Below are positions 1 to 64,000 of a stretch of 64,000 nt of DNA, piece after piece. Position numbers and translations under genes: made by a program. Within the stretch, counting starts at the first letter, position 1, and every line of letters starts with the position of its first letter. Below the pieces are notes generated by a model, which was not told where the DNA came from, did no database searches, and saw nothing but the letters and a program-made list of their open reading frames with translations. The stretch is from an uncultured Bdellovibrionales bacterium (GTDB taxonomy: Bacteria; Bdellovibrionota_C; UBA2361; SZUA-149; CAZDWZ01): positions 35,429-99,428 of the forward strand of contig CAZDWZ010000011.1 of assembly GCA_964509425.1 (NCBI GenBank), in the 5' to 3' direction.

Positions 1-489
1 TGAGTGAGATTTCCTCTATTCAATTTCCGGGTTAAAGCAGGAGCTGGATAAATATCGTTACTATGACCTCTCGACTCCGGCTTACATTTCTGGCGTGATG
101 CAAAAGTCCAATACGAACTCTATTTCAGAACGAATCTTCCGCGTCATCTACGTGGAACTTCGGTCGCTCGTCCGGATCGTCTTCGTACTTGCAATTCTCG
201 CCTCGCCAATTCTCTATTCCGAGATTCGAGCCCGCCCGCGCACGAGAGCATTTTGTGCGTCTATCGCTGTTCCCATGAGCGACAAGGACATTACAACCGC
301 AGCGATCGCGATTGGACTCACGGCGAGCGCACCGCGCTTCGAGCCTCCCAAGAGAAAGAGCCGGATGTATGTGTATTACCTTGGTTGGAAGTTTAGTCGC
401 GATATTTGCACGATCGATCTCCTCGATGGCAGAGTCGCGGACCTCGCCGATGTGAAGCTCAGTGAATACGAAAAAAAAGTCGGGGTTCA

Positions 490-2658
490 CTAATACGCAA
501 CCAAAAACTCCATCGCGAGTTCGGAGCGGGGAGTTTCAAGCGCCTTAAGCGCCGCCTTCGCCCGCGCGAAAAGTGGCTCGATGTTTCCTTCCATCGCACG
601 CATCGCAACATCGAAGAGCGCAGACTCTGCATGTCCATACAGCGAGGTGAGTTTCCGCGAGCCGACTACTTCGCCTGCGAGGACACGGACCCAAAAGTCC
701 TGGTCTTCAAGACTCTCGTCCAAAAATCCAAGCATGGAAGTGGGAATGGCGTCGAGAAAACCGGTGCTCCCCAAAATATCTCGGTGGTAGAGAAAGCCCT
801 GTGCGGTAATGTGATCGATGAGCGCTTGAAATGCTTCGTCTCCCGGCTGCGAGAGCCGGAAAAGCGCGTGGGCGGAATTCACCGATACCGGCCGCTTTGA
901 GGAGCTGAGCTGCTGGAGAAGCACCGGTTTTGATTTCGCCGTTCCAAACTTCGCGAGAACGGCAGCCGCGTTCTGGAGGCGATTGTCATCAGTCTCGTCT
1001 GTTAATACCTTGATCAGCGTATCTTCGGCCGCTGGAGAGATATCCTTTCCGGAGAGAAGGGCCGACATCGCGTTGTTTCTCACGCTCGGATCGGGATCGC
1101 TCAGACCCTTTTCAGTATCCGGAACGTCGCTCGCTAATTTGAATTCGTAGATTGCGGCGTAGCCATTGGCGCGGTCTGTGACGGTGCTGGATGCAAGAAG
1201 CCTCTGAATGGCAGGCACCGCCTTGTCGGTCGGGAAAGGACTTACGTCCTTTAATGTGCGCAAAGCTGACGTAGACTCTGCGAGATCGGGTTTCGCCACA
1301 ACCTGCAACACGGAGTTTATGGCTTCGGGTGTGCCGATCTTCGAAAGCGCGAGGAGTGCGCAGGGGTGGCAGTCGTCTTTCTGTTTGAGAAGTGCGCTGA
1401 GCTTGGGAACGAGAGGGGCAGCAGCCGGGCCGATGGTTCCGGCTATATGCGACACGCTCTTTCGCAAATCGAGCGAAGGGTCATCGAGCAGCTTCTCAAA
1501 AATGGGAATCGCCTTCGGCAGATCCTTCTCGGGGATTCCGCCGGGAATGACACCGAGCATGTAGAGTGCCCGCGTTCGTGTTTTTTCATTTCCCGTCGGG
1601 AGCGCTTCGAGAAGATGGGGCACCGCGCGGCTCGCTACGGGTCCGATTTTCTTCAGCAACGGCTGCATCGTGTCGCCGTAGTGAATCGAGAGATCGCCGA
1701 GCTTTTCCCAAATCGGTGCTGCGACGCTCGATTCGAGCTCCGCCAGCTTCTGGAGGCTTTCAGGGGTGTCGATGCCCTTTAACGCGAGCGCAACCGCTTC
1801 CTGGTCTTCCACATCCACCGTCGGAAATTTTGATATCGCCGGAAGCGCCGAAGCTGCAGGCGATCCGATCTGCCCCAGCGAATTCAGTGCTGTCCGGCGA
1901 ATTCCGGGTTCGTCGCTTTCTAGCGCGTGAATCAGGGCAGTGACACCCTCGGGAGCACGAATCTTCCCGAGCGCGTAGGCTGCGCACTGCTTGCACATAT
2001 CGTAGTCATATCCCCCGTCCAATATGCGACTGAGCTCCGGCACTGCCGAGCGGGAGGCCGGCCCGATGCGACCCAAAACCGCAATCGCGATCTTTCGTAC
2101 TTCAGGGCTCGAATCTGCCATCGCCTTCCGAAGAGTCGGCACGGCGGCTGCGGCCTCATCCCAGAGCGCGCCAATCATATAGATGGCAAAGCTCCGATCG
2201 CTCGCAGCGGATTTTTTCTCGACGCGTGCGAGGAGCCAATCGAGATGCTCACGTCCGAACTGCCGAATCGCAGCTTTCGCTTCAATGTTCGGGGCGATCC
2301 GGAGTAGAGCGAGTGCATCCTCCCATTCTGTTTCCGGTCCACTCCGAAGCCGCTCGATAAAGACCGCTACGTCCGCCGCCGAAGGTAAACCAATCTGATT
2401 GACGGCTTGCGTGGCTTCGGCCGCAATAAATGGATCCTCCTCATTCGCGATTCGAATGAGCGCCGGGAGCGCAGATGATGCGCGCTGTCTCATTCCGCCG
2501 AGCGCCTTAATCGCTGCCACCCGTTTATCGGTGTCAGCGACCTTCAGTTGTTTGAGCAGTGCTTCGACGCTTTGTGAGTTTTCTTGAGCGATCGCCGAGA
2601 TCGAAGGGGCGAAGAGAAGGAGCGCCAAGAAGAGTCGCTGAATCTGAAAAATCCTCAT
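490..2658 (-). CDS. HEAT-repeat (PBS-lyase-like) protein, secreted
   Basis: 745-aa ORF. Probable start is the internal Met of MRIFQIQRLFLALLLFAPSISAIAQ (signal peptide). Repeated ~30-aa helical units with A(L/I)xxLGxIG-type motifs typical of HEAT/PBS lyase repeats. Confidence 0.55.
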   Translation of the reverse strand: MRIFQIQRLFLALLLFAPSISAIAQENSQSVEALLKQLKVADTDKRVAAIKALGGMRQRASSALPALIRIANEEDPFIAAEATQAVNQIGLPSAADVAVFIERLRSGPETEWEDALALLRIAPNIEAKAAIRQFGREHLDWLLARVEKKSAASDRSFAIYMIGALWDEAAAAVPTLRKAMADSSPEVRKIAIAVLGRIGPASRSAVPELSRILDGGYDYDMCKQCAAYALGKIRAPEGVTALIHALESDEPGIRRTALNSLGQIGSPAASALPAISKFPTVDVEDQEAVALALKGIDTPESLQKLAELESSVAAPIWEKLGDLSIHYGDTMQPLLKKIGPVASRAVPHLLEALPTGNEKTRTRALYMLGVIPGGIPEKDLPKAIPIFEKLLDDPSLDLRKSVSHIAGTIGPAAAPLVPKLSALLKQKDDCHPCALLALSKIGTPEAINSVLQVVAKPDLAESTSALRTLKDVSPFPTDKAVPAIQRLLASSTVTDRANGYAAIYEFKLASDVPDTEKGLSDPDPSVRNNAMSALLSGKDISPAAEDTLIKVLTDETDDNRLQNAAAVLAKFGTAKSKPVLLQQLSSSKRPVSVNSAHALFRLSQPGDEAFQALIDHITAQGFLYHRDILGSTGFLDAIPTSMLGFLDESLEDQDFWVRVLAGEVVGSRKLTSLYGHAESALFDVAMRAMEGNIEPLFARAKAALKALETPRSELAMEFLVAY

Positions 2659-2981
2659 CTCGGCTCCGCAAAAGTGCTGTTTTGCCTGGATCGGCTTTCG
2701 ATGTTTCGGGCCCGTAAGTCGATTCAAAATTGCTGGAGAATAGACGCTGACGAGAGGGCGAATTTAGCGGCTCACGTGAGCAAACTGACTACTTCTGTTT
2801 GCACGGCCCTCGCTGATTTGACGCTTCTGTAAGACTGCCGTCCGGGACTCCATCCATAATGTTTTTCGGAGACAGGAGATCGGAAGTGTTGTTTTGGACG
2901 AGGTTATTGCTGAATTCTGCTAAAAATCGCCCGGATAGAGGAACTTGTGAAGTCGGCACCTTTGAGCGAAAGCGTTGAGGG

Positions 2982-3317
2982 GTGTCGAAGACTCAAGCTG
3001 CCAAGGGTTTCAGTTCCATGAACGAGTACACGTGCGCGGAGCCCCGCTGCGGAGCGGTGGGCGTCAAGGGTCAGTGGCTCTGCCAGTCCTGCCGCGCTCC
3101 CCTGCGCTGGCTGGCACTCGCTACGGGGCTGCTCTGGTCGAAATGGAACAAGCTGCAACGCTGCGCCGAGGGGGAGAAGAACCTGACGTATCTCGAGATC
3201 GAGGCGCTGGGGATGGAGATTCGGGCCACGCAGGGGGAGATCGCGCGGTACGTGCTCGGTGACGAGTGGGACTATCAGCTCGCCGTCCTGCTCAACAAAG
3301 CGATCCTCGCCTGCTGA
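2982..3317 (+). CDS. small hypothetical protein with CxxC...CxxC zinc-ribbon-like motif
   Basis: 111-aa ORF with CAEPRCG...CQSCRAPL Cys pairs. Not recognised beyond that. Confidence 0.3.
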   Translation: MSKTQAAKGFSSMNEYTCAEPRCGAVGVKGQWLCQSCRAPLRWLALATGLLWSKWNKLQRCAEGEKNLTYLEIEALGMEIRATQGEIARYVLGDEWDYQLAVLLNKAILAC

Positions 3318-3683
3318 CCCCCGAATCGACATCAGCGAAACCCGCCAGGCAAGCAGACGAAGGTAACCCCTCCGTCTCTTGTCTCCCAGTTGTACTTCCT
3401 GTTTGAACAATTCCTCTCCCCGATGCTTTCAGTCCTTCGCGGGAGATCGGCCGCCACATTCTCAAAAAATCTAGAACTATCTAATTCGAACAGGAGGCAT
3501 CTTCCTGAAAAATCACGGTGTATCCCGCACCATCACAGATCTTTTCATGATGCGAGGTCTGCTTCCAGAAGCCTCACAAATAAGTGACGAGCGATCCCAA
3601 ACACTGTCGGCGGACCCATACCCGGTCATCGGTTATCGAATTGGATTTTGGTTTTGTTTCTACAGGTGATTTTTAGGAGGAGT

Positions 3684-4154
3684 ATGAATTTGCGAAAGGT
3701 TTTTAAGCTTGGATGTTTTCTCGGATTGCTGAATCTCGTGCCTCACGATGCGTCGGCGCAGTTTGCGGCGCAAGCGGGACTCATGGAACCTGCGGTCCGC
3801 TGCGCGATGGGTATGTGTTCGAGTAAGATTCGCGGGCGAGTGGAAGCATATTACTCTGACGCCGCCGGCAAGCTCCATTATGCGTGTATCTCAGCAGCAA
3901 ACGTCGATCACACGGGAGTTCAAAACTTCGATCAGGTGCAGACGGAGCTGCATATCTTTCTGAACAACCTCTTCCTTCAGCAACAGCAGACCGCCGCAGA
4001 TTCAGGACTGACACTTCACTCCGGACCTTGGTTTGACGGCTACGGATATTGGATCGGAACGCCGTTTTATATCCAGATGGTTGGAAACTTTTCCGTCGGC
4101 CCAATCGGAGAGGGTGCTTGTCCAGTGGATATCTACGGACCGGTTCCTGACTAA
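3684..4154 (+). CDS. secreted hypothetical protein
   Basis: AGGAGG 7 nt upstream of the internal ATG. MNLRKVFKLGCFLGLLNLVPHDASA signal peptide. Confidence 0.5.
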   Translation: MNLRKVFKLGCFLGLLNLVPHDASAQFAAQAGLMEPAVRCAMGMCSSKIRGRVEAYYSDAAGKLHYACISAANVDHTGVQNFDQVQTELHIFLNNLFLQQQQTAADSGLTLHSGPWFDGYGYWIGTPFYIQMVGNFSVGPIGEGACPVDIYGPVPD

Positions 4155-4214
4155 TGGATTGAGCTCCTCCGCTCTGACGAGCAGAGGAGCTGTATTCTCC
4201 GAAATGCAGAATAT

Positions 4215-4319
4215 CTCTGTGCCTCTGCGTCTCTGTGGTTCAATCGGCACCGCAAAAAAATCACTACGACGCGGTGGCACGCCACCCTGTTTGAACCACA
4301 GAGACACAGGGGCACAGAG
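4215..4319. repeat. 105-bp imperfect palindrome (29-bp inverted arms ending GGTTCAA / TTGAACC), REP- or attC-like
   Basis: Left arm ctctgtgcctctgcgtctctgtggttcaa and right arm ttgaaccacagagacacaggggcacagag are reverse complements with 2 mismatches. A nested GGTGGC..GCCACC hairpin lies in the spacer. The element sits 60 bp after the stop of the preceding ORF. Confidence 0.6.
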
Positions 4320-4548
4320 GAAGTGGGTGTGAAGCGAACTTCTAGCAAACTTGTATCGTGTAGATTGAGGGTCAACGTCCGGTTATCATTTTACCAAGGT
4401 CCAGCATTGCTCTCACCAATTCCGCCGACACCCTTCGAGTAGAGATTCTTCCGGAGTCCGAGAACAAATTTCATCACATCTATGAAAACCACTATGGGGG
4501 CGTGTGCCGCCAAAGAGGTTTCTTTGTGTAATTGTGAAAGGAAATACG

Positions 4549-4950
4549 ATGACTCTGCGTGAACTCCTCTGTTTGCTCCGCGACGTCGGCGTCTACGGCG
4601 CGGCCGGCATCGGGTACAGGGTGTTCTGCCCCGGTGCCAACGAGGAAGGGTGCATCTTCGAGTTCGATAAGCGCGGTGATTGCCCCATCCTCTCGATGTT
4701 CCGGGGGTCGCGTCTCTGGGCGCCGCGCTCCGACTACTTGGACCTCGAGATTGCGAGCGAAGGGTTCGGTCCGAAGCGAACGGCCGACCTGTGGGCGAGC
4801 TGCGCCAAGAAATGCGCTCCGAATTTCTCCGACACCTTTGTGTTCGTGCAAGTCGAGCGCATGGTTGGTGAATTCCCCGAGCGACTGCTCGTTAGGATCT
4901 ACCCGTATCAGACGGGCATGCATCCCCGGGTCGAGTTTCCGGAAAGGTAG
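4549..4950 (+). CDS. hypothetical protein
   Basis: ORF with aaaGGAAAtacgATG RBS-like context. No recognisable domain. Confidence 0.4.
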   Translation: MTLRELLCLLRDVGVYGAAGIGYRVFCPGANEEGCIFEFDKRGDCPILSMFRGSRLWAPRSDYLDLEIASEGFGPKRTADLWASCAKKCAPNFSDTFVFVQVERMVGEFPERLLVRIYPYQTGMHPRVEFPER

Positions 4951-5167
4951 AATGTTTTCTGGCGGACGCCCCCGCCCTTAGAGTTTTCATAGAATGTAAG
5001 CGATGCCGCCGAGTCTCGCTATTCGTTGAGCAAATTTGTAGCGGTGAGGTCAAAAGAGAACGATAAATTCTCATCGTGGACGCCTCTCCTCAATTGAGAA
5101 GGTTTTGCATCCAGTAAAACGCTTCTCAGAAAGGGGATGAGTACGGCTCCGCCGTTTCTCTGATCTC

Positions 5168-5195
5168 TGTTCACTGTTCACTGTTCACTGTTCAC
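5168..5195. repeat. perfect tandem heptamer (TGTTCAC)x4
   Basis: Read directly from the sequence: tgttcactgttcactgttcactgttcac. Intergenic, ~500 bp upstream of the 5705 ORF. Confidence 0.8.
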
Positions 5196-5704
5196 TCGCC
5201 ACGACTTTCGCGTTTCGTCGGACGGCCTTCGCGCAGCCTTGGGGAGCGGCGAAGACGGTCGATATGCTCGTCGGTGAGGCCGGGGAGCCGGCGCGCGATG
5301 ATGCAGCAGGGGTCGCTCCCGCTCCAGCGGCGGTATGCGAAAGCTTCAACCTCACCTTCTCCGACATCATCTTCTTCGTCTGGCTACTTTTGTTTTCGTT
5401 GCATTCCCGCTGACAAATATGGTCGGCAGGAAACCCGCTTGACCACGCATCAGGGACGCCCATCAAACCGCGAGAAAACTGCTAGAAAACTGCTCGCATA
5501 ATGCTCGTTCAGCGAGCGCCCCAGAATTTCCCTCCTTCGCATAAACTTCTTTGAAACGTCGAGGAAGCCATTCCGAGACGCGTAATGTTCGGTCCCACGA
5601 GAGATATACGACAACCCGAAAAATTGTCGGACAATGATCCGCAGCGAAAATGTGCTGCGTGGGATCCGAGCGCCCAAAAAGCGATAGATGAAAAAAGAGG
5701 TTAT

Positions 5705-6124
5705 ATGTCAGCCATCGTCAGCAACACGCTCCGCTCGATCTCGAATCCTGAAGTTTCCGGCGCGCTCGCGCTTCCGCCGCCGAGTCCGGCAGTCCCGGAC
5801 AAGCTTCAACTTTGTGCTGCGGAGCCCGAAAACAATAAGATTGAAGCGGATGCACTTCGTGCATTGAGCTTGATCAAACGAGAGATGAAGGCGCCCTTTC
5901 CCAGCTTCGATGTTGCTAATGCGGAGCTCGGCAGGCTGAATCACAAGTCGTACAAACGACTCTGTGAAATTCATGAGGCTCAAACCGGAAAGCCGTTCAT
6001 TGACAGCATTAACGACACCGTATGGGGCGGGAGCGGGGTAGTGAATGGACTCACTTGGTTGATTACGGGAGACAACTACACGACCATCCTCCGAAAGCGC
6101 TGCGAGCAGTTGTCGAAACCGTAG
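5705..6124 (+). CDS. hypothetical protein
   Basis: Internal ATG preceded by aaaAGAGGttatATG. No recognisable domain. Confidence 0.4.
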   Translation: MSAIVSNTLRSISNPEVSGALALPPPSPAVPDKLQLCAAEPENNKIEADALRALSLIKREMKAPFPSFDVANAELGRLNHKSYKRLCEIHEAQTGKPFIDSINDTVWGGSGVVNGLTWLITGDNYTTILRKRCEQLSKP

Positions 6125-6141
6125 CGGAATTCATAATCCTG

Positions 6142-6170
6142 TTGAACCACAGAGGCACAGGGGCACAGAG
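6142..6170. repeat. second copy of the 29-bp TTGAACCACAGAG(G/A)CACAGGGGCACAGAG arm (direct orientation relative to 4291-4319)
   Basis: 28/29 identical to the right arm of the 4215-4319 palindrome. Begins with GTTGAAC (matches the integron attC R-prime consensus GTTRRRY). A further imperfect palindrome (ctctgcgtccattgcggttgc ... gcaaccgcagaggacgcaaag) follows at ~6216-6286. Confidence 0.6.
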
Positions 6171-6452
6171 ATTGCACAGGGAAGAAGCGAAGCTGGTAAT
6201 ATTCTCCACTCTGCGTCCATTGCGGTTGCATTTTGGTTTGAAGAATTTACTTGAAGGCAACCGCAGAGGACGCAAAGGAGTTCTCTTAAGGTTCTCAGTT
6301 ACAGTATGACGTTGGGTCTCTAATCGAAAGTTTCAAGAGAAAAGGCGAACAAGGAGGTTCTGTGGGATCGGTTACAACCGTCGCACAAAACCTCCTTGCC
6401 GCTTTTGTCGGTCCACCTCCTTTCACGAGATGAGTGAGAAATCAGTCGTGGG

Positions 6453-7787
6453 TCAGATCAGCGCCGCGATCGGTTTCCCGCCGTCCACGAGGTACTGCGG
6501 GCGGCCGCCGCTGTCGCGGAACTGCGTGTCCACCGGGATGCCCATCGCGTAGAGCACGGTCGCGACCAGATCGCTCGGCGTCACGGGGTTTAACTTCGGG
6601 TACTCAGCCTTGGCGCTCGACTCACCGACTACGACACCGCCTTGCAGACCACCGCCGGCCACCATCAGCGAGCTGAGCTGCGGCCAGTGGTCACGTCCGG
6701 CGGTGCCGTTGATCCGCGGCGTGCGGCCAAACTCGCCGGTGACGATCACCATCGTCTCCTCGAGCAGTCCGCGCTGATCGAGGTCGTCGATGAGCGCCGC
6801 CACCGCGCTGTCGAGCTGCGGCCCGAGCTGCTTGAACCCGTCCACCAGTCCGCCGTGCATGTCCCAGCCCCCGAAGTGGAGGGACACGTACTTCGCGCCG
6901 CCCTCGATCAGCCGGCGCGACAACACGAGCTGGTCGCCGATCGTCGTCCGGCCGTAGCGGTCGCGAAGCCGCGGATCCTCGGCCGACAGGTTGAACACGT
7001 TCCCGACATCTCGAGTCAGCGCGCCGAACGCCTGATCGGCGAATCCGTCCATGGCCGCCGCGACGCCGGTCTGGTCCACCTCCTTTCGCATGCTGTCGAA
7101 CGACGTGAGCAGCGTGCGGCGATCGCTCAGCCTCGGAACCGTCACGTTCAGTCGGAGGTTGGCCCGAGCTTCCCCTCGCCCGTTGAACGCTCCGAAGTTC
7201 GCGCCGAGCCACGCCGGACCTCCGGCGTAGATGTCGTCCTGCGCGACGTAGGTGGGAACCCCGCTCGGCGAGCTGGCCCCGTAGTAGCGCGAGATCATCG
7301 AGCCGATCGACGGCCAGATCGGCGGCAGGTTGTTGTCGGCCTGAGCGTGGTTACGCCCGGTCATGAGCCAGTGCGTCCCTCCACTGTGACCCGAGTTGCC
7401 GTGGGTCAGCGAGCGGACGACGGCGAGCTTCGGCATGATCCGGGCGAGCTTGGTGAACGACTTCCCCAGAGTGATCCCCGGAACCGACGTCGGTGTTTCC
7501 CCCGTCATGCTCCGGAACTCCGCGGGCGCGGTCATCTTCGGATCCCACGTCTCGACGTGGCTGGGCCCGCCGCCCAGCCAGATGGTGATGACCCCCTTCG
7601 CTTTGCCGAACGTGGTGCTGCGGTTGCCCGGCGAGTCCGCCGGAGGTGCCGCACGTGTGGTTTGCCCGAACCAGTCGGGCAGGCCGAGACCGAGGATGCC
7701 TGTCGAGCCGAACGCGAGGAAGTTTCGTCGCGTCGAGCCGTCGCAGGTCCTTCCGCCGGTTCTCGCCGGAAGTAGGAACGTGAACAT
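6453..7787 (-). CDS. DUF1501 family protein (sulfatase-like fold) with twin-arginine signal
   Basis: TRRNFLAFGSTGILGLGL TAT-type signal. Motifs WLGGGPSHVETWDPK and TGEFGRTPRINGTAGRDHW are characteristic of DUF1501. Start set at the internal ATG (MFTFLL). The gene is ~63% GC. Confidence 0.8.
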   Translation of the reverse strand: MFTFLLPARTGGRTCDGSTRRNFLAFGSTGILGLGLPDWFGQTTRAAPPADSPGNRSTTFGKAKGVITIWLGGGPSHVETWDPKMTAPAEFRSMTGETPTSVPGITLGKSFTKLARIMPKLAVVRSLTHGNSGHSGGTHWLMTGRNHAQADNNLPPIWPSIGSMISRYYGASSPSGVPTYVAQDDIYAGGPAWLGANFGAFNGRGEARANLRLNVTVPRLSDRRTLLTSFDSMRKEVDQTGVAAAMDGFADQAFGALTRDVGNVFNLSAEDPRLRDRYGRTTIGDQLVLSRRLIEGGAKYVSLHFGGWDMHGGLVDGFKQLGPQLDSAVAALIDDLDQRGLLEETMVIVTGEFGRTPRINGTAGRDHWPQLSSLMVAGGGLQGGVVVGESSAKAEYPKLNPVTPSDLVATVLYAMGIPVDTQFRDSGGRPQYLVDGGKPIAALI

Positions 7788-8117
7788 GGTACGGTTGCCC
7801 TCGTAGGGTGATGATTGGAATTCCTTTCCGATCCTTCTGCCTCCTTGTGAACACCACGCGAGACGCAAGCGGTCTTCACAAGAGCTGCAGAGCATTTCGT
7901 CTTTTCGTTTGAGGCGTAAAAAAGAGCGAGAACGGCCGGCTGGGCCGGTCGCATCAAAGTCTATGCGATCTTGGGAGCGAAAGTCTTGGAGTTTTTTTGT
8001 TGGAAGTAAGAATATGGAACGAGATAAAACTTCAGAGGCCTCGGCCCGAAGCATTCGTGTTTCCGCTTCCAATCTGAATTTCACCCGCAATCAAGATGAA
8101 AGCGGCTCCGTGTGGAG

Positions 8118-8519
8118 CTAAGCGGGTGACGATTTCTTCGGCGACCTCCACTGGAAGTCTCTGTAGAGACAAAGACACATGGAGAGCATCATCAAACCCG
8201 CAAGGATTTTCATCAAGAGGATTTGAAAGTCCGTGAATTTCACAGGACCTTCCATGCCATCGAAAACGGTTTCTAAGAAAAAAAAGAAGCCGCAGAAACC
8301 GAAATAGAAGCCGGCCAACTGTTGGCCATGTACTCTGCCGCGATATTCGCTCCAGAGAATAAAAAGCGAAGGAACCAATACCAAAAGTGTGACGGATAAG
8401 ACGGAGATGAGGCCACTACCATCTTCAAAAGAAACCTGAATCGCGCGAAAATAACTGACGAGCAGGAATGTACCGCAGAAGTAGGTCAGAAGACTGAAGC
8501 GATGTTTTTCGGGTATCAA
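8118..8519 (-). CDS. hypothetical membrane protein
   Basis: Three to four hydrophobic helices. No homology recognised. Confidence 0.4.
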   Translation of the reverse strand: MIPEKHRFSLLTYFCGTFLLVSYFRAIQVSFEDGSGLISVLSVTLLVLVPSLFILWSEYRGRVHGQQLAGFYFGFCGFFFFLETVFDGMEGPVKFTDFQILLMKILAGLMMLSMCLCLYRDFQWRSPKKSSPA

Positions 8520-9092
8520 TGGCCCCCTTGACGCCAGCGAATGCCAAAGCTCTAGGATTTGTCACGTAGTGTTGCAGAGTCAGCGAGAGAATGCCGGGAG
8601 CGTGAGACCTGTCACGTTGAGAAAGCAAAAGCGGGTGAATAGCTGTTCGACTTATTCGCCCGCCGGGGATGGAAGATCTTAACTACCATCAACGAGAATC
8701 CGAGCAGGAGAGAAACGGGGATAATACTGCCAGCGACGAAAGGCCACCGCCATTCCGAGCAGTGTCGCGATAAGCTTGAACTCACTGGTTTTTAGACTTC
8801 TGTAAGCCCTTTTAAAATCCGAATCTCGAACGCGGAAAAGAATATAAAAATCCTAACTTCAGCACAGTTGCGTCCGTCCCTGCTCAATTCTCGTTAAAAG
8901 CCCGTTTCCGCGTTGTCGGGTTTTTGGAATCACGATAGGCACGGCCTCTGAGGCGGTGTTCCAGAAGCGTCTAGTCTTTTTCCTCGTTCTTTCTATCTCT
9001 AAGTATTTTTTGTTGTCTAAGAATAGACTTCGCGGAGCACTCGCCGGACGTAACTTAACCACAGGAAAAACGATCGAGGTGCTCACGCGATT

Positions 9093-9614
9093 ATGGCCAA
9101 TAAAACGTCTCTCCGATTCAATCAAACCATTGCTCTCCGTTGTCTTAAAATTTTCCTCTTTGCTGTGCTTTCCTTGGGGGTCGGCGGGGTATCGCTCTCG
9201 CAGCCTGCGCTTGCGGAATATCATGAGGGGACCTGGGGACCGTTCCCGCGCGTGAATCCGGGAGATACCGGTACATGTGCTCAGTGGGCGCGTCGTCTTT
9301 TTTGCGAGTGGGCCGACACGGCGGCGACGACTTGGGTCTCTAATTGCCTCGCGCAAGCACGAAGAGTCTGCGAACGGAACAACGGAGTTTTTAGCGTGAT
9401 TCCGCTCTCAGGTCAGACAACAACCGAAGAAGGAACGTTCTCTTGCAAAGTGACGTTCAAGACCGACTGGAAATGTGTGGCGAAGAATCCCGAAGAAGAG
9501 GGAGATGCGGGTGAGGAGGAGACCGAATGGGCAGACGAGGGTTATGACTGGGGATCGTATCTCGAAGAAGATCTCACAGACTACACACCCGAGGAGAATC
9601 CCGGCGTAGAGTAA
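9093..9614 (+). CDS. secreted hypothetical protein with acidic C-terminus
   Basis: Signal peptide IFLFAVLSLGVGGVSLSQPALA. Six Cys. Asp/Glu-rich tail. Confidence 0.5.
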   Translation: MANKTSLRFNQTIALRCLKIFLFAVLSLGVGGVSLSQPALAEYHEGTWGPFPRVNPGDTGTCAQWARRLFCEWADTAATTWVSNCLAQARRVCERNNGVFSVIPLSGQTTTEEGTFSCKVTFKTDWKCVAKNPEEEGDAGEEETEWADEGYDWGSYLEEDLTDYTPEENPGVE

Positions 9615-9632
9615 TCTAAGTCTCGTACCGCT

Positions 9633-9661
9633 AACGCCGTGCAGCCGCGCTGCACGGCGTT
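9633..9661 (+). terminator. perfect 12-bp stem hairpin after the 9093-9614 gene (no strong T-tract)
   Basis: aacgccgtgcag ccgcg ctgcacggcgtt lies 19 nt after the stop codon. Confidence 0.45.
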
Positions 9662-9944
9662 ACTTCCAAACATGTTCCTTGAATTTCTCAAACTGACACC
9701 CGAACCACGAGAGCGTCTTGGACTCTCCTTCGAGCGGGATCAAGCAGGAGGCTGTTTGCGCGGAAGTCCCTCACCGATTACGAGATGAATGGATATTTCC
9801 TGGAGGTAAAGCTCTGAACGAATTCCTTTCGTTTCTCTAGCGTTTCACTCTCGATTTTCGAGAACACTGTGAGAATTGCCGATGACAACTCGGAAACGTT
9901 CTCGGCAACTGGAGTTCCCTCGGGCTCGATGATACTGTCCCGAG

Positions 9945-11198
9945 GTGAACATTCTTCGTTTCTTCTGGACCCTCTTCAAGAAACCCTCCGAAGGAAGGAG
10001 TGATAATCCTCCCGCGCAAATTGTCCCCGCCGAGCTGAAGATCCCGGAAATCAAGCCTGAGCCGGTTCCTCCCTTTCTCCTCGCTGATGCCAGGGATTAC
10101 GTACGTTCGGTAGCGGCATTAGTCAGGATGCTTGAAGCCGATGTGCTCTCAGGACAAAAATCCCTCCGGGCTACCGCAGAGAGGCAAACGGATCTCCTTC
10201 GCCAAGATGTCTGCTTTGGATATCTTCGACTCTACGAAGAAGAATTTCCGGCGAATCAAAATCCAAACTCATTAAAAATTCGGCAAGCCAATCTGCCTGT
10301 CCTCGTAGACGCCTTCGAGCTTCCGACTCGAGATTCACGCACGGTGTTCGAGGCTTTGCCGAACGGCCGTGAGCTTCTGCTCGTTCGCACCGAAGGCAAT
10401 GAAGAGGTCTCTGTCCGATACGACCAGGCGTACAGTGCGTGGCGGTGGGGGATCGATTTTCATTTCGATGATCCTGTTGCTGAAACTCGCTTCTATCGTC
10501 ACCTCGTCGACCTACACACGCGGCGACTTGCGGTCACGATTCGAGAGCTCGATCAGGTCGCCCGACGACTGCGCGATGCTTCGGGAACGGCAAACGTGCT
10601 TGCTGAATCCACGGGTCGAGATTTCGAGCACTTGATGGTCGATATCCTGAATGAGAACCATTACGTCGCGAGATGGGCTCCGCTTACCGAAGATGTATTT
10701 GAGAAAACCGATCTCCGGGTTCGCTATCCGGATATCGGACGAACCCGAGGGTCGCGAGTACAGGTCACCGCCACGTCGCGGGAGACAGACCATACGATCA
10801 AGGAAGCGGGCATTCTGCTTCGGAGTGAACTGGTTTTGCTGTCTCCGATCTCTCTGGCCGTGTTCTTTTTCGAACCGGACTTTGAAGAGCTGGCATTCGA
10901 TCGCTCCAAAATTTGGGTCGCACTGTGCCGGACTTGTGATTCCCCTGGCGAGCTTGCGCTGATCTTCCGAAACTTTTTCCTGAACGCACTCACCCGAAGG
11001 ACGAGCCATCCTTTGGGGCCCTTGTTCGCGGTGCCGGAACCGATTCGGGAGTTGGTGCGGATTTACTGTCACGAATCTGCCGTCCGAGCCGTCACCTCTC
11101 TTCGAGCCCGAGAGAAAAAAGGCATCTCGAAGAAACAGCAGATGAGACTGGAACGTCAGGAACTCGGAAGGGCCGACGGAAAGCCGGAGAAAAGATAA
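9945..11198 (+). CDS. hypothetical protein (417 aa, no recognised domain)
   Basis: Long ORF with ordinary codon usage. Basic C-terminal tail. Unknown function. Confidence 0.5.
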   Translation: MNILRFFWTLFKKPSEGRSDNPPAQIVPAELKIPEIKPEPVPPFLLADARDYVRSVAALVRMLEADVLSGQKSLRATAERQTDLLRQDVCFGYLRLYEEEFPANQNPNSLKIRQANLPVLVDAFELPTRDSRTVFEALPNGRELLLVRTEGNEEVSVRYDQAYSAWRWGIDFHFDDPVAETRFYRHLVDLHTRRLAVTIRELDQVARRLRDASGTANVLAESTGRDFEHLMVDILNENHYVARWAPLTEDVFEKTDLRVRYPDIGRTRGSRVQVTATSRETDHTIKEAGILLRSELVLLSPISLAVFFFEPDFEELAFDRSKIWVALCRTCDSPGELALIFRNFFLNALTRRTSHPLGPLFAVPEPIRELVRIYCHESAVRAVTSLRAREKKGISKKQQMRLERQELGRADGKPEKR

Positions 11199-11231
11199 CC
11201 GGTAGCTGAATCCTCGGTCGGGCCTTTCATT

Positions 11232-12275
11232 TTAATCCTGCTTGGAGCCAACCTTCCGAGACTCGCCGTCCTGCAGAATCTTCAACACCACCGGGAACTG
11301 GCCCTCCCGATTAAGGAATGTGATCGGACCGTCCAGTGTTTGAACCTGTCTGGTTTTCGCGAGGCCCTCGGCCGAAGAGTCTTCATCCGAGAGGGACATC
11401 GCGTACATCATTGCCACATAACAAGCGTAACTAAGCGGCGAGAGCGGCTTCTTGCCGAGCAGCTTGCTGAAGGCGTCCACAAACTTGGGCTGTTCGTAGT
11501 CGAGCTCCGCAAAAATCAGTCCGTCTCCAGCCCGATCGAGCCCGGCGAGCACATCGCTCGACCCCGCAAGGAAGTTCGAATAGAGCTTCACCGGAAAATT
11601 TAGATCACGGAGCTTACGGACCAAGATCGATATCTGGCTCGGCCCGCCGTTGATGAATACGGCATTGGGAGATTTGGCTCTTAACCTCGCAACCAGCGTT
11701 CCGAAATCCGTATCTTTGGGGGAAATGGTCTCGTTGAAAACGACCACGGTCTTTTTTAGATCCTTCATGAAGGCGTCGCGAAGGCCGAGGAAATACTCAT
11801 CCTCTATGGAGACGATAGCAAGTTTCGACTCTTTCTCGTCCGCCGCCTTAGCCAGCACGCGGGCCTCAGCTTCCGCCGAGGGGAAAACTCTCACCGCATA
11901 GTCATTTTCACCGACGAACCGGGGATGTCCGACGATGCCGATGAGTGGGATCTTTTCTCTCGCAGAGAGCGAGTTCAGCGCGAGACCAACGGGACTTCTT
12001 GTCGTAACCACGGAGGAAGCATGCTCGGCGTCCACCATTCGACGGAATTCGGAGATGCCCGCCTTTGGATCGTTCTGATTATCTCCAAAAATGACTTTCG
12101 AACTCGATTTGGAACCCTGGACCGCGACTTCATAGCCTCCCCGACAATCCTCGCCGAGTCGCGCAAAGTTCCCGGTGAGGTCGGCCAAAGCGCCGATCGT
12201 GCCTGCGTCTGCGGCGGCATCGCTTTGCAGAAGTCCCCAGAACAGAGCGAGGAAGAGAAAAATTCGTGTTGTCAT
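11232..12275 (-). CDS. periplasmic substrate-binding protein, type-1 PBP (Leu/Ile/Val-binding-like)
   Basis: Signal peptide, then a LADLTGNFARLGEDCRGGYEVAV-type N-terminal motif and overall layout of LivK-like ABC binding proteins. No permease or ATPase genes are adjacent. Confidence 0.65.
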   Translation of the reverse strand: MTTRIFLFLALFWGLLQSDAAADAGTIGALADLTGNFARLGEDCRGGYEVAVQGSKSSSKVIFGDNQNDPKAGISEFRRMVDAEHASSVVTTRSPVGLALNSLSAREKIPLIGIVGHPRFVGENDYAVRVFPSAEAEARVLAKAADEKESKLAIVSIEDEYFLGLRDAFMKDLKKTVVVFNETISPKDTDFGTLVARLRAKSPNAVFINGGPSQISILVRKLRDLNFPVKLYSNFLAGSSDVLAGLDRAGDGLIFAELDYEQPKFVDAFSKLLGKKPLSPLSYACYVAMMYAMSLSDEDSSAEGLAKTRQVQTLDGPITFLNREGQFPVVLKILQDGESRKVGSKQD

Positions 12276-12443
12276 GCTCCACCCAAGTTGCTGAAACGCG
12301 TGTTATCCGGGAGGGCAGTATGTGGAGCTTGGAGTGGTTATACAAGAAAACCGGCGCCCAATGTCATCGAAACGTGGAAGCCCCCATGTTTGCAGGCCAT
12401 TTTGCTCATTGAGTGTCGTCGGAAAAACCGACATAATGACCAG

Positions 12444-13187
12444 ATGTCAATTGAAACCGCGCTCAGAGGCTTTGGTCTAACCCAGCGGCAATCGCGAATT
12501 TACCTCGCGCTGCTGAAACAAGGGAAGTTGAGCGTCTCAGACATCGCCAAACAGACCGGTATCCCGCGCGTGTCGGTTTATCCGTGCCTTGATGAATTGA
12601 GCCGCATCGGCGTCATAAGCAACATTACGAAGAACAGGCGGCAGCTTTTTGAAGCACAAGCACCCGAGATTTTGCTCCAACTCCTTCGGCAACGATCCAC
12701 TGTATTCGAGAGCATGCTGCCGCTCTTTGCACCAATCCTCAATCGAAAAACCGAGCATTTCTCGGTGCAGGTTTACCAAGGTGCAGAACAAAGCAAACAA
12801 GCGGTCCGGGATTTTTACGAATATTTGGAGGGCTCTCGTATCAAGCTCGTGCGCGCGCTTGCGCATCTTGATTTGATCAAGACTTACCCGAAGTACGTGC
12901 CGCAGATGATCGAGCGGCGCCAACAAATGGGTGTCGCGACGCAGTTACTCGTTGCCGCCGAGCAACGGAAAGCAATGCCTCCCAGCTATCGCGGTTCGAA
13001 ACGTGAAGTCAGGTTTCTCCCGCCGCAGTTCCGCATCAACTGCACCTTTCAAGTAGCAGGAGAACAGTCGATGTTCACGGTGACGGAGCACAAAGATCCC
13101 GTGGTGCTCCGTGTTCATTCAAAGCCGATAAGCAGCACCGTGGCTGCTTTTTTCAGCTTTGTTTGGGATGCGTCGGACAGAGGTTGA
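12444..13187 (+). CDS. TrmB-family transcriptional regulator (winged HTH)
   Basis: MSIETALRGFGLTQRQSRIYLALLKQGKLSVSDIAKQTGIPRVSVYPCLDEL is a typical TrmB N-terminal HTH. Start chosen at the internal ATG because the upstream part of the 420-aa ORF is antisense to the binding-protein gene. Confidence 0.6.
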   Translation: MSIETALRGFGLTQRQSRIYLALLKQGKLSVSDIAKQTGIPRVSVYPCLDELSRIGVISNITKNRRQLFEAQAPEILLQLLRQRSTVFESMLPLFAPILNRKTEHFSVQVYQGAEQSKQAVRDFYEYLEGSRIKLVRALAHLDLIKTYPKYVPQMIERRQQMGVATQLLVAAEQRKAMPPSYRGSKREVRFLPPQFRINCTFQVAGEQSMFTVTEHKDPVVLRVHSKPISSTVAAFFSFVWDASDRG

Positions 13188-13505
13188 AAAGGTGGATCTC
13201 CCACGGAGCAAGGGAGGCGCATTTCGCGAGGAGTTCTCAACAATTCCGAGAGAATGTTTCAAGGATTCGATTTGGCCCGATGAAGTTTCGAACTTCTCCG
13301 CAAATTTAATAAACTTTGAAGACACGAAGAATAGAAATTCGTTTGCTAACAAAGTTATAACAGGACGTGAATTCTCTCTATCGCAGTTGATCCACCTGCG
13401 TAATTCCTCGATAAGCTCTTCGCACGCCAGTTTCTTTCTAACCTCCTTCCGTCAGTAGAGGATCTCGTTGAGCGCTCGCGAAGGTCGTGAGCATCATCGG
13501 ATCGG

Positions 13506-14168
13506 TTGGCTCCGGAGGTTGCGGCTATGCCGCCGTATTTCACGAATCTGCTCCTGTGGCTGGCGTTCCTGCGTACGCTGCTGCTCGAGGGCGTCAACAA
13601 GGGCGACGCGGGTGGCGTCGTCCAGCTCATGTCCGAACACTCGCTCGACCGAGAACCGGTGGACTTGGCCGGCCCGCAGTTCGACGTCACCGGCATCGAG
13701 GCCGAGGGTCTCCACGCCTTCGTCATGGAGGAACGCTTCTTCGGCGGGGCGCTCGCGGTCTCGAGGTGCATCTCGAAGGGTGTCAGCGGGCCCTTCGATC
13801 CCGAACCCGGCGTGGATCTCACAGCGCTCATCGACGAGGCGCTCAAGGCGCGCTTCGGCGAAAGGGCGACCGTGACGAGCGCACGAAGCTATGTCGTTCA
13901 TCTGCTGTCGACCCACAGTCTGCTGAGGGCGCAGAAGCTGTTCGATCACAAGTCGGTGCGCTTCGCGTTCACCCTGAACGAGCTGCAGTTGACGATGCTC
14001 GGTCGAGGGACTATCGAGTTCAAGTCGCTCATGTCGTACTTCCACCAGCTCAGCGAATGGGCGCGCGAGAGGCTGAAGGCGGAGGAGGATGCCGAGCTGC
14101 GACAGTTCTCTGATCAAATCTCCGACCTGGCGAGCTTCCTCGCGGTCATGATGCTGATGCGCGGCTGA
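13506..14168 (+). CDS. hypothetical protein in a ~70% GC island
   Basis: Best-looking frame in a high-GC block. The alternative minus-strand frame is Arg/Glu/Leu-rich, typical of an antisense artefact. Confidence 0.4.
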   Translation: MAPEVAAMPPYFTNLLLWLAFLRTLLLEGVNKGDAGGVVQLMSEHSLDREPVDLAGPQFDVTGIEAEGLHAFVMEERFFGGALAVSRCISKGVSGPFDPEPGVDLTALIDEALKARFGERATVTSARSYVVHLLSTHSLLRAQKLFDHKSVRFAFTLNELQLTMLGRGTIEFKSLMSYFHQLSEWARERLKAEEDAELRQFSDQISDLASFLAVMMLMRG

Positions 14169-14476
14169 GCGAGATTGCAGTGAATGGAATGCGATAAGAA
14201 GAGGCGGGCGAATGCTGGGAGTAATCCGGTGTTCGCCCGAGAAGAAGGAAAATCTAGAAAACGAGATCCTCTACGGCGTTGCCAGTCGCCAAAAAGATCC
14301 TGCCGCACCTTCATCAACAAGAAGCTGAGCGTTTTCTGAAACATCGTTCGAGCAATCAGAGATTCTCGTAACCTTTCGAAGCAAGAAACGCTTTTCCACC
14401 CTGTAAGACCGCGAACGATCGAAGGTCACTACCCTCGATGGCATAAGTCGCAAATACAAATTGGAGAGGTTCCTGC

Positions 14477-15034
14477 ATGAAGAAATTAGTTGCTTCTGGT
14501 TTTCTTGTTCTTGCTCTTTGTTCCGCTGCACACGCAGAAACTGGTGGATTTCAAGCCGGTCCAGGTGCCGTAACACTTCAACCGACGAACGCATTCACTG
14601 GAGAAGGTGAGATCACTGCTGGTGCATCTGCCACGACCACGAACGCCCCGGCTGCTCCGCAATCCGGAACGGAGAGCATCGATCTCGGGGCTGCATCTGA
14701 TCGTCTTGAATCGCTTGGAATCGTCGGAGATTCCTCGCAGTTTATGACGGAGCTCTATGGAGACATCGGTGGGACGGAATACGTGACGGCGATGAATAGT
14801 CCGGCGAGCCCGGTTCGTTTTCGCACATTCCTCGCGTGCACCGCTGCGTGTAGCAGGGATTATCCGATCACGTGGTGGAGCGGGCCGCAGGCTTACAACA
14901 GCTGCGTCTCGATGTGCGCGACGTTCCTGCATTGGGGCTGCAATGGGCTCTGGGCTGCATGTTTCCGGATGCCGGATAAATACAGCAAAGAGAGTTGCTT
15001 GTCGGTCTACAACATCGTCTGCGCTGGAGAGTAG
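14477..15034 (+). CDS. secreted Cys-rich hypothetical protein
   Basis: MKKLVASGFLVLALCSAAHA signal peptide. Ala/Thr-rich linker. C-terminal domain with ~12 Cys. Confidence 0.55.
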   Translation: MKKLVASGFLVLALCSAAHAETGGFQAGPGAVTLQPTNAFTGEGEITAGASATTTNAPAAPQSGTESIDLGAASDRLESLGIVGDSSQFMTELYGDIGGTEYVTAMNSPASPVRFRTFLACTAACSRDYPITWWSGPQAYNSCVSMCATFLHWGCNGLWAACFRMPDKYSKESCLSVYNIVCAGE

Positions 15035-15057
15035 CGAAGAATGCTCGTCCGAATCTT

Positions 15058-15100
15058 GGGGGAAGCGCCGACTCAAGCGCTTCCCCCGCATTTCTATTCG
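15058..15100. terminator. bidirectional rho-independent terminator-like hairpin between convergent genes
   Basis: gggggaagcgc cgactcaa gcgcttccccc (11-bp stem) followed by a T-rich tract. Lies between the stops of the 14477 (+) and 15106 (-) genes. Confidence 0.55.
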
Positions 15101-15105
15101 GGTTG

Positions 15106-15699
15106 TTAACTGCACTTCATGACGACAACGCTGATTCGATACATCAACTCTTTGCAGTCGATGGCTCTCTTGGTGCTTAATTTATCAAGTCCTTTCCAGA
15201 GCTGGGTCATGTAGCCTGCGAAGATGATTGAGTGCGCATGATGAATGCAAAACTGCGAGAGCTCTTCGCTCGTGTTCTGCCTGGTATCAAAGTCATCAGA
15301 GTGAAAATCATTCAACTTATAGTCAATGATTCGGACCATTTCCGGGTCGAGCTGTTGGAATATACAGGCGGAGGAGTTTTCAAAAAACAGTCCGAGGTTC
15401 GGATCCCGTTTTGCACATAGCTCAAAAGCATCAGTCTGAACCTTGAATGCCGCGCCCGGGCATGAGTAGGTTTCAGCTCCCGCCGGATACGTTGTCGGCT
15501 CCTCAGGGAGCTGTCCTGAGTTGGGCAGCTGAGCCGGTGGTGGAGGAGGAACCGGTCTCACTGGACCCGGTCTTACGGGAACGGGGAGTGGAGGAGGGAG
15601 CACGATCGGAGGACATTCAGCGTTTCCCAAATTCACGCCAAAAACGCTGAGAACAAAAAAGGCAGCCATCAGAAATGAGAAGAGCGAGGCAGGCTTCAT
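15106..15699 (-). CDS. secreted Pro-rich hypothetical protein
   Basis: MKPASLFSFLMAAFFVLSVFGVNLGNA signal peptide, then a PPLPVPVRPGPVRPVPPPPP tract. Confidence 0.5.
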   Translation of the reverse strand: MKPASLFSFLMAAFFVLSVFGVNLGNAECPPIVLPPPLPVPVRPGPVRPVPPPPPAQLPNSGQLPEEPTTYPAGAETYSCPGAAFKVQTDAFELCAKRDPNLGLFFENSSACIFQQLDPEMVRIIDYKLNDFHSDDFDTRQNTSEELSQFCIHHAHSIIFAGYMTQLWKGLDKLSTKRAIDCKELMYRISVVVMKCS

Positions 15700-15918
15700 G
15701 TAAGACTCCGCAACAACCAACATGGAGAAAATATTTGCCCAGCGTAAGCCGAAACTGTGTGGGACGGAACGACGCGCGGGGCCTTTAAGAGTAATGACTC
15801 AGTCGCCGATTCCTGAAGATCTCAGGATTGTTATTTGACGATCAAATCGTGATCACAGCGAATGAGACGAACAAGATCCTGACGTCGGCCAGAGAAGAGG
15901 CGGAAGATTAACTCACGC

Positions 15919-16932
15919 ATGTTCTTCAAGCAAAAGCTGCCGTTAGCAGAATCCAACAATCTGTCTGTCAACATCTTCAAGCTCGTCGACTGCCTGGGAG
16001 CGGAGAATTTTTTCACCCGCGAGTCGGCGACAGACCGTCTGACGAGCATTTTGTCGCGCCGAGCACTCGCTCTCGCTCCTTTTGAAGACTTTGGAGATCA
16101 CCAAGAGGTGAAGGATTTCCTCACCCGCTCTGATTATCATTTGAGCAAAGCAAATCTGGATTTCGAGATCGTCCATCGATTGAAACGCATCTCTCAACGC
16201 GCCGACATCTCTATTGGTCTCACCACTTTTGTCATCCTCTCAGAAAATCCGATTACGATTGCCTCTCGAGTGAGAGAACTCGGCTCCAGGATCCTCACCG
16301 GCCCGTCACTGAGAGCACCGCTCTCCACTATGTGGCAGCGAAATACCAGAGCCATGCTGGCCGAGCTCAATAGGGAGGGCATGAGCCGACGAGATCGTTT
16401 TGATATCACCTGGATTGCCGATGGACTTCTGGAAAGATTCGGGTTCGCGAGGGTAGACGCAACTCTGAGGGAAATCAGGCATGGCGCGACGGCTCAAGTA
16501 TTTCAGCTGTCGCTTGCGAAGTCGCCGACCGACGTTCCTCGAATTTTCTTTCAAACACAAGCTTCACTTCGGTTCGAGGATGTCTTGGCGAGAAGTTCTC
16601 TTGTGACGTTATTTCTGCTCGATGACATTAGCCTCGCGGCCTTGAGTGGGGCTCCTTCAGATTACGATGTGTTTGTCGCCGATGGCGCATTGCTCCAATT
16701 CGAGGTGAACACGCCGAAGACTGCGAGTTTGGATTCCTATCGACTCTCGAACGCTGCTGATGCGCCAACGGTTTGGCTTTTTACAAGTTTTCAGCAACCC
16801 ATACCGCCGTATGTCCTCCAGCAGTTGCTCTTTCGGACGACTTTTCGTGGTCTGACTGGTGGACGGACCGCATTGCAGTCCGTATTCGATGCCTACGACG
16901 CCTTCGCTCGAGCTCAGTTGGCGGCCGAATGA
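15919..16932 (+). CDS. hypothetical protein (337 aa)
   Basis: No recognised motif. Convergent with the DMP19-like gene. Confidence 0.45.
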   Translation: MFFKQKLPLAESNNLSVNIFKLVDCLGAENFFTRESATDRLTSILSRRALALAPFEDFGDHQEVKDFLTRSDYHLSKANLDFEIVHRLKRISQRADISIGLTTFVILSENPITIASRVRELGSRILTGPSLRAPLSTMWQRNTRAMLAELNREGMSRRDRFDITWIADGLLERFGFARVDATLREIRHGATAQVFQLSLAKSPTDVPRIFFQTQASLRFEDVLARSSLVTLFLLDDISLAALSGAPSDYDVFVADGALLQFEVNTPKTASLDSYRLSNAADAPTVWLFTSFQQPIPPYVLQQLLFRTTFRGLTGGRTALQSVFDAYDAFARAQLAAE

Positions 16933-16967
16933 AAGACGACAATCGTGATTGCGTCCAGGATGCTGGG

Positions 16968-17396
16968 TCAACTTGCGAGATTCGACGCCTCGTATCGAGC
17001 GGCGAATTCGGCGAGCAGCTTCCAGATCTTTTCATCTCCGCAGACGTTGCTATCGAGCTTGGAAAAAGACTCGGATTTCTCAGCTAGTATACGGCGGCGG
17101 TCCTCCGCGAGATGCTGCGAGGCCGGAGGAAACAATGCCGTCGCCGTCTCTAAGGCGTCCGCCGCTTCATGTGCCTGAATTCGACGATAGGCTTCGATAT
17201 ATACCGAATAGGACGGAATCCCAGGAAAGTCCGACTCGAAGAAATACTGAAAACCTCCGTTATCAATCACGCCTTGCGCGGTATAGATGAGCACGATTGT
17301 GCGATAGGGATCGCTCAACGAGGTCGGATCCCCTCCAGCCTGGCCAAGGGCCGCGAAAGCAGCGTCCGACATTCTATCAAGCAGTTCGTCCGGCAT
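16968..17396 (-). CDS. DMP19/DUF4375-like protein (DNA-mimic family)
   Basis: GVIDNGGFQYFFESD matches the hallmark NGGFxQYF motif of DUF4375 / DMP19 C-terminal domain proteins. Confidence 0.55.
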   Translation of the reverse strand: MPDELLDRMSDAAFAALGQAGGDPTSLSDPYRTIVLIYTAQGVIDNGGFQYFFESDFPGIPSYSVYIEAYRRIQAHEAADALETATALFPPASQHLAEDRRRILAEKSESFSKLDSNVCGDEKIWKLLAEFAARYEASNLAS

Positions 17397-17518
17397 TTGT
17401 TGACCTGTTTACCATAGACGAGAAGGAGGATTCGACCCCGCAGGAACCGGGCACATCCTCGATAGTAAAGGGATTTAACACGACAGCCCGGCCCAGGCCA
17501 TCTTTTCACGAGGCAAAT

Positions 17519-18820
17519 CTAATAATACGTCGGGGTTGGAGACGGGACCCACGACACCACCGGCACCGGTGTGTTTGTGGGGGTCATTGTCGGTGTGCTC
17601 ATTAGGGACATGGTCGGGGTGCTCGTTGCCGATGCGGTCGGCGTCATCATCGGGGACGGGGTGGGCGTCGGTTTTTTGTTTGTGTTGCAGTATTGTTGGC
17701 AGGTCGTATGCATGCCCGTGCACGCATAGGCCGGCACGTTGCCGCAGGCTTTATCAAAAGTTTCCGGATTTGAGTACTTTGAGCAGCAGGTCATGCACTC
17801 TTCATTCGTCTTCACCGCGGGATCCAAGCTGCAGCCCGATACCGGCTGGGGAATGTCGTTCCCCTTCAGATTATCCCAGCAGCTGGTGGCGCAGCTTCCG
17901 TACCAAGTCGGATCGTAGGGGGTTTTCGAGACACAGCAGCCGAGGCACTCGGAGTAGCTCTCGGAAATTTCAGTGCAAACACTGCCGAGCGGGTCTTCCC
18001 CTTTCGAACATTCTTGATTGCATTTGGTTTTGTTCTCGTCGCATTGCCCCAGTGCCGCCGCCGGCGCATACTGAACACAGGATTTGTGGCCGTTCTCACA
18101 GCAGGTGTTGCAGGTGCCGTCGTTCATTCCGTGGTTCCCGAAGCACCACTCCGGCTCGGTCGACGGGACGTCCGATTTGTCGACAACAACGGAACAATTA
18201 CATCCCGGCTTTTTCAGGAGATCCTTTAGATCCTCTTTCGACTTCAAAAGATCTTCGAGTGAGTTGAAGCCGCTCTCGCCAATTTTAGCGTTTGTTCCGT
18301 CGGCGAAGTACCACTGTCCGTCAATTTCTACTCCATTTATCGAATGCGACATCTCGCAGCCAGCGGGTCCAGTGCAATGGGCGTTCAACGATTTGCACTT
18401 CAATCCCTCCATCGCGCACAGATCGCTAATGTTCTTTGAGATCACATTGCAGTTGTTGTGGAAATTCTCCCAAGGTTTGTTGGGACCGCAACATTCTTGA
18501 ATGATACCGTTTACCACGGAAATTTCGCAGACGTAGGTTTCGCTCTTTGGTGTCGGCGTTGCTTGTGGAGTCGCCTCCTCGCCGGGATAGGTAGGAGGAG
18601 TAAGGAACACCGGTATCGGAGTCTCCTGTGGAGTCTCCAAAGGCGTCGGCATCAGAAAATAGGTCTCGATCGGAGTCGCCGTTTCGGAAGGGTAGGGTGT
18701 GAGGATCATTTCGGGCGTTGGAAAAGGCGTTGGTTCCGGCGTCCATGCCGGAATTTGCGCGGATGCCAAATTAGTTCCAAGAAACATCAGAAAAATAAAA
18801 ACGATACAGCCCGTTCGCAT
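17519..18820 (-). CDS. secreted Cys-rich protein with Pro/Thr-rich linkers
   Basis: MRTGCIVFIFLMFLGTNLASA signal peptide with AAGG RBS. More than 40 Cys. PTPxPTP linkers at both ends. Confidence 0.55.
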   Translation of the reverse strand: MRTGCIVFIFLMFLGTNLASAQIPAWTPEPTPFPTPEMILTPYPSETATPIETYFLMPTPLETPQETPIPVFLTPPTYPGEEATPQATPTPKSETYVCEISVVNGIIQECCGPNKPWENFHNNCNVISKNISDLCAMEGLKCKSLNAHCTGPAGCEMSHSINGVEIDGQWYFADGTNAKIGESGFNSLEDLLKSKEDLKDLLKKPGCNCSVVVDKSDVPSTEPEWCFGNHGMNDGTCNTCCENGHKSCVQYAPAAALGQCDENKTKCNQECSKGEDPLGSVCTEISESYSECLGCCVSKTPYDPTWYGSCATSCWDNLKGNDIPQPVSGCSLDPAVKTNEECMTCCSKYSNPETFDKACGNVPAYACTGMHTTCQQYCNTNKKPTPTPSPMMTPTASATSTPTMSLMSTPTMTPTNTPVPVVSWVPSPTPTYY

Positions 18821-19042
18821 ACAACCTTTTTTCCGTATTACCCGAATCAAAATCTCCCCCGTTCGAAACGGGATGAGATCATGATTAATAATCGCCGGGG
18901 TGAGGTTCCAGAATCAAGATTGCAAGGCCATTGCAGCGCACATCGCGCGGAGGCAAAGTTGAAGCGAATTCGATGACTTCGGGTGGACGTCAGAGATCAT
19001 CGTACGCCTTGGTCCGATTCGGAGCAGTGTTTTATCATCAGC

Positions 19043-19609
19043 TCATTTCGGGCTTGAGAAAGGCCTCGAGCGGCGAGCATTCAGGAGCAGATTAAAAAGC
19101 GATCGGTCAAACGTAGGTTTCTCCTCCAAAGTCCAGTCGGCGAGAGCTTTGGGATTATCTGGAAATGAAAAGTCCTGAATCACATCTCCTCGTTTCACTT
19201 TTGGAACAAAGATGGTTCGATGCTCTCCCGCAGGAATTTTCAGTTCCCCGAGCCTCTTCGCCGAAGCATCTGGGAAGCGATAACTCTCAATCCGCACGAC
19301 GACCGGAAAGGGACTGTGGTTTTTTACGGTGATCTTTTCGACAACCTCATCGGTGTCGAGAATTGGCGCATTTAAGAACGGCGCCGGGGCGTAGAATGCA
19401 ACTTGAAAGGGCTCCATCTGTGAGCTCGGAAGTTGCTGAACAAACGTTTGGAGATACCCGAGCTCTTCCAAGGTCATGGCGGAGAGCGGAGAGGTTTGAG
19501 CAACGGAAGCTGCCGGCTCAGAGAACAGCGCAGATATTCCGAACAGACAGGCACTAAGGACGAGTCGCATTTCCGTAAGTTGCCGACGTTTCGATAAAAA
19601 CATTCTCAT
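19043..19609 (-). CDS. secreted hypothetical protein
   Basis: N-terminal signal peptide. The start is either Met1 or Met14. Confidence 0.45.
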   Translation of the reverse strand: MRMFLSKRRQLTEMRLVLSACLFGISALFSEPAASVAQTSPLSAMTLEELGYLQTFVQQLPSSQMEPFQVAFYAPAPFLNAPILDTDEVVEKITVKNHSPFPVVVRIESYRFPDASAKRLGELKIPAGEHRTIFVPKVKRGDVIQDFSFPDNPKALADWTLEEKPTFDRSLFNLLLNARRSRPFSSPK

Positions 19610-19896
19610 CCCTCGTGTCGTCGTCCGTTCCCAGGCCCAACAGCATTATGAGCGCGGCGCAAACTGAAAAATGACAAAGTTGAGACATTTGGGTGATTCT
19701 CGTTCCGCAGTCGCGTTTGTTTAATTGAGCACCACGCCGCAAACTTTCACGCAGCCTCGATAGTCATCGGCCGGCAGACAAACCACCGAGACCCCGGTCG
19801 CGCATATAATGAGAAGAAACGGCGGGAGGATGGGTGCCGCCGGAACGAGCGCTATGCCGACGGCCGGAAGGGCCAGGCCGGTCGTGATTCCAAGAA

Positions 19897-20286
19897 TTAA
19901 TTTCCAGGAACAGGTCTGCTGAGCTTCGAGGCGAGGGTGACAATTTTCGCGAGTGCATACCCGGTCGAAACGCCAAGGGCAGAAACACCAAAATAAACAT
20001 AGTCGACCGATGAAAGTTCCGGACCGATCATTCGAACGAGAGCAGCAGTGAACAGGAAGTTAATGAGAGATCTTTTCTCGAACCGGGGCGATCTCGCGGC
20101 GAGGACCATTCCCACGAGCGCACTGAAAATTAATGCCAACGGTATCGCCTGAATGACGAGAGCCTTCGCGTCACATCCGGCAAGCTCTGATGCTCCAGAG
20201 CAGACACCGGGAGTAATCCAAAGGAATCCCTGAGAGATTCCTCCGGCGATCGAGATCGCAAGAGGAAGAATGCGTCGCTGTTTCAT
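19897..20286 (-). CDS. hypothetical membrane protein
   Basis: Three predicted TM helices. Confidence 0.4.
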   Translation of the reverse strand: MKQRRILPLAISIAGGISQGFLWITPGVCSGASELAGCDAKALVIQAIPLALIFSALVGMVLAARSPRFEKRSLINFLFTAALVRMIGPELSSVDYVYFGVSALGVSTGYALAKIVTLASKLSRPVPGN

Positions 20287-20441
20287 TGCCCACCCAACGT
20301 GCTAGCGGCGTCGCCGTGTTCCGGATACGTCGATGCCTGTAAGGGTTATTCTGGAGATGATTTCCGGTGGTCCATTACGATTCGACCGAGATGAGAGCTG
20401 TTCGCAATGTAGAGGCGATTGGAGGGGGGTGCGACACGAGT

Positions 20442-22262
20442 CTATCGCAAGCAGCCGCTCGAGGGATCAGTGGGATCGGTGATTGTCCGACACTCCGGAA
20501 GCATCGGCACCGGACGGGTCGCTGCTCCGCTCCCTTCGTTCTCCGCAAAAACAATCGCGCGAAATTCTGCCTGATTACAGGATCTCGGGCCCGGCATTCG
20601 AGTAAGCACCGATCCCCACGGAAATCCGACACAGCCATCCACATCCCATGTTTGCAAGCCGGTTCGTCCGAGTCCGTAGCGAAGCGCAATCGGAATATCG
20701 GTGCGAAGCACTTGGCGGTCATTCCGGTCCCTGAATCGTCCGGTTCCCCAATACACCCCCAAGTTTGGCTCACCAAGTGCATATCGCGTACGATTTATTC
20801 TCTGACAGAGAAGTCTCTGAGGGCAACTCTGACAACCCCACCCCGGAACCATACCGACGGCGATGGAATCTTCGGGACAAACATCCGTGCCCTCCACCGT
20901 CTGATCAAGCAAGATGTCCTCGGCTGGAAGAGGACAACAGGCAAAACGAGGGATCGCGCTAGCTGCCCATCGTTCCGAGTGCTTCGGAATACTTATTCCC
21001 ATCAAGGCATGACCATTCGGGCAAGTAGCCGAACTTGCGCGCCAGAAAAAGATCGGATCGCCCGGCTGAAATCCGAGACAGACATATGGCCCAGGACCTG
21101 AGGGGCCGATGCCGAACTTTTTTCCGAGCGCCGTTTCATGACCCTGGTGAATCGGAGTGGCGACATACGAGATTGCGGTCGATGTTTTTCCGGCATCGCG
21201 AGCAAGCTCTCGCCCGGTTTCTTCGAAAAGATAGCCTTCCAGGTTGGGCATGGGAACATCCGCTGCGTCGTCAAGAAAACAAATACCTTGATCGTTTGTG
21301 ACACAGACGTGGTCGGCCTTTGATTTGATCGCAACTCCCGAAAGACCTTTTGAGAGGCGAGCATACGCGACCGAGAGCACTCCCTCCGTGATTACCGTTG
21401 ATACCACATCATCCGCACCGTCGCAGTCCATGTCGGCGAACACGACGGGTGTTCCGAAGAAATTTATGCCTGAGATACTTCGACTCAAACCGCCATACTT
21501 TGAACCGAGAGAAACCCACCACCCGGAGTATTCTCCCCCATAAGCGAGAAGATCGCTTCTTCCATCGCCGTTCAAGTCCGCAAAGCCCGCCGACCTCCAA
21601 ATGGCGGTGGGTGGAAACTCAGTCCAGAGCCGCCGTTCGCCGTTTGCAGTTTCAAACGTCCACTTGTACGTGGTCTCATTATCCTGCGAGATCGAAACGA
21701 CTCCAGCGCTCCCTGGTCCGATGCGCATCATAGGAACTGAAGGACCGCCCCGCTCTCCGCGATTGGTTGAAACCACGTTGGGGCGCTCGATGAAGGCTCC
21801 ACGTCCGTCCGAAATCAAAACGTGTAAAGTCCCGCCGGAGTCTGTAAAGCGAATGTCGTCCAATCCGTCGCCCTGAAGGTCAAGCGCTCGAAGCGTTGCC
21901 TCCGAAGGGGAGTTGATGGTGAAGCCTACCGGAGCAAATTTTTTAGAATCCGCGAGAAAAAGTTCGCTGCTTGCGGTGTTTCGGATCAGGAGCTCCGAAC
22001 AGCCATCGTGAAGAAATCGTCCACCGGCAAGGACCTCGAAATTCGCGGTTCCCGCTGATATTGGAACACGAGCACTTTCAAACCGGGGGTTTTGAACCTC
22101 CGTACGTACGATAACCTTTGTCCGTTCGAAAACTTGCTCGACTTCTGCCAACGCAGAGCGGGGGAGAAGAGAATAGAGGACGGCCAGCAGTAAAGCAGCC
22201 GAGCGGCATCGCTGAGAATAGGGATGGAGCGGCCGCGAAGCTTGTTGCATATTCATAGTCAT
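20442..22262 (-). CDS. secreted FG-GAP/VCBS-like beta-propeller repeat protein
   Basis: Repeated DxNGDGxxD-type motifs: ADLNGDGRSDLLAYGG, ADMDCDGADDVVS, DLQGDGLDDIRFTDSGG. Signal peptide after the internal Met. C-terminal Cys-rich domain. Confidence 0.55.
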   Translation of the reverse strand: MTMNMQQASRPLHPYSQRCRSAALLLAVLYSLLPRSALAEVEQVFERTKVIVRTEVQNPRFESARVPISAGTANFEVLAGGRFLHDGCSELLIRNTASSELFLADSKKFAPVGFTINSPSEATLRALDLQGDGLDDIRFTDSGGTLHVLISDGRGAFIERPNVVSTNRGERGGPSVPMMRIGPGSAGVVSISQDNETTYKWTFETANGERRLWTEFPPTAIWRSAGFADLNGDGRSDLLAYGGEYSGWWVSLGSKYGGLSRSISGINFFGTPVVFADMDCDGADDVVSTVITEGVLSVAYARLSKGLSGVAIKSKADHVCVTNDQGICFLDDAADVPMPNLEGYLFEETGRELARDAGKTSTAISYVATPIHQGHETALGKKFGIGPSGPGPYVCLGFQPGDPIFFWRASSATCPNGHALMGISIPKHSERWAASAIPRFACCPLPAEDILLDQTVEGTDVCPEDSIAVGMVPGWGCQSCPQRLLCQRINRTRYALGEPNLGVYWGTGRFRDRNDRQVLRTDIPIALRYGLGRTGLQTWDVDGCVGFPWGSVLTRMPGPRSCNQAEFRAIVFAENEGSGAATRPVPMLPECRTITDPTDPSSGCLR

Positions 22263-22369
22263 TACATTCTGGAAACGATAGCCCACCGAGGCGGGAGAGG
22301 CTAGTGCTGCAATGAGTCCGAGTGAGAATTCACCGGGTGAGAGCACGAAAAAGGGTTGGTTCTAATCGA

Positions 22370-23878
22370 ATGAAAATTGAAACTCCCGCGGGTGGAAGCG
22401 CGCCGGCCCGGGTGATCACCCTGCACCGATTATTTGCCGCGGCACTCTTTTTGCTCCTCTTATCTGCCGCTGTCGCTCAAGCTCTGTACGTTTTCACCGA
22501 GGTGCGAAGGATCGCCTGGGAGTCCTCGGTCATGACCGCCGCGAGTATCGCGGATCGTTTCGTTCGTTCTCTGGCTCTCGAGCCTCACGGCGCAGTTCCC
22601 GCGGCCATGTTCGAAGCGGGAGTTCTTCGGAAGGCGTCTTTGGAATTTGCAGAGACGATGCCGGGTGCTGACCTCTTTCTCGTGAGCGAAAGCGGCCAGA
22701 TACTCGCGAATTTCAGCGAGCACAACACGATTCGACAAAAAATCGACCCGGCTCCGCTTCACGAATTTCTTCGCGTTCCGAGATCGACGGGTCCTTTGGT
22801 CTTTGGAGATGATCCGACGAGTCCAACCGGGACGACGCCATTCGTGTCGATACGTGTTCCTGGATTCGAACGGCCGACATTGTTGTACGTGGCGCTGCAG
22901 CGCACGTTTCTTCTCCGCTCACTTCGCTTCAAGTTCGACGAATATCTCCCGAAGCTCATTCTCGTGACCTTAGCAGCGCAGATTGCGACCGCAATCCTTG
23001 CGGCATTTCTCATCCGCCGCTTCCTCACACGTCGGCTCCGTTTGCTCTCGCAGGCTCTTGAGTCTTACCGCAGAGGGAAATACTCCGATCGAGTCGAGGT
23101 GAAGGGAAGCGATGAGGTCGCGGAGCTTGCATCGCTCGCGAATTCCATGGCTGATAAAATAGAGACCAGCATCAGCGCGCTCGAAGACCGTGACCGGCTG
23201 CGGCGTGAGCTCATCGCGAACGTCTCGCATGACCTTCGCACTCCCGCGAGCGTACTCCAAGGCTACAGCTCGTTGCTTGTCGATCCCAGTCGAGAGTTGA
23301 CTCATGAAGACAGAAAAGGCGTCTATTCCGCGATCGCCTCAGGCTCGCTCTCCCTCTCTCGACTTCTCGCGCAGCTTTGGGAATTATCAAGACTCGAAGC
23401 GAAAGAGCGAGTCCCGGAGCTCGAGACTTTCTGTGTCGGTGAGCTGGCCACGGAAGTGGCGGATCAACTGCGAGAGAAAGCTCGCACCCGAGATATCGAG
23501 ATCGTGATCACTATACCCGAGCCGCCTCCCGCCGTAGTCGCCGACCCGTCGCTTATCATTCGAGCACTCACCAACCTGATTGAAAACGCCATTCACTACA
23601 CTCCTTCAGGGGGAAGAGTAGAGATAGAGGTTGTGCCCGAAGCCGGTGGAGTCAGCGTGAGAGTTCATGACACGGGTGCAGGTATATCCGAAGAGGACTT
23701 GACGAGAATCTTTGAACGAACGGTCCGCGTGAAGGGTGCGGAAACCGGACAGGAAGACTCCGGCGGTCTCGGACTTGCTATCGTGAGACGAATTATGGAG
23801 CTCCACGGAATCGAAATTTCTGTTTCCAGCAAGGAAGCCGAGGGCAGCACGTTTGGGTTCGCGCTGCCACGCGCTTAA
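22370..23878 (+). CDS. two-component sensor histidine kinase
   Basis: One TM segment near the N-terminus. HisKA H-box SHDLRTPASVLQGY. HATPase_c G-boxes HDTGAGISEEDLTRIFER and GGLGLAIV. Confidence 0.8.
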   Translation: MKIETPAGGSAPARVITLHRLFAAALFLLLLSAAVAQALYVFTEVRRIAWESSVMTAASIADRFVRSLALEPHGAVPAAMFEAGVLRKASLEFAETMPGADLFLVSESGQILANFSEHNTIRQKIDPAPLHEFLRVPRSTGPLVFGDDPTSPTGTTPFVSIRVPGFERPTLLYVALQRTFLLRSLRFKFDEYLPKLILVTLAAQIATAILAAFLIRRFLTRRLRLLSQALESYRRGKYSDRVEVKGSDEVAELASLANSMADKIETSISALEDRDRLRRELIANVSHDLRTPASVLQGYSSLLVDPSRELTHEDRKGVYSAIASGSLSLSRLLAQLWELSRLEAKERVPELETFCVGELATEVADQLREKARTRDIEIVITIPEPPPAVVADPSLIIRALTNLIENAIHYTPSGGRVEIEVVPEAGGVSVRVHDTGAGISEEDLTRIFERTVRVKGAETGQEDSGGLGLAIVRRIMELHGIEISVSSKEAEGSTFGFALPRA

Positions 23879-24606
23879 CCGTCGGAGAAGTCGCTTGCTT
23901 CAGCGAATCGATAGCCAATCCCGTGTGCCGTCTTCACGAATATAGGATTCTCGGGATTCGGCTCAATCTTGATTCGGAGCCGGCGAATATTGGAGGTGAC
24001 CGTCGAGCTGTAGTTATCGATGTTGTAGCCCCACACTTCTTCTATCAACCGGGTTTTACTCACCGCGCTGCCGGGACGCGACGCGAGAAAATGTAGAAGA
24101 CTGAACTCAAGAGCGGTCAGGTCGACTACTTTGCCGTCAAGCGTCACGGAGTGTTTCTCCGGATCGATTGCAAGGGGACCGAATTTAAGCACCCCCTTCA
24201 ACACCGATTCCGGCGATTGCTGCGAGTATTTCGAACGCCGCAGCAGTGCGGAGATTCTGGCCTCCAGCTCCCGAACGCCGAAGGGTTTCGCGACATAGTC
24301 ATCGGCACCGAGTTCCAGGCCGAGCACTTTATCGATTTCCTCCGCCCGTGCGGTAAGCATGAGGATCGGTGTTTGGTCGTTTTTCGCACGAAGTCGTTTA
24401 CAAATCTCTAGTCCGCCGATTCCCGGTAAGCCGACGTCCAGGATGATCAGGTCATATTCGCCTTTTTCCGCGAGTCTCAAACCCAGCTCGCCATCAATCG
24501 CCGTCTCACTTTTATAGTGGAGTGATGCGACTGAGCGCTCGAGCAGATCGACGATCTTACTGTCGTCTTCGATAATGAGAATGATTTTTGAACTACTTGA
24601 GGACAT
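23875..24606 (-). CDS. OmpR-family response regulator (REC + winged-helix)
   Basis: IILIIEDD...LDVGLPGIGGLE...LMLTAR...ADDYVAKPF receiver motifs. C-terminal Trans_reg_C-like domain. Its stop overlaps the kinase stop by 4 nt (convergent). Confidence 0.85.
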   Translation of the reverse strand: MSSSSSKIILIIEDDSKIVDLLERSVASLHYKSETAIDGELGLRLAEKGEYDLIILDVGLPGIGGLEICKRLRAKNDQTPILMLTARAEEIDKVLGLELGADDYVAKPFGVRELEARISALLRRSKYSQQSPESVLKGVLKFGPLAIDPEKHSVTLDGKVVDLTALEFSLLHFLASRPGSAVSKTRLIEEVWGYNIDNYSSTVTSNIRRLRIKIEPNPENPIFVKTAHGIGYRFAEASDFSDG

Positions 24607-25472
24607 TCTGAATATTTTGATTCTAATTTGAACGAACGGCAAGGAGGAAAATCCGGCAGCGGCTCATTCAAGCCGACATCGGATCTCGATTCAGCGCTTT
24701 TTTCCCCGATAAACGAGGAAAAATTGCCGAGAAGAATAGAGTGACCGGACGTTTGGATATTTCATTCTTGACTCCATGTCAGTGAATGTTCGCTTTTCCG
24801 ATATGGAAAATGAATCCTGCAAAATTCCTGCGAAGGAAAAGAAAAATCCCTGAACGGCCAGGAAACACTGCGTGTGCTGCAGGAACTTCCCATACCTATC
24901 AGAGTTTCTCGTAGGAGGATCGAAGCGAAAATAGAGCACTCGTCGAGAGTGTTCTGATGAAAACGAACTTTCCGCACGTATCCCGATGCCAGCGAATAAT
25001 TGAAGTAATGGTTTCAAGCCGAAGCCTTCCGACGAAGACGAAAGGAGTACTGATTGTCTGCCAAGCGAAAGCCTCTCATCCGGAGTCTTTGCTGGAAGTG
25101 TAATAGGGTCCGAATCTGGACAACCGTCGACAGCTTCGATCCGAGGTCTCGGAGAAGACTCCACGGACTCTGCCCGCCTTGTAGCGGATTCCCCGCGACG
25201 TTCACGGGACCACGGCTCCCGCACCTGGGAGCTCAGAGGAAGAATCGAGCCGAGGAGGCAGACATCCAGTACCACGGCGATGGTTCTCTGGATGAGGTTC
25301 ATGACTGAGGAAACCAGTCCGTCCGGCACACGACACGTGCCAAGTTTGTTTCACCAAGCCAAATATCGAGCGGTAATACGGAGTACGTTTTTGAGCTGTA
25401 TTCTTGATGTATGAAAGCAGTATGAGGTGGGCTCAATACCTCTCCCGGTAAGGTTTTACTCAGGGAGAACGT

Positions 25473-26210
25473 ATGTCGATTCGAAAATTTCTCGCAACCG
25501 GCCCGGTTCAATTATCTTTCTTGATTGCGGCGCAGCTCGCACTCCTCTTGCTACTGGTCGCCTCGGCGTTCGCTGACTTTCAGTCGAACTCGATTCAAGA
25601 GCCGGTCGATCGCGACCTTCAGCGAAGGTATTGCGACGTCACCAATCCCGGGGGTTGGGGCCAGTATTACTGTGAACATCAAAACGATCCCGATGCATAC
25701 GTCCTGGGATATCCCGGCGGGGTGGCGCAGGAGAACGGTCCGTATGTTCCGAAAACGGCCGGTGTTCGATGGGGCTATCTCTGTTGTCCGAAGGGTCAGC
25801 GCGGGACTGGGAAATGCGGCTACGGAGAGCAACTTTGCGAAGCAATTCCTCCCCCTCCAACGCCGACCCCGACTCCTGTCCCGGTGAACAAGCCCCCATT
25901 AGATAAGGCGGTATCAACTTTTGCGGAGAGCTATGTGCAGGTAAACTTCGGTGACTGCCACACACGCGCGGCGAGCATCTGGTCTTACTTCGGATCATAC
26001 TGCGAGCTTTTGAAGTTAAGCGGAGTGATTCATCAACGCGGCGCCTGTCTCAATCAAGCCCACGCACTCTGCAGAGAAGACAGCGATTTTATCCGATCAA
26101 TCAGCGAAGCTTTCCCCTGCAACCTCGTGCCTGCGATGTTCGACAAACCTGTTCTCAGTCGCAGCTGCTTGATTCAAGCGAACGTGGGCTGCTCAGCGTG
26201 TGATTATTAA
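25473..26210 (+). CDS. secreted Cys-rich protein with PPPPTPTPTPVPV linker
   Basis: AGGGAG RBS. Signal peptide LIAAQLALLLLLVASAFA. Two Cys-rich domains joined by a Pro/Thr linker. Confidence 0.55.
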   Translation: MSIRKFLATGPVQLSFLIAAQLALLLLLVASAFADFQSNSIQEPVDRDLQRRYCDVTNPGGWGQYYCEHQNDPDAYVLGYPGGVAQENGPYVPKTAGVRWGYLCCPKGQRGTGKCGYGEQLCEAIPPPPTPTPTPVPVNKPPLDKAVSTFAESYVQVNFGDCHTRAASIWSYFGSYCELLKLSGVIHQRGACLNQAHALCREDSDFIRSISEAFPCNLVPAMFDKPVLSRSCLIQANVGCSACDY

Positions 26211-26218
26211 CCGATGCT

Positions 26219-26249
26219 CCGCTCCTCTGGAAGAACTCCAGAGGAGCGG
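26219..26249 (+). terminator. 12-bp stem hairpin immediately after the 25473-26210 gene
   Basis: ccgctcctctgg aagaact ccagaggagcgg lies 9 nt after the stop. No T-tract. Confidence 0.4.
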
Positions 26250-26553
26250 GCTGAACATTGCAATCGCCTCTCGACGCTCTCCGTGGGAAATCTCTTTCTA
26301 CTCCGAAGAAGGTCTCTCTCATGGTTGCGAGAGCATCCTCGGCATAAACCTTGAGACTCGCTCATTCTCAAGTGAATTCGCTTTGCCGATCCAACACATC
26401 TTTTCATTCCACGCCGTGGCCTGAGGAGCACGTGATTAGGTTCATTTGCCAAGGCTAAACGGGAAGCAGTTGCTGAGAGGAGTTAGCGCCGGCTGAGAAC
26501 GGCCTGCGCTAACCCCTCGAAACTCGAGTGGCGGCATCAACCAGGAGCGAGCG

Positions 26554-27060
26554 ATGACGAACGAGTACGTGTCCGTGGTGGAGGCGCTCCGGCGCTTGTC
26601 TACCGCCCTTCCCGGGGACCACGACCAGCCCTTTTGGTGGAGCGACGTGCTGGGGATCGGCCTCCAGCAGCCGCTCCTCGCGGTCCCCGAGGAGCCGGTC
26701 TACGCCCAGGGGCGGCTCTCGCAGGCCTGGCGGCGGTGGTGCGAGAGCTACGTGGCGCGGCCGGAGGCGGAGATGCCGCAGCACCTCGCCGTGCGGCACT
26801 GCCTGTGGGCCGACAACTTCGTGCGGCTCGCGTGTCGGTTCCCGCTGGGGAGCTGGATCGCGCAGGGCTTGCTGAATGGGCTCGCGCTGACGCTCCGTGT
26901 GGGTGTGGGGATCCCGGAAGACCGCGAAGTGGCGGAGGTCCTCCGGGGTGCAGCCGCCTTGGCGCGCGGGGTGGGAAGCGAGGACCTCGCCGAAGAACTC
27001 CACGAACTCGGGAACGCGTTCGACGGGGAACCCGAGTACGAGATCCCGTCCCAGGAGTAA
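26554..27060 (+). CDS. hypothetical protein in a ~68% GC island
   Basis: Most protein-like of several overlapping frames in a high-GC block. Confidence 0.4.
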   Translation: MTNEYVSVVEALRRLSTALPGDHDQPFWWSDVLGIGLQQPLLAVPEEPVYAQGRLSQAWRRWCESYVARPEAEMPQHLAVRHCLWADNFVRLACRFPLGSWIAQGLLNGLALTLRVGVGIPEDREVAEVLRGAAALARGVGSEDLAEELHELGNAFDGEPEYEIPSQE

Positions 27061-27426
27061 TACTCGGGAGGGGAGAGGCGGTGCGAACGTTAGAAAACCC
27101 CGCCTCTCCCACGAAGTGATCACGAAGCAACTGCTACCCCACGGAGAAACGGTCCGCCGTTTCTCCGAGGTTTCGCACGTGCTCCCTTCGAATTCTTGCG
27201 GCGTCTTTCGCCGTTTGGGAAACAGAATAAGAAAAATCGTCAGCAAAACAGGCGAGCTGTGCCTTTGGGCGATCCCTCGCACTCGGCATTTCAGTTTTCA
27301 CTGATGAGACCAACCCAAGCTGACAACCTGAGCTGGATCATTCCGATCTACCGGAAGCTGAACTACACGGTGAGTTCGTAGGCTAAACAATCAATATACT
27401 TTGCGAATGCGAAGAGGAGAAACGAT

Positions 27427-27675
27427 ATGAAGCGCGCCTTCATGACAGCTTTTGTGGTGTTAGTATTTTCTGCTTGCAGCAACAACAGCTCAAACCAGCG
27501 TTTTGACGACAAGGGCCAGCAAGATACCAGATCGTCGATGAAACGAGTTGAGCGGAATGCCGGGGAAATGGTGGAAGAGGCAAATCACGGGATCCAACGT
27601 GGCGTTAATGCTCTCGATAAGAGCTGGGAAACGCCTCGCGAGCGAGACACCGAAGATCGAGACGATAACCGTTAG
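27427..27675 (+). CDS. small lipoprotein
   Basis: GAGGAG RBS. MKRAFMTAFVVLVFSAC lipobox-like signal. Confidence 0.45.
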   Translation: MKRAFMTAFVVLVFSACSNNSSNQRFDDKGQQDTRSSMKRVERNAGEMVEEANHGIQRGVNALDKSWETPRERDTEDRDDNR

Positions 27676-27920
27676 AAGGCGCCCCTCTTCCTCACTCTTA
27701 CTGCGGGAGAGGTTACGGTTAGGTCCTATACCTGCTTTTACCCTCTCCCGTCTCTCCATTAATGCCGTATTCACCTCTTCTTGGAAGAGTGGCTTTGATT
27801 CAGGGTTGCGGGACGAGCCGCACCTAGCAGATGCTTTGCGTCTCGAGTTATATCGATCAAGATTCTTCGTTTCCGTAGGAGCGGAAAACATCGCAATAAA
27901 ACTCTTCGAGGCCCAAGCCT

Positions 27921-28277
27921 ATGCTTCGCCGACTGCTTCGGAAGATCTTCAAAAGACCGCCGCGTGTTCACCCGCTCCTCGTTTCGATGGATGAAGAACG
28001 GATACGCCTAAAGAATGAGCGGGACGGCGCAGAGAAAAGCGTCCTCTGGAACGATCTCCTGCAGATTGTGGTCGAGACCACGGACGAAGGGCCGTGGCTG
28101 GAGGACATGTATTATATTTTCTACACCACCTCGGAGCCCCTGGTGGTGCCCTCCGAGTCCCGAGGCGTAAGCGAGCTGGTATCAAAAATTGCGGGGCTGC
28201 CTGGCTTCGATCAGGCGCAATATTTCGCGGCCGTCGGGTCGACTGACAATAAGCAGTTTCTGGTCTGGAAGAAATGA
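27921..28277 (+). CDS. hypothetical protein
   Basis: ORF only. Confidence 0.3.
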   Translation: MLRRLLRKIFKRPPRVHPLLVSMDEERIRLKNERDGAEKSVLWNDLLQIVVETTDEGPWLEDMYYIFYTTSEPLVVPSESRGVSELVSKIAGLPGFDQAQYFAAVGSTDNKQFLVWKK

Positions 28278-28582
28278 CCCCGATACGCTCCTCTTCTTAG
28301 AGCTGAATTTCCATTCTTCAGTTATCGAAAATTCGCCTGCAATTGAGTCTTCTGCTGCGTGAGGCTCTCTGCGTTTACACATATCCATTTATAGGACTCG
28401 TTCGCGCTCGGCTCGAAGCTCAATCTAAAAAAGTGCGGCGCATTTCCCTCTGACCGCTGAGCTCACCAATCCGCGGCGGCCCGTTGTTACAGGTTTGCTA
28501 GAACACGCGGGCGTCCGGGAAAACGAATAACAGGAGCGAACAAGTCTCCGATAAAATCCAAAAAGCACGAGAGAGAAAAGAA

Positions 28583-30274
28583 ATGAAGTTTCGTCTAATT
28601 TTCTCAACGGCATTCCTCGCGCTGATCGATACGGCGCTTTTCCCCGCTCGCTTGCAACCGGCGGCTGCAGCACCGCTCGCAAATTGCGCTGAGGCAAAAC
28701 AGCTTCTCGCAGCAGTCCCCGGAACCGTGGACGTCCCGCCGCCCGCCCCGTGCGAGGCTCCGTGCACCCCATCGCGAATCGGCTGTAGTTGTCCTAATCC
28801 CACGCCGCTCCCGACGCCGACCCCCGAGCCACCCGCAACGACGACGAACGCGGCCGGAGTAGCCCCAACCGGTGGGTATACGTCGATAAGCTACGAAAGC
28901 ATTTTTGGCACCGGCATCCACCCTCAGTTTCTTACGTATGACAGAGGGAGCGTCCCGGCATGTTTGCAGCAGCGAATCGACTCGGCGTACCAAATCGCGT
29001 TTGGGATTACCCATGTCGATTCGGACAGCGAGTTCATTCGCCGGGTGCTCGGTCCATACAATCTGGGCGGAGTCGGGCAGGTAAACGTCTATAGCGGCCG
29101 AATCGTCATCGACAGCAATTGCAATCGTGTTCCGGATGACACACCGGCGGAGAATGCGATCAGCATCCGGATCATCTGTTCTCCCATATCCCTCCTCTGG
29201 GAAGCGGGAACGGAGATCGATCGCGACTTCCGGCTCGTGCGTTTTCCGCTCAACTTGAGCAAAGGCGCCGAATGGGTGGAGTGGAAGGCGTCGAAAGCTG
29301 CTCCGCTTCTCGTCTACGATCCGCTCAGAAAGCGGCAAGTCACCTCAGCAGCCGATCTCTTCGGAAACTGGAGCTTTGTCGATATCGCATCCACTCCGGA
29401 TCCAGCGAAAGCCGAGGCTCCATGGAGACACGGGTACGATGCCCTCGCGACGCTCGATCTAAATGGAGACGGCGCCATCCGGGGAGCGGAGCTCGATCCC
29501 GTTGCGCTGTGGTTTGACGAAGACCGCGACGGCGTCTCGGGAACTGGTGAAGTCGTTGGGGCGGCAGAGAAAGGTGTGACCGCACTCTATTATAAGCCCG
29601 ACAGGGTCGATGAGGATACGCACGCGATCTACGCGACGAAAGGCTTTGAAAGAGAATCAGGCGGTATTCGAATCACTGGAACTTCAGTTGACTGGTTTGC
29701 ACCGGGCGCTGGTTCACCGATTACGCTTCTTCAACACCTTCGCCGCTCACCGATTGGAAAAGCCGCCGGAGATCTTGCCATCGCACGAGCCGCCGCACTC
29801 CAGCAGGGAAATCGTGAAAATGAATCCAAGAAACAAGCGGCCGTTCAGCGAAAACGCTCCGAACAATTTGGCGGAGCATGGCGCTGGCGGGTGAACGCGA
29901 ACGATGACGACTCACAACCTCAGGGGTTTCTTCTTCTCTCGGATAAGAATGGCGAGATAAGCGGAGCAAGCGTCGTGGAAATGCTGATTCCGGGAAGTGG
30001 TGGATTGAGAATCATCGAAGCCTATCCTATTTCCGGCCGATCGTTTACGGAGCGCTCAGGCAGACGCCGCGCCGTGTTCTCCGTTTTGGAACCAAACGGA
30101 GTTTCAACCTCCGAGGTGGCGCTCGTTTCTGGCGGATTGGAGCTCGCCGGCACGACAACGCTGAAGGATGTTTCGTATCTCGGGAAAACTGTTTCGCTCG
30201 ATTACGATTGGAAGGCCGAACGGATTAAAGCGCCGAAGCCAAAAAGCCAGACGAGGCCGGAGTACGGACAATGA
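28583..30274 (+). CDS. secreted hypothetical protein (563 aa) with Pro/Thr linker and EF-hand/dockerin-like DxNGDGxI motif
   Basis: Signal peptide MKFRLIFSTAFLALIDTALFPA. PTPLPTPTPEPP linker. LDLNGDGAIRGAELD motif. Its stop overlaps the TadE-like start (ATGA). Confidence 0.55.
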   Translation: MKFRLIFSTAFLALIDTALFPARLQPAAAAPLANCAEAKQLLAAVPGTVDVPPPAPCEAPCTPSRIGCSCPNPTPLPTPTPEPPATTTNAAGVAPTGGYTSISYESIFGTGIHPQFLTYDRGSVPACLQQRIDSAYQIAFGITHVDSDSEFIRRVLGPYNLGGVGQVNVYSGRIVIDSNCNRVPDDTPAENAISIRIICSPISLLWEAGTEIDRDFRLVRFPLNLSKGAEWVEWKASKAAPLLVYDPLRKRQVTSAADLFGNWSFVDIASTPDPAKAEAPWRHGYDALATLDLNGDGAIRGAELDPVALWFDEDRDGVSGTGEVVGAAEKGVTALYYKPDRVDEDTHAIYATKGFERESGGIRITGTSVDWFAPGAGSPITLLQHLRRSPIGKAAGDLAIARAAALQQGNRENESKKQAAVQRKRSEQFGGAWRWRVNANDDDSQPQGFLLLSDKNGEISGASVVEMLIPGSGGLRIIEAYPISGRSFTERSGRRRAVFSVLEPNGVSTSEVALVSGGLELAGTTTLKDVSYLGKTVSLDYDWKAERIKAPKPKSQTRPEYGQ

Positions 30275-30756
30275 CGGCAGCCGTTTCTCGATCAAACCTC
30301 TCCGACCCGGAAGAACGTGGCGCCATCATGCTCGAGGCGGCAATCGGCTTTCCACTCTTTCTCCTCATCTTCGGAGGCGGTATCGAACTTATTCGCTTCT
30401 GCTTCTACGTGATCGGCCTCCAACTCGTTGTTACTAACGGTGTGAGAGCTTCTTCCATCGGGAACTGCGGCACAGGTGTTGTTAACTGCATACCAACAGT
30501 CAGTGCTGAACACGTGAAGGCACGGATCCTGTCTGAAGCGGCGGCGGTCGGAATAGGACTCTCCCCCGAGAGCGTGTGTATCCGCGCTGAAAGTAATCTC
30601 GACTGCACTCAAGGTCAGGACACGACCGGGAAGTCGAAGGAGCTCGTGGTGGTTCGAGTCTCCCGGCCGTTTTTTTTCTTCTTCGGATTGGGAGAGCTCA
30701 CGGTTCGTGCTGCTGCGCTTGCCCGAAACGAACCGAGACACCATGGGGCAGTGTAG
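30271..30756 (+). CDS. TadE-like pseudopilin (Flp-pilus assembly TadE/TadG N-terminal family)
   Basis: ERGAIMLEAAIGFPLFLLIFGGGIELIRF matches the TadE N-terminal segment (charged residues, then a hydrophobic helix with conserved E). Confidence 0.65.
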   Translation: MTAAVSRSNLSDPEERGAIMLEAAIGFPLFLLIFGGGIELIRFCFYVIGLQLVVTNGVRASSIGNCGTGVVNCIPTVSAEHVKARILSEAAAVGIGLSPESVCIRAESNLDCTQGQDTTGKSKELVVVRVSRPFFFFFGLGELTVRAAALARNEPRHHGAV

Positions 30757-30758
30757 CG

Positions 30759-31373
30759 ATGACCAGAATCGCAAGTACTAACAGAGACCGCTTCGAATCT
30801 GGCGTCGCACTTCTGGAGCTCGCGATTATCCTCCCGCTACTAGTCTTCATCGTTTTTAACGCGCTCGAGTTTGCTCGGCTCTCGCGCGTCATACAGGTGA
30901 GTGTCGTCCTCGCCCGTGAAGCGGTGAGCTGGTCTTATCGGAGCTGCGGGGACTTCGACGAGCCAGGCGGTTGGTCGCTGAGCGTTCAGCGGACGACTGA
31001 GTGCCTGCAAAAAGTAGTGAACACTGGAGATACATCGCCTGCAGCGCCCTCAATTCTCTCCCTCGCCCGGCAGCTAGAACCTGCGGGCGACTTCAGCATT
31101 ATCGTGAGCGTGTACCGATCCGGAGAGAGCGGAGGCCCGCTTCGGCTTGTCTCGATTGCCGGTGAAGAAGCGGACCGAGGAAGAGTGACGCGGTTTCAAG
31201 CGGTGGGGAATGAGCTCCAAGGCCCAGTGACGCTAGACGCCGCGGCGGTGCGGCGCCGCGGAAGAATCGCTGTCGCCGAAATCTATTATCCATTTTTTCC
31301 GATCTTTCGCGGTGTTCCCACCCTGGGAAGTGTTCTCGGGAGATTCGACTACTACGATGCTGCTCTACTCTAA
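30759..31373 (+). CDS. TadE-like pseudopilin (second copy)
   Basis: ESGVALLELAIILPLLVFIVFNALEFARL TadE-like N-terminus. Confidence 0.65.
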   Translation: MTRIASTNRDRFESGVALLELAIILPLLVFIVFNALEFARLSRVIQVSVVLAREAVSWSYRSCGDFDEPGGWSLSVQRTTECLQKVVNTGDTSPAAPSILSLARQLEPAGDFSIIVSVYRSGESGGPLRLVSIAGEEADRGRVTRFQAVGNELQGPVTLDAAAVRRRGRIAVAEIYYPFFPIFRGVPTLGSVLGRFDYYDAALL

Positions 31374-33147
31374 GACACCGGCGCGGTCCGCGCACGAAGA
31401 GCGGGGAGTTTTCGTGCTCACCCTCTCGATGTGGCTCATGGGGTTGATTCTCGTCGTCTGCCTGGTTGTTGATGCATCCACGCTGTACCGGCATCGTCAG
31501 CTCGTTCAACGATCCGTCGATCTGGGCGTTATCTCCGGCCTCGGGTTTCGTGCGGCGAAGGGTTGGGGCTATTTCCACGGTGATGATTTACGCGACGTCG
31601 GAAAACCTGGCGAGAAGGACAGCGAAGTGGAGGAGCATATGCGGGATACTGTGCTCGCGAATCTCTCAGTGCGCGGCATCTCGATCCCGAGAGAATCCGT
31701 GAGCGCGAGCTTCTCCAGCTATACTGATCGTGTCGAAGTATCGCTTCGCTATGATGCCCCGCTCTTACTCGTGAGCTATGTTCCCGGGATCGGCGGCTGC
31801 TCAACGGGGAGTCACACCTGTCCCGTTTTCGGCTCCGCGACGGCCGAGCTCCAACCCGCGAATATCGGTCTTGCCATAGATACCTCCGGCTCGATGAACT
31901 GTCCCGCAACGGAGGCGGGAAGTGCCGGCTGCGAATGTTTGACGAAGGACGGTTGCGCGAGCATCCCCGTAAGCGATCGAAAGCTCGCGTATCTAAAAGA
32001 AGCCGTGAAGGCGTTCATCGCGTTCTTTAACCCAAACCGGGACCGCGTCGTTCTCGGTCCGTTCAACACGGTTGGAAAAGTCGCCTTTTCGGTCAAAGAC
32101 GGCAGCAGGAAAGCTCTCCCCTTCGGGTTCGCAGGAGTTCACGAGCGAGCGACGGATAAAGCGCGGATTAATGCGTTCTATGATGAGATCGATCATCTCG
32201 ATGCCGCGGGGAACACGAATATATGTGACGGGATCTCGCGAGCGTTCTCCGATCTAAAGACCACAGAGCCCAACATTACTGAAGAGTCTCCGACGTTCCT
32301 GGTTCTCTTCTCGGATGGCGCACCTTCGGCAGGACGGTTTCACTTCACGTCTTACTCGAATAGTCTTCAAACGCAGCGCGCGAGTAATCCGGCTATGGCC
32401 GGTGACTGGTGGATCGGTACCACTGAGTGGGTAAACGCCGAGGCGGGTGGAAGCGTGCGGCGTTGGCTCGGTCCTTCGCCGCTCGTTCAGATAGAAGACA
32501 TCCCCTACGGCTATGCCGCAGGGACTCCCCCGGCAGGGGCTGATACCTGCGGCGATCTCGTTTCCGCGGACGACGATTTCCCGAGGAGTTTTAATCCCTG
32601 TCTCCGATCGTTTCGCTTCGATGGTGCTGCGCAAATTGGTGAAGCTCGAGAAGTGAGCGGAAGCGAAGGCGAGCGAGATTTCGACCATGTGAATGATTTC
32701 ACGAACGAAATGTACTACGCGCAACAATTCTATTACTGCGCGATCGAGGCAGCGGATGCCATTCGAGAGCAAGCGGGTGGCTTGGTCTATACGATAGGTC
32801 TTGGTGCCGAAGCATTTAAAGGATCCGTCGACCCGCTGCAAAACCCCACCGATCCGCTTCGCCGGAAAGAATATCTGCTCCGACGCATCGCGCTGGATCG
32901 CCATAATGGGAAAAACGATCCTCCCTTTGGTCCTCGGCGGCAAATCACGTTGAACGACCCGAACGACTCCGCGAAAGGACGAAATACGACGGTCGGGTAT
33001 GACGAGTACAGAAACTACGAGGTCTTCGCCCGTGATCCGGTCCTCCGCAATCTCGAAGGTTCTTATGAAGGCACGAATGATCCGAAGCGGCTGAAAGCCC
33101 TGTTCATTCGAACCGCAAAGGACATTCTGATTCGACTCACGGACTGA
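31357..33147 (+). CDS. TadG-like protein with von Willebrand factor A domain
   Basis: ERGVFVLTLSMWLMGLILVVCLVVDASTLY TadG-like N-terminus. vWA MIDAS-like GLAIDTSGSMNC and LVLFSDGAPS. Start at the internal ATG, giving a 17-nt overlap with the upstream gene. Confidence 0.65.
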   Translation: MLLYSKTPARSAHEERGVFVLTLSMWLMGLILVVCLVVDASTLYRHRQLVQRSVDLGVISGLGFRAAKGWGYFHGDDLRDVGKPGEKDSEVEEHMRDTVLANLSVRGISIPRESVSASFSSYTDRVEVSLRYDAPLLLVSYVPGIGGCSTGSHTCPVFGSATAELQPANIGLAIDTSGSMNCPATEAGSAGCECLTKDGCASIPVSDRKLAYLKEAVKAFIAFFNPNRDRVVLGPFNTVGKVAFSVKDGSRKALPFGFAGVHERATDKARINAFYDEIDHLDAAGNTNICDGISRAFSDLKTTEPNITEESPTFLVLFSDGAPSAGRFHFTSYSNSLQTQRASNPAMAGDWWIGTTEWVNAEAGGSVRRWLGPSPLVQIEDIPYGYAAGTPPAGADTCGDLVSADDDFPRSFNPCLRSFRFDGAAQIGEAREVSGSEGERDFDHVNDFTNEMYYAQQFYYCAIEAADAIREQAGGLVYTIGLGAEAFKGSVDPLQNPTDPLRRKEYLLRRIALDRHNGKNDPPFGPRRQITLNDPNDSAKGRNTTVGYDEYRNYEVFARDPVLRNLEGSYEGTNDPKRLKALFIRTAKDILIRLTD

Positions 33148-33295
33148 CGAGTTCCTGTCGGGTTCAAGCCTTCAGATTATCTAGAAAATATCACGTGGCC
33201 ATTTAGCGTATTCCCCAGCTGCACAAATGCGGCTAGTTTCGGCTTCACAACGAATCGGGTTACCCAGCTTTCTACAAAGATTCCAAAGGGGAGGA

Positions 33296-34141
33296 ATGAA
33301 AGGAACATTCGCAATAGGTCTTGTCGCAGCAGTTTGCGGCCTTGCCGCTCTCCACTTCTACCGTCCGGAGTTGAATCCGCCGGACAATCTTCAGCCCGAT
33401 CTGGTAAAGGCTATTTACGCCCCGGCCAGTCCGCTCAAAGTGTTCCTCGTAGATAAAATTCAAACTCCAGGTGGTACCAACTACCTCGTTCGCGGAAATC
33501 TGCCTCTCAAGTCTGACGGCAGCTACGCCTACTCAGAGCTCGCTGATACTCTGAAGAGTAAGCTCGGCATCACGTTGAGCGAACACAAGCTCGTGAACTT
33601 TTCGATCATCGACAATGTCGACGATAAAAGCCGTGAAGCCCTGAAGAATGAGTTTGTTGCGTTCGGGTTGTCGAAAGATCGATTTGAGAGCAAATATTCG
33701 CGGCAAAATTGGCCGCCCTTCGAGAAAGGCCTGGACCTCGCCACGCCGGTCGGCACTTCTGTCAACGGACATCGCGGCAGCATGATTTGGTTTCCGGTGC
33801 AGGGTTGTTCTGAAGAAGCAGATTGCCGAGCCATACAGGAGTCTCAATTTGGATTCCCTCAAGCGGTGGATGCGCTTGCCCAAAACATGAAGAGCAACGA
33901 ACCCACAATTATCTACGCCCATTGTTCACAAGGCGTCGATCGCATCGCGGCTCTGATGGCGGGGTATCTCTTGAAGCACAAAGGTGCCAGCGTCGATGAT
34001 GTATTGAACCCAGAATCTTCGAACGGAGTACAGATCCCGGTTCGGGGATTGGCGGACGCGCAAGCGGGGAAGAATTCAAAGTCCCGTTGGGCGCCGGATT
34101 ACGAGCGACTCGTCCGCTGGTATGCCGCGACCCTCGGGTGA
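33296..34141 (+). CDS. secreted protein-tyrosine/dual-specificity phosphatase-like protein (CX5R)
   Basis: GGGGAGG SD before ATG. Signal-peptide-like MKGTFAIGLVAAVCGLAALHF. P-loop IIYAHCSQGVDRIAAL fits the HCX5R signature of Cys-based phosphatases. Confidence 0.5.
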   Translation: MKGTFAIGLVAAVCGLAALHFYRPELNPPDNLQPDLVKAIYAPASPLKVFLVDKIQTPGGTNYLVRGNLPLKSDGSYAYSELADTLKSKLGITLSEHKLVNFSIIDNVDDKSREALKNEFVAFGLSKDRFESKYSRQNWPPFEKGLDLATPVGTSVNGHRGSMIWFPVQGCSEEADCRAIQESQFGFPQAVDALAQNMKSNEPTIIYAHCSQGVDRIAALMAGYLLKHKGASVDDVLNPESSNGVQIPVRGLADAQAGKNSKSRWAPDYERLVRWYAATLG

Positions 34142-34358
34142 GGCAGCCCGGGGGAGCCATGATTGATGCAGAATTGGTTTCGTGTGTAACGGTCTCATGC
34201 ACGGAATCGGGGATCTCTGAGCTGTAACTGCCCGAAAGATCCGTGTTTCCTCCTTTCATGTAAACGCGAAGGTTACACGAACTTTACAATCGCTAGCGTT
34301 CCGATAACTCGCATTTTCGAGCCTCATAACTCCAGGAGGCCAAGCAGGTTTTTTTATC

Positions 34359-35096
34359 GTGTTCTCCTGTGCTGGTCCGTTCCTAGCGCATGGAGCTCTT
34401 TCGATGTACGACAAGATTTTTCTTCCCATTTGTCTCGCCTGGCTCGGTGGCACCGCAATTTTTCACTTTATCAACCGCCACAGACTCGCCTCGTCGGTCG
34501 AAGGCGATGAACAGACGCTTTGTGATTGGGAGTTTGAGGAAGCCCGCTGGGAAAGCTTCGTGACTGCTGCTGCGCGGCGGAACGATGCTCGATGGCTCTT
34601 GGGTGCACTTCTTTCCGTCGTTCTCGCCATTCCGGTGGGGATAATTTTCTGCTTTCAAGGCGAATACCGGGTGGGAGCCTATACCATCGCCGCCGGCTTT
34701 TTGTTCACGCTCTCTAGTGCACTCGTGGGCCATTTCGTCGTTCTCCGTTGGCGCCGCGAACTGCTCGACGGACCCCGGCGGCTCATCATCTCGCTTGCCG
34801 GTGCTCGGTTGGGGAGTCTCTATTATTGCTGGTCGACTCCAGGAGCGGGAATCAAGGCAATAAATTTCAACCGTCCGGCGCCTGCCGCGCGATTGGAGAG
34901 TGTTGAGGTTGTCTACGGGTTCTCGAGCTCCTCCACCGTGAGAGTTGCGTTTCCCATTCCAGAGAGCCGGAGCCAGAAGGCTGAGGAAATTTTTCGCGAG
35001 ATCGCCGTCAGTCAGAATCTCTATGAGCTGGAAGACGGCTGGACTCGCTACCGCCCGTTCTCGACCGTTGTCGATGCCTTTCAGAAGAAAGCCTAA
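34359..35096 (+). CDS. hypothetical membrane protein
   Basis: Four TM helices. Confidence 0.45.
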   Translation: MFSCAGPFLAHGALSMYDKIFLPICLAWLGGTAIFHFINRHRLASSVEGDEQTLCDWEFEEARWESFVTAAARRNDARWLLGALLSVVLAIPVGIIFCFQGEYRVGAYTIAAGFLFTLSSALVGHFVVLRWRRELLDGPRRLIISLAGARLGSLYYCWSTPGAGIKAINFNRPAPAARLESVEVVYGFSSSSTVRVAFPIPESRSQKAEEIFREIAVSQNLYELEDGWTRYRPFSTVVDAFQKKA

Positions 35097-35491
35097 CTCG
35101 CACAGGCGCCGACCATCCTAAGATATGCTTTGGATGACGGATCCTCCAAAACGGCGAGTCCTCTTTCGAAGCAAAGTGCATACCCGATCGTTCCATCTCC
35201 GGTATTAAACTGCGCGGGAAGATCATCCATCGCGTCTTTCAAGGCTTCTTTCACCCGGGGGGAAGACAGCTTCATTTTCATGATGCAGCTTACCGCCTGC
35301 ATCCGGCAGCGGTACTCGGGCCGGCGAATGGATTGCCGCCGCCACCAAGACCAGTGAGTTCCGCATTGGGAATCGAAAACGCAGGTCTCGCCGCGGAGCT
35401 GCTGCAGGAGGGTGGTCTCGTTTGCGAGAGCGGGTTCATTGAGTGTGGCATTGATCAGAAGGGCGAGGAACATCAAAGCGGAAGATTTCAT
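35093..35491 (-). CDS. small secreted Cys-containing hypothetical protein
   Basis: Internal Met followed by SSALMFLALLINATLNEPALA signal peptide. Start uncertain. Confidence 0.35.
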   Translation of the reverse strand: MKSSALMFLALLINATLNEPALANETTLLQQLRGETCVFDSQCGTHWSWWRRQSIRRPEYRCRMQAVSCIMKMKLSSPRVKEALKDAMDDLPAQFNTGDGTIGYALCFERGLAVLEDPSSKAYLRMVGACAS

Positions 35492-35553
35492 GGGATTTAC
35501 ACTAGCCTCCAAATTCGAATTCCAAAAGACGTTCACATTGCCGGTTTGTGTTG

Positions 35554-36411
35554 TTACAAATTGTTTGAGGCAGATTGCTTTGCCAACCAGATTTTCCAAC
35601 CTTGGATTACCGCGAAACGTTTGCGAGCTGAACCTCCGTTTCCGATGTTCCCAAACGACACTTTCGTGATTTTTTCGAGAATTATCGCAAGAGCATCGAC
35701 CACCAATTTGGGGCTCATCACGATCTGATACTTCGCGTCTTGGCTGATATTCAGGCGCTTAACGGGGAGCTCTGTGAAGTTTTCCAATCGAAGAACGATA
35801 GCTGGCGCGATATCCGGTCCGGCCGCGATCAACCTGCTGTAAGCTGAAGTCGCTCGGTCTCGTCGTTGAAAATCGGCGATTGCTTCGTCGACCTCAGCAG
35901 AAAAATTGGGCTTCATCTGCTTTGGATTGAACGACGCTAGGATCTTCTCCTGCGAACGCAGCTCTTCAATTAGGTTGCTCTCAGTTTGAGGGTTAAAAGG
36001 ACGGGCCGCGCATTCGGGCGGAGCACCAGTGAAATAATACCCTTCATGTCCGGGCCAGTCGTTGATCTCGAGAAAGACGATTGCTTCTGTGTTGTGCAAG
36101 GAACGTATACGACTCGGCGTAGGAGCATCGCTTCTGCCCTTTGCTTGATACATAATTTCTATGTGTTGCGGAATCTTGTCGCCTTTCAGCACGGTAAGAA
36201 CGTCGAACTCGATTGGCAAAAACTTGTGGGATCTCGTCTTCGCATCATTCTGGAATTTCTCCAGCGGAAGTTTGAGACGACCTTTCAGAATGACTTGAGA
36301 TTGAGCGACGATTTGCCAAGAGCATTCATCCGCCCAAACCGACTTGCAGAGCGAATGCGCCGAGCCGATCACGAGGAGAAACGCGAAGAAAGATTTGGCG
36401 AAAGTAATCAT
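35554..36411 (-). CDS. secreted hypothetical protein
   Basis: MITFAKSFFAFLLVIGSAHS signal peptide. Confidence 0.5.
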   Translation of the reverse strand: MITFAKSFFAFLLVIGSAHSLCKSVWADECSWQIVAQSQVILKGRLKLPLEKFQNDAKTRSHKFLPIEFDVLTVLKGDKIPQHIEIMYQAKGRSDAPTPSRIRSLHNTEAIVFLEINDWPGHEGYYFTGAPPECAARPFNPQTESNLIEELRSQEKILASFNPKQMKPNFSAEVDEAIADFQRRDRATSAYSRLIAAGPDIAPAIVLRLENFTELPVKRLNISQDAKYQIVMSPKLVVDALAIILEKITKVSFGNIGNGGSARKRFAVIQGWKIWLAKQSASNNL

Positions 36412-36489
36412 TGCTCGTCTTCCTACTGTGGGATTAGAACTTCAAAATGCGAATCAGAATTCGGGCCTGAATCAATCGCGAAAGCGGAC

Positions 36490-37149
36490 ATGAAAAACTC
36501 CATATCAACGCCACCAGCTAGAAAGCTACGCAGTTTTGTGGCGATGATACCGATTGTCACGATATGGACGACGATGTTTCTCGCCAACAGCCCTGTCCCC
36601 GTTGTCCTGCTTGGAGTTGCCTCATTTATTCCCTACATCCTTTGCATAAGAATCATTGAACCAAGGATGGAGCCTCGGCAGCACATTGAATTGCCTGAAA
36701 GACTAACTCTGCGAACGGCATTTCAAGGATACTACAGAAGTTTTGTCTACGGCCGTGTGCCTTTTGAATTGTTTGTGAGTGAGCCGTTTGAGCTTTTGGA
36801 GGGCGAACGAGAATACGGTAAGTGGCGGTCTATTGGGTTTTTCGTCCCATTCCATCCGGGGGTAACGTACTCAGATTCTGACGATCCAACCACCGCGCTC
36901 CTTCGGTGTGCCGATTTATCGTGGCGTTCGGGCTTATTGTTTTACAACAATGCTGAATTGTACGACAAAAACATGAAGCCGATATCGCACGAAGTCTTAA
37001 AGTCATCGATAGCCAGCGCATTGAATATTGACTTTTCGGCTTTCAAGGAGCTGACGGATCGGGTCTATGTAGTCAAACCCAACTCAATATTAACGACTCC
37101 AATCTCGGTCCGCGACCTGCTTACTGGAAACCTCCGTAAAAAGAATTAA
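36490..37149 (+). CDS. hypothetical membrane protein
   Basis: The 3-prime part of a 387-aa ORF. The 5-prime part is antisense to the 35554-36411 gene, so the start is set at the internal ATG. Two TM helices. Confidence 0.4.
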   Translation: MKNSISTPPARKLRSFVAMIPIVTIWTTMFLANSPVPVVLLGVASFIPYILCIRIIEPRMEPRQHIELPERLTLRTAFQGYYRSFVYGRVPFELFVSEPFELLEGEREYGKWRSIGFFVPFHPGVTYSDSDDPTTALLRCADLSWRSGLLFYNNAELYDKNMKPISHEVLKSSIASALNIDFSAFKELTDRVYVVKPNSILTTPISVRDLLTGNLRKKN

Positions 37150-37324
37150 ACGCTGCATCTATCGATACGCTCGTGCGTCACTAAGATCACTTGATTCGTG
37201 CCGAGCTTTGGGAATTCAACGGATAAATACGGCATCCTTCGGATGGATTTGACTGAACTCTCGGTCCTGAGCGGACCGGAGATCTTCTGTCGCGTGAATC
37301 CATCCTCGGATGCCGTATTGTGTA

Positions 37325-37807
37325 TTAGCGGCGTGGTCCTTGGGGATTCACTGGGATTGTGGTGATTGGACCAATCGGCACGGTCGTTTGTCCGGGGACA
37401 CGGCATTGGTAGTTCCCACCTCCGAGAAGCGTCGTCCGAACGCATCTCTGTGGAGACCGGCATCCAGTGCTCCGGCAATCACCACCCGCAGCGTAAGGCT
37501 GCGCGGCGGCAGCGGCGCCTACCAAGAATTCTTCACCACCCGGAGAAGCCGCATCGGCTTCCGTCTCAGGGGAAATTACGATTGGATTGGAAAGAGTGAG
37601 ATCAGGATTTACGTTCTGCGTGATGATGGGTCCGGTGGTGTTCGCCTCGGCGTAGACGGTCACTCCCGCCGGGTCTTGCGCGATGAATCCGCTCCCTACG
37701 GAATAAACGGGGAAATCTTGGGCTGTGGCTGTAGCGGCGCTCAGTAAAAGCGTGGCCAAGATCATTAATGGAGCGCGATTTAATCGATTCTTACAAGGGT
37801 TCTTCAT
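37325..37807 (-). CDS. secreted hypothetical protein
   Basis: Signal peptide LMILATLLLSAATATAQ. Gly/Ala/Pro-rich. Confidence 0.45.
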   Translation of the reverse strand: MKNPCKNRLNRAPLMILATLLLSAATATAQDFPVYSVGSGFIAQDPAGVTVYAEANTTGPIITQNVNPDLTLSNPIVISPETEADAASPGGEEFLVGAAAAAQPYAAGGDCRSTGCRSPQRCVRTTLLGGGNYQCRVPGQTTVPIGPITTIPVNPQGPRR

Positions 37808-38027
37808 TTATTTCTCCAGTCTGCGTGGTGTGTGGTTTCGGTTGCAAAACGTAGACAGGAGAGCGTTCGGAAGATTACGCAATTTGTAATCGTTTCTTGA
37901 TAATTGGGAGTATCTCGTAATCGAAGCAATCTTGAAAAGATCCGATTCAAACAGGCGCGAACGTTTGGGAATAAACGAGGCTCGGGGAGGGGGAAAGACC
38001 CGGCCTTCCTCCCTCGCCGAGATCGAC

Positions 38028-39113
38028 TTACGCTACTCCACTGTCGTCGTACGGTGTTGGGGTCGGCGTTGGTGTCGGTGTGATCCCAGTCGTAAACGCA
38101 AACCAGATATTGTTACATTCATTTCGCTGCTGCACGATGGCGTCTCTCAAGAACCACGAAAAAGTTGACGTCGCGGAACTACACGTGTTCTCGCACGACG
38201 CGAACTGAGCGCTTATCGCTGCGTAACTCTCCGCTGATGTTCCGCACTGCTCCGGGAGGCCCGCTGTCGGAATTGCATTCACACAGGACTCACATTCGGC
38301 GTCTGCCGGATTCGTCGGAGGAGTGTTGATCCAATTCCACCAATAGTCATTGCACTGCGTCTTAACAGCTTCCAAAGTGATGAATGAGAAAATTCTCGAC
38401 GCATCAGTTGCGGCGTTACACTGATTCTCGCAATCGGCGATCTGCGTGAGTGCCGCGCCGTAGTTCGCAGCGCCTCCGCAGTTAGACGGTATATCCATGC
38501 CCGAAATATTGATCGCGCACGCGCTGCACAATTCGTCCGCGGGATTCGGTGGAGGTGTGTTGATCCAATTCCACCAGTGGTCGTTACACTCTGATCGCTT
38601 CGCCTCGATAACAAAGATGGAGTAGACCGCCAAAGGTGCCGTCGAAGTGATACATTGACTCTCGCAGTTTGCGAGAAGCGTCCCGGCGGATGCATAGCCC
38701 GCTGAAGAAGTGCAGTTCGTTGCGGCGTCGAAATTTGAAACCTCGGTAGTACAGACATCGCAGGCTTCATTTGCCGGATTCGGCGGAGGAGTGTTGATCC
38801 AAGTCCACCAGTGATTGTCGCATTCTTGCCGCTTGCTTGCGAGCAGTATGACGTTGAGGAAGGCGTTTGGATCGGTAGCGTTACCGCACTGATCGCTACA
38901 TGCTGATATCCGCGCGCCGGTGGACGCATACGCATCGGCGGGAGCACAGTGCTGAGTCACGTCCAAGCTCCAGATTTCGCTGGTGCAGGTCTCGCATTCA
39001 GCATCAGCCGGATTCGGAGGCAGGTCGGAATCCGTCAAAGCGAGGACATCTCCCGCTCCGAAGAGAATCGCGAACAGTGTCAACATTTGGTACAGAACTT
39101 TTCGAGAATCCAT
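38028..39113 (-). CDS. secreted protein of four novel ~70-aa Cys-containing tandem repeats, C-terminal PTPTPTPTP tail
   Basis: Signal peptide MLTLFAILFGAGDVLA. Four units: DxPPNPAD(A/E)EC(E/D)xC...(Q/A)C.(N/S)AT......F......(C)N(D/N)(H/Y)WWNWINTPP. Confidence 0.6.
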   Translation of the reverse strand: MDSRKVLYQMLTLFAILFGAGDVLALTDSDLPPNPADAECETCTSEIWSLDVTQHCAPADAYASTGARISACSDQCGNATDPNAFLNVILLASKRQECDNHWWTWINTPPPNPANEACDVCTTEVSNFDAATNCTSSAGYASAGTLLANCESQCITSTAPLAVYSIFVIEAKRSECNDHWWNWINTPPPNPADELCSACAINISGMDIPSNCGGAANYGAALTQIADCENQCNAATDASRIFSFITLEAVKTQCNDYWWNWINTPPTNPADAECESCVNAIPTAGLPEQCGTSAESYAAISAQFASCENTCSSATSTFSWFLRDAIVQQRNECNNIWFAFTTGITPTPTPTPTPYDDSGVA

Positions 39114-39807
39114 CGGACAACTCCTTCCCTCTAGGTGTTACAATTCGTTCTCTTTCGAAAACTCGACGCTCGGCTCGAAAGGATTGCTCGTCCCTCTCTT
39201 GGTTCCATCAACCGATTCGCCAGTTCACAGAGTTGGAGCCTCTTTTGATTCTCGTTCAGCAAAGCGCGAGAGGACGCGTCAAAGACGCGTAGATCCATCG
39301 TCACGACGAATGCGCGTGATCGGAGAGATTCCAACTATGAAAAAGAGAACAGCCAAAGCGCAGTTAGTCATCTCGCGGAGAGTTCGCCCGGATGCTTTTG
39401 TTCGCTTGCGCCGTTCAGACCCAGCGATCCGGAAACAGGCGCAGGAACCGACGCGCGGTCAAACCGCCGCCGCGCAAACTTGCAGAACGAAACGAAATGA
39501 TTTTTGCTTTTCGGCGTTATGAAGTTCTCGCTCAGGCAAGGCCGGAGACACCCATTTTTGTGACGAATTTGTAAGTTTCCCCCGAAGCGGCGTTCCGCCT
39601 GCTTGCGTAACGGCCTGCATTTCTTTGCTTTCCGCGTGGACTCTTTCATCGAAGATCAACTGCTCCACGGCAGGCGCACGCCTGCCCGAAGCGTCCGCAT
39701 AACATCCTCAGGCTGTCGATAAATCAACGTAAAAATTCCACTCGCTTTTTGAGCGCTCTCGTTCGTCTGTGCCAACGAGAGAGCTGAGACAAGGGAGGCG
39801 ATAGTTT

Positions 39808-39879
39808 TATTTTGTGGACACATTCGAGATTGTCTCCGCGTCTCCGCGCGCGCGATTTGGAATGTGCCCACAAAAATCA
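39808..39879. promoter_or_regulatory. 20-bp-arm inverted repeat (TTTGTGGaCACATTC ... GAATGTGCCCACAAA) with GC-rich spacer, upstream of the 39926 ORF
   Basis: Arms are reverse complements with 2-3 mismatches. Spacer tgtctccgcgtctccgcgcgcgcg. Candidate operator or attenuator. Confidence 0.4.
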
Positions 39880-39925
39880 GCCGGGGAAGCAGGTGGTCGG
39901 TCGTACCGCCCTTATCCCGTAGAAT

Positions 39926-40195
39926 ATGAGTGCGATTAACTTCGTGCTCGAAAGGTTAGTTCCGATGGTCGAACCAGGAAGAATCTTCACCTTGAGCTCC
40001 GCCGGTCCTTTGCCGGAATGGCTTTGGACAACTCGCGAGGCGACTTTTTACTTGCGAGAATGCGGCGTGCCTAACGGTGAACTCCTTCGTTTGGTGCAAA
40101 AGGTCCCGGTAGAGAAACGAATGGAAATTTGCCGAACGAGTTGTAGTCGACAAGTAGCAGCAATCAAAATCGCTGAGTTGGCTTTGGATTCTTAA
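39926..40195 (+). CDS. small hypothetical protein
   Basis: 89-aa ORF downstream of the palindromic site. Confidence 0.3.
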   Translation: MSAINFVLERLVPMVEPGRIFTLSSAGPLPEWLWTTREATFYLRECGVPNGELLRLVQKVPVEKRMEICRTSCSRQVAAIKIAELALDS

Positions 40196-40238
40196 CAACA
40201 ATTGGAGTTAGGGTTTCGCCCTCCCTTATCTCCGACTT

Positions 40239-40979
40239 TTACCTTTGTACTTGTGAGCTCCCCGACGGCATGAGGGTCGAGTCACTGGGTGTCTGAGGAC
40301 TGCCTCGCGCTTCACTTCGATATGCTTGGATGTCTCTTAGAATCTGCTTCTCGAGTGACGCCAGTTTTGATCCACTATTCCAGAATCTTCCCCCCGCGGC
40401 AGCTGCGAATTCTTGGAGGCACCCTCCTTCTCCATCGTAATCCACTGCGATTGTCGAGATGGTGATACCCATGGATTTTAGTTTATTCAGGTCCTCAATC
40501 ATGTCGCTGATGCACTCGTCCGTGGCTCCATCGCTCAGAAGAATAAAGTGCTTGCGAGTTGCCGGACAGTTTTCGAGCTGCGTCTTCGCGAACGACAACG
40601 CGGCGGTAAGATTAGATCTTGGCGAACTTACGATATTCTCAAAACTCTCTGCTGCTCGTTCCCTGACTTCTTTTACGTATGCAGGCGGAAGGAGGAGTGA
40701 CGCCTGTTCCGCGAAGCGTATCGCGGCAACGTAGAACTCATCATCCAACTGCCGGATTACATTGGGAACAGCCTTTCTCATCCGATCAAAGTTATCCAGC
40801 CGGTTAACGCTATTTGACGTATCGAGGATGAAGACTAACGCCGGAGTGTTCGCACCGCACTTTGCCGCAGGAGGCGGAGCAGAGTTAGAATCTGCAGAAG
40901 ATTCGGCGGCGATGCTCAGTGCTAGGGAAAGGGGCAGCAGCACCTTATGCCACCCGGGTAGTTTGAGATAGGCTAGCAC
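40239..40979 (-). CDS. secreted von Willebrand factor A domain protein
   Basis: vWA motifs LVFILDTSNSV and HFILLSDGATDE. Probable GTG start giving M/VLAYLKLPGWHKVLLPLSLALSIAAESSA signal peptide. The 5-prime end is uncertain (ORF extends to 41231). Confidence 0.5.
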   Translation of the reverse strand: MLAYLKLPGWHKVLLPLSLALSIAAESSADSNSAPPPAAKCGANTPALVFILDTSNSVNRLDNFDRMRKAVPNVIRQLDDEFYVAAIRFAEQASLLLPPAYVKEVRERAAESFENIVSSPRSNLTAALSFAKTQLENCPATRKHFILLSDGATDECISDMIEDLNKLKSMGITISTIAVDYDGEGGCLQEFAAAAGGRFWNSGSKLASLEKQILRDIQAYRSEARGSPQTPSDSTLMPSGSSQVQR

Positions 40980-41076
40980 TTTGCGATCTTGGTCAACCCT
41001 CACTTGAATGCACGCGAGTAACGAAAAGCAGGTAACCTTTCGCCTGCATCCGGCCCGGAGTAACTTGAGGTTTCGT

Positions 41077-41487
41077 ATGAAGAAAGCTCTCATGATTGTT
41101 GTGACCGTGGTCATCCTACTTGGATTATTCGGATGGGTGCTCCTGTCGTGGTTCAGCGCGGCTATCCACCTTTCGTATACGAAAGAGCGAGTCGTTGTTT
41201 TTGAGAAAGGAATTAGTTCCCTTTCTTCCATGTTCGCTCAGCACGCTTCGACAAGAACGTTAGTCCTGCAAAGTGTTCCGGTCAATGAAATTCGGCGGAA
41301 ATGCTCCACAGAGAAAAGGTTCCATGAGCCAATTGCCAAGGAGGAGCTGGAACTCTCGTTCCATTTTTTCTGCTTTCAATTTGACGAGCGAGAGAACCTT
41401 GTGCAGATAGATTTCTTCTCACGAAAGGTGTGGGAGCGAGTACACGAAAAGCTAGAGGCGAACAGCGCCCTTGAACCGACGAAATAG
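41077..41487 (+). CDS. hypothetical membrane-anchored protein
   Basis: MKKALMIVVTVVILLGLFGWVLLSWF N-terminal TM anchor. Confidence 0.4.
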   Translation: MKKALMIVVTVVILLGLFGWVLLSWFSAAIHLSYTKERVVVFEKGISSLSSMFAQHASTRTLVLQSVPVNEIRRKCSTEKRFHEPIAKEELELSFHFFCFQFDERENLVQIDFFSRKVWERVHEKLEANSALEPTK

Positions 41488-41594
41488 CGTTTACTCTGGT
41501 GCCAGATGAATTTTTGGCCGCCTACGGGGCTTGCTTGTTGAGGGTTTTTTGCACGAATATTTCGACTGTTTCTAGCGGATGCGGTGAAGTTTAG

Positions 41595-42068
41595 ATGATC
41601 CCAGCGAAAATCATAAAAGGCGATGCGACCCATGCCGCAGAAGTAATCGACATCGTCTTTACCGCGCTTCGTTCCTTTGGGATTGAGCCCTCGCCGGAGC
41701 GCTGGGAAGCTGAGATCGTGGCGTTTGGCAACAACGCGTCGCACGTCCATGAATACGTAGCCGTGCAAGACGAGCGGGTCGTCGGCCTCGTGGTTCTCGA
41801 AGAATGTCACGAAGCGATGATCCTCCGGGATCTCTACGTCGACGATAGAACACGAGGCCAAGGTATCGGCCGCGCTCTTCTCGAACATGCCGTTTCCATC
41901 GCGCGAGCGAATGGGTTCCGGCTTTTGAAGCTCGAAACACGAGAAGCCTTCACCGCTGCGGTTCGATTGTATGAGTCAACGGGGTGGGAGCGTGGACCGG
42001 ATCTCAGAGGGCCGGACGATCCGCCTGAAGGACCAGACCGAGGTTATTTTCTCCGACTCACGGATTAG
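41595..42068 (+). CDS. GNAT family N-acetyltransferase
   Basis: VVGLVVLEE...LYVDDRTRGQGIGRALLEHAVSIARANGF is the acetyl-CoA-binding motif A (Q/RxxGxG/A). Confidence 0.7.
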   Translation: MIPAKIIKGDATHAAEVIDIVFTALRSFGIEPSPERWEAEIVAFGNNASHVHEYVAVQDERVVGLVVLEECHEAMILRDLYVDDRTRGQGIGRALLEHAVSIARANGFRLLKLETREAFTAAVRLYESTGWERGPDLRGPDDPPEGPDRGYFLRLTD

Positions 42069-42119
42069 CGACGGCCTCGGGATACATCGCGATATTCTCA
42101 AGCAATCCGCCTTCGTTTC

Positions 42120-42365
42120 TCACATTGGATTTTGAAAAAGCTGAAGAAGAAAAACGAGCAAAATTAATCCAACCGATAACGGCACGACAGCATAGACGAA
42201 GAGAAAAAGCCCTCGCCGCATGAGCGCGGTGTGTTCTCCCCTGCGAGAAGGTCTGGCGATGTAGATGAATATGGCGGCCGCGATGCAAAAAACGCCGAGG
42301 ACTGAAATCACACAGGCAATTGACAAGAGGCCGATCACCAAAGCGTAGAGGAAAAAAAGCACCAT
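42120..42365 (-). CDS. small hydrophobic membrane protein
   Basis: 81-aa ORF with two TM helices. Could be spurious. Confidence 0.3.
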   Translation of the reverse strand: MVLFFLYALVIGLLSIACVISVLGVFCIAAAIFIYIARPSRRGEHTALMRRGLFLFVYAVVPLSVGLILLVFLLQLFQNPM

Positions 42366-42689
42366 CTGCAGATTTTACAACCATTCCCGCTGCGGAGCGA
42401 GCTGCTATTTGCCGGGACCTCGACCCCCAACTCCAACGAAGCATCTTTTCGAGATGTTTTCCTCTGAATATCCCAAACGAGCTTGATCTCTTCACAAGAG
42501 ACAGGCAATGCTCCGGCCCTTATTCTCCGGGGTGCGCTGTCGATCCCGGTCCGTTGCTGTTTCACATTCGAATCGCCTTTTAAAATCGCCCGGTCTTCGA
42601 TTGCGCGCGCTCGCGCCCTCGAGGATCTTGGGTCTTCAACCCTGTTTTGACCGATAAAGAAATCAATACCTTCCCCCTACGAGGAACGT

Positions 42690-43733
42690 GTGATGTTTCC
42701 GAACGATTCTCACGCTCGTGCACTCGCCGCGCTGCGAGCGAGCATCGACGCAAAAACCGGCCGGCTCTTGGAGCCGGGGAGTGGATCGAGAGACCTTTTC
42801 TGGTTTGGAGAGTTGACCCGCTTCAACTCCCGACGCGGAGGTGGCTTCGACGCAAACAACTTCGCCGCGACATGCCTTGCTTGCGGGAGGGAACTCGCCG
42901 GTGGAACGGAAGTGACGATGCGAACCCTGCTCCTTCTCGGAACGGTGAAAAGCAAACACCTGCTCCGCAGCAGGGCAGTTCTCGGCATCATCTCGCGCGA
43001 GGCCCGCGCCTTCACCGGTGGGTTCACTCCCGGGGAGAGAGCAGCGCAGTCGAGAGCGTTCGCGAATCTTCGCTGCGGGGACGACCCGGTGCTCGACGAC
43101 CACGTCGCGGCACTCCGTTCAGGAGCGGACTGGCTCTTCGACGATGCCGTCGCGATGTTGTGGGCACTGCTTCTCGCCGGTCGCGATATCAACAGTCTTC
43201 TCGGCGACGACATTCTGTTTGAAACCGGCCTCGGTGGCAGGGGGCAGTTTCACCGCTACCGGGACTTGTCGCACCTTCGCCTGATGTGCGGCTTGAAAGT
43301 TCCTGAAGAGATCGAGGTCCGTGAAAAAGCAGCCCGGGCTCCGCAGCACACGCTGGCGGGGTCGCAGAGTCCGCTCGAAGAAGATGTGGTGGAAGCGCTC
43401 GCCGGGATCGGTCTTCCCTTCGAGCAGCAGGTTCCCATCGCCGGATACTCAGCCGACTTCGTGGTCCAGACGGACGCGGGGCCGGTTGTCGTCGAGGCGA
43501 TGGGACTTGCCATGCATTACCTCTCCGAACTGCGCGCGCTGGCACTTCCGGAGCCGAGCGAAAGTCCGACGCCGTGCTGCATCACTGAAGAGCTGCGAGG
43601 TGAGGATGTCCTCCGCTTCAGGATCTACCGGAAGTTGGGATACCGAGTGCTTCCTCTCCGCAACAGCGACGTGCCGCGGAGACTCGACAGAAGAAAAGAA
43701 GTGATCCATGCCGGACTGCTCGCCGCGGTCTGA
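42690..43733 (+). CDS. hypothetical protein with C-terminal DUF559/Vsr-like (restriction-endonuclease-fold) domain
   Basis: The C-terminal ~110 aa (VVEALAGIGLPFEQQVPIAGYSADFVVQTDAGPVVVEAMG...DVLRFRIYRKLGYRVLPLRNSDV) follow the DUF559 pattern of a conserved Asp/Glu core, then LxxxGxxVlRfxn. Lies in a ~64% GC block. Confidence 0.45.
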   Translation: MMFPNDSHARALAALRASIDAKTGRLLEPGSGSRDLFWFGELTRFNSRRGGGFDANNFAATCLACGRELAGGTEVTMRTLLLLGTVKSKHLLRSRAVLGIISREARAFTGGFTPGERAAQSRAFANLRCGDDPVLDDHVAALRSGADWLFDDAVAMLWALLLAGRDINSLLGDDILFETGLGGRGQFHRYRDLSHLRLMCGLKVPEEIEVREKAARAPQHTLAGSQSPLEEDVVEALAGIGLPFEQQVPIAGYSADFVVQTDAGPVVVEAMGLAMHYLSELRALALPEPSESPTPCCITEELRGEDVLRFRIYRKLGYRVLPLRNSDVPRRLDRRKEVIHAGLLAAV

Positions 43734-43817
43734 CTGCACCGGACCAGAGGTTTTCGCTGTGGTTTAGCGAAGACCTTTGGTCCGGTGCAGCAAAATGCGC
43801 GGAGCGAGAACGTGTTT

Positions 43818-44801
43818 CTACCAAATCTCGCTCCGGCAAAAGTGACGAGGCTTCGCGCCGGTGAAGTAATCGCAAAGTTTGAGGGCGGCATTTCGAAAAG
43901 CCTCGCGCGGCGAAGACTGATCGAGGATCGCCAGCTGATACCTCAAACACTGGTCGTTTAGCTCAGGCGAACCGCTCTGTGCGGCAAACTCTCGGCAGAT
44001 CAGCGCTTGGATTCGACCCCTTTCCCGATCAGCTTGAGCTTCAGAGTCGGTAGAAACCCGCACGAGTCGGTTTGGGTCCGATTCCGCGTTGGTCTCTTTC
44101 TCGAATCGTGCTTTCAACTGCTCACCCGTGTCGATGTCCAAGTGCATGAAGATTCCGTCTATTTGATAGACGCAGTAAGGACGTTGGTTCACGTCCGGCT
44201 CTAAAACTTCCGATTCAAACGGCACAACTGGCTTATCGTTCGGTAGCCGACGGCAGAATTGGATCATGTCTTTGATTCCTGCCCCCTCCTGATGCAGCTT
44301 GTAGAAGACAGTCCCGATGCAGTCAGAAGTGAAGGTGCTCTGCCCGTTGAGACACATCTCTGCGGCTTTGAGAGGTGTATTCGCCCCCGGAACGAATAAT
44401 ACAGCCGCCACGACCGCGGTGGCAAAAACTTCTCCCCCGACTGTGGTTGAAGATCCCACGGTGTGCCGCATGGCTCGGCACCCGAGGTAGAACAGTGTGA
44501 ACCACCCGATGAGATTCGAAATTCCGAGCACGATCGGAAAGTAGAGGACCAAATAGATTCCGAAGTTACTTCCGATCACACTGCCCGAGCCGAGGACGCT
44601 GGCCAGGCCTTCCAGGAAATAGGTCGGCCAGCTCACGAGGACCTTGAGCGGCAGAACGGCGATATCGTGTACCTGCGAAAAAATGAGGTATGTTGGGTCC
44701 CTCACCAGCCGGAGGCTTGTTAGAGCAAGACCCGATGACAGAATGAAGCTGATCGCAAGATCAAGCCAGCGATCTCTGGTTGTGTTGAGAGTCTCCGTCA
44801 T
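43818..44801 (-). CDS. hypothetical polytopic membrane protein
   Basis: Six or more TM helices. Confidence 0.5.
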   Translation of the reverse strand: MTETLNTTRDRWLDLAISFILSSGLALTSLRLVRDPTYLIFSQVHDIAVLPLKVLVSWPTYFLEGLASVLGSGSVIGSNFGIYLVLYFPIVLGISNLIGWFTLFYLGCRAMRHTVGSSTTVGGEVFATAVVAAVLFVPGANTPLKAAEMCLNGQSTFTSDCIGTVFYKLHQEGAGIKDMIQFCRRLPNDKPVVPFESEVLEPDVNQRPYCVYQIDGIFMHLDIDTGEQLKARFEKETNAESDPNRLVRVSTDSEAQADRERGRIQALICREFAAQSGSPELNDQCLRYQLAILDQSSPREAFRNAALKLCDYFTGAKPRHFCRSEIW

Positions 44802-44967
44802 GCGTATGCCTCCGGTTAGACGACTGCTTTTAGAATTATGGATGGGTGGAAGGACGAAAGCTGGTGCGCTAGATACGGATGTATGAATTTTCGCTTACAA
44901 GTGCGAAAGACACGTGAATTCTGAACTGATGAGGTATCCGGTGACCGAACGGCCGGCCGAGCGCTCA

Positions 44968-45387
44968 ATGGTGAAAGTAATGAAAATCGAGCTTCGTGTT
45001 GTTTTTTTAGTCGCAACCGTAGCGCTTTTTACGCTGCCGAATCAGGCGAACGCCGCGGAGCCCTCACCTCCGAGGAGTGGTGTCGTAACCGTAACGCGAG
45101 ATCCGAATCCAGTTCCTACTGAGCTTCCGCAGAATTGGTATGAAGAAATGTCCCGCCCCAAAGCTGGTTATGTCCCGAACGCCGAGACGGCGATTGCGAT
45201 CGCAAAAGCAGTATGGGTCCCAATTTATGGGAAATCTGTCTTGAAACAGGAGCCGGTCCGGGCGTCCTTGGTGGGTGACGAATGGATCGTGAGCGGCACC
45301 TTTCAGGGCACAGGATTTGGGGGTGTTGCGACCGCCCGTATCTCGAAGTCGAGTGGATGTATCGTTGAGGTCATTCACGGGGAGTGA
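44968..45387 (+). CDS. secreted hypothetical protein
   Basis: Signal peptide MKIELRVVFLVATVALFTLPNQANA. Start is Met19 or Met23 of the ORF. Confidence 0.45.
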   Translation: MVKVMKIELRVVFLVATVALFTLPNQANAAEPSPPRSGVVTVTRDPNPVPTELPQNWYEEMSRPKAGYVPNAETAIAIAKAVWVPIYGKSVLKQEPVRASLVGDEWIVSGTFQGTGFGGVATARISKSSGCIVEVIHGE

Positions 45388-45413
45388 GGTGAGCGGCGTT
45401 TGAATGATATGAA

Positions 45414-45932
45414 GTGGCCGATCTGGGAGACTTTTCGATGCGACGCGTCGAAGCGCTCGGCGTTTCTGAATACATCGACCTTTATCGAGAGATCGGTCGT
45501 GACTACCTCTGGAACTATCGGCCGGGACAGAGCCTAACCGAGATTGCGGAGATCATCCATTCGCCGAAGACGTGGATCTATTTGCTCTTCGACCGAGAGC
45601 GCGCCGTTGGAATGGCGGAACTCGACGTTTCAAACCCGGAGGATATTGAGCTCGTTCATTTTGGATTGATACCGCGCCTGCTGAATCGGGGTCTTGGCAG
45701 GCTTTATCTTCAGAACGTGCTTCGGGTGGTGTGGGAAAGCGGGGCGGCTCGGATATGGCTGAGCACCTGCGGAATGGATCATCCGAATGCCGTGACGTTC
45801 TATGAAGTCGCCGGATTCGTCATTTTCAAGACCGCGCGCGGAGAATTCAAGGATTGGCGATTCACCGGTTTTTACGACATGTCAGATGCTCCCCGGATCC
45901 CCTTCGGAGTTCGAGTGAGTTCCGGAACATAG
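45414..45932 (+). CDS. GNAT family acetyltransferase
   Basis: LVHFGLIPRLLNRGLGRLYLQNVL fits motif A. NAVTFYEVAGF fits motif B. Confidence 0.55.
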   Translation: MADLGDFSMRRVEALGVSEYIDLYREIGRDYLWNYRPGQSLTEIAEIIHSPKTWIYLLFDRERAVGMAELDVSNPEDIELVHFGLIPRLLNRGLGRLYLQNVLRVVWESGAARIWLSTCGMDHPNAVTFYEVAGFVIFKTARGEFKDWRFTGFYDMSDAPRIPFGVRVSSGT

Positions 45933-46374
45933 GAGTCGCTCCTGTTCCCACAGCTTCTGACAAATCTCTAACCGTCCTCGGCCCTCGAAATCGGCCTGCA
46001 TAACTATAGATGATCAGAATCCCGAACCGCGAATTCCAGATTCGCTTTTCCGGCCGATCTTTGGCAAATGACCTCGAGGGATGCGCAAGAAAAGTCTCTC
46101 GACACGGTGTTGCATGGGGCAGCATTTTGTTGAGAGACGAGAAAGGACAATTGAGAAAACTTTAAAAAGGTTTTGCAATTCTCAAAGTTCTAGCATTTTC
46201 GTTTTTGTTGTTCATAAACTCATTCAGCAAAATTTTCCGGCTCCTGTGGAACGCAGCGGCTTACGCTTCTTGAAGGTGAGCGCGATTCTCATCCTGAGGA
46301 CGCGTAAGCCACTGACCCACAAGAGTCGAGCTTCGAGCGCCACCCGGCGCTTCGCAGCTCCGAGGAGAGAAAAG

Positions 46375-46716
46375 ATGAGCGATAGCAGCTTCGGCCAGTC
46401 GGACCTGCAGGAACTGGTGTTGGGTTATGTCTCGGTGACCCGGAAGGGTGGGGTGAACGGTTTCGAGCCGAAGCCCAAGCCCGAGCCGGGTGAGTGCGCC
46501 ATGCCTGCCAGGAGCTACCACCTGCCGCTCGGAACGTGCATCGTCTGGCGTCAGCGCTTCCCGAAGGCGCTGGACGACGACGGTCGCCCGATCGAGCGTG
46601 AGCTTGGCCTCGTTAACGTCACTGCCGAGCTGTGTGCCTTCGTCTCCCAGCTCGGCGGGAACGCCACCTGGGAGCAGCTGCGCGACGAAGGCTTCGGCTT
46701 GCCGATGCCCAAGTAG
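46375..46716 (+). CDS. hypothetical protein (GC-rich)
   Basis: Internal ATG of a 211-aa ORF where GC content rises sharply. Confidence 0.3.
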   Translation: MSDSSFGQSDLQELVLGYVSVTRKGGVNGFEPKPKPEPGECAMPARSYHLPLGTCIVWRQRFPKALDDDGRPIERELGLVNVTAELCAFVSQLGGNATWEQLRDEGFGLPMPK

Positions 46717-47134
46717 CACCGCTGTCGTGCCAGAGCTTCCGCGAGGAAGACTGGCGGGGCGAAATCACCAATCACAACAAACAACCCACCAACTTCTGGA
46801 GACTGTGCTTCGGCAACGGTCTCCGCATGTCTGATCTCAATCCATCGCTAAACGCTCAGGCGTTTAGGGGCTCTCACGAATATGTGAGGCATGCCTGATT
46901 GACATCATCCATAGGGAGCTTGGTAGCTAGAAACGAGAGAATGAGAGGTTCTTACCTCCTTTCTCCGTCTCTATCTTGGAGATCGATGCATGGGTTTGAA
47001 TCTCCTTCGAATCTCTTTGCCGCCGACTGGGATAAAGGTTAACCTCGGGCGCTTGTCACGATGACATTGGGCGCTCCGAATAGTGGTGCAGCTCGATTTC
47101 ACATTCGAGTGATCAAACTCCTCCGGTTCAACCG

Positions 47135-49171
47135 ATGCGTGCAGTCCCTAAAGATCCCGGCTGGCTTCGATCAGATTACGGTGCCATCACAGGAACGCCC
47201 AAAAAAGAATCGCCTCGAGGAGAAGCAACACCCGCGTTTCGGGTCGATATAAACGGGCTTCGTGCTGTCGCGATTCTTTTTGTTTTACTTTTCCACTTCT
47301 CTGTTCCGGGATTTTCGGGCGGTTATATTGGCGTAGATATCTTCTTCGTGATCTCCGGATATCTGATCGCCCGGATACTCCATAGCGATCGTCATCGTAG
47401 CTTCTCGATGCTTGGTTTCTACCGCCTTCGGGCGTTACGAATTTATCCGGCAATGCTGACGTTATTGGCCGTTTTGCTTTTGGCCGGTTTTTTCTTTGTC
47501 GAGCCGGTCGAATATGCCCGGCTCGCACGAAGCAGTCTCTACTCGATCTTCGGTGTCGTGAATTTCGTATTTCAATCTGAAGCTGACTACTTTGCACCGG
47601 TTCGAGATACAAACTGGCTGCTTCATATGTGGACCCTCTCGGTGGAGCTGCAGTTCTATCTTATCTGTCCGCCGGTTCTCCTTTGGGCGTCGAGACGAGG
47701 CGCGGAGTGCGAAAAGCGGCTTCTCGTTGGGACATGCGTGGCGTCGGCCCTTTTGTCGAGCGGACTCAGCTTCTTTTATCCGTCGGTCTCTTTCTTCTCC
47801 ACGCCGTGCCGGATCTGGGAATTCATGGCGGGCGCTCTCGCATTTGCCTTCCGCGACTCGCAGCTCGGACGGGCGAGGACAATTCTTAGCGGCGCAGGAT
47901 TGACGCTCATCATTTGCTCGCTTCCGTTGGCGGCTTCTGGTGCAGTTCGTCCGGCGTTTGCGATTTTCTTGCCGGTACTCGGCACTGCCGCGATTCTTCT
48001 TTCACCTTCGAGATCGCGATTGCTGTCGAACCCTGTGAGTCAACTCGTTGGTTCTCTCAGCTATTCACTCTACCTGTGGCATTGGCCGGTGCTGGTCGCC
48101 ATGAAATATTACGGTGTGCCTCTTACTGCGGCCTCAATCGGTTTGATGTTCGTTGCGGCGTTTATTCTTGCGGGTCTCTCGCGTGTGCTCATTGAGAAAC
48201 CGCTCCTCGCTTCGTCTCCCGGCGGCATTCCTCAGCGAGCAAGGTTCCCACTTCTTTTTACTGTTTTCTTCGCCGTTTTCACCGCCGCCGTTTTCATCGT
48301 CACCTCAAACGGCTATTCGTCGCGCATTCCGGCTTCTATTTCATTCGTTTCTAAGGCACAGTTCGGAACGGAGCACATTCGCCAAGATCGATGCTTTCTT
48401 TCGCCGCCGGCCGGGGGCGAGAAGTTTGCTGCCGAGTGCTTCAACCCGGTATCACCTTCCGAGGGCCACGAGATCATGCTCTTCGGAGATTCTCACGCGG
48501 CCCATCTCTGGCCCGGAATAGCGAGCACCGACAGCTTTCAATCGTATCGACTGTTACAGGCAACGAGCGGAGCATGTCCGCCATTTTTTCTTCCGGGGCC
48601 TCCTCTTCCGGGCGCCCTTTCGACTCCGCCGGATGTGTTCGACGGCATTACCGGTGTCGTCGTGAACTGCCCGACGATAAATCAACGAGCGCTTCGTGAG
48701 CTTCGGAAGCGACCTCCGAGGATCGTGATGCTGTCGGCGCGATGGTCGTTTTATAACGAGCACTCGCTCAATGTTGTAAAAGAGTTGGAGCGGCTGATCG
48801 GAGAGGTGGCTGCGCTCGGTTCGAAGGTGATCCTCGTCGGTCCTATACCGGAGTGGAGCCCCAAGCTTCCTCAGAAAGTATTTCGACCCGCGTTCCAGAA
48901 CGGAGGGCGTGTGCCGAAGAGAATGGAAGACGAGACCTTCGGGAAAATTTCCGAGCTTGATCGTGACATGGCCGCTCTCAGCGCGCGGATGGGAATCGGT
49001 TATGTGTCACTCGTTCATCTCCTTTGCGAAAATAATCAGTGTCGAACGACAGTACCCGACGGTGAAAGCGACGCACTGATTGCCTGGGACTCGGCGCATC
49101 TCACACTCCCCGGAAGCAAATGGATCGCGGAGCACGGACTCGCTCGCGAAATTTCGAACCAATTGAGGTAG
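47135..49171 (+). CDS. acyltransferase family 3 (OafA/YrhL-like) with C-terminal SGNH domain
   Basis: RVDINGLRAVAILFVLLFHF...GGYIGVDIFFVISGYLI is the AT3 signature. About 10 TM helices, then a soluble domain with GDSH (MLFGDSHAAHLWPG) typical of SGNH hydrolases. Confidence 0.75.
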   Translation: MRAVPKDPGWLRSDYGAITGTPKKESPRGEATPAFRVDINGLRAVAILFVLLFHFSVPGFSGGYIGVDIFFVISGYLIARILHSDRHRSFSMLGFYRLRALRIYPAMLTLLAVLLLAGFFFVEPVEYARLARSSLYSIFGVVNFVFQSEADYFAPVRDTNWLLHMWTLSVELQFYLICPPVLLWASRRGAECEKRLLVGTCVASALLSSGLSFFYPSVSFFSTPCRIWEFMAGALAFAFRDSQLGRARTILSGAGLTLIICSLPLAASGAVRPAFAIFLPVLGTAAILLSPSRSRLLSNPVSQLVGSLSYSLYLWHWPVLVAMKYYGVPLTAASIGLMFVAAFILAGLSRVLIEKPLLASSPGGIPQRARFPLLFTVFFAVFTAAVFIVTSNGYSSRIPASISFVSKAQFGTEHIRQDRCFLSPPAGGEKFAAECFNPVSPSEGHEIMLFGDSHAAHLWPGIASTDSFQSYRLLQATSGACPPFFLPGPPLPGALSTPPDVFDGITGVVVNCPTINQRALRELRKRPPRIVMLSARWSFYNEHSLNVVKELERLIGEVAALGSKVILVGPIPEWSPKLPQKVFRPAFQNGGRVPKRMEDETFGKISELDRDMAALSARMGIGYVSLVHLLCENNQCRTTVPDGESDALIAWDSAHLTLPGSKWIAEHGLAREISNQLR

Positions 49172-49449
49172 AGAGTCTTCGCGCGTGTTTTGTATAGCTC
49201 CATTGGTTTTACGTTTTCCATTCCTTTCAGTAACTTTTCCTCGGCTACGAATTTAGTCCTCTCTGTGCGTGCTGGATGCGATTCAGCCGATTCTCTCCCC
49301 TTCCGTCACCGTGACGATTGAGCGGAACTCCGCGCGGTTACCGTTACCTTTGAAGATTGCCCTGGCGGGTAAGCTCAGAGGGGAAATCGAACTCTGAGTT
49401 CGGTATTCGCGTTGCCTGAGCCGGAACGAGCGGATATAGACCCGAGAAT

Positions 49450-49968
49450 ATGCAGATTGCGCATCACGTCATTGCCGGCTGGTGTTCAGGAGCCGCTCTC
49501 CTTCGCACTCCCCGCGAGAGATTCTTCTGTCTTCTCGCTGGAACTCTGCCCGATCTCGACGGCATCGGTATTCTCTTCGATGTCCGGCTCTACCAGAAGT
49601 ATCACCATGTTCTCGGTCACAATGCGTTGACCGGAATACTTCTCAGTGCGGCGTTTGCTGCTTTCTCGACGCAGCGCTTTTCGGCGTTTTTCATCTATCT
49701 CACCTCATTTCATCTCCATCTTTTTCTCGATTATCTCGGTTCAGGCCCAGGGTGGGGAATGTATTATCTGTGGCCATTTTCAGATCGGTACTTCGAAAAT
49801 CCCCATGTCTGGGAGCTTCAGTCCTGGCAGAACGGAGTAGCGCTCGCGTTCTTCCTCGTGTGGATGATCGTTCTAATTGTCCGGACGGGGCACACTCCGG
49901 TGGAAGTTCTCTCGCCGCGGTTAGATAAAGTGTGGGCAGCGAAGGTGAAGGGGTTTGTGGAGCGGTAG
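49450..49968 (+). CDS. membrane-bound metal-dependent hydrolase-like protein (DUF457/YbcI-like)
   Basis: HHVIAGW...TLPDLDGIGILFD...YHHVLGHN has the spaced His/Asp pattern of DUF457. Confidence 0.5.
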   Translation: MQIAHHVIAGWCSGAALLRTPRERFFCLLAGTLPDLDGIGILFDVRLYQKYHHVLGHNALTGILLSAAFAAFSTQRFSAFFIYLTSFHLHLFLDYLGSGPGWGMYYLWPFSDRYFENPHVWELQSWQNGVALAFFLVWMIVLIVRTGHTPVEVLSPRLDKVWAAKVKGFVER

Positions 49969-50026
49969 GGCGTGATGGGCGACGAATCGGACTTGCTTCG
50001 ATAACGATAAGGAACAAGGACTCATA

Positions 50027-50335
50027 GTGAAGGACAACGACCTCGAGAAGCTTTTCTCAGCAATCGAACAGCGATATCTGCGGCTTGGCGACAATACGGA
50101 AAAGCGGAAAGCCTTTCTTGATCATCTCTCGTCTCTCGGGACTTGGGAGGAAGACGTGCAGGATTATCCAAAGCTCTCCTGCAACTTTCCTGAAGCGATT
50201 GATGTCGCATTTGCCGTTTGCCACCCGACGTGTGCAACAAGGGAATTCATAGTTGAGGGAAGCACGCAGGAGTGTCAGCGCTGTGGTGCCCTCCTGTTTA
50301 GACAGGAAACAATGAAATACATTAGAGGCAACTGA
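50027..50335 (+). CDS. small hypothetical protein with Cys pairs
   Basis: CHPTC...CQRCG. Confidence 0.35.
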   Translation: MKDNDLEKLFSAIEQRYLRLGDNTEKRKAFLDHLSSLGTWEEDVQDYPKLSCNFPEAIDVAFAVCHPTCATREFIVEGSTQECQRCGALLFRQETMKYIRGN

Positions 50336-50378
50336 ACAGCGTTTATCAAACGAACGCTGGTGTCGAAATCTCAAGTTT

Positions 50379-50741
50379 ATGAAACTGGTCAAGGTTTGCT
50401 TCTGGATTGCGGTATTTTCGCTCCTATTTCTTCCCTGCGTGATCATCTCGATGGATGTCTACGCGATCGTCTGTCGAACTACGGGGCTCGACATCTATTC
50501 GGTCTACTGCAGCGCGAGCGAAGCGAAAGATCCGATGTTCGCAGCTGCCTTCTTCTCGGGAATTGCAGGCGCACTCATTACCACGTGGCTCCTTTCACGT
50601 CTGGCGGTTTCTAAAATTCGAGGAAAACATTGGATTATCTTAGCGATTATTTTTTGTGCGCTCATGATAGACTGTGCGGGTGGAGCTGCGAGAGACAGTT
50701 CAAGTTCTCGAAGACATGCCAGCTATTCACAGCAAAAATGA
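50379..50741 (+). CDS. hypothetical membrane protein
   Basis: Three TM helices. Confidence 0.35.
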   Translation: MKLVKVCFWIAVFSLLFLPCVIISMDVYAIVCRTTGLDIYSVYCSASEAKDPMFAAAFFSGIAGALITTWLLSRLAVSKIRGKHWIILAIIFCALMIDCAGGAARDSSSSRRHASYSQQK

Positions 50742-50799
50742 TGTTTTTCGACGAAACATAGGTGTGTTGAGTTTGAGAGCAGATGCAGAGTGATCCGCG

Positions 50800-51300
50800 A
50801 TGAATGATGCACCTGAGCGTTTACCTAACTCCATCGACCTGAGAAATGGGATCGCCGATGAGGTTTCTCGCCGGAGAAAGCTATCTCAACTCTCATTGGT
50901 AGAATTGGCGGAGCGAGTCGGAATTGATGAGTATTGGATGTCCGATCTCGAAAATGATGATGCTGAACTCGAGACGAACCTGAGTTTGGACGCAATCACC
51001 AAGCTGTGCGCTGCGGTCTCTTGGGATTTTGTCGAGATGCTGAACTTCCTGCTGAACGACGGTGCGCAGAGTCCCATAGCGGATGTCACCCTTCATCAGC
51101 TTGCAGAAAAGCTTCGGGAGAAAATAATCCTGGTTCATGGAAAGCTTATCGCCGACATCGCCGAGTTGGACTATCACTTCGAACCTTTTTTGAATTCGCC
51201 AAACGACGCGCTTAAGTTGTTTAACCTCGACTATTTTCTCCAGATCTGCCGATATGTCGACGTCGATCCGCGGCGGGTGAGAATGACGATTAAAATGTAA
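50800..51300 (+). CDS. putative XRE-like HTH protein
   Basis: RRKLSQLSLVELAERVGIDEYWMSDLEN resembles the HTH_3 helix-turn-helix. Weak call. Confidence 0.35.
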   Translation: MNDAPERLPNSIDLRNGIADEVSRRRKLSQLSLVELAERVGIDEYWMSDLENDDAELETNLSLDAITKLCAAVSWDFVEMLNFLLNDGAQSPIADVTLHQLAEKLREKIILVHGKLIADIAELDYHFEPFLNSPNDALKLFNLDYFLQICRYVDVDPRRVRMTIKM

Positions 51301-51315
51301 AGACGCGAGAGAAGA

Positions 51316-51672
51316 GTGGTCCTCGATTTTTTATACGATTTGCTCCTGCCCGCAGTCTTTACTGGGGCAGTCGCTTCGGCGATTCTTAGCCGCCGCGCGA
51401 TTAGGTCCCAACCTGGGACTTGGGTCACCTGGCGAATGGTGAATGCGATTGGTGTTATGGTCGGCTACCTGCTTCTGAATTTTAGATACACGAAGCCGAA
51501 CGGCGGATTTGCTTCCGGAATTCCATTTTCGATCGTCACATTTGAGGCAAGTCCACCAGGAGACTATATTTACCCCGCTTTCATTCTCATCGACATCCTG
51601 TTCTGGTTCTGTGTTGTTCACTTCGTTTTTGGCTATTCCTTAGATTGCAAAAACCTTTCGCGGACGAAATGA
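51316..51672 (+). CDS. hypothetical membrane protein
   Basis: Three to four TM helices. Confidence 0.35.
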   Translation: MVLDFLYDLLLPAVFTGAVASAILSRRAIRSQPGTWVTWRMVNAIGVMVGYLLLNFRYTKPNGGFASGIPFSIVTFEASPPGDYIYPAFILIDILFWFCVVHFVFGYSLDCKNLSRTK

Positions 51673-51806
51673 CTGAGCGCATAAAATTCCCTGCGATGAA
51701 CTAAACCGTCAATTCGAATCCAAAGTCACGGCAAAAAGGCGAGGTGCTGAACAACGAGAACATTTTCTCGTCGCCCGATGTTCAGCACCTGCCTTCGCCT
51801 CGATTG

Positions 51807-52154
51807 CTAGTCGAGGTCGATCCGTACGACGATGTCGTTCGGAGCTCCGTTTAGACTGTACTGCGGGCGAATCTCCTCGAATTGAGATTCGTCCCCGGGG
51901 CGAGCCAGCCCGCGGTGAGCGACCAGCAAGCGTGCCTGGTCGAGCCAGTAGTGCTCCGTCGTCACGCTCACGACCGTCGTCCAGTTGCCGACTTCCCAGG
52001 GCGTGAGGCCGCGGGCAGCGACGATCTGGCTGTTGCGGTACACCAGCAGCGTTCCGGACACGCTGAGGTTGGTGAGCACCGGGGCGTAGCGGAAGAACAC
52101 GACGGCGACGGCGACGACGAACAGGGCGAGCAAGATCCAGGGAGACTGCAGCAT
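51807..52154 (-). CDS. hypothetical membrane-anchored protein (GC-rich block)
   Basis: Internal Met followed by LQSPWILLALFVVAVAVVFF anchor. Competing frames exist. Low confidence. Confidence 0.3.
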   Translation of the reverse strand: MLQSPWILLALFVVAVAVVFFRYAPVLTNLSVSGTLLVYRNSQIVAARGLTPWEVGNWTTVVSVTTEHYWLDQARLLVAHRGLARPGDESQFEEIRPQYSLNGAPNDIVVRIDLD

Positions 52155-52616
52155 CTTCAACGACTCCAAACACGGAATGGGCCCGCTCAAAGGTGGCTCA
52201 CAGCGAGCCCGTTCCGCGGAAAAAGATGTCGAGAAATTTCTGCACCGTAATATTAACCTTAGTTGTTCAGCACCTTCACAGAATGGAGTTTTGTCAAAGA
52301 CGGAACGTATTCCAGCATCCGATGTAGACCATCGGACGGAGCGCAAGCGTTACTCATGTAGTTATAGAGAAATGAGGGGAGAGATCTCGATTCTAACCGT
52401 GATTCTAGAATGTCGCGCCGATGTTGTAAGTCTGTTTTATGATATCGGCTCGCGAGAGCTTCCCGTGGGCGCGGAACTTTTCACCCGCCTTCTCATCTCC
52501 GCTTGAGCGTCTCAAGCGAAGTCCTTGCGGGAGTGGAATCTCGCTTCGCCTTTGCTTTCATAAACCGCTCGAGGCAATATCGTGTCGAACAACGCGCACT
52601 CGAGGAGCTCCGTGTT

Positions 52617-53243
52617 ATGAAACTCGAAGTCTGGCTGGCTTTCGTCGCTGTTTGCACCTTGGTCAGTATCTCTCCCGGTCCTGGCGCAGTCTCGAGCATG
52701 AGTAATTCTCTAAGCTACGGTTTCGGCCGTGGACTCATCAACGTTCTCGGACTTCAATGCGCACTCCTCATTCATCTAACGTTCCTCGCGCTTGGACTCG
52801 GAGCGCTCTTTGCAACTTCGGAAGTCGCCTTTGCTCTTCTGAAGTACGCGGGAGCTGCATACCTGATCTATCTCGGGATCAAGAAGTGGACGACGGAGGG
52901 AGGATTTAATCTTTCGAAGACAGAACGACTTCAGCTCCCGGCGAAAACATTATTTCTCCGGGGTCTCGGCGTGAACCTCACGAATCCGAAGTCGATGGTC
53001 TTCTTTGGAGCATTGCTGCCGCAATTCATTGACCCAGCCGCGCCGCAGCTCCTGCAGTTTGCGATCCTGGCGGTAACAATCGTGCTGATAGACGGCCTGG
53101 TGATGGGTGCCTACGGATTTCTCGCGTCCAGCGTCCGCGGCTTCTTCGAGGATGCCCGGCGGATGAGAATTGCAAACCGTGCGTTCGGCAGCCTGTTTAT
53201 GATCGCCGGGTTTGCGCTTCTGGCCGCCAAACGAAAGGCTTAG
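52617..53243 (+). CDS. LysE/RhtB family amino-acid efflux translocator
   Basis: MKLEVWLAFVAVCTLVSISPGPGAVSSMSNSLSYGFGRGL is the canonical LysE N-terminus (S/TPGP motif). Six TM helices. Confidence 0.75.
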   Translation: MKLEVWLAFVAVCTLVSISPGPGAVSSMSNSLSYGFGRGLINVLGLQCALLIHLTFLALGLGALFATSEVAFALLKYAGAAYLIYLGIKKWTTEGGFNLSKTERLQLPAKTLFLRGLGVNLTNPKSMVFFGALLPQFIDPAAPQLLQFAILAVTIVLIDGLVMGAYGFLASSVRGFFEDARRMRIANRAFGSLFMIAGFALLAAKRKA

Positions 53244-53337
53244 TGCTCGAAACTTTCAGCGCGAATCCCAAAGATGCAAGAGGATTTCTATAAAGACGAG
53301 AATGGAACTGTTGGGCTCTCGAGCGTCCTGGAGATTG

Positions 53338-53787
53338 TTACTTCGTCACAAACTGCTTTCCTTCACGCTTCACGAGTGCGGCGATATCCTGATCTCGTTC
53401 AACGTAGCCTTTACTCATACCGTCCTTCCCATAATAGTAGACATAGGCCTGATCGCTACCATTCGAAATGAGCTTATAACTACGGCCGTACGGATCGAGC
53501 GGAATCTTGGCGAGAAAATCGGGGACGAGCTCGTCGAATGCTTTCGGTAGCCGCCCATGGACGTTGCCGAACCGGGCCACGGTCCGGGCGAGTTCAACCA
53601 CCGTTCGCCCCGCAGCAGCTTTCTCCTCGAGGTCCGCAGCTCCTTCCGGACTCCTGGCACGAGTCGTTGAAAAAGCAAGGAACAGTAAAAAAATGATCGC
53701 AAACCCGATCACGACGGTCACCGGCCGATCGAGGGGAGTTCCAACTTTTGGCTCCGGTTCGAGTGGTTTAGTGTCTAACGATTCCAT
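53338..53787 (-). CDS. type II secretion pseudopilin GspG-like domain protein (atypical N-terminus)
   Basis: AKIPLDPYGRSYKLISNG...YVYYYGKDG resembles the T2SS-G C-terminal DPWGxxYxY motif. One TM helix but no canonical GFTLIE prepilin motif. Confidence 0.4.
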   Translation of the reverse strand: MESLDTKPLEPEPKVGTPLDRPVTVVIGFAIIFLLFLAFSTTRARSPEGAADLEEKAAAGRTVVELARTVARFGNVHGRLPKAFDELVPDFLAKIPLDPYGRSYKLISNGSDQAYVYYYGKDGMSKGYVERDQDIAALVKREGKQFVTK

Positions 53788-54247
53788 AATCGATTTATCG
53801 GCAGGGGCGCGCTTCGAGTCTCGTGCGCATTCGCACAATTAGGCACTTTTTTCGCGAAACGGCGCAGTTTTATTGAAACCGGCGGATATTTTGACGCAAT
53901 CAACTCATTGCAAATACGCAAATACATCAGTTTCCTCGGCAGAAGGCCGAGGCACGTAAGTATGTGATTCGCAATTGGTCAGAGGCGATTCACGTACCAA
54001 CATCCTTGAGGTTGTCGCATCTTGACGATTCTTCGGCACTCTCAAAGCTTCGTCGGAAGCCAGAAAACTTCAATTGCTCGTTACACAAAATTGCAGAGCG
54101 ATTGTTTAGCGAGTGCAAAACGGTTGCTCAGCAGATCGCGATTCGAAATTGAATTGATCAGAGTTTGCGATCAACTTTCTTGTGTGTCACGCGGACGAGT
54201 CTCCGCGTCATATTTCCTTGAGAACTGCAATTTCATCGAGGGCACAG

Positions 54248-57094
54248 ATGACAATCACATCAAATCAGAGTGGTGCTGGCATCCAACAAACATCATCGGA
54301 CGATGGTCGAGATGTTTTGCTTTTCCCGTCTCTGGGTCGAGAGTTACTCAACCAGCTCGAGAATACGAAATTTGTGATGACGCTTCCGGAGCCGCTGGAG
54401 GATGGACCTCGAGGCGATGAGCCGAAGCGAGACGAGCCACGGCGTGATGAACCGAAGAAGGACGAACCGAGGCGTGGAGACGTTCGACAATTTCTCGAGA
54501 GAATGGCACGCGATCCATTGTCGATGATCGAGGATGTTCTAAAAAACGGTCCTCAGAAAGCGGCGACGCTGCTGTTCGACACTCTCTCAGTGAAATCGCC
54601 GGAAACAGCGGCGCTTGTTTTTCGCTCGTTGCCTCCGCTCACTGGTACGTCGGCCGGTGATGCGATGATCGTGCTCGCTTGCGTGCGACATCCGGACGTC
54701 GCGAAGCGTTTCATCGACAGCATTCCTCCGGGCGCCGCCACGGGGTTGGGAGATGCCGAGCTTCTCGCCTACATCAAGGCGCACGTAGAGATAGCACCGG
54801 CGATGCAGATTCTTCTTGACGATAAGTTTTCGGGCGGAAAAGGCAAACTCACCGACAAGGAGCGGGATATCATCGCGAAGTCGATGTCTTCGGCTTCCCA
54901 GGAAGCGGCGATGTTCCTTGCTGAGCGCGTTCTTGAGCGAGCGCCCCTTGAAGCGGGAGTGCTCCTCCGAAATCCAGAGGCGCTGAGCGGACATGCACGC
55001 GGGGCTTCGATCTTCGCGAATGTCGCTCGATATGCACCCGAAGCAGTCACTGCGGAAGTTTTGAAGCCGCTTACGGCGGAGTTGAGGAACGCTGTTCTCG
55101 AGATTCGTGACGCGACGCTGTTCCTGAAGAAACTCGACCCGCGGCTTGTCGTGGGAGGTGACGCCTTGCCGATGGACGAAGTCGCGCGAGGGAAGGTCCG
55201 GGACCTTGTACTCAAGGCCGATGTGTCGAAGCTGCCGGATGCCGTACTTCACCGAAGCGTGCAAATGTTGGGGAAAATTGCGCCTGACATCGCGGCAGAG
55301 TTGGGATTCCGAAACGCGAGCCGATTCAAGAGCCCGGATGCGATGGCCGTGCTCGCGGAGCTGACGATTTATAATCCAGAAGGGGCGCTCGACAAAGCAA
55401 AAGAATTTCTCAAGCAAAAGCACATGTTGGGAAAGATCGTGGTTGCCGAGGCAATGTTCTATTTCGCGCTCATGAACCCTGAAGCTGCGACACGGCGGTG
55501 CGACGATCTTATTGCCGGCCCGCTTGCGGACGATAAGCGCACGGGAGATCGGTTGAGACAGAACGTGGGACTTGCAAAGGCATTCCGCCTGACGTTGGGA
55601 AACGATAAATTAGAAGATCCGGTAAAGACGAGAGCGATGATCGAAGGAGTAGAAAAACTCGGACCTACGGTACGAAATGAATTTCTGAGCATCTTTGGTC
55701 CGTTGGCTCCGCACATCCTGATTGAAAATCCCTCGCTTCTTAAAATTCCGGAAATGCTCAGAATCGCCGCAGAGTTCGCCGCGAAGGATCCGGCTTTTGT
55801 CATCAGCCGATTTGCTGAGCATAAAAACGAGCAGCTTCTCCGCACCGCAGCATTCGCGCTCGGAGCCGAAAAATCCTTCGGCCCTGAAGCTCCGCTTGAA
55901 GAAGTGCCGCGAGAGATCGCCGCATTTAAGCTCGATGACAAGGCGAGGGCTCTCGCGGTCGAAAGTTTCAAGGCAGGGCTCGCCGCCGGAAAGGACATTT
56001 ATTTGCTTCGAGGAACCCCGCCGCCAAAAGACGGAACTCCGGGGATGCTCATCGCCGAGCCGGCAATCCGGCGTGTTGCAGAGATTAAAGCCGCCGATCT
56101 TCTTTTCCCCGCCACGAATGGGAAGCTCGTGCCGTTTGAGAAATTATCCGATGCCGAGCGTGCCTCTTGGACCCCCCGCGCCATTTTAGAATTGAAGATG
56201 GCTGTTTCGAGAAACTTGCCGGAAGGCACGACGAAGGTCACCGCGGACCTGGTACAGGCGGGATGCAAAACTCTTTTTGAAGCTGCCGGGAAATACGATT
56301 CGATTGCCGTGGCAAAAGGGAGAGACGTGTACGTTCTTGCGAACAGCGATAATTGGCGGGAAAATTTGAAGGGTCTAAACATGCCGCCATGGGTGAGCTT
56401 CTGGGCCGAAAAATCTCTTGGTGAGCCGAACGCCTTTGCCGGAAAGGAACTGATGAAGTCGTTAAAGGCTCAAGAAGCGCGCTCGGTGTCTCGGTTCTCT
56501 CCTGCGGTTACCGATCTGAGTCCATCAGTGGCGAAGAACAATTTTCTCGCGACGTTTGAGACAGCGAAAATCAAATCGACATTCATCTTCGCCGGTCATG
56601 GCTCTCCGACCGGGCTTGCGTCGACGGGAGGAGACGTAGTGAACGGGCTCCCGACAAAGGGTGAAGCGGAGATTGCTCCAGGTGAGCTCGCGGAAGTTCT
56701 CATACGACGTGCCGAAGCATTGAAGGCGGGCAAGGTGTCTGTTGAGGATCGGGATCTGGTGATCCTCGATAGCTGCTTTTCGCAGGACTACATGCGCGCG
56801 GTGTTCTCAAGAATCAGCGAGAAATGCACCGATCCTGAAGTGCTCGCCCGGTTGCCCATCTTTGCCGTTGCTTCCGAGCACGGTCATTTATCATACGGGA
56901 GGGCGACAAAGGATCGGGATTCGTTCGTCGGATATATGTTCCGGGGCACCGGAACGACGACGCTAAAAGATCTCAGATTCTTAATTCTCCCGACTTCGAA
57001 CCCCGGTCTTTTCTTTCTCGAACCCGGAAAGTCAGGAGAGGTCCCGCGAATGTTTCAGTTGGGAAGCGATGTGCGGCCGAGGAACTATGCGTAA
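54248..57094 (+). CDS. large alpha-helical repeat protein with C-terminal caspase-like (clan CD) His/Cys dyad domain
   Basis: GAGGG RBS before the internal ATG. N-terminal KRDEPRRDEPKKDEPRR low-complexity tract. ~700 aa of ARM/HEAT-like helices. C-terminal STFIFAGHGSP ... 58 aa ... LVILDSCFSQ matches the hydrophobic-strand-HG / hydrophobic-strand-(D/A/S)C pattern of peptidase clan CD (caspase/CHAT/gingipain). Confidence 0.55.
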   Translation: MTITSNQSGAGIQQTSSDDGRDVLLFPSLGRELLNQLENTKFVMTLPEPLEDGPRGDEPKRDEPRRDEPKKDEPRRGDVRQFLERMARDPLSMIEDVLKNGPQKAATLLFDTLSVKSPETAALVFRSLPPLTGTSAGDAMIVLACVRHPDVAKRFIDSIPPGAATGLGDAELLAYIKAHVEIAPAMQILLDDKFSGGKGKLTDKERDIIAKSMSSASQEAAMFLAERVLERAPLEAGVLLRNPEALSGHARGASIFANVARYAPEAVTAEVLKPLTAELRNAVLEIRDATLFLKKLDPRLVVGGDALPMDEVARGKVRDLVLKADVSKLPDAVLHRSVQMLGKIAPDIAAELGFRNASRFKSPDAMAVLAELTIYNPEGALDKAKEFLKQKHMLGKIVVAEAMFYFALMNPEAATRRCDDLIAGPLADDKRTGDRLRQNVGLAKAFRLTLGNDKLEDPVKTRAMIEGVEKLGPTVRNEFLSIFGPLAPHILIENPSLLKIPEMLRIAAEFAAKDPAFVISRFAEHKNEQLLRTAAFALGAEKSFGPEAPLEEVPREIAAFKLDDKARALAVESFKAGLAAGKDIYLLRGTPPPKDGTPGMLIAEPAIRRVAEIKAADLLFPATNGKLVPFEKLSDAERASWTPRAILELKMAVSRNLPEGTTKVTADLVQAGCKTLFEAAGKYDSIAVAKGRDVYVLANSDNWRENLKGLNMPPWVSFWAEKSLGEPNAFAGKELMKSLKAQEARSVSRFSPAVTDLSPSVAKNNFLATFETAKIKSTFIFAGHGSPTGLASTGGDVVNGLPTKGEAEIAPGELAEVLIRRAEALKAGKVSVEDRDLVILDSCFSQDYMRAVFSRISEKCTDPEVLARLPIFAVASEHGHLSYGRATKDRDSFVGYMFRGTGTTTLKDLRFLILPTSNPGLFFLEPGKSGEVPRMFQLGSDVRPRNYA

Positions 57095-57197
57095 ATCTTC
57101 GCGGGAATGATCCTCCCCGGGATTTTACACCGAGAAGTAGGGGCGTTTCATTTCCGCGTGCGAGCGGCGCACGCGGATGGGTGCTAATCGGGCTGCA

Positions 57198-57325
57198 TAC
57201 GAAGCCTTAAAGCACCTGTACGAACTCGCGAGGAGAACTCCTGCGCGACTCTACGAGTGCTTAAGGCACTTGTATTTTGAAGCCGCCGGGGTCTGCGAAG
57301 CCTTAAAGCACTTGTATATTGTCTG
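57198..57325. repeat. three imperfect ~45-bp tandem repeats with core G(A/T)GCCTTAA(A/G)GCAC(C/T)TGTA
   Basis: gaagccttaaagcacctgta / gagtgcttaaggcacttgta / gaagccttaaagcacttgta. Each contains a near-palindromic CTTAAG core. Lies in the convergent intergenic region between the 970-aa gene and the PEP-hydrolase-like gene. Confidence 0.6.
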
Positions 57326-57698
57326 CGCGGAGATTCTGACGCTGATTTTTTTGCTGATGGGGGAAACTTTTGCTGCTTCCTGCCGATTTGATCCTTGTGG
57401 ATGGAGCTTTCAGGGGGGAATGGTTAGAGATTGATTGTTCCAAGCTGGCGAGGCACATCTTTTGAACGCTTTGTAAAACTTGCCAGCGGCCGCCCGGGTT
57501 GAATCGGGTCGGCCCTCCGCTTTTGTGGCACTCGCCAGGCTTGTAACACGCCACTCTGGAACATTTCGGGCGTGTCACACGTCAGGCGGTCTCTCTCGTC
57601 AGACCAGCGTCGTCGCGGTCGTCAATGGGACGCGTTCATACGATCAAGAGTCGCTGTGTCATCATATCGTCGGTCATCGAACCCTCGGAGCTGCGGCA

Positions 57699-58535
57699 TC
57701 ATACCTTCAGCTCGCGCCGGATCGCCCTGAACTTCTTCACCTGTTCGGTGAGGGCGATCTCGCAAGGCAATCGTTCGATCGAACTTGCGCCGTAGAACCC
57801 GCCGACGATCGGGACGCGGTCAAGGACGTACTTCGCGTCGTCCGGCATCGAGATGACGCCGCCGTGGCAGAGGACGATGACGTCCCCTCGCTCCTCCCGC
57901 GCTGCCTCGGCGATCGCCCGCACTTGGGCGACGGCCCCGTCGAGCGTCACACGAGCCTCCGCACCGATGCTCCCTCCGGTGGTGAGTCCGAGGTGGGCCA
58001 CGATCACGTCGGCCCCCGCCCGCGTCATGCGTTTTGCCTCGCTGGCGTTAAACGCATACGGACTCGTGAACATGTCGGCCTCGTGCGCGGCCGCGATCCA
58101 GTCCACCTCCTTGTCGTACCCGAAACCGGTCTTCTCGAGATCGACACGGAAGTTCCCGTCAATCAACCCCACCGTCGGATAGTTCTGGATGCCGCTGTAC
58201 CCGAGCGCCTTTAGCCTCGGGATGAAGGTGTGCGGTGGATAGCGCGGGTCGACCCCGTGCACGCCCGCGAGAACCGGGGTCTTCGGCGCGGCGGTGATGA
58301 TCTCCGCAGCCATCTCGAGGACGAGCGCGTTCGCATCGCAGAATGACAACATCCCGGCTAAACTCCCGAGCCCCGCCATGCGGAAGCGGCCGGAGTTGTA
58401 GACGATCAGCAGGTCGATCCCGCCCACCTCGGCGAACTTCGCGCTCAGGCCGATGCCTGCGCCGCCGCCGATGATCGGCTCGTCGCGTTCGATCTTCGCC
58501 CGGAGACGGGCGAGGATGTCGGTCCGCTTGAACAT
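57699..58535 (-). CDS. phosphoenolpyruvate-hydrolase-like TIM-barrel protein (PF09370-like)
   Basis: Full-length similarity by eye to the 'TIM-barrel signal transduction / PEP hydrolase' family: IIGGGAGIGLSAKFAEVGGIDLLIVYNSGRFRMAG...GVHG...ADVIVAHLGLTTGG. Start at the internal ATG. Confidence 0.6.
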   Translation of the reverse strand: MFKRTDILARLRAKIERDEPIIGGGAGIGLSAKFAEVGGIDLLIVYNSGRFRMAGLGSLAGMLSFCDANALVLEMAAEIITAAPKTPVLAGVHGVDPRYPPHTFIPRLKALGYSGIQNYPTVGLIDGNFRVDLEKTGFGYDKEVDWIAAAHEADMFTSPYAFNASEAKRMTRAGADVIVAHLGLTTGGSIGAEARVTLDGAVAQVRAIAEAAREERGDVIVLCHGGVISMPDDAKYVLDRVPIVGGFYGASSIERLPCEIALTEQVKKFRAIRRELKV

Positions 58536-59134
58536 GTCGACTCCTGGAACTGGGTAATGGTTTGCCGGCCGGCTGGCGGGCAGGCGCTCCGAAAGGCGTT
58601 CGGAAGACACCTCTAAAAACGCGAGACGCATTCTTAGAGATGTCTTCGAAATACCAAGGAACGAGACGAAGCAGAAATCGTGTCGATAGAACCTGAAAAA
58701 AGATGTGCTCTCGTATCGAAAATAGAAATGAGAGTAGAGATTCTTCCCCTATGCGAAGCTGTATTGATGAAAGGGACGCTGAATACTATGCCTCCGTGCG
58801 GAAACACAAATCGACCTTGAGAATTTTCGATTTCTTTAAATGCGTTTGATACTCGCGGTGAACATCTGTGAGCAAATTGTATTCAACATCATGACTTAGC
58901 AATACGGAGGGACAGCGACGAACTTCGAGAACGGAGTTCACTGCAGATCACCGGCGCACGCGTGGAGGAGCGCAGACCTGTAATGATCGGATTCCACTCG
59001 GTGAATCCCCTAGAATATGCTCTTTGAGAGCTCCGAATTCGCAAACTCCGGAAAGATTATTGACCTATGCGGGTCCAACTCCGCTAATAAACGAAGCGGC
59101 TTAGGAAATCGGCCGTCATTCGTCGCGGAGCCTC

Positions 59135-59686
59135 ATGTTTAGACTTTTCAATCTATTTTCGATTCCGGTCTATTTCCACTGGTCGACCGCACTCGTTTTC
59201 TTGATATTGCTGCCGCTCAAGATGGCGGTGGGTTACGTCGCGGTGCTTCTGCTCATTCTGATTCATGAAATGGGACACTACATCGCGGCGCGTCGAAACG
59301 GTCTCGTCGGGACTGCAATCGAAATCTATCCGTTCTACGGCCTTTTCCATTGCGATGAGATCACGAGCCGAAGAGCAGGCCTCTGGCTCTACTTTGGCGG
59401 CGTCATCGCGCAGCTTATTGTGTTCGCGATTGCGCTTGTGATCGGAATTTACAGCTCCGACTTTCTGAGAACCGCGCCCAAATACATCGATGCGATCTTT
59501 AACGTTTTCGTCCCAATCAATCTGTTGATGGTGTTCACGAATCTGTTGCCCATCGAACCGCTTGACGGCTGGTTTATTCGAGGGCTGCTGCGGAGAGAGC
59601 CGTTGCCTGAGCGACAACCCCCACGGCCGCTGAAGCCGAAAGAACGTCAACTTCGCGTTGTCTCGCGCGATGATCACCTTCATTGA
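59135..59686 (+). CDS. membrane zinc metalloprotease, site-2-protease (M50)-like
   Basis: HEMGHYIAAR HExxH motif inside a TM helix. Four to five TM helices. Size and topology like small M50B/SpoIVFB-type proteins. Confidence 0.55.
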   Translation: MFRLFNLFSIPVYFHWSTALVFLILLPLKMAVGYVAVLLLILIHEMGHYIAARRNGLVGTAIEIYPFYGLFHCDEITSRRAGLWLYFGGVIAQLIVFAIALVIGIYSSDFLRTAPKYIDAIFNVFVPINLLMVFTNLLPIEPLDGWFIRGLLRREPLPERQPPRPLKPKERQLRVVSRDDHLH

Positions 59687-59747
59687 GTTGGATTCGGTTC
59701 GCAGAAATTCCATGCTGCACGGGCGCACAGGGACCAAGCGCTAAGAA

Positions 59748-60090
59748 GCGAACCGAAGCCGCATAGCTCGAACCATCAGCAGACGCCGAAGGAAGAGTGC
59801 GTATGCGGCTAAGGCAAGCTCACCGGGTGTTCTTGTCACCCCGGGAGCTCAGGTGGTTACGTTCCTTCCATGACCATGCGGCCGGGGGGCGAGTTGCCTC
59901 CGCCACCGCCGCTGTGCACTCTGCCATGGCCGCCTTGGTCGCGGCTCATGAGAGATCGGAAGGACCAAACCACCACCGCAGAAAAGAGACGCACAGTTTG
60001 CATCGCTTTTCCTCCTACGCAGCTCTTCAGAACTTACGGTCTCCGGAGTTGTACCGGCACCAGGGAGCGAAGAGGCCCGCTCAGATCGCG
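59748..60090. repeat. copy A of a ~340-bp duplicated element (direct repeat of 62679-63030)
   Basis: Shares long identical blocks with copy B: gcgaaccgaagccgcatagctc, gcgtatgcg, ccggg..cccgg, gaccaaaccac.a..cgcagaaaagagacgca.agtttgcatcgct.ttcctcctacgcagctcttc. Roughly 75-85% identity by eye. Confidence 0.7.
59857..60003 (-). CDS. conserved mini-ORF (48 aa) inside repeat copy A
   Basis: Minus-strand AGGAGGaaaagcgATG (perfect SD, 7-nt spacing). MQTVRLFSAVVVWSFRSLMSRDQGGHGRVHSGGGGGNSPPGRMVMEGT. The N-terminal 16 aa are nearly identical to the mini-ORF in copy B. Coordinates +/-2. Confidence 0.4.
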   Translation of the reverse strand: MQTVRLFSAVVVWSFRSLMSRDQGGHGRVHSGGGGGNSPPGRMVMEGT

Positions 60091-60319
60091 ACGAGCTATT
60101 CCTCGGTTTCGACCTCAGCGCTGATCTTCGCTGAACAATAGAACTATACGACTTTGGTTCTCGCAGTTTATCATTGTTGTCTTCGAGTTTCATCGGCAGT
60201 TCTGCGAATCACCCGCGAAAACTGCGCCGATTCTCACTTTGCGCGATTGCAATCCAGTTGCATTTCGCGGCAATATTTCACGCCAGACCGGCTCTACGTT
60301 TCTTCGAGGAATTTTCAGG

Positions 60320-60766
60320 ATGTCATTTTTCATCGGTAACGAAATCAACTCAGCGATCAAATCACTTTCACTTGAATCCGAGGCGGCTCGCTTACCGGAA
60401 ACACAAGCCGAAACGGTAAGGAATGACATTCAATCAAAGTTCGTGAACGGAAACGGATTGTGGTGGGAACATTTCGTGGAGCCGACGGCATCCGTTTGGT
60501 TTAAAGCAGGCGACGCGTATCAGAGTCTTACGCGTTTTGTGCCGAAGCCGGATGAAAACTGCTGGCTGCTTTTCGAATCGCCTGATGCTGCCGGGCTTGT
60601 AATCTACGAGCTGACTCCGAGTACGGCTGTCAAAATTTTGGGCGAATGCGCAGGCTGTGAATATTATCTCGTCTCGAAAGATCTTGACTGGCTGATCTGC
60701 GAGAACGACCATGATGTGCTTATCGGGAGCGGCGAACCGGTGGTTCGGGCCATGTCCGCAAAATAA
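60320..60766 (+). CDS. hypothetical cytoplasmic protein
   Basis: Internal ATG of a 175-aa ORF. No recognised domain. Confidence 0.4.
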   Translation: MSFFIGNEINSAIKSLSLESEAARLPETQAETVRNDIQSKFVNGNGLWWEHFVEPTASVWFKAGDAYQSLTRFVPKPDENCWLLFESPDAAGLVIYELTPSTAVKILGECAGCEYYLVSKDLDWLICENDHDVLIGSGEPVVRAMSAK

Positions 60767-60845
60767 GCGACGGGTAAGAGGATGGCTCGAACCCGTGCTG
60801 CCGCGCTGGTGACTGATCACCCGCGCGGCAAGTTGCCTCTCTCGA

Positions 60846-61499
60846 TCACGCGTCCGTCACGGTGAACTCGAACCAGCCGTCCACGCACGCCATCGTGACC
60901 GCGAGCTGGTGGCCGGTTTCCATCGCGATCGCCGCCTTCTCGCCGTTCACGCTCAGTCGGAAGTTCGCCTTGTTCGCGTTCCCGGTCATGATGACGCGGA
61001 CCTTGCCGGCGACACCGTCGATCGCGATCGTCTTCGCGCCGAACCCGCCGTTCTCCGTGCGGTCGTAGTACTCGAACTTCTCCACGCGGGCGTTCACCTC
61101 GAGCGTGACGATCCCGCCGACCGACCCGGTGCGGGCCGTGCCGAAGCGGATCGCCCAGTCGGACGGGCCGGCCGCGTCGGGGTTCCCGACCACCGCGTTC
61201 ACGTTCACGACGGTGGACGCGCCGGAGAACAGGAACTGGACGGGGATCTCGATCGCCCCGTAGACGGGGGCGAGGCACCGGCTGCTGCCCGCGAAGTGCG
61301 ACTGGAGCACCACGCGGGTGTCGCCGAGCTTGAAGTTGGCCGGGAGTCCCGAGTGGGTGAAGTTACCCATCACGGGGGTCGCCGGCCGGAGGACGTCGTC
61401 GAACATGGGATCTGTACCAGCAGGAACTAAGGGAAGGGCCTGTACCGCTCGCATCGCCGAAAAGTCGGCGATCCAAGCGGTAAAGAGCCCGAAAACCAA
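60846..61499 (-). CDS. hypothetical beta-rich protein in a ~66% GC island
   Basis: Best frame in a high-GC block. Gly/Val/Asn/Thr-rich, suggesting a beta-sandwich. Start uncertain. Confidence 0.4.
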   Translation of the reverse strand: MVFGLFTAWIADFSAMRAVQALPLVPAGTDPMFDDVLRPATPVMGNFTHSGLPANFKLGDTRVVLQSHFAGSSRCLAPVYGAIEIPVQFLFSGASTVVNVNAVVGNPDAAGPSDWAIRFGTARTGSVGGIVTLEVNARVEKFEYYDRTENGGFGAKTIAIDGVAGKVRVIMTGNANKANFRLSVNGEKAAIAMETGHQLAVTMACVDGWFEFTVTDA

Positions 61500-61707
61500 T
61501 AAGCCATCCTCATCTACCCACCCCTTTCCCGAACGACGGAAACGGATGGATTTCTCAAGGGTCGACTACTCGGTGGGTGCCTCGAAGCGGAGACAGCGCT
61601 GTCAAAGATGGGGGCACTTTGTTTATGCGATCTTAGACGAAGGAGAAGTGGGTGATGCAAAAATGCAAGACTGTTGAAACAATTCTGACTCTGGTCTGTT
61701 ATCGACT

Positions 61708-62502
61708 CTACAAACTGGCGAGCGAATTCGCGAATTCTGCGACTCGAGCCCGATCGACGGCGTTATCGGCTTTCCCGTCTTTCTTGATGTAACTCCCCAC
61801 GATGAAGCCATTCACCTTATCCGCCACGCGATGAATGTTTGCCGGAGTTGCGCCGCTGCCGATGAGGATCGGGAGCGTCGTTGTTCCGCGGACGATATCG
61901 ACTTCCGCGGCGTCAGTTTCTGCTCCGGTTATCTCACCAGAGACGATGATAACGTCGGCGAGACCGCGTTCGGCGAGATCGCGAGTCTCCGCTTTTAGTC
62001 CACGGCCTCCGAGTGGTGCCGCGTGTTTCACTCCCACGTCGGCGAAAAGAAGCGCCTTGGATTTCAGCGCTGCCCTCAGTCGCAGCGTGAGGTGACTTTT
62101 TCCTTGGATGATTCCCTGTTCAGAGATTACTGCACCCATGTGAACGTTCACTCGAACGAATTGTGCGCTCACCGCGGTGGCTATCGCGATCGCCGCCTCT
62201 CCGTCGTTCCGCAGTGCGTTAATGCCGACTGGAACTCCCGCGGATTTGACGACTTCCCTTCCGATGCCAGCGAGAGCGGCAATTGTCTCCGCGGGGAGGC
62301 GGTCGGGATAAAATGGTTTGTCATGGAAATTTTCGACGATCACTCCGTCAATTTTTGCAGTTTTGAAGCTCTCGAGCTCTTCGAGAGCTTTGTCGTAGAT
62401 CGCGCTCATCGAGCCCCCATACCCCGGCGATCCCGGTAGCGGGAGGAGATGAATGCACGGGATAAAGGTCTTCTTTGCAGAAAAAAGATCTTCGTACTTC
62501 AT
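61708..62502 (-). CDS. BtpA/SgcQ family TIM-barrel protein
   Basis: FIPCIHLLPLPGSPGYGGSM matches the BtpA N-terminal IHxxPLPGSPxY motif. Full-length fit: GINALRND, VRVNVH, LIGSGATPANI. Start at the internal ATG (MKYEDLF). Confidence 0.75.
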   Translation of the reverse strand: MKYEDLFSAKKTFIPCIHLLPLPGSPGYGGSMSAIYDKALEELESFKTAKIDGVIVENFHDKPFYPDRLPAETIAALAGIGREVVKSAGVPVGINALRNDGEAAIAIATAVSAQFVRVNVHMGAVISEQGIIQGKSHLTLRLRAALKSKALLFADVGVKHAAPLGGRGLKAETRDLAERGLADVIIVSGEITGAETDAAEVDIVRGTTTLPILIGSGATPANIHRVADKVNGFIVGSYIKKDGKADNAVDRARVAEFANSLASL

Positions 62503-62678
62503 GACGGCTCCCTTGCGTATTTGGCTTTCGTTCACCTCATACCTGATTTCTCAAGGTACGTCAGAATTGCCCTGCCCCTCGGATCGCATTGGTTCGAACG
62601 GGAAATCGGAATCGGACCCTCAGACCGGCTTGGATGTGGTGAATACTAATTAAAATTATAGAAGAGAAAACACGCTCA

Positions 62679-63030
62679 GCGAACCGAAGCCGCATAGCTC
62701 AAATCCTCTCAGCAAGAGCCAAAAGAAGAGGAGCGTATGCGACTTAGGTGAGCATGGACCGGGATTTACATCACTCCCGGAAGCTCATTGTGTGGTCAAC
62801 TTCCGCCTCCGGCCGGGGTCACGTCCGGCAAACTGCCGACGCCCCCAGTTTCCCTTTTTCGGCGGCCATGGCCGTAGTCGAGGAAGGATTGGAATGACCA
62901 AACCACAATCGCAGAAAAGAGACGCAGAGTTTGCATCGCTCTTCCTCCTACGCAGCTCTTCGAAACTTGCGGCGGTCCGGAACGTACCGGGGCCAGGGTG
63001 CGAAGAGGCGCGTTCAGACCGCCGGAGAGT
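62679..63030. repeat. copy B of the ~340-bp duplicated element
   Basis: See copy A. Lies immediately upstream (on the minus strand) of the BtpA-family gene. Confidence 0.7.
62796..62936 (-). CDS. conserved mini-ORF (46 aa) inside repeat copy B
   Basis: Minus-strand AGGAGGaagagcgATG. MQTLRLFSAIVVWSFQSFLDYGHGRRKRETGGVGSLPDVTPAGGGS. This is the C-terminal 46 codons of the 62796..63113 track ORF. The upstream part of that ORF is not conserved in copy A. Confidence 0.4.
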   Translation of the reverse strand: MQTLRLFSAIVVWSFQSFLDYGHGRRKRETGGVGSLPDVTPAGGGS

Positions 63031-63350
63031 ATTCGCTCGCCGAACGATCTCAGCGCAATTCTTCGCAACAAAACGCAATTGCTATGCGGTATCGGGCGGG
63101 CGGAAGCTAACATAAGTCACAGGCGGAAACATGGACGTTTGGGGCCGCCGAGCTTGCAAGAAGATTTCATTTCGCGAAAGAGGAACTTTGGAAGGCCAAG
63201 GTGGCTCAAATTTGCGTCTATCGACAGCCCTCTCGCAAGGATTCCCAAACTGCGCTCCCCGAAAACATTTCGGGAGAGGAGAGGATCGCCGGGGTCGCTG
63301 TTTTATGGCGACTTCCCGGCGTTCCGCTCCGAGGTGACGACTGAGCAGGC

Positions 63351-63983
63351 TCAGACCGCGCGAACGACTTGTTGTGCGACGATCATTGTGAAGCTGCCGA
63401 TGAAGCAGGTGATCGTTGCGCTCAGCATGGCGTAGATGCTCAGCTCGCGATGACCCCTTCCGTCGAGCTGAATCATCAGGTGTTCGCTTTCGCTCAGCAA
63501 GGACACGCACCGCCCCGCGCAGATAAACGCTGCGCAGAGCACCATCAGCCATGCGAAGAGATGAAGCATTGACGGGAGAGCGAACTCACTGTTCCAGTCG
63601 CTCTGAAAACCGAGAACCGCGCACGACGACAGACCGAGCAGGAGATTCAAGCCGAGGAAGAAGCTGGACTTCACTTGACGTTTCACAGCCCGCGAGTAGG
63701 CGAGGCACCACACTCCGAAAAGGACACAGGCGACAGGTACGCCGATGTCCGGATCCGCAGAGTAGAGGCCTTGCTGTGCGGCCACGGTGATGCCGAAGCC
63801 GAGGTTTAACGTGGCGAAGCCGTAGCTCGGGATGAACGATTCGGCGGCGGGCTTCGGGTTGTTGGGGGTTGTGATTCTCCCGAGGGCGACGCCGAAGACG
63901 CCCATGAAGATGACGGCCGTGAGGACGGTCCACAGCGCGAACGTCCAGTTGAACGTACCCGCACGCGCCGAGGCGACCGCCAT
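63351..63983 (-). CDS. hypothetical polytopic membrane protein
   Basis: Six TM helices. Confidence 0.45.
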   Translation of the reverse strand: MAVASARAGTFNWTFALWTVLTAVIFMGVFGVALGRITTPNNPKPAAESFIPSYGFATLNLGFGITVAAQQGLYSADPDIGVPVACVLFGVWCLAYSRAVKRQVKSSFFLGLNLLLGLSSCAVLGFQSDWNSEFALPSMLHLFAWLMVLCAAFICAGRCVSLLSESEHLMIQLDGRGHRELSIYAMLSATITCFIGSFTMIVAQQVVRAV

Positions 63984-64000
63984 CAGTCCGACCGCGAGTC

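Follow-up and report, generated by a model that had tools for sequence, protein, structure and literature searches.

Within the window (the whole 64-kb stretch of DNA that was analysed) two homologous intergenic elements, copy A and copy B, lie in direct orientation and bracket the three genes of the preliminary description, which encode a DUF6756 protein, an unknown ORF of 67-70% GC and BtpA. Copy B shares the strand of btpA and lies upstream of this gene, approximately 175 nt ahead of the btpA ATG. The gene downstream of copy A is M50-like and convergent, not a same-strand gene. Near the element no integrase, transposase, phage or defence genes were found, and no maturation, cyclase, dehydratase or transporter genes could be recognised among the neighbours. 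A sigma-70-like promoter for the element was found on neither strand. The features are listed in Table 1.

Table 1. Features of the two copies, in 5' to 3' order of the minus strand (positions in the window)
Feature	Copy	Position	Strand	Remarks
Whole element	A	59747-60138	-	Homologous with copy B; boundaries by blastn and nhmmer; covariance-model matches 59745-59880 and 59925-60140
Whole element	B	62678-63071	-	Boundaries by blastn and nhmmer; covariance-model matches 62676-62818 and 62858-63075
Possible 5' box	A	60140-60165	-	Complementary to 3' block, 19/20 pairs including 3 G-U; candidate 5'-3' fold-back
Possible 5' box	B	63080-63105	-	9 + 4 pairs with 3' block; inverted repeat; duplex -26.1 kcal/mol
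H1, long 5' hairpin	A	60066-60132	-	-34.0 kcal/mol, z -2.4; self-complementary match on opposite strand
H1, long 5' hairpin	B	62999-63067	-	-35.6 kcal/mol, z -3.2
Conserved CCCUGG, predicted anti-SD	A	60060-60065	-	RNAalifold columns 117-122 with 161-167
Conserved CCCUGG, predicted anti-SD	B	63003-63008	-	RNAalifold
SD AGGAGG	A	60011-60016	-	7 nt ahead of AUG
SD AGGAGG	B	62944-62949	-	7 nt ahead of AUG
H3 hairpin	A	59980-60012	-	Predicted in MFE and centroid; about -16 kcal/mol; flagged terminator-like
H3 hairpin	B	62913-62945	-	Predicted; flagged terminator-like
Mini-ORF	A	59857-60003	-	48 codons + TAA: MQTVRLFSAVVVWSFRSLMSRDQGGHGRVHSGGGGGNSPPGRMVMEGT; no homolog found
Mini-ORF	B	62796-62936	-	46 codons + TGA: MQTLRLFSAIVVWSFQSFLDYGHGRRKRETGGVGSLPDVTPAGGGS; no homolog found
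Variable domain	A	59853-59973	-	Predicted closure by GUGGUU (59968-59973)/AACCAC (59853-59858) and UUCC/GGAA
Variable domain	B	62792-62906	-	Predicted closure by GUGGUU (62901-62906)/GACCAC (62792-62797); in centroid structure
T1, first 3' hairpin	A	59816-59850	-	AGCUC-CCGGG ... CCCGG-GAGCU; -20.6 kcal/mol, z -3.8
T1, first 3' hairpin	B	62749-62787	-	-16.8 kcal/mol, z -2.4
T2, long terminal hairpin	A	59752-59815	-	GCCGCAUAC ... UAUGCGGC; -30.1 kcal/mol, z -4.2
T2, long terminal hairpin	B	62683-62749	-	-35.0 kcal/mol, z -5.2
Invariant 23-nt 3' block	A	59747-59769	-	GAGCUAUGCGGCUUCGGUUCGCU; homology stops directly after block
Invariant 23-nt 3' block	B	62678-62700	-	Counterpart of copy A block

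Blastn aligned the copies over 416 columns with 71% identity (E 2.6e-40), far beyond chance, and nhmmer and covariance models both detected exactly two copies in the 64-kb window. A 20-mer (GAAGAGCTGCGTAGGAGGAA) and a 23-mer (GAGCTATGCGGCTTCGGTTCGCT) were each found exactly twice in the window, where approximately 0 occurrences were expected. The direct repeat that was described earlier is real, but its extent of about 340 bp was an underestimate; homology runs on for about 50 nt at the 5' side and takes in the whole of the long 5' hairpin H1. The homologous unit measures approximately 390 nt, or 415 nt with the 5' box counted.

The precise alignment showed that conservation is strongly mosaic (variance test, P<0.0002 by permutation; longest-run test, P=0.013). 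Identity runs of 20, 13, 17, 11 and 22 nt, a 65-nt core with 4 mismatches and a perfect 22-23-nt block at the 3' end adjoin stretches of near random identity, and neighbouring 15-column windows go down to 3-6 identities. The flanks outside H1 and past the 3' block are unrelated between the copies, from which it follows that neutral sites have reached saturation and that selection acts on the blocks still shared. Because the conservation is so strongly mosaic, the duplication appears to be an ancient one under selection and not a recent segmental copy, the alternative that had been raised before. On sequence comparison we read copies A and B as anciently diverged paralogs of a putative self-contained minus-strand gene; gene conversion could have contributed to the identical blocks.

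The element has no match to a known RNA or protein family. Rfam returned no family, and no riboswitch even at E<=10, and Pfam gave no homolog of element or peptide. No peptide homolog was present among 1.84 billion representatives or, in a six-frame search, among 5.8 billion predicted proteins, and the mini-ORF resembles no toxin family. Seed or BLAST searches of GTDB representatives, JGI metagenomes, viral contigs, plasmids and phages revealed no copy beyond the two in the window. Gene calls on an identical Logan contig included nothing within either copy.

In both copies the minus strand folds unusually well, with z-scores against shuffles of -4.5 and -3.8 (-2.7 and -2.5 for the plus strand). 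The minus-strand consensus fold reached -115 kcal/mol, versus -76 ± 6 kcal/mol in column-shuffled alignments (z -6.9); for the plus strand it was -98 kcal/mol (z -3.8). The structure is strand-asymmetric and dependent on G-U pairs. When the MFE structure of copy A was imposed on copy B, 36 pairs were broken versus 55 expected (0/2000 permutations), and 41% of the changed pairs were still canonical versus 32% expected (P=0.02). Nearly all conserved blocks are halves of minus-strand helices predicted by RNAalifold, and the complementary blocks are GCGAAGA/UCUUCGC, GUGGUU/RACCAC, UUCC/GGAA, CCGGG/CCCGG and GCCGCAUA/UAUGCGGC. Covariation between these two sequences was not above shuffled controls (12 double-sided changes versus 9.5 ± 2.7, RNAalifold).

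At the base of H1 in copy A, GCGAAGA pairs with UCUUCGC and the apical loop holds GAAUA; in the apex stem four pairs differ on both sides between the copies. The predicted partner of the conserved CCCUGG is the first half of the SD, and in copy A the predicted hairpin H3 extends from the final two G of the SD through spacer and AUG to codon 8 (GGAAAAG/CUUUUCU and GAUGCA/UGCGUC). The consensus fold and both single-sequence folds agree in having SD and AUG paired; the stability of H3 alone was not significant versus shuffles (z -1.7 and -1.4). The interior of the variable domain shows near random identity, and its closing helices (RNAalifold columns 208-213 with 323-328 and 220-223 with 316-319) include, in copy A, an AACCAC that overlaps the mini-ORF stop codon. 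The ccgcata/tatgcgg and CCGGG/CCCGG palindromes noted earlier were recovered as two predicted 3' hairpins, and T2 is the probable 3' end or terminator of the RNA. A 5'-3' fold-back of the element, which would depend on where transcription starts, is no more than suggestive. In copy A the duplex of 5' box and 3' block has a predicted energy of -30.1 kcal/mol versus a background of -17.1 ± 4.3 kcal/mol, and it is present in the MFE of the extended copy; in copy B the pairing is absent from the MFE. The fold-back lies only about 2-3 standard deviations past background and competes with the equally stable local hairpin T2.

On the minus strand of both copies, AGGAGG-N7-ATG opens an ORF of 48 (copy A) or 46 (copy B) codons. 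The N-termini are nearly identical, MQT[V/L]RLFSA[V/I]VVWSF[R/Q]S, and the tails have diverged; the predicted peptide would be hydrophobic at its N-terminus and end in a basic, Gly-rich tail. The SD forms the strongest SD:anti-SD duplex (-10.2 kcal/mol) among 19 sampled starts, roughly half of which have a recognisable SD, and in the window AGGAGG-N4-10-ATG with a long ORF occurs only at copies A and B. In none of the frames do the substitutions follow a codon periodicity; by codon position, the differences in the mini-ORF frame number 36, 39 and 35. The preliminary description held that long ORFs in other frames are not conserved, which proved incorrect for the -1 frame: both copies keep this frame open (114 and 97 aa), and in the variable part its local score between copies is 51 versus 34 for the mini-ORF frame. 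The mini-ORFs, 6 nt apart in length, have aligned stops, which is not statistically remarkable in such GC-rich sequence. The hydrophobic stretch covers only about 10 residues and no convincing transmembrane helix was found; the best 19-residue Kyte-Doolittle mean (1.0-1.1) is below that of type I toxin comparators. Overall, the earlier view of a structured RNA and/or small peptide instead of an ordinary protein gene is supported by the strength of the minus-strand fold, the mutual pairing of the conserved blocks and the lack of codon-position bias.

The location of copy B had suggested a btpA leader; were it a cis-regulatory one (riboswitch or leader-peptide attenuator), copy B would be the functional copy and copy A a relic. 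Position and strand of copy B agree with this, and the mini-ORF stop lies 6-8 nt ahead of T1, where a terminating ribosome could in principle affect formation of T1 and T2. However, copy A is equally conserved, the mini-ORF has no conserved runs of regulatory codons, and the 175-nt spacer before btpA is not conserved and holds TTCGCT-N17-TATAAT, a plausible promoter of btpA itself. For six BtpA relatives (68-74% identity) nine loci were compared; the upstream gap was mostly only about 75-290 nt (58 nt available on one contig, L010), and none had the element. Because the relatives lack it and copy A has no downstream gene to control, a leader function is very improbable. The copies might instead be a decayed mobile or repetitive element (MITE-like, ending in inverted repeats) or the borders of a 2.9-kb module that was duplicated or transposed, in either case without a function of their own. 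In line with this are the size and strong folding, the heterogeneous GC content of the flanked genes and the segment outside H1, which repeats the 3' block imperfectly in inverted orientation (16/20 in copy A, 13/15 in copy B). Such an origin is nevertheless unlikely, given only two copies in the 64 kb and none in the databases searched, the absence of target-site duplications on sequence inspection and of mobility genes nearby, the unequal conservation of the termini (23/23 for one, without significance for the opposite one) and the mosaic pattern of selection inside the element; an identity of about 67-71% and the saturation of neutral sites also show that the direct repeats did not arise recently. 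A pair of precursor genes for a RiPP, also proposed before, or for a bacteriocin would combine a conserved leader (the N-terminal 17-19 residues) with a hypervariable, Gly-rich core, and the gene adjoining copy A encodes a small M50-like metalloprotease. With no maturation enzymes nearby, no coding signature, no peptide homologs and a hydrophobic N-terminus, which typical RiPP leaders do not have, we give this hardly any credence.

Two explanations concern the ORF itself. If the copies were paralogous small-protein genes, with an N-terminal signal or anchor, a fast-evolving Gly-rich tail and UTRs kept alike through gene conversion, this would explain the strong ribosome binding site, the similar ORF lengths with aligned stops, the signal-peptide-like N-terminus conserved in both copies and the terminator-like arrangement of two hairpins after the stop codon. 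Yet there is no synonymous-site excess or codon periodicity, the 5' UTR is conserved as highly as the first codons, a signal-peptidase-like cleavage motif was absent on sequence inspection and the peptide has no homologs. Moreover, the conserved patches are 10-23 nt long and pair mutually, whereas gene conversion would yield long contiguous tracts; we regard small-protein genes as improbable. A purely non-coding structured RNA, acting in trans as an sRNA or in another role, in which AGGAGG-AUG and ORF are incidental to purine-rich helix strands and GC-rich sequence, is possible though somewhat doubtful. It would agree with the absent codon periodicity, with the other frame being equally open and more alike between copies, with an ORF body that is a length-variable, near-randomly diverged hairpin domain, and with the empty gene calls and protein searches. 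The first 15 codons are kept at all three positions, as if constrained by H3 and GUGGUU/ACCAC, and of the 36 AGGAGG sites on both strands of the window approximately 3 would have an ATG at SD-like spacing by chance (a rough estimate); one further such site was seen, with a 6-codon ORF. On the other hand, the SD has an optimal sequence at an optimal distance from the AUG, and both are predicted to be specifically occluded, which resembles translational control. The aligned stops with a length difference that is a multiple of 3 also argue for an ORF, as do the changes in the first 19 codons, which are all conservative or synonymous, a weak indication since most of these codons are of the NUN type.

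We tentatively prefer, with a probability of about 0.4, a pair of independent structured-RNA genes with a translationally gated mini-ORF, comparable to a type I toxin mRNA or a dual-function RNA. The product would be a highly structured RNA, made as an independent transcript, in which H1 is followed by a small branched region where CCCUGG is engaged with the 5' half of the strong SD. The remainder of the SD would be buried in H3, along with spacer, AUG and the eight codons that open the ORF. Next would come the variable-length domain, closed by conserved helices of which one holds the stop codon, and finally T1 and T2, where homology ends. Owing to this cis structure the 46-48 codon ORF would remain untranslated as long as H3 is not opened, be it by processing, by refolding or by a factor acting in trans. 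What the sequences show is the duplication, its mosaic conservation, a folding stability in excess on one strand, conserved blocks that pair mutually and the lack of a coding signature; that the element is transcribed, where its transcript ends, and whether it is translated, gated or toxic are matters of inference.

Bacterial MITEs and structured intergenic repeats, e.g. of the Correia or ERIC type, are self-complementary, a few hundred bp in size and have imperfect inverted termini. The element resembles them in size, self-complementarity, termini, intergenic site and in being present more than once, but differs in its two copies only, its strongly mosaic divergence, the lack of target-site duplications, its unequally conserved termini and its strand-asymmetric, G-U dependent structure. 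Determinants of type I toxin mRNAs are an SD paired with an anti-SD, stem-loops at the 5' end, terminator stem-loops at the 3' end and long-distance interactions between the two ends (T1TAdb, PMC8594479). Descriptions of membrane type I toxins are so far confined to Proteobacteria and Firmicutes (PMC8309996), whereas the host of this element looks planctomycete-like. Like hok/Sok of plasmid R1 and aapA1/IsoA1 of Helicobacter pylori, the element is a self-contained unit of a few hundred nt with an ORF of <60 codons, 5' and 3' stem-loops and multiple diverged chromosomal copies; its strong SD is predicted to be hidden by a cis anti-SD and a start-codon hairpin, and a local hairpin at the 3' end is in competition with a candidate long-distance pairing of 5' and 3' ends. 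Unlike these systems, no antisense or antitoxin RNA was identified, and in contrast to known type I toxins the peptide has a short hydrophobic stretch of lower hydropathy, an unconstrained tail and no sequence similarity to the families. The type-I-toxin-like reading, which had been among the first suggestions, is plausible as to RNA anatomy, but the peptide has no convincing transmembrane helix, and membership of this class or of the dual-function RNAs is unproven. Dual-function sRNAs, such as RNAIII/delta-hemolysin (hld) of Staphylococcus aureus, SgrS/SgrT and SR1/SR1P, are long (200-500 nt), multi-hairpin, independently transcribed RNAs with a short ORF in an internal domain. The element differs from them in that no target-pairing seed was identified, no homologs define conserved loops and there is no Rfam family; it resembles them in its length, its several predicted hairpins and its putative independent transcription, in its short ORF within an internal domain and in a conservation led by RNA structure over peptide.

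Comparison of copy A and copy B, the two minus-strand copies of the element, gave 71% identity over 416 alignment columns (blastn, E 2.6e-40), and a profile of the pair (nhmmer) and two covariance models agreed that these are the only sites of the element in the 64-kb window. The copies share a perfect 20-mer at the AGGAGG motif (SD) and a perfect 23-mer at the 3' end, and each of these occurs twice in the window, against approximately zero occurrences expected. The duplication claimed in the preliminary description was therefore borne out, but its extent was not, as both copies are about 50 nt longer on the 5' side (in the minus-strand sense). The AGGAGG, the 7-nt spacer and the ATG that were reported earlier are present on the minus strand of both copies, opening a short frame (mini-ORF) in each. 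The neighbours of the element encode BtpA, a DUF6756 protein, an M50-like protease, a PEP_hydrolase-like protein and a membrane protein, in addition to a high-GC ORF. The M50-like gene is convergent and follows copy A, where a downstream gene on the same strand is absent.

Coordinates of the element, its parts and the surrounding features in the window
Feature	Position	Strand	Remarks
Copy A	59747-60138	-	
Copy B	62678-63071	-	
5' box, copy A	60140-60165		candidate segment just 5' of H1
5' box, copy B	63080-63105		candidate segment just 5' of H1
Mini-ORF A	60003-59857	-	48 codons
Mini-ORF B	62936-62796	-	46 codons
-1 frame ORFs	59849-60193, 62785-63078	-	Arg/Ser/Pro-rich; share stretches, e.g. 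EELRRRKSDAN.ASLFC
Terminator-like sites	59988-60004, 62921-62937	-	right at the start codon, both copies
TTCGCT-N17-TATAAT	62655-62683	-	directly after copy B
DUF6756 gene	60320-60766	+	between the copies
High-GC ORF	60846-61406	-	between the copies; no assigned family
BtpA gene	61708-62502	-	between the copies
PEP_hydrolase-like gene	57699-58631	-	
970-aa ORF	54182-57094	+	no Pfam, PADLOC or PHROG family
Tandem repeat in 970-aa ORF	54416-54476		TRF
Units with GTGCYTTAAGGCAC	57196-57321	+	3 copies of ~30 nt, spacings 54 and 42 nt
DUF1501 protein	6453-8090	-	E 4e-81

Many large ORFs in the window belong to no family; together with the DUF1501 protein they suggest a genome of planctomycete-like or PVC type. 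The G + C content of the high-GC ORF, which has no Pfam, PADLOC or PHROG match, is 67-70% and that of the PEP_hydrolase-like gene 64-68%, against approximately 48-56% in the sequence around them; both genes may have been acquired horizontally. In the N-terminal region of the 970-aa ORF a short tandem repeat encodes units of the (D/R)EPK(K/R) type. Between this ORF and the PEP_hydrolase-like gene lie three intergenic units with the near-palindrome GTGCYTTAAGGCAC; in appearance they resemble three operator sites at which a regulatory protein would bind DNA.

The identity between the copies is distributed very unevenly (variance test, P<0.0002; longest-run test, P=0.013). Perfect runs of 20, 13, 17, 11 and 22 columns adjoin several indels and windows of 15 columns in which only 3-6 are identical, and a core of 65 nt contains 4 differences. 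Outside H1 (the 5' hairpin of the predicted minus-strand RNA) and outside the invariant 23-nt end of the element (the 3' block), the flanks are no more alike than shuffled sequence, which together with the low-identity windows indicates that neutral positions are saturated. A recent segmental duplication, which the preliminary description had offered as an alternative, is ruled out by this saturation and by the unrelated flanks. The pattern of identity indicates that the duplication is old and that selection maintains the conserved blocks, possibly with a contribution of gene conversion. An ancestral duplication of the element together with a TIM-barrel gene was also considered, and was rejected for lack of sequence similarity between BtpA and the PEP_hydrolase-like protein nearby.

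Folding of the minus strand gave -182.5 kcal/mol for copy A (z -4.5 vs dinucleotide shuffles) and -177.7 kcal/mol for copy B (z -3.8), with z values of -2.7 and -2.5 for the plus strand. The RNAalifold consensus of the aligned pair was -115 kcal/mol, compared to -75.8 +/- 5.8 kcal/mol in column-shuffled alignments (z -6.9); that of the reverse complement was -97.7 (z -3.8). Five parts make up the consensus: H1, a small branched region, H3 (the hairpin with the SD and the AUG), a domain of variable length and two 3' hairpins, T1 and T2. H1 is a predicted hairpin of 67-69 nt with a conserved base, a conserved GAAUA in the apical loop and an apex stem in which four pairs are changed on both sides between the copies. 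In the branched region a conserved CCCUGG is predicted to pair with the AGG of the SD, and H3 would hold the AUG with codons 1-8 and, ahead of them, the spacer and the two final G of the SD. The variable domain is predicted to be closed by a UUCC:GGAA helix and a GUGGUU:(A/G)ACCAC helix, the latter taking in two bases of the stop codon. T1 (-20.6 and -16.8 kcal/mol in the two copies) and T2 (-30.1 and -35.0 kcal/mol; z -4.2 and -5.2) complete the structure.

Practically all conserved blocks are halves of helices whose partner half is conserved as well. When the minimum free energy (MFE) structure of copy A was judged on copy B, 36 pairs were broken, against 55 under permuted substitutions (0/2000 permutations), and 41% of the changed pairs stayed canonical, against 32% (P=0.02). 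Covariation above chance was not found in the RNAalifold consensus of the two sequences (12 double-sided changes vs 9.5 +/- 2.7 in shuffled alignments) and was dropped as proof of structure; the favourable covariation numbers obtained in one test were circular, since the structure tested came from the same two sequences. The fold statistics and the mutual pairing of the conserved blocks agree with the structured RNA that the preliminary description had proposed. We consider it probable (approximately 0.7) that copies A and B are a pair of selected, structured RNA genes on the minus strand.

Relatives of the element were sought in Rfam, in protein collections and in genomes and metagenomes, and no further copies were found. 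Rfam gave no match in the whole window at gathering thresholds, and the three weak matches at E<=10 over 59500-63400 all fell outside the element. ARAGORN detected no tRNA or tmRNA. Among 5.8 billion proteins the mini-ORF peptide had no relative, and the concatenated six-frame translations of both copies matched no called protein at E<=10; a profile of the two peptides run against 1.84 billion representatives had a Gly-rich low-complexity sequence as its sole match. Pfam (E<=10) and PADLOC gave nothing for the peptides and the ORFs in other frames. Exact seeds gave only chance matches: 8 20-mers for GCGTAGGAGGAANAGCGATG in the GTDB species representatives, 4 19-mers for GCTATGCGGCTTCGGTTCG in the JGI metagenomes, and chance matches for three seeds in the IMG/VR viral contigs (checked by blastn, nhmmer, reading of the sequences and covariance models); scans of this type can miss relatives that are changed inside the 17-23-nt seed. 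Plasmids and phages yielded nothing (blastn, distant mode), and the covariance models R1 and R2, built from both copies, detected the element in the window and 23 fetched loci only as copies A and B. Apart from itself, BtpA has no relative above 74% identity among the 5.8 billion proteins, indicating that the lineage is poorly sampled.

Evidence on the translation of the mini-ORF points both ways. Counted in favour of translation were the optimal spacing of SD and AUG, the specific occlusion of both in the predicted folds, and the strength of the SD:anti-SD duplex (-10.2 kcal/mol), which ranks first among 19 starts sampled; approximately half of these starts have a recognisable SD. Against translation, the two strands of the window together contain 36 AGGAGG sites, and chance alone is estimated to place an ATG behind roughly 3 of them at a distance typical of an SD. 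In none of the six frames do the differences between the copies favour a codon position (36/39/35 in the mini-ORF frame). Conservation in codons 1-15 covers all three positions and extends into the adjacent 5' UTR, which fits constraint from H3 and the closing helix. None of the gene calls obtained for an identical Logan contig of 8.7 kb falls in either copy. The best 19-residue Kyte-Doolittle mean of the peptides is 1.0-1.1, with GRAVY values of -0.27 and -0.15 and an uninterrupted hydrophobic stretch of approximately 10 residues; for comparator type I toxins the 19-residue mean is 1.35-2.5. Taken together, the odds that the mini-ORF is translated are roughly even, and a purely non-coding RNA, in which the frame would have no role as such, is the main alternative, at somewhat lower odds than the gated mini-ORF mRNA described below.

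The -1 frame likewise stays uninterrupted in each copy, over 114 and 97 aa, and in the variable part scores higher in similarity between the copies than the mini-ORF frame (51 vs 34). It was rejected as a real protein, because it has no codon periodicity and is not called by gene finders, and because a 2-nt indel in H1 makes the starts non-homologous. The stretches shared in this frame reflect nucleotide conservation in GC-rich sequence and not a gene, and the open frame could mislead annotation pipelines.

Three other roles for the element had been put forward. As a cis-regulatory leader or attenuator of btpA, copy B would be suitably placed, ending approximately 175 nt upstream of that gene; however, the intervening spacer is not conserved and contains TTCGCT-N17-TATAAT, copy A faces a convergent gene, and nhmmer and the covariance models did not detect the element in 9 fetched loci of six BtpA relatives (68-74% identity; upstream gap approximately 75-290 nt in most, with one contig reaching only 58 nt upstream). 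A leader function is thus not supported. The conserved 3' block ends with the 6 nt of this TTCGCT, which resembles a -35 hexamer. From its sequence, TTCGCT-N17-TATAAT is plausibly btpA's own promoter, approximately 145 nt upstream of the ATG, and copy A is followed by nothing equivalent.

The proposal that the copies are a MITE, or the terminal repeats of a mobile module, could draw on imperfect inverted termini, formed in both copies by the 5' box and the 3' block. Against it, target-site duplications are absent, the degree of conservation between the copies differs greatly from one terminus to the other, and mobility genes (transposase or integrase), phage genes and defence genes are absent nearby. 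There are also only two copies, with approximately 67-71% identity and none elsewhere in the databases searched, and an old duplication with selected blocks argues against passive terminal repeats, so that this reading is not supported either. The same holds for a RiPP-like precursor, for which the mini-ORF was a candidate, since the neighbours include no maturation enzyme, transporter or other biosynthetic gene. DGR template/variable repeats, integron attC sites, retrons, group II intron domain V and island att sites were dismissed from the sequence, their defining partner genes or motifs being absent.

The element is best described as an orphan gene for a structured small RNA or a small ORF, the SD of which is predicted to be sequestered. 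Tentatively, and with somewhat less than even odds for the full reading, it can be seen as a gated mini-ORF mRNA. It would then be an independent minus-strand transcription unit giving a structured RNA of approximately 0.4 kb, in which the hairpin H1 would serve for stabilisation or recognition at the 5' end. The ribosome binding site and start codon would be locked by the CCCUGG:AGG pairing and by H3, the body of the ORF would form the variable hairpin domain, and T1 and T2 would make up the 3' end. Pairing of the invariant 3' block would be either local, in T2, or with the 5' box, of which it is an imperfect inverted repeat in both copies. The duplex of 5' box and 3' block has 19/20 pairs and -30.1 kcal/mol in copy A and -26.1 kcal/mol in copy B, against a background of -17.1 +/- 4.3 kcal/mol, and appears in the MFE structure of copy A, when this is extended, whereas that of copy B does not contain it. 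This complementarity is only suggestive of a 5'-3' RNA fold-back that would compete with T2. The site at the start codon that resembles an intrinsic terminator consists of the H3 inner stem and the following UCUUUUCU; if it works as such, a short RNA of approximately 150 nt with H1, H2 and H3 would result.

Should the reading of a gated mini-ORF mRNA hold, the element would be a structured RNA gene without known relatives, its mini-ORF occluded, in a poorly sampled and probably planctomycete-like bacterium, and it is directly testable because the two paralogs already define the selected blocks. In that group hardly anything has been charted of small RNAs, small proteins or toxins gated by RNA. 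Its wider importance is limited for now, as relatives were not found and neither covariation nor phylogenetic breadth can be demonstrated. A far bolder and rather improbable extension is that the copies are the first members of an undescribed family of RNAs, toxin-like or dual-function, whose translation is gated, in a planctomycete-like lineage. By analogy with hok and aapA1, a transcript of approximately 415 nt would be locked by the fold-back competing with T2, and 3' processing or refolding would be needed to expose its ribosome binding site and release a small membrane-active peptide. Killing or regulation of the type-I-like, RNA-gated kind would then be known outside Proteobacteria and Firmicutes.

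In type I toxin mRNAs the recognised determinants are an SD with an anti-SD, a 5' stem-loop, 3' terminator stem-loops and a 5'-3' long-distance interaction, and the SD is sequestered by a cis anti-SD or a stem-loop (PMC8594479). The predicted consensus and single-copy folds likewise sequester the SD, and the 48 and 46 codons of the putative mini-ORFs fall within the size of small toxin ORFs (generally <60 codons). By the transmembrane-helix criterion for type I toxins (PMC8309996), the peptides do not qualify (best 19-residue hydropathy 1.0-1.1). Pfam (E<=10), PADLOC and Rfam placed them in none of the described toxin families (Hok, Ldr, Fst, TisB or others). No antitoxin RNA was identified, a promoter-like site being absent on both strands, and a conserved promoter or divergent sRNA upstream of the copies was rejected because the upstream similarity is not significant. 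The element thus cannot be assigned with confidence to the type I toxin-antitoxin systems, given a peptide without a convincing transmembrane helix, the failure to identify an antitoxin RNA and the lack of family homology. Its predicted anatomy matches the recognition determinants of type I toxin mRNAs (PMC8594479), with the 5'-3' interaction only as a candidate, and it also resembles dual-function sRNAs.
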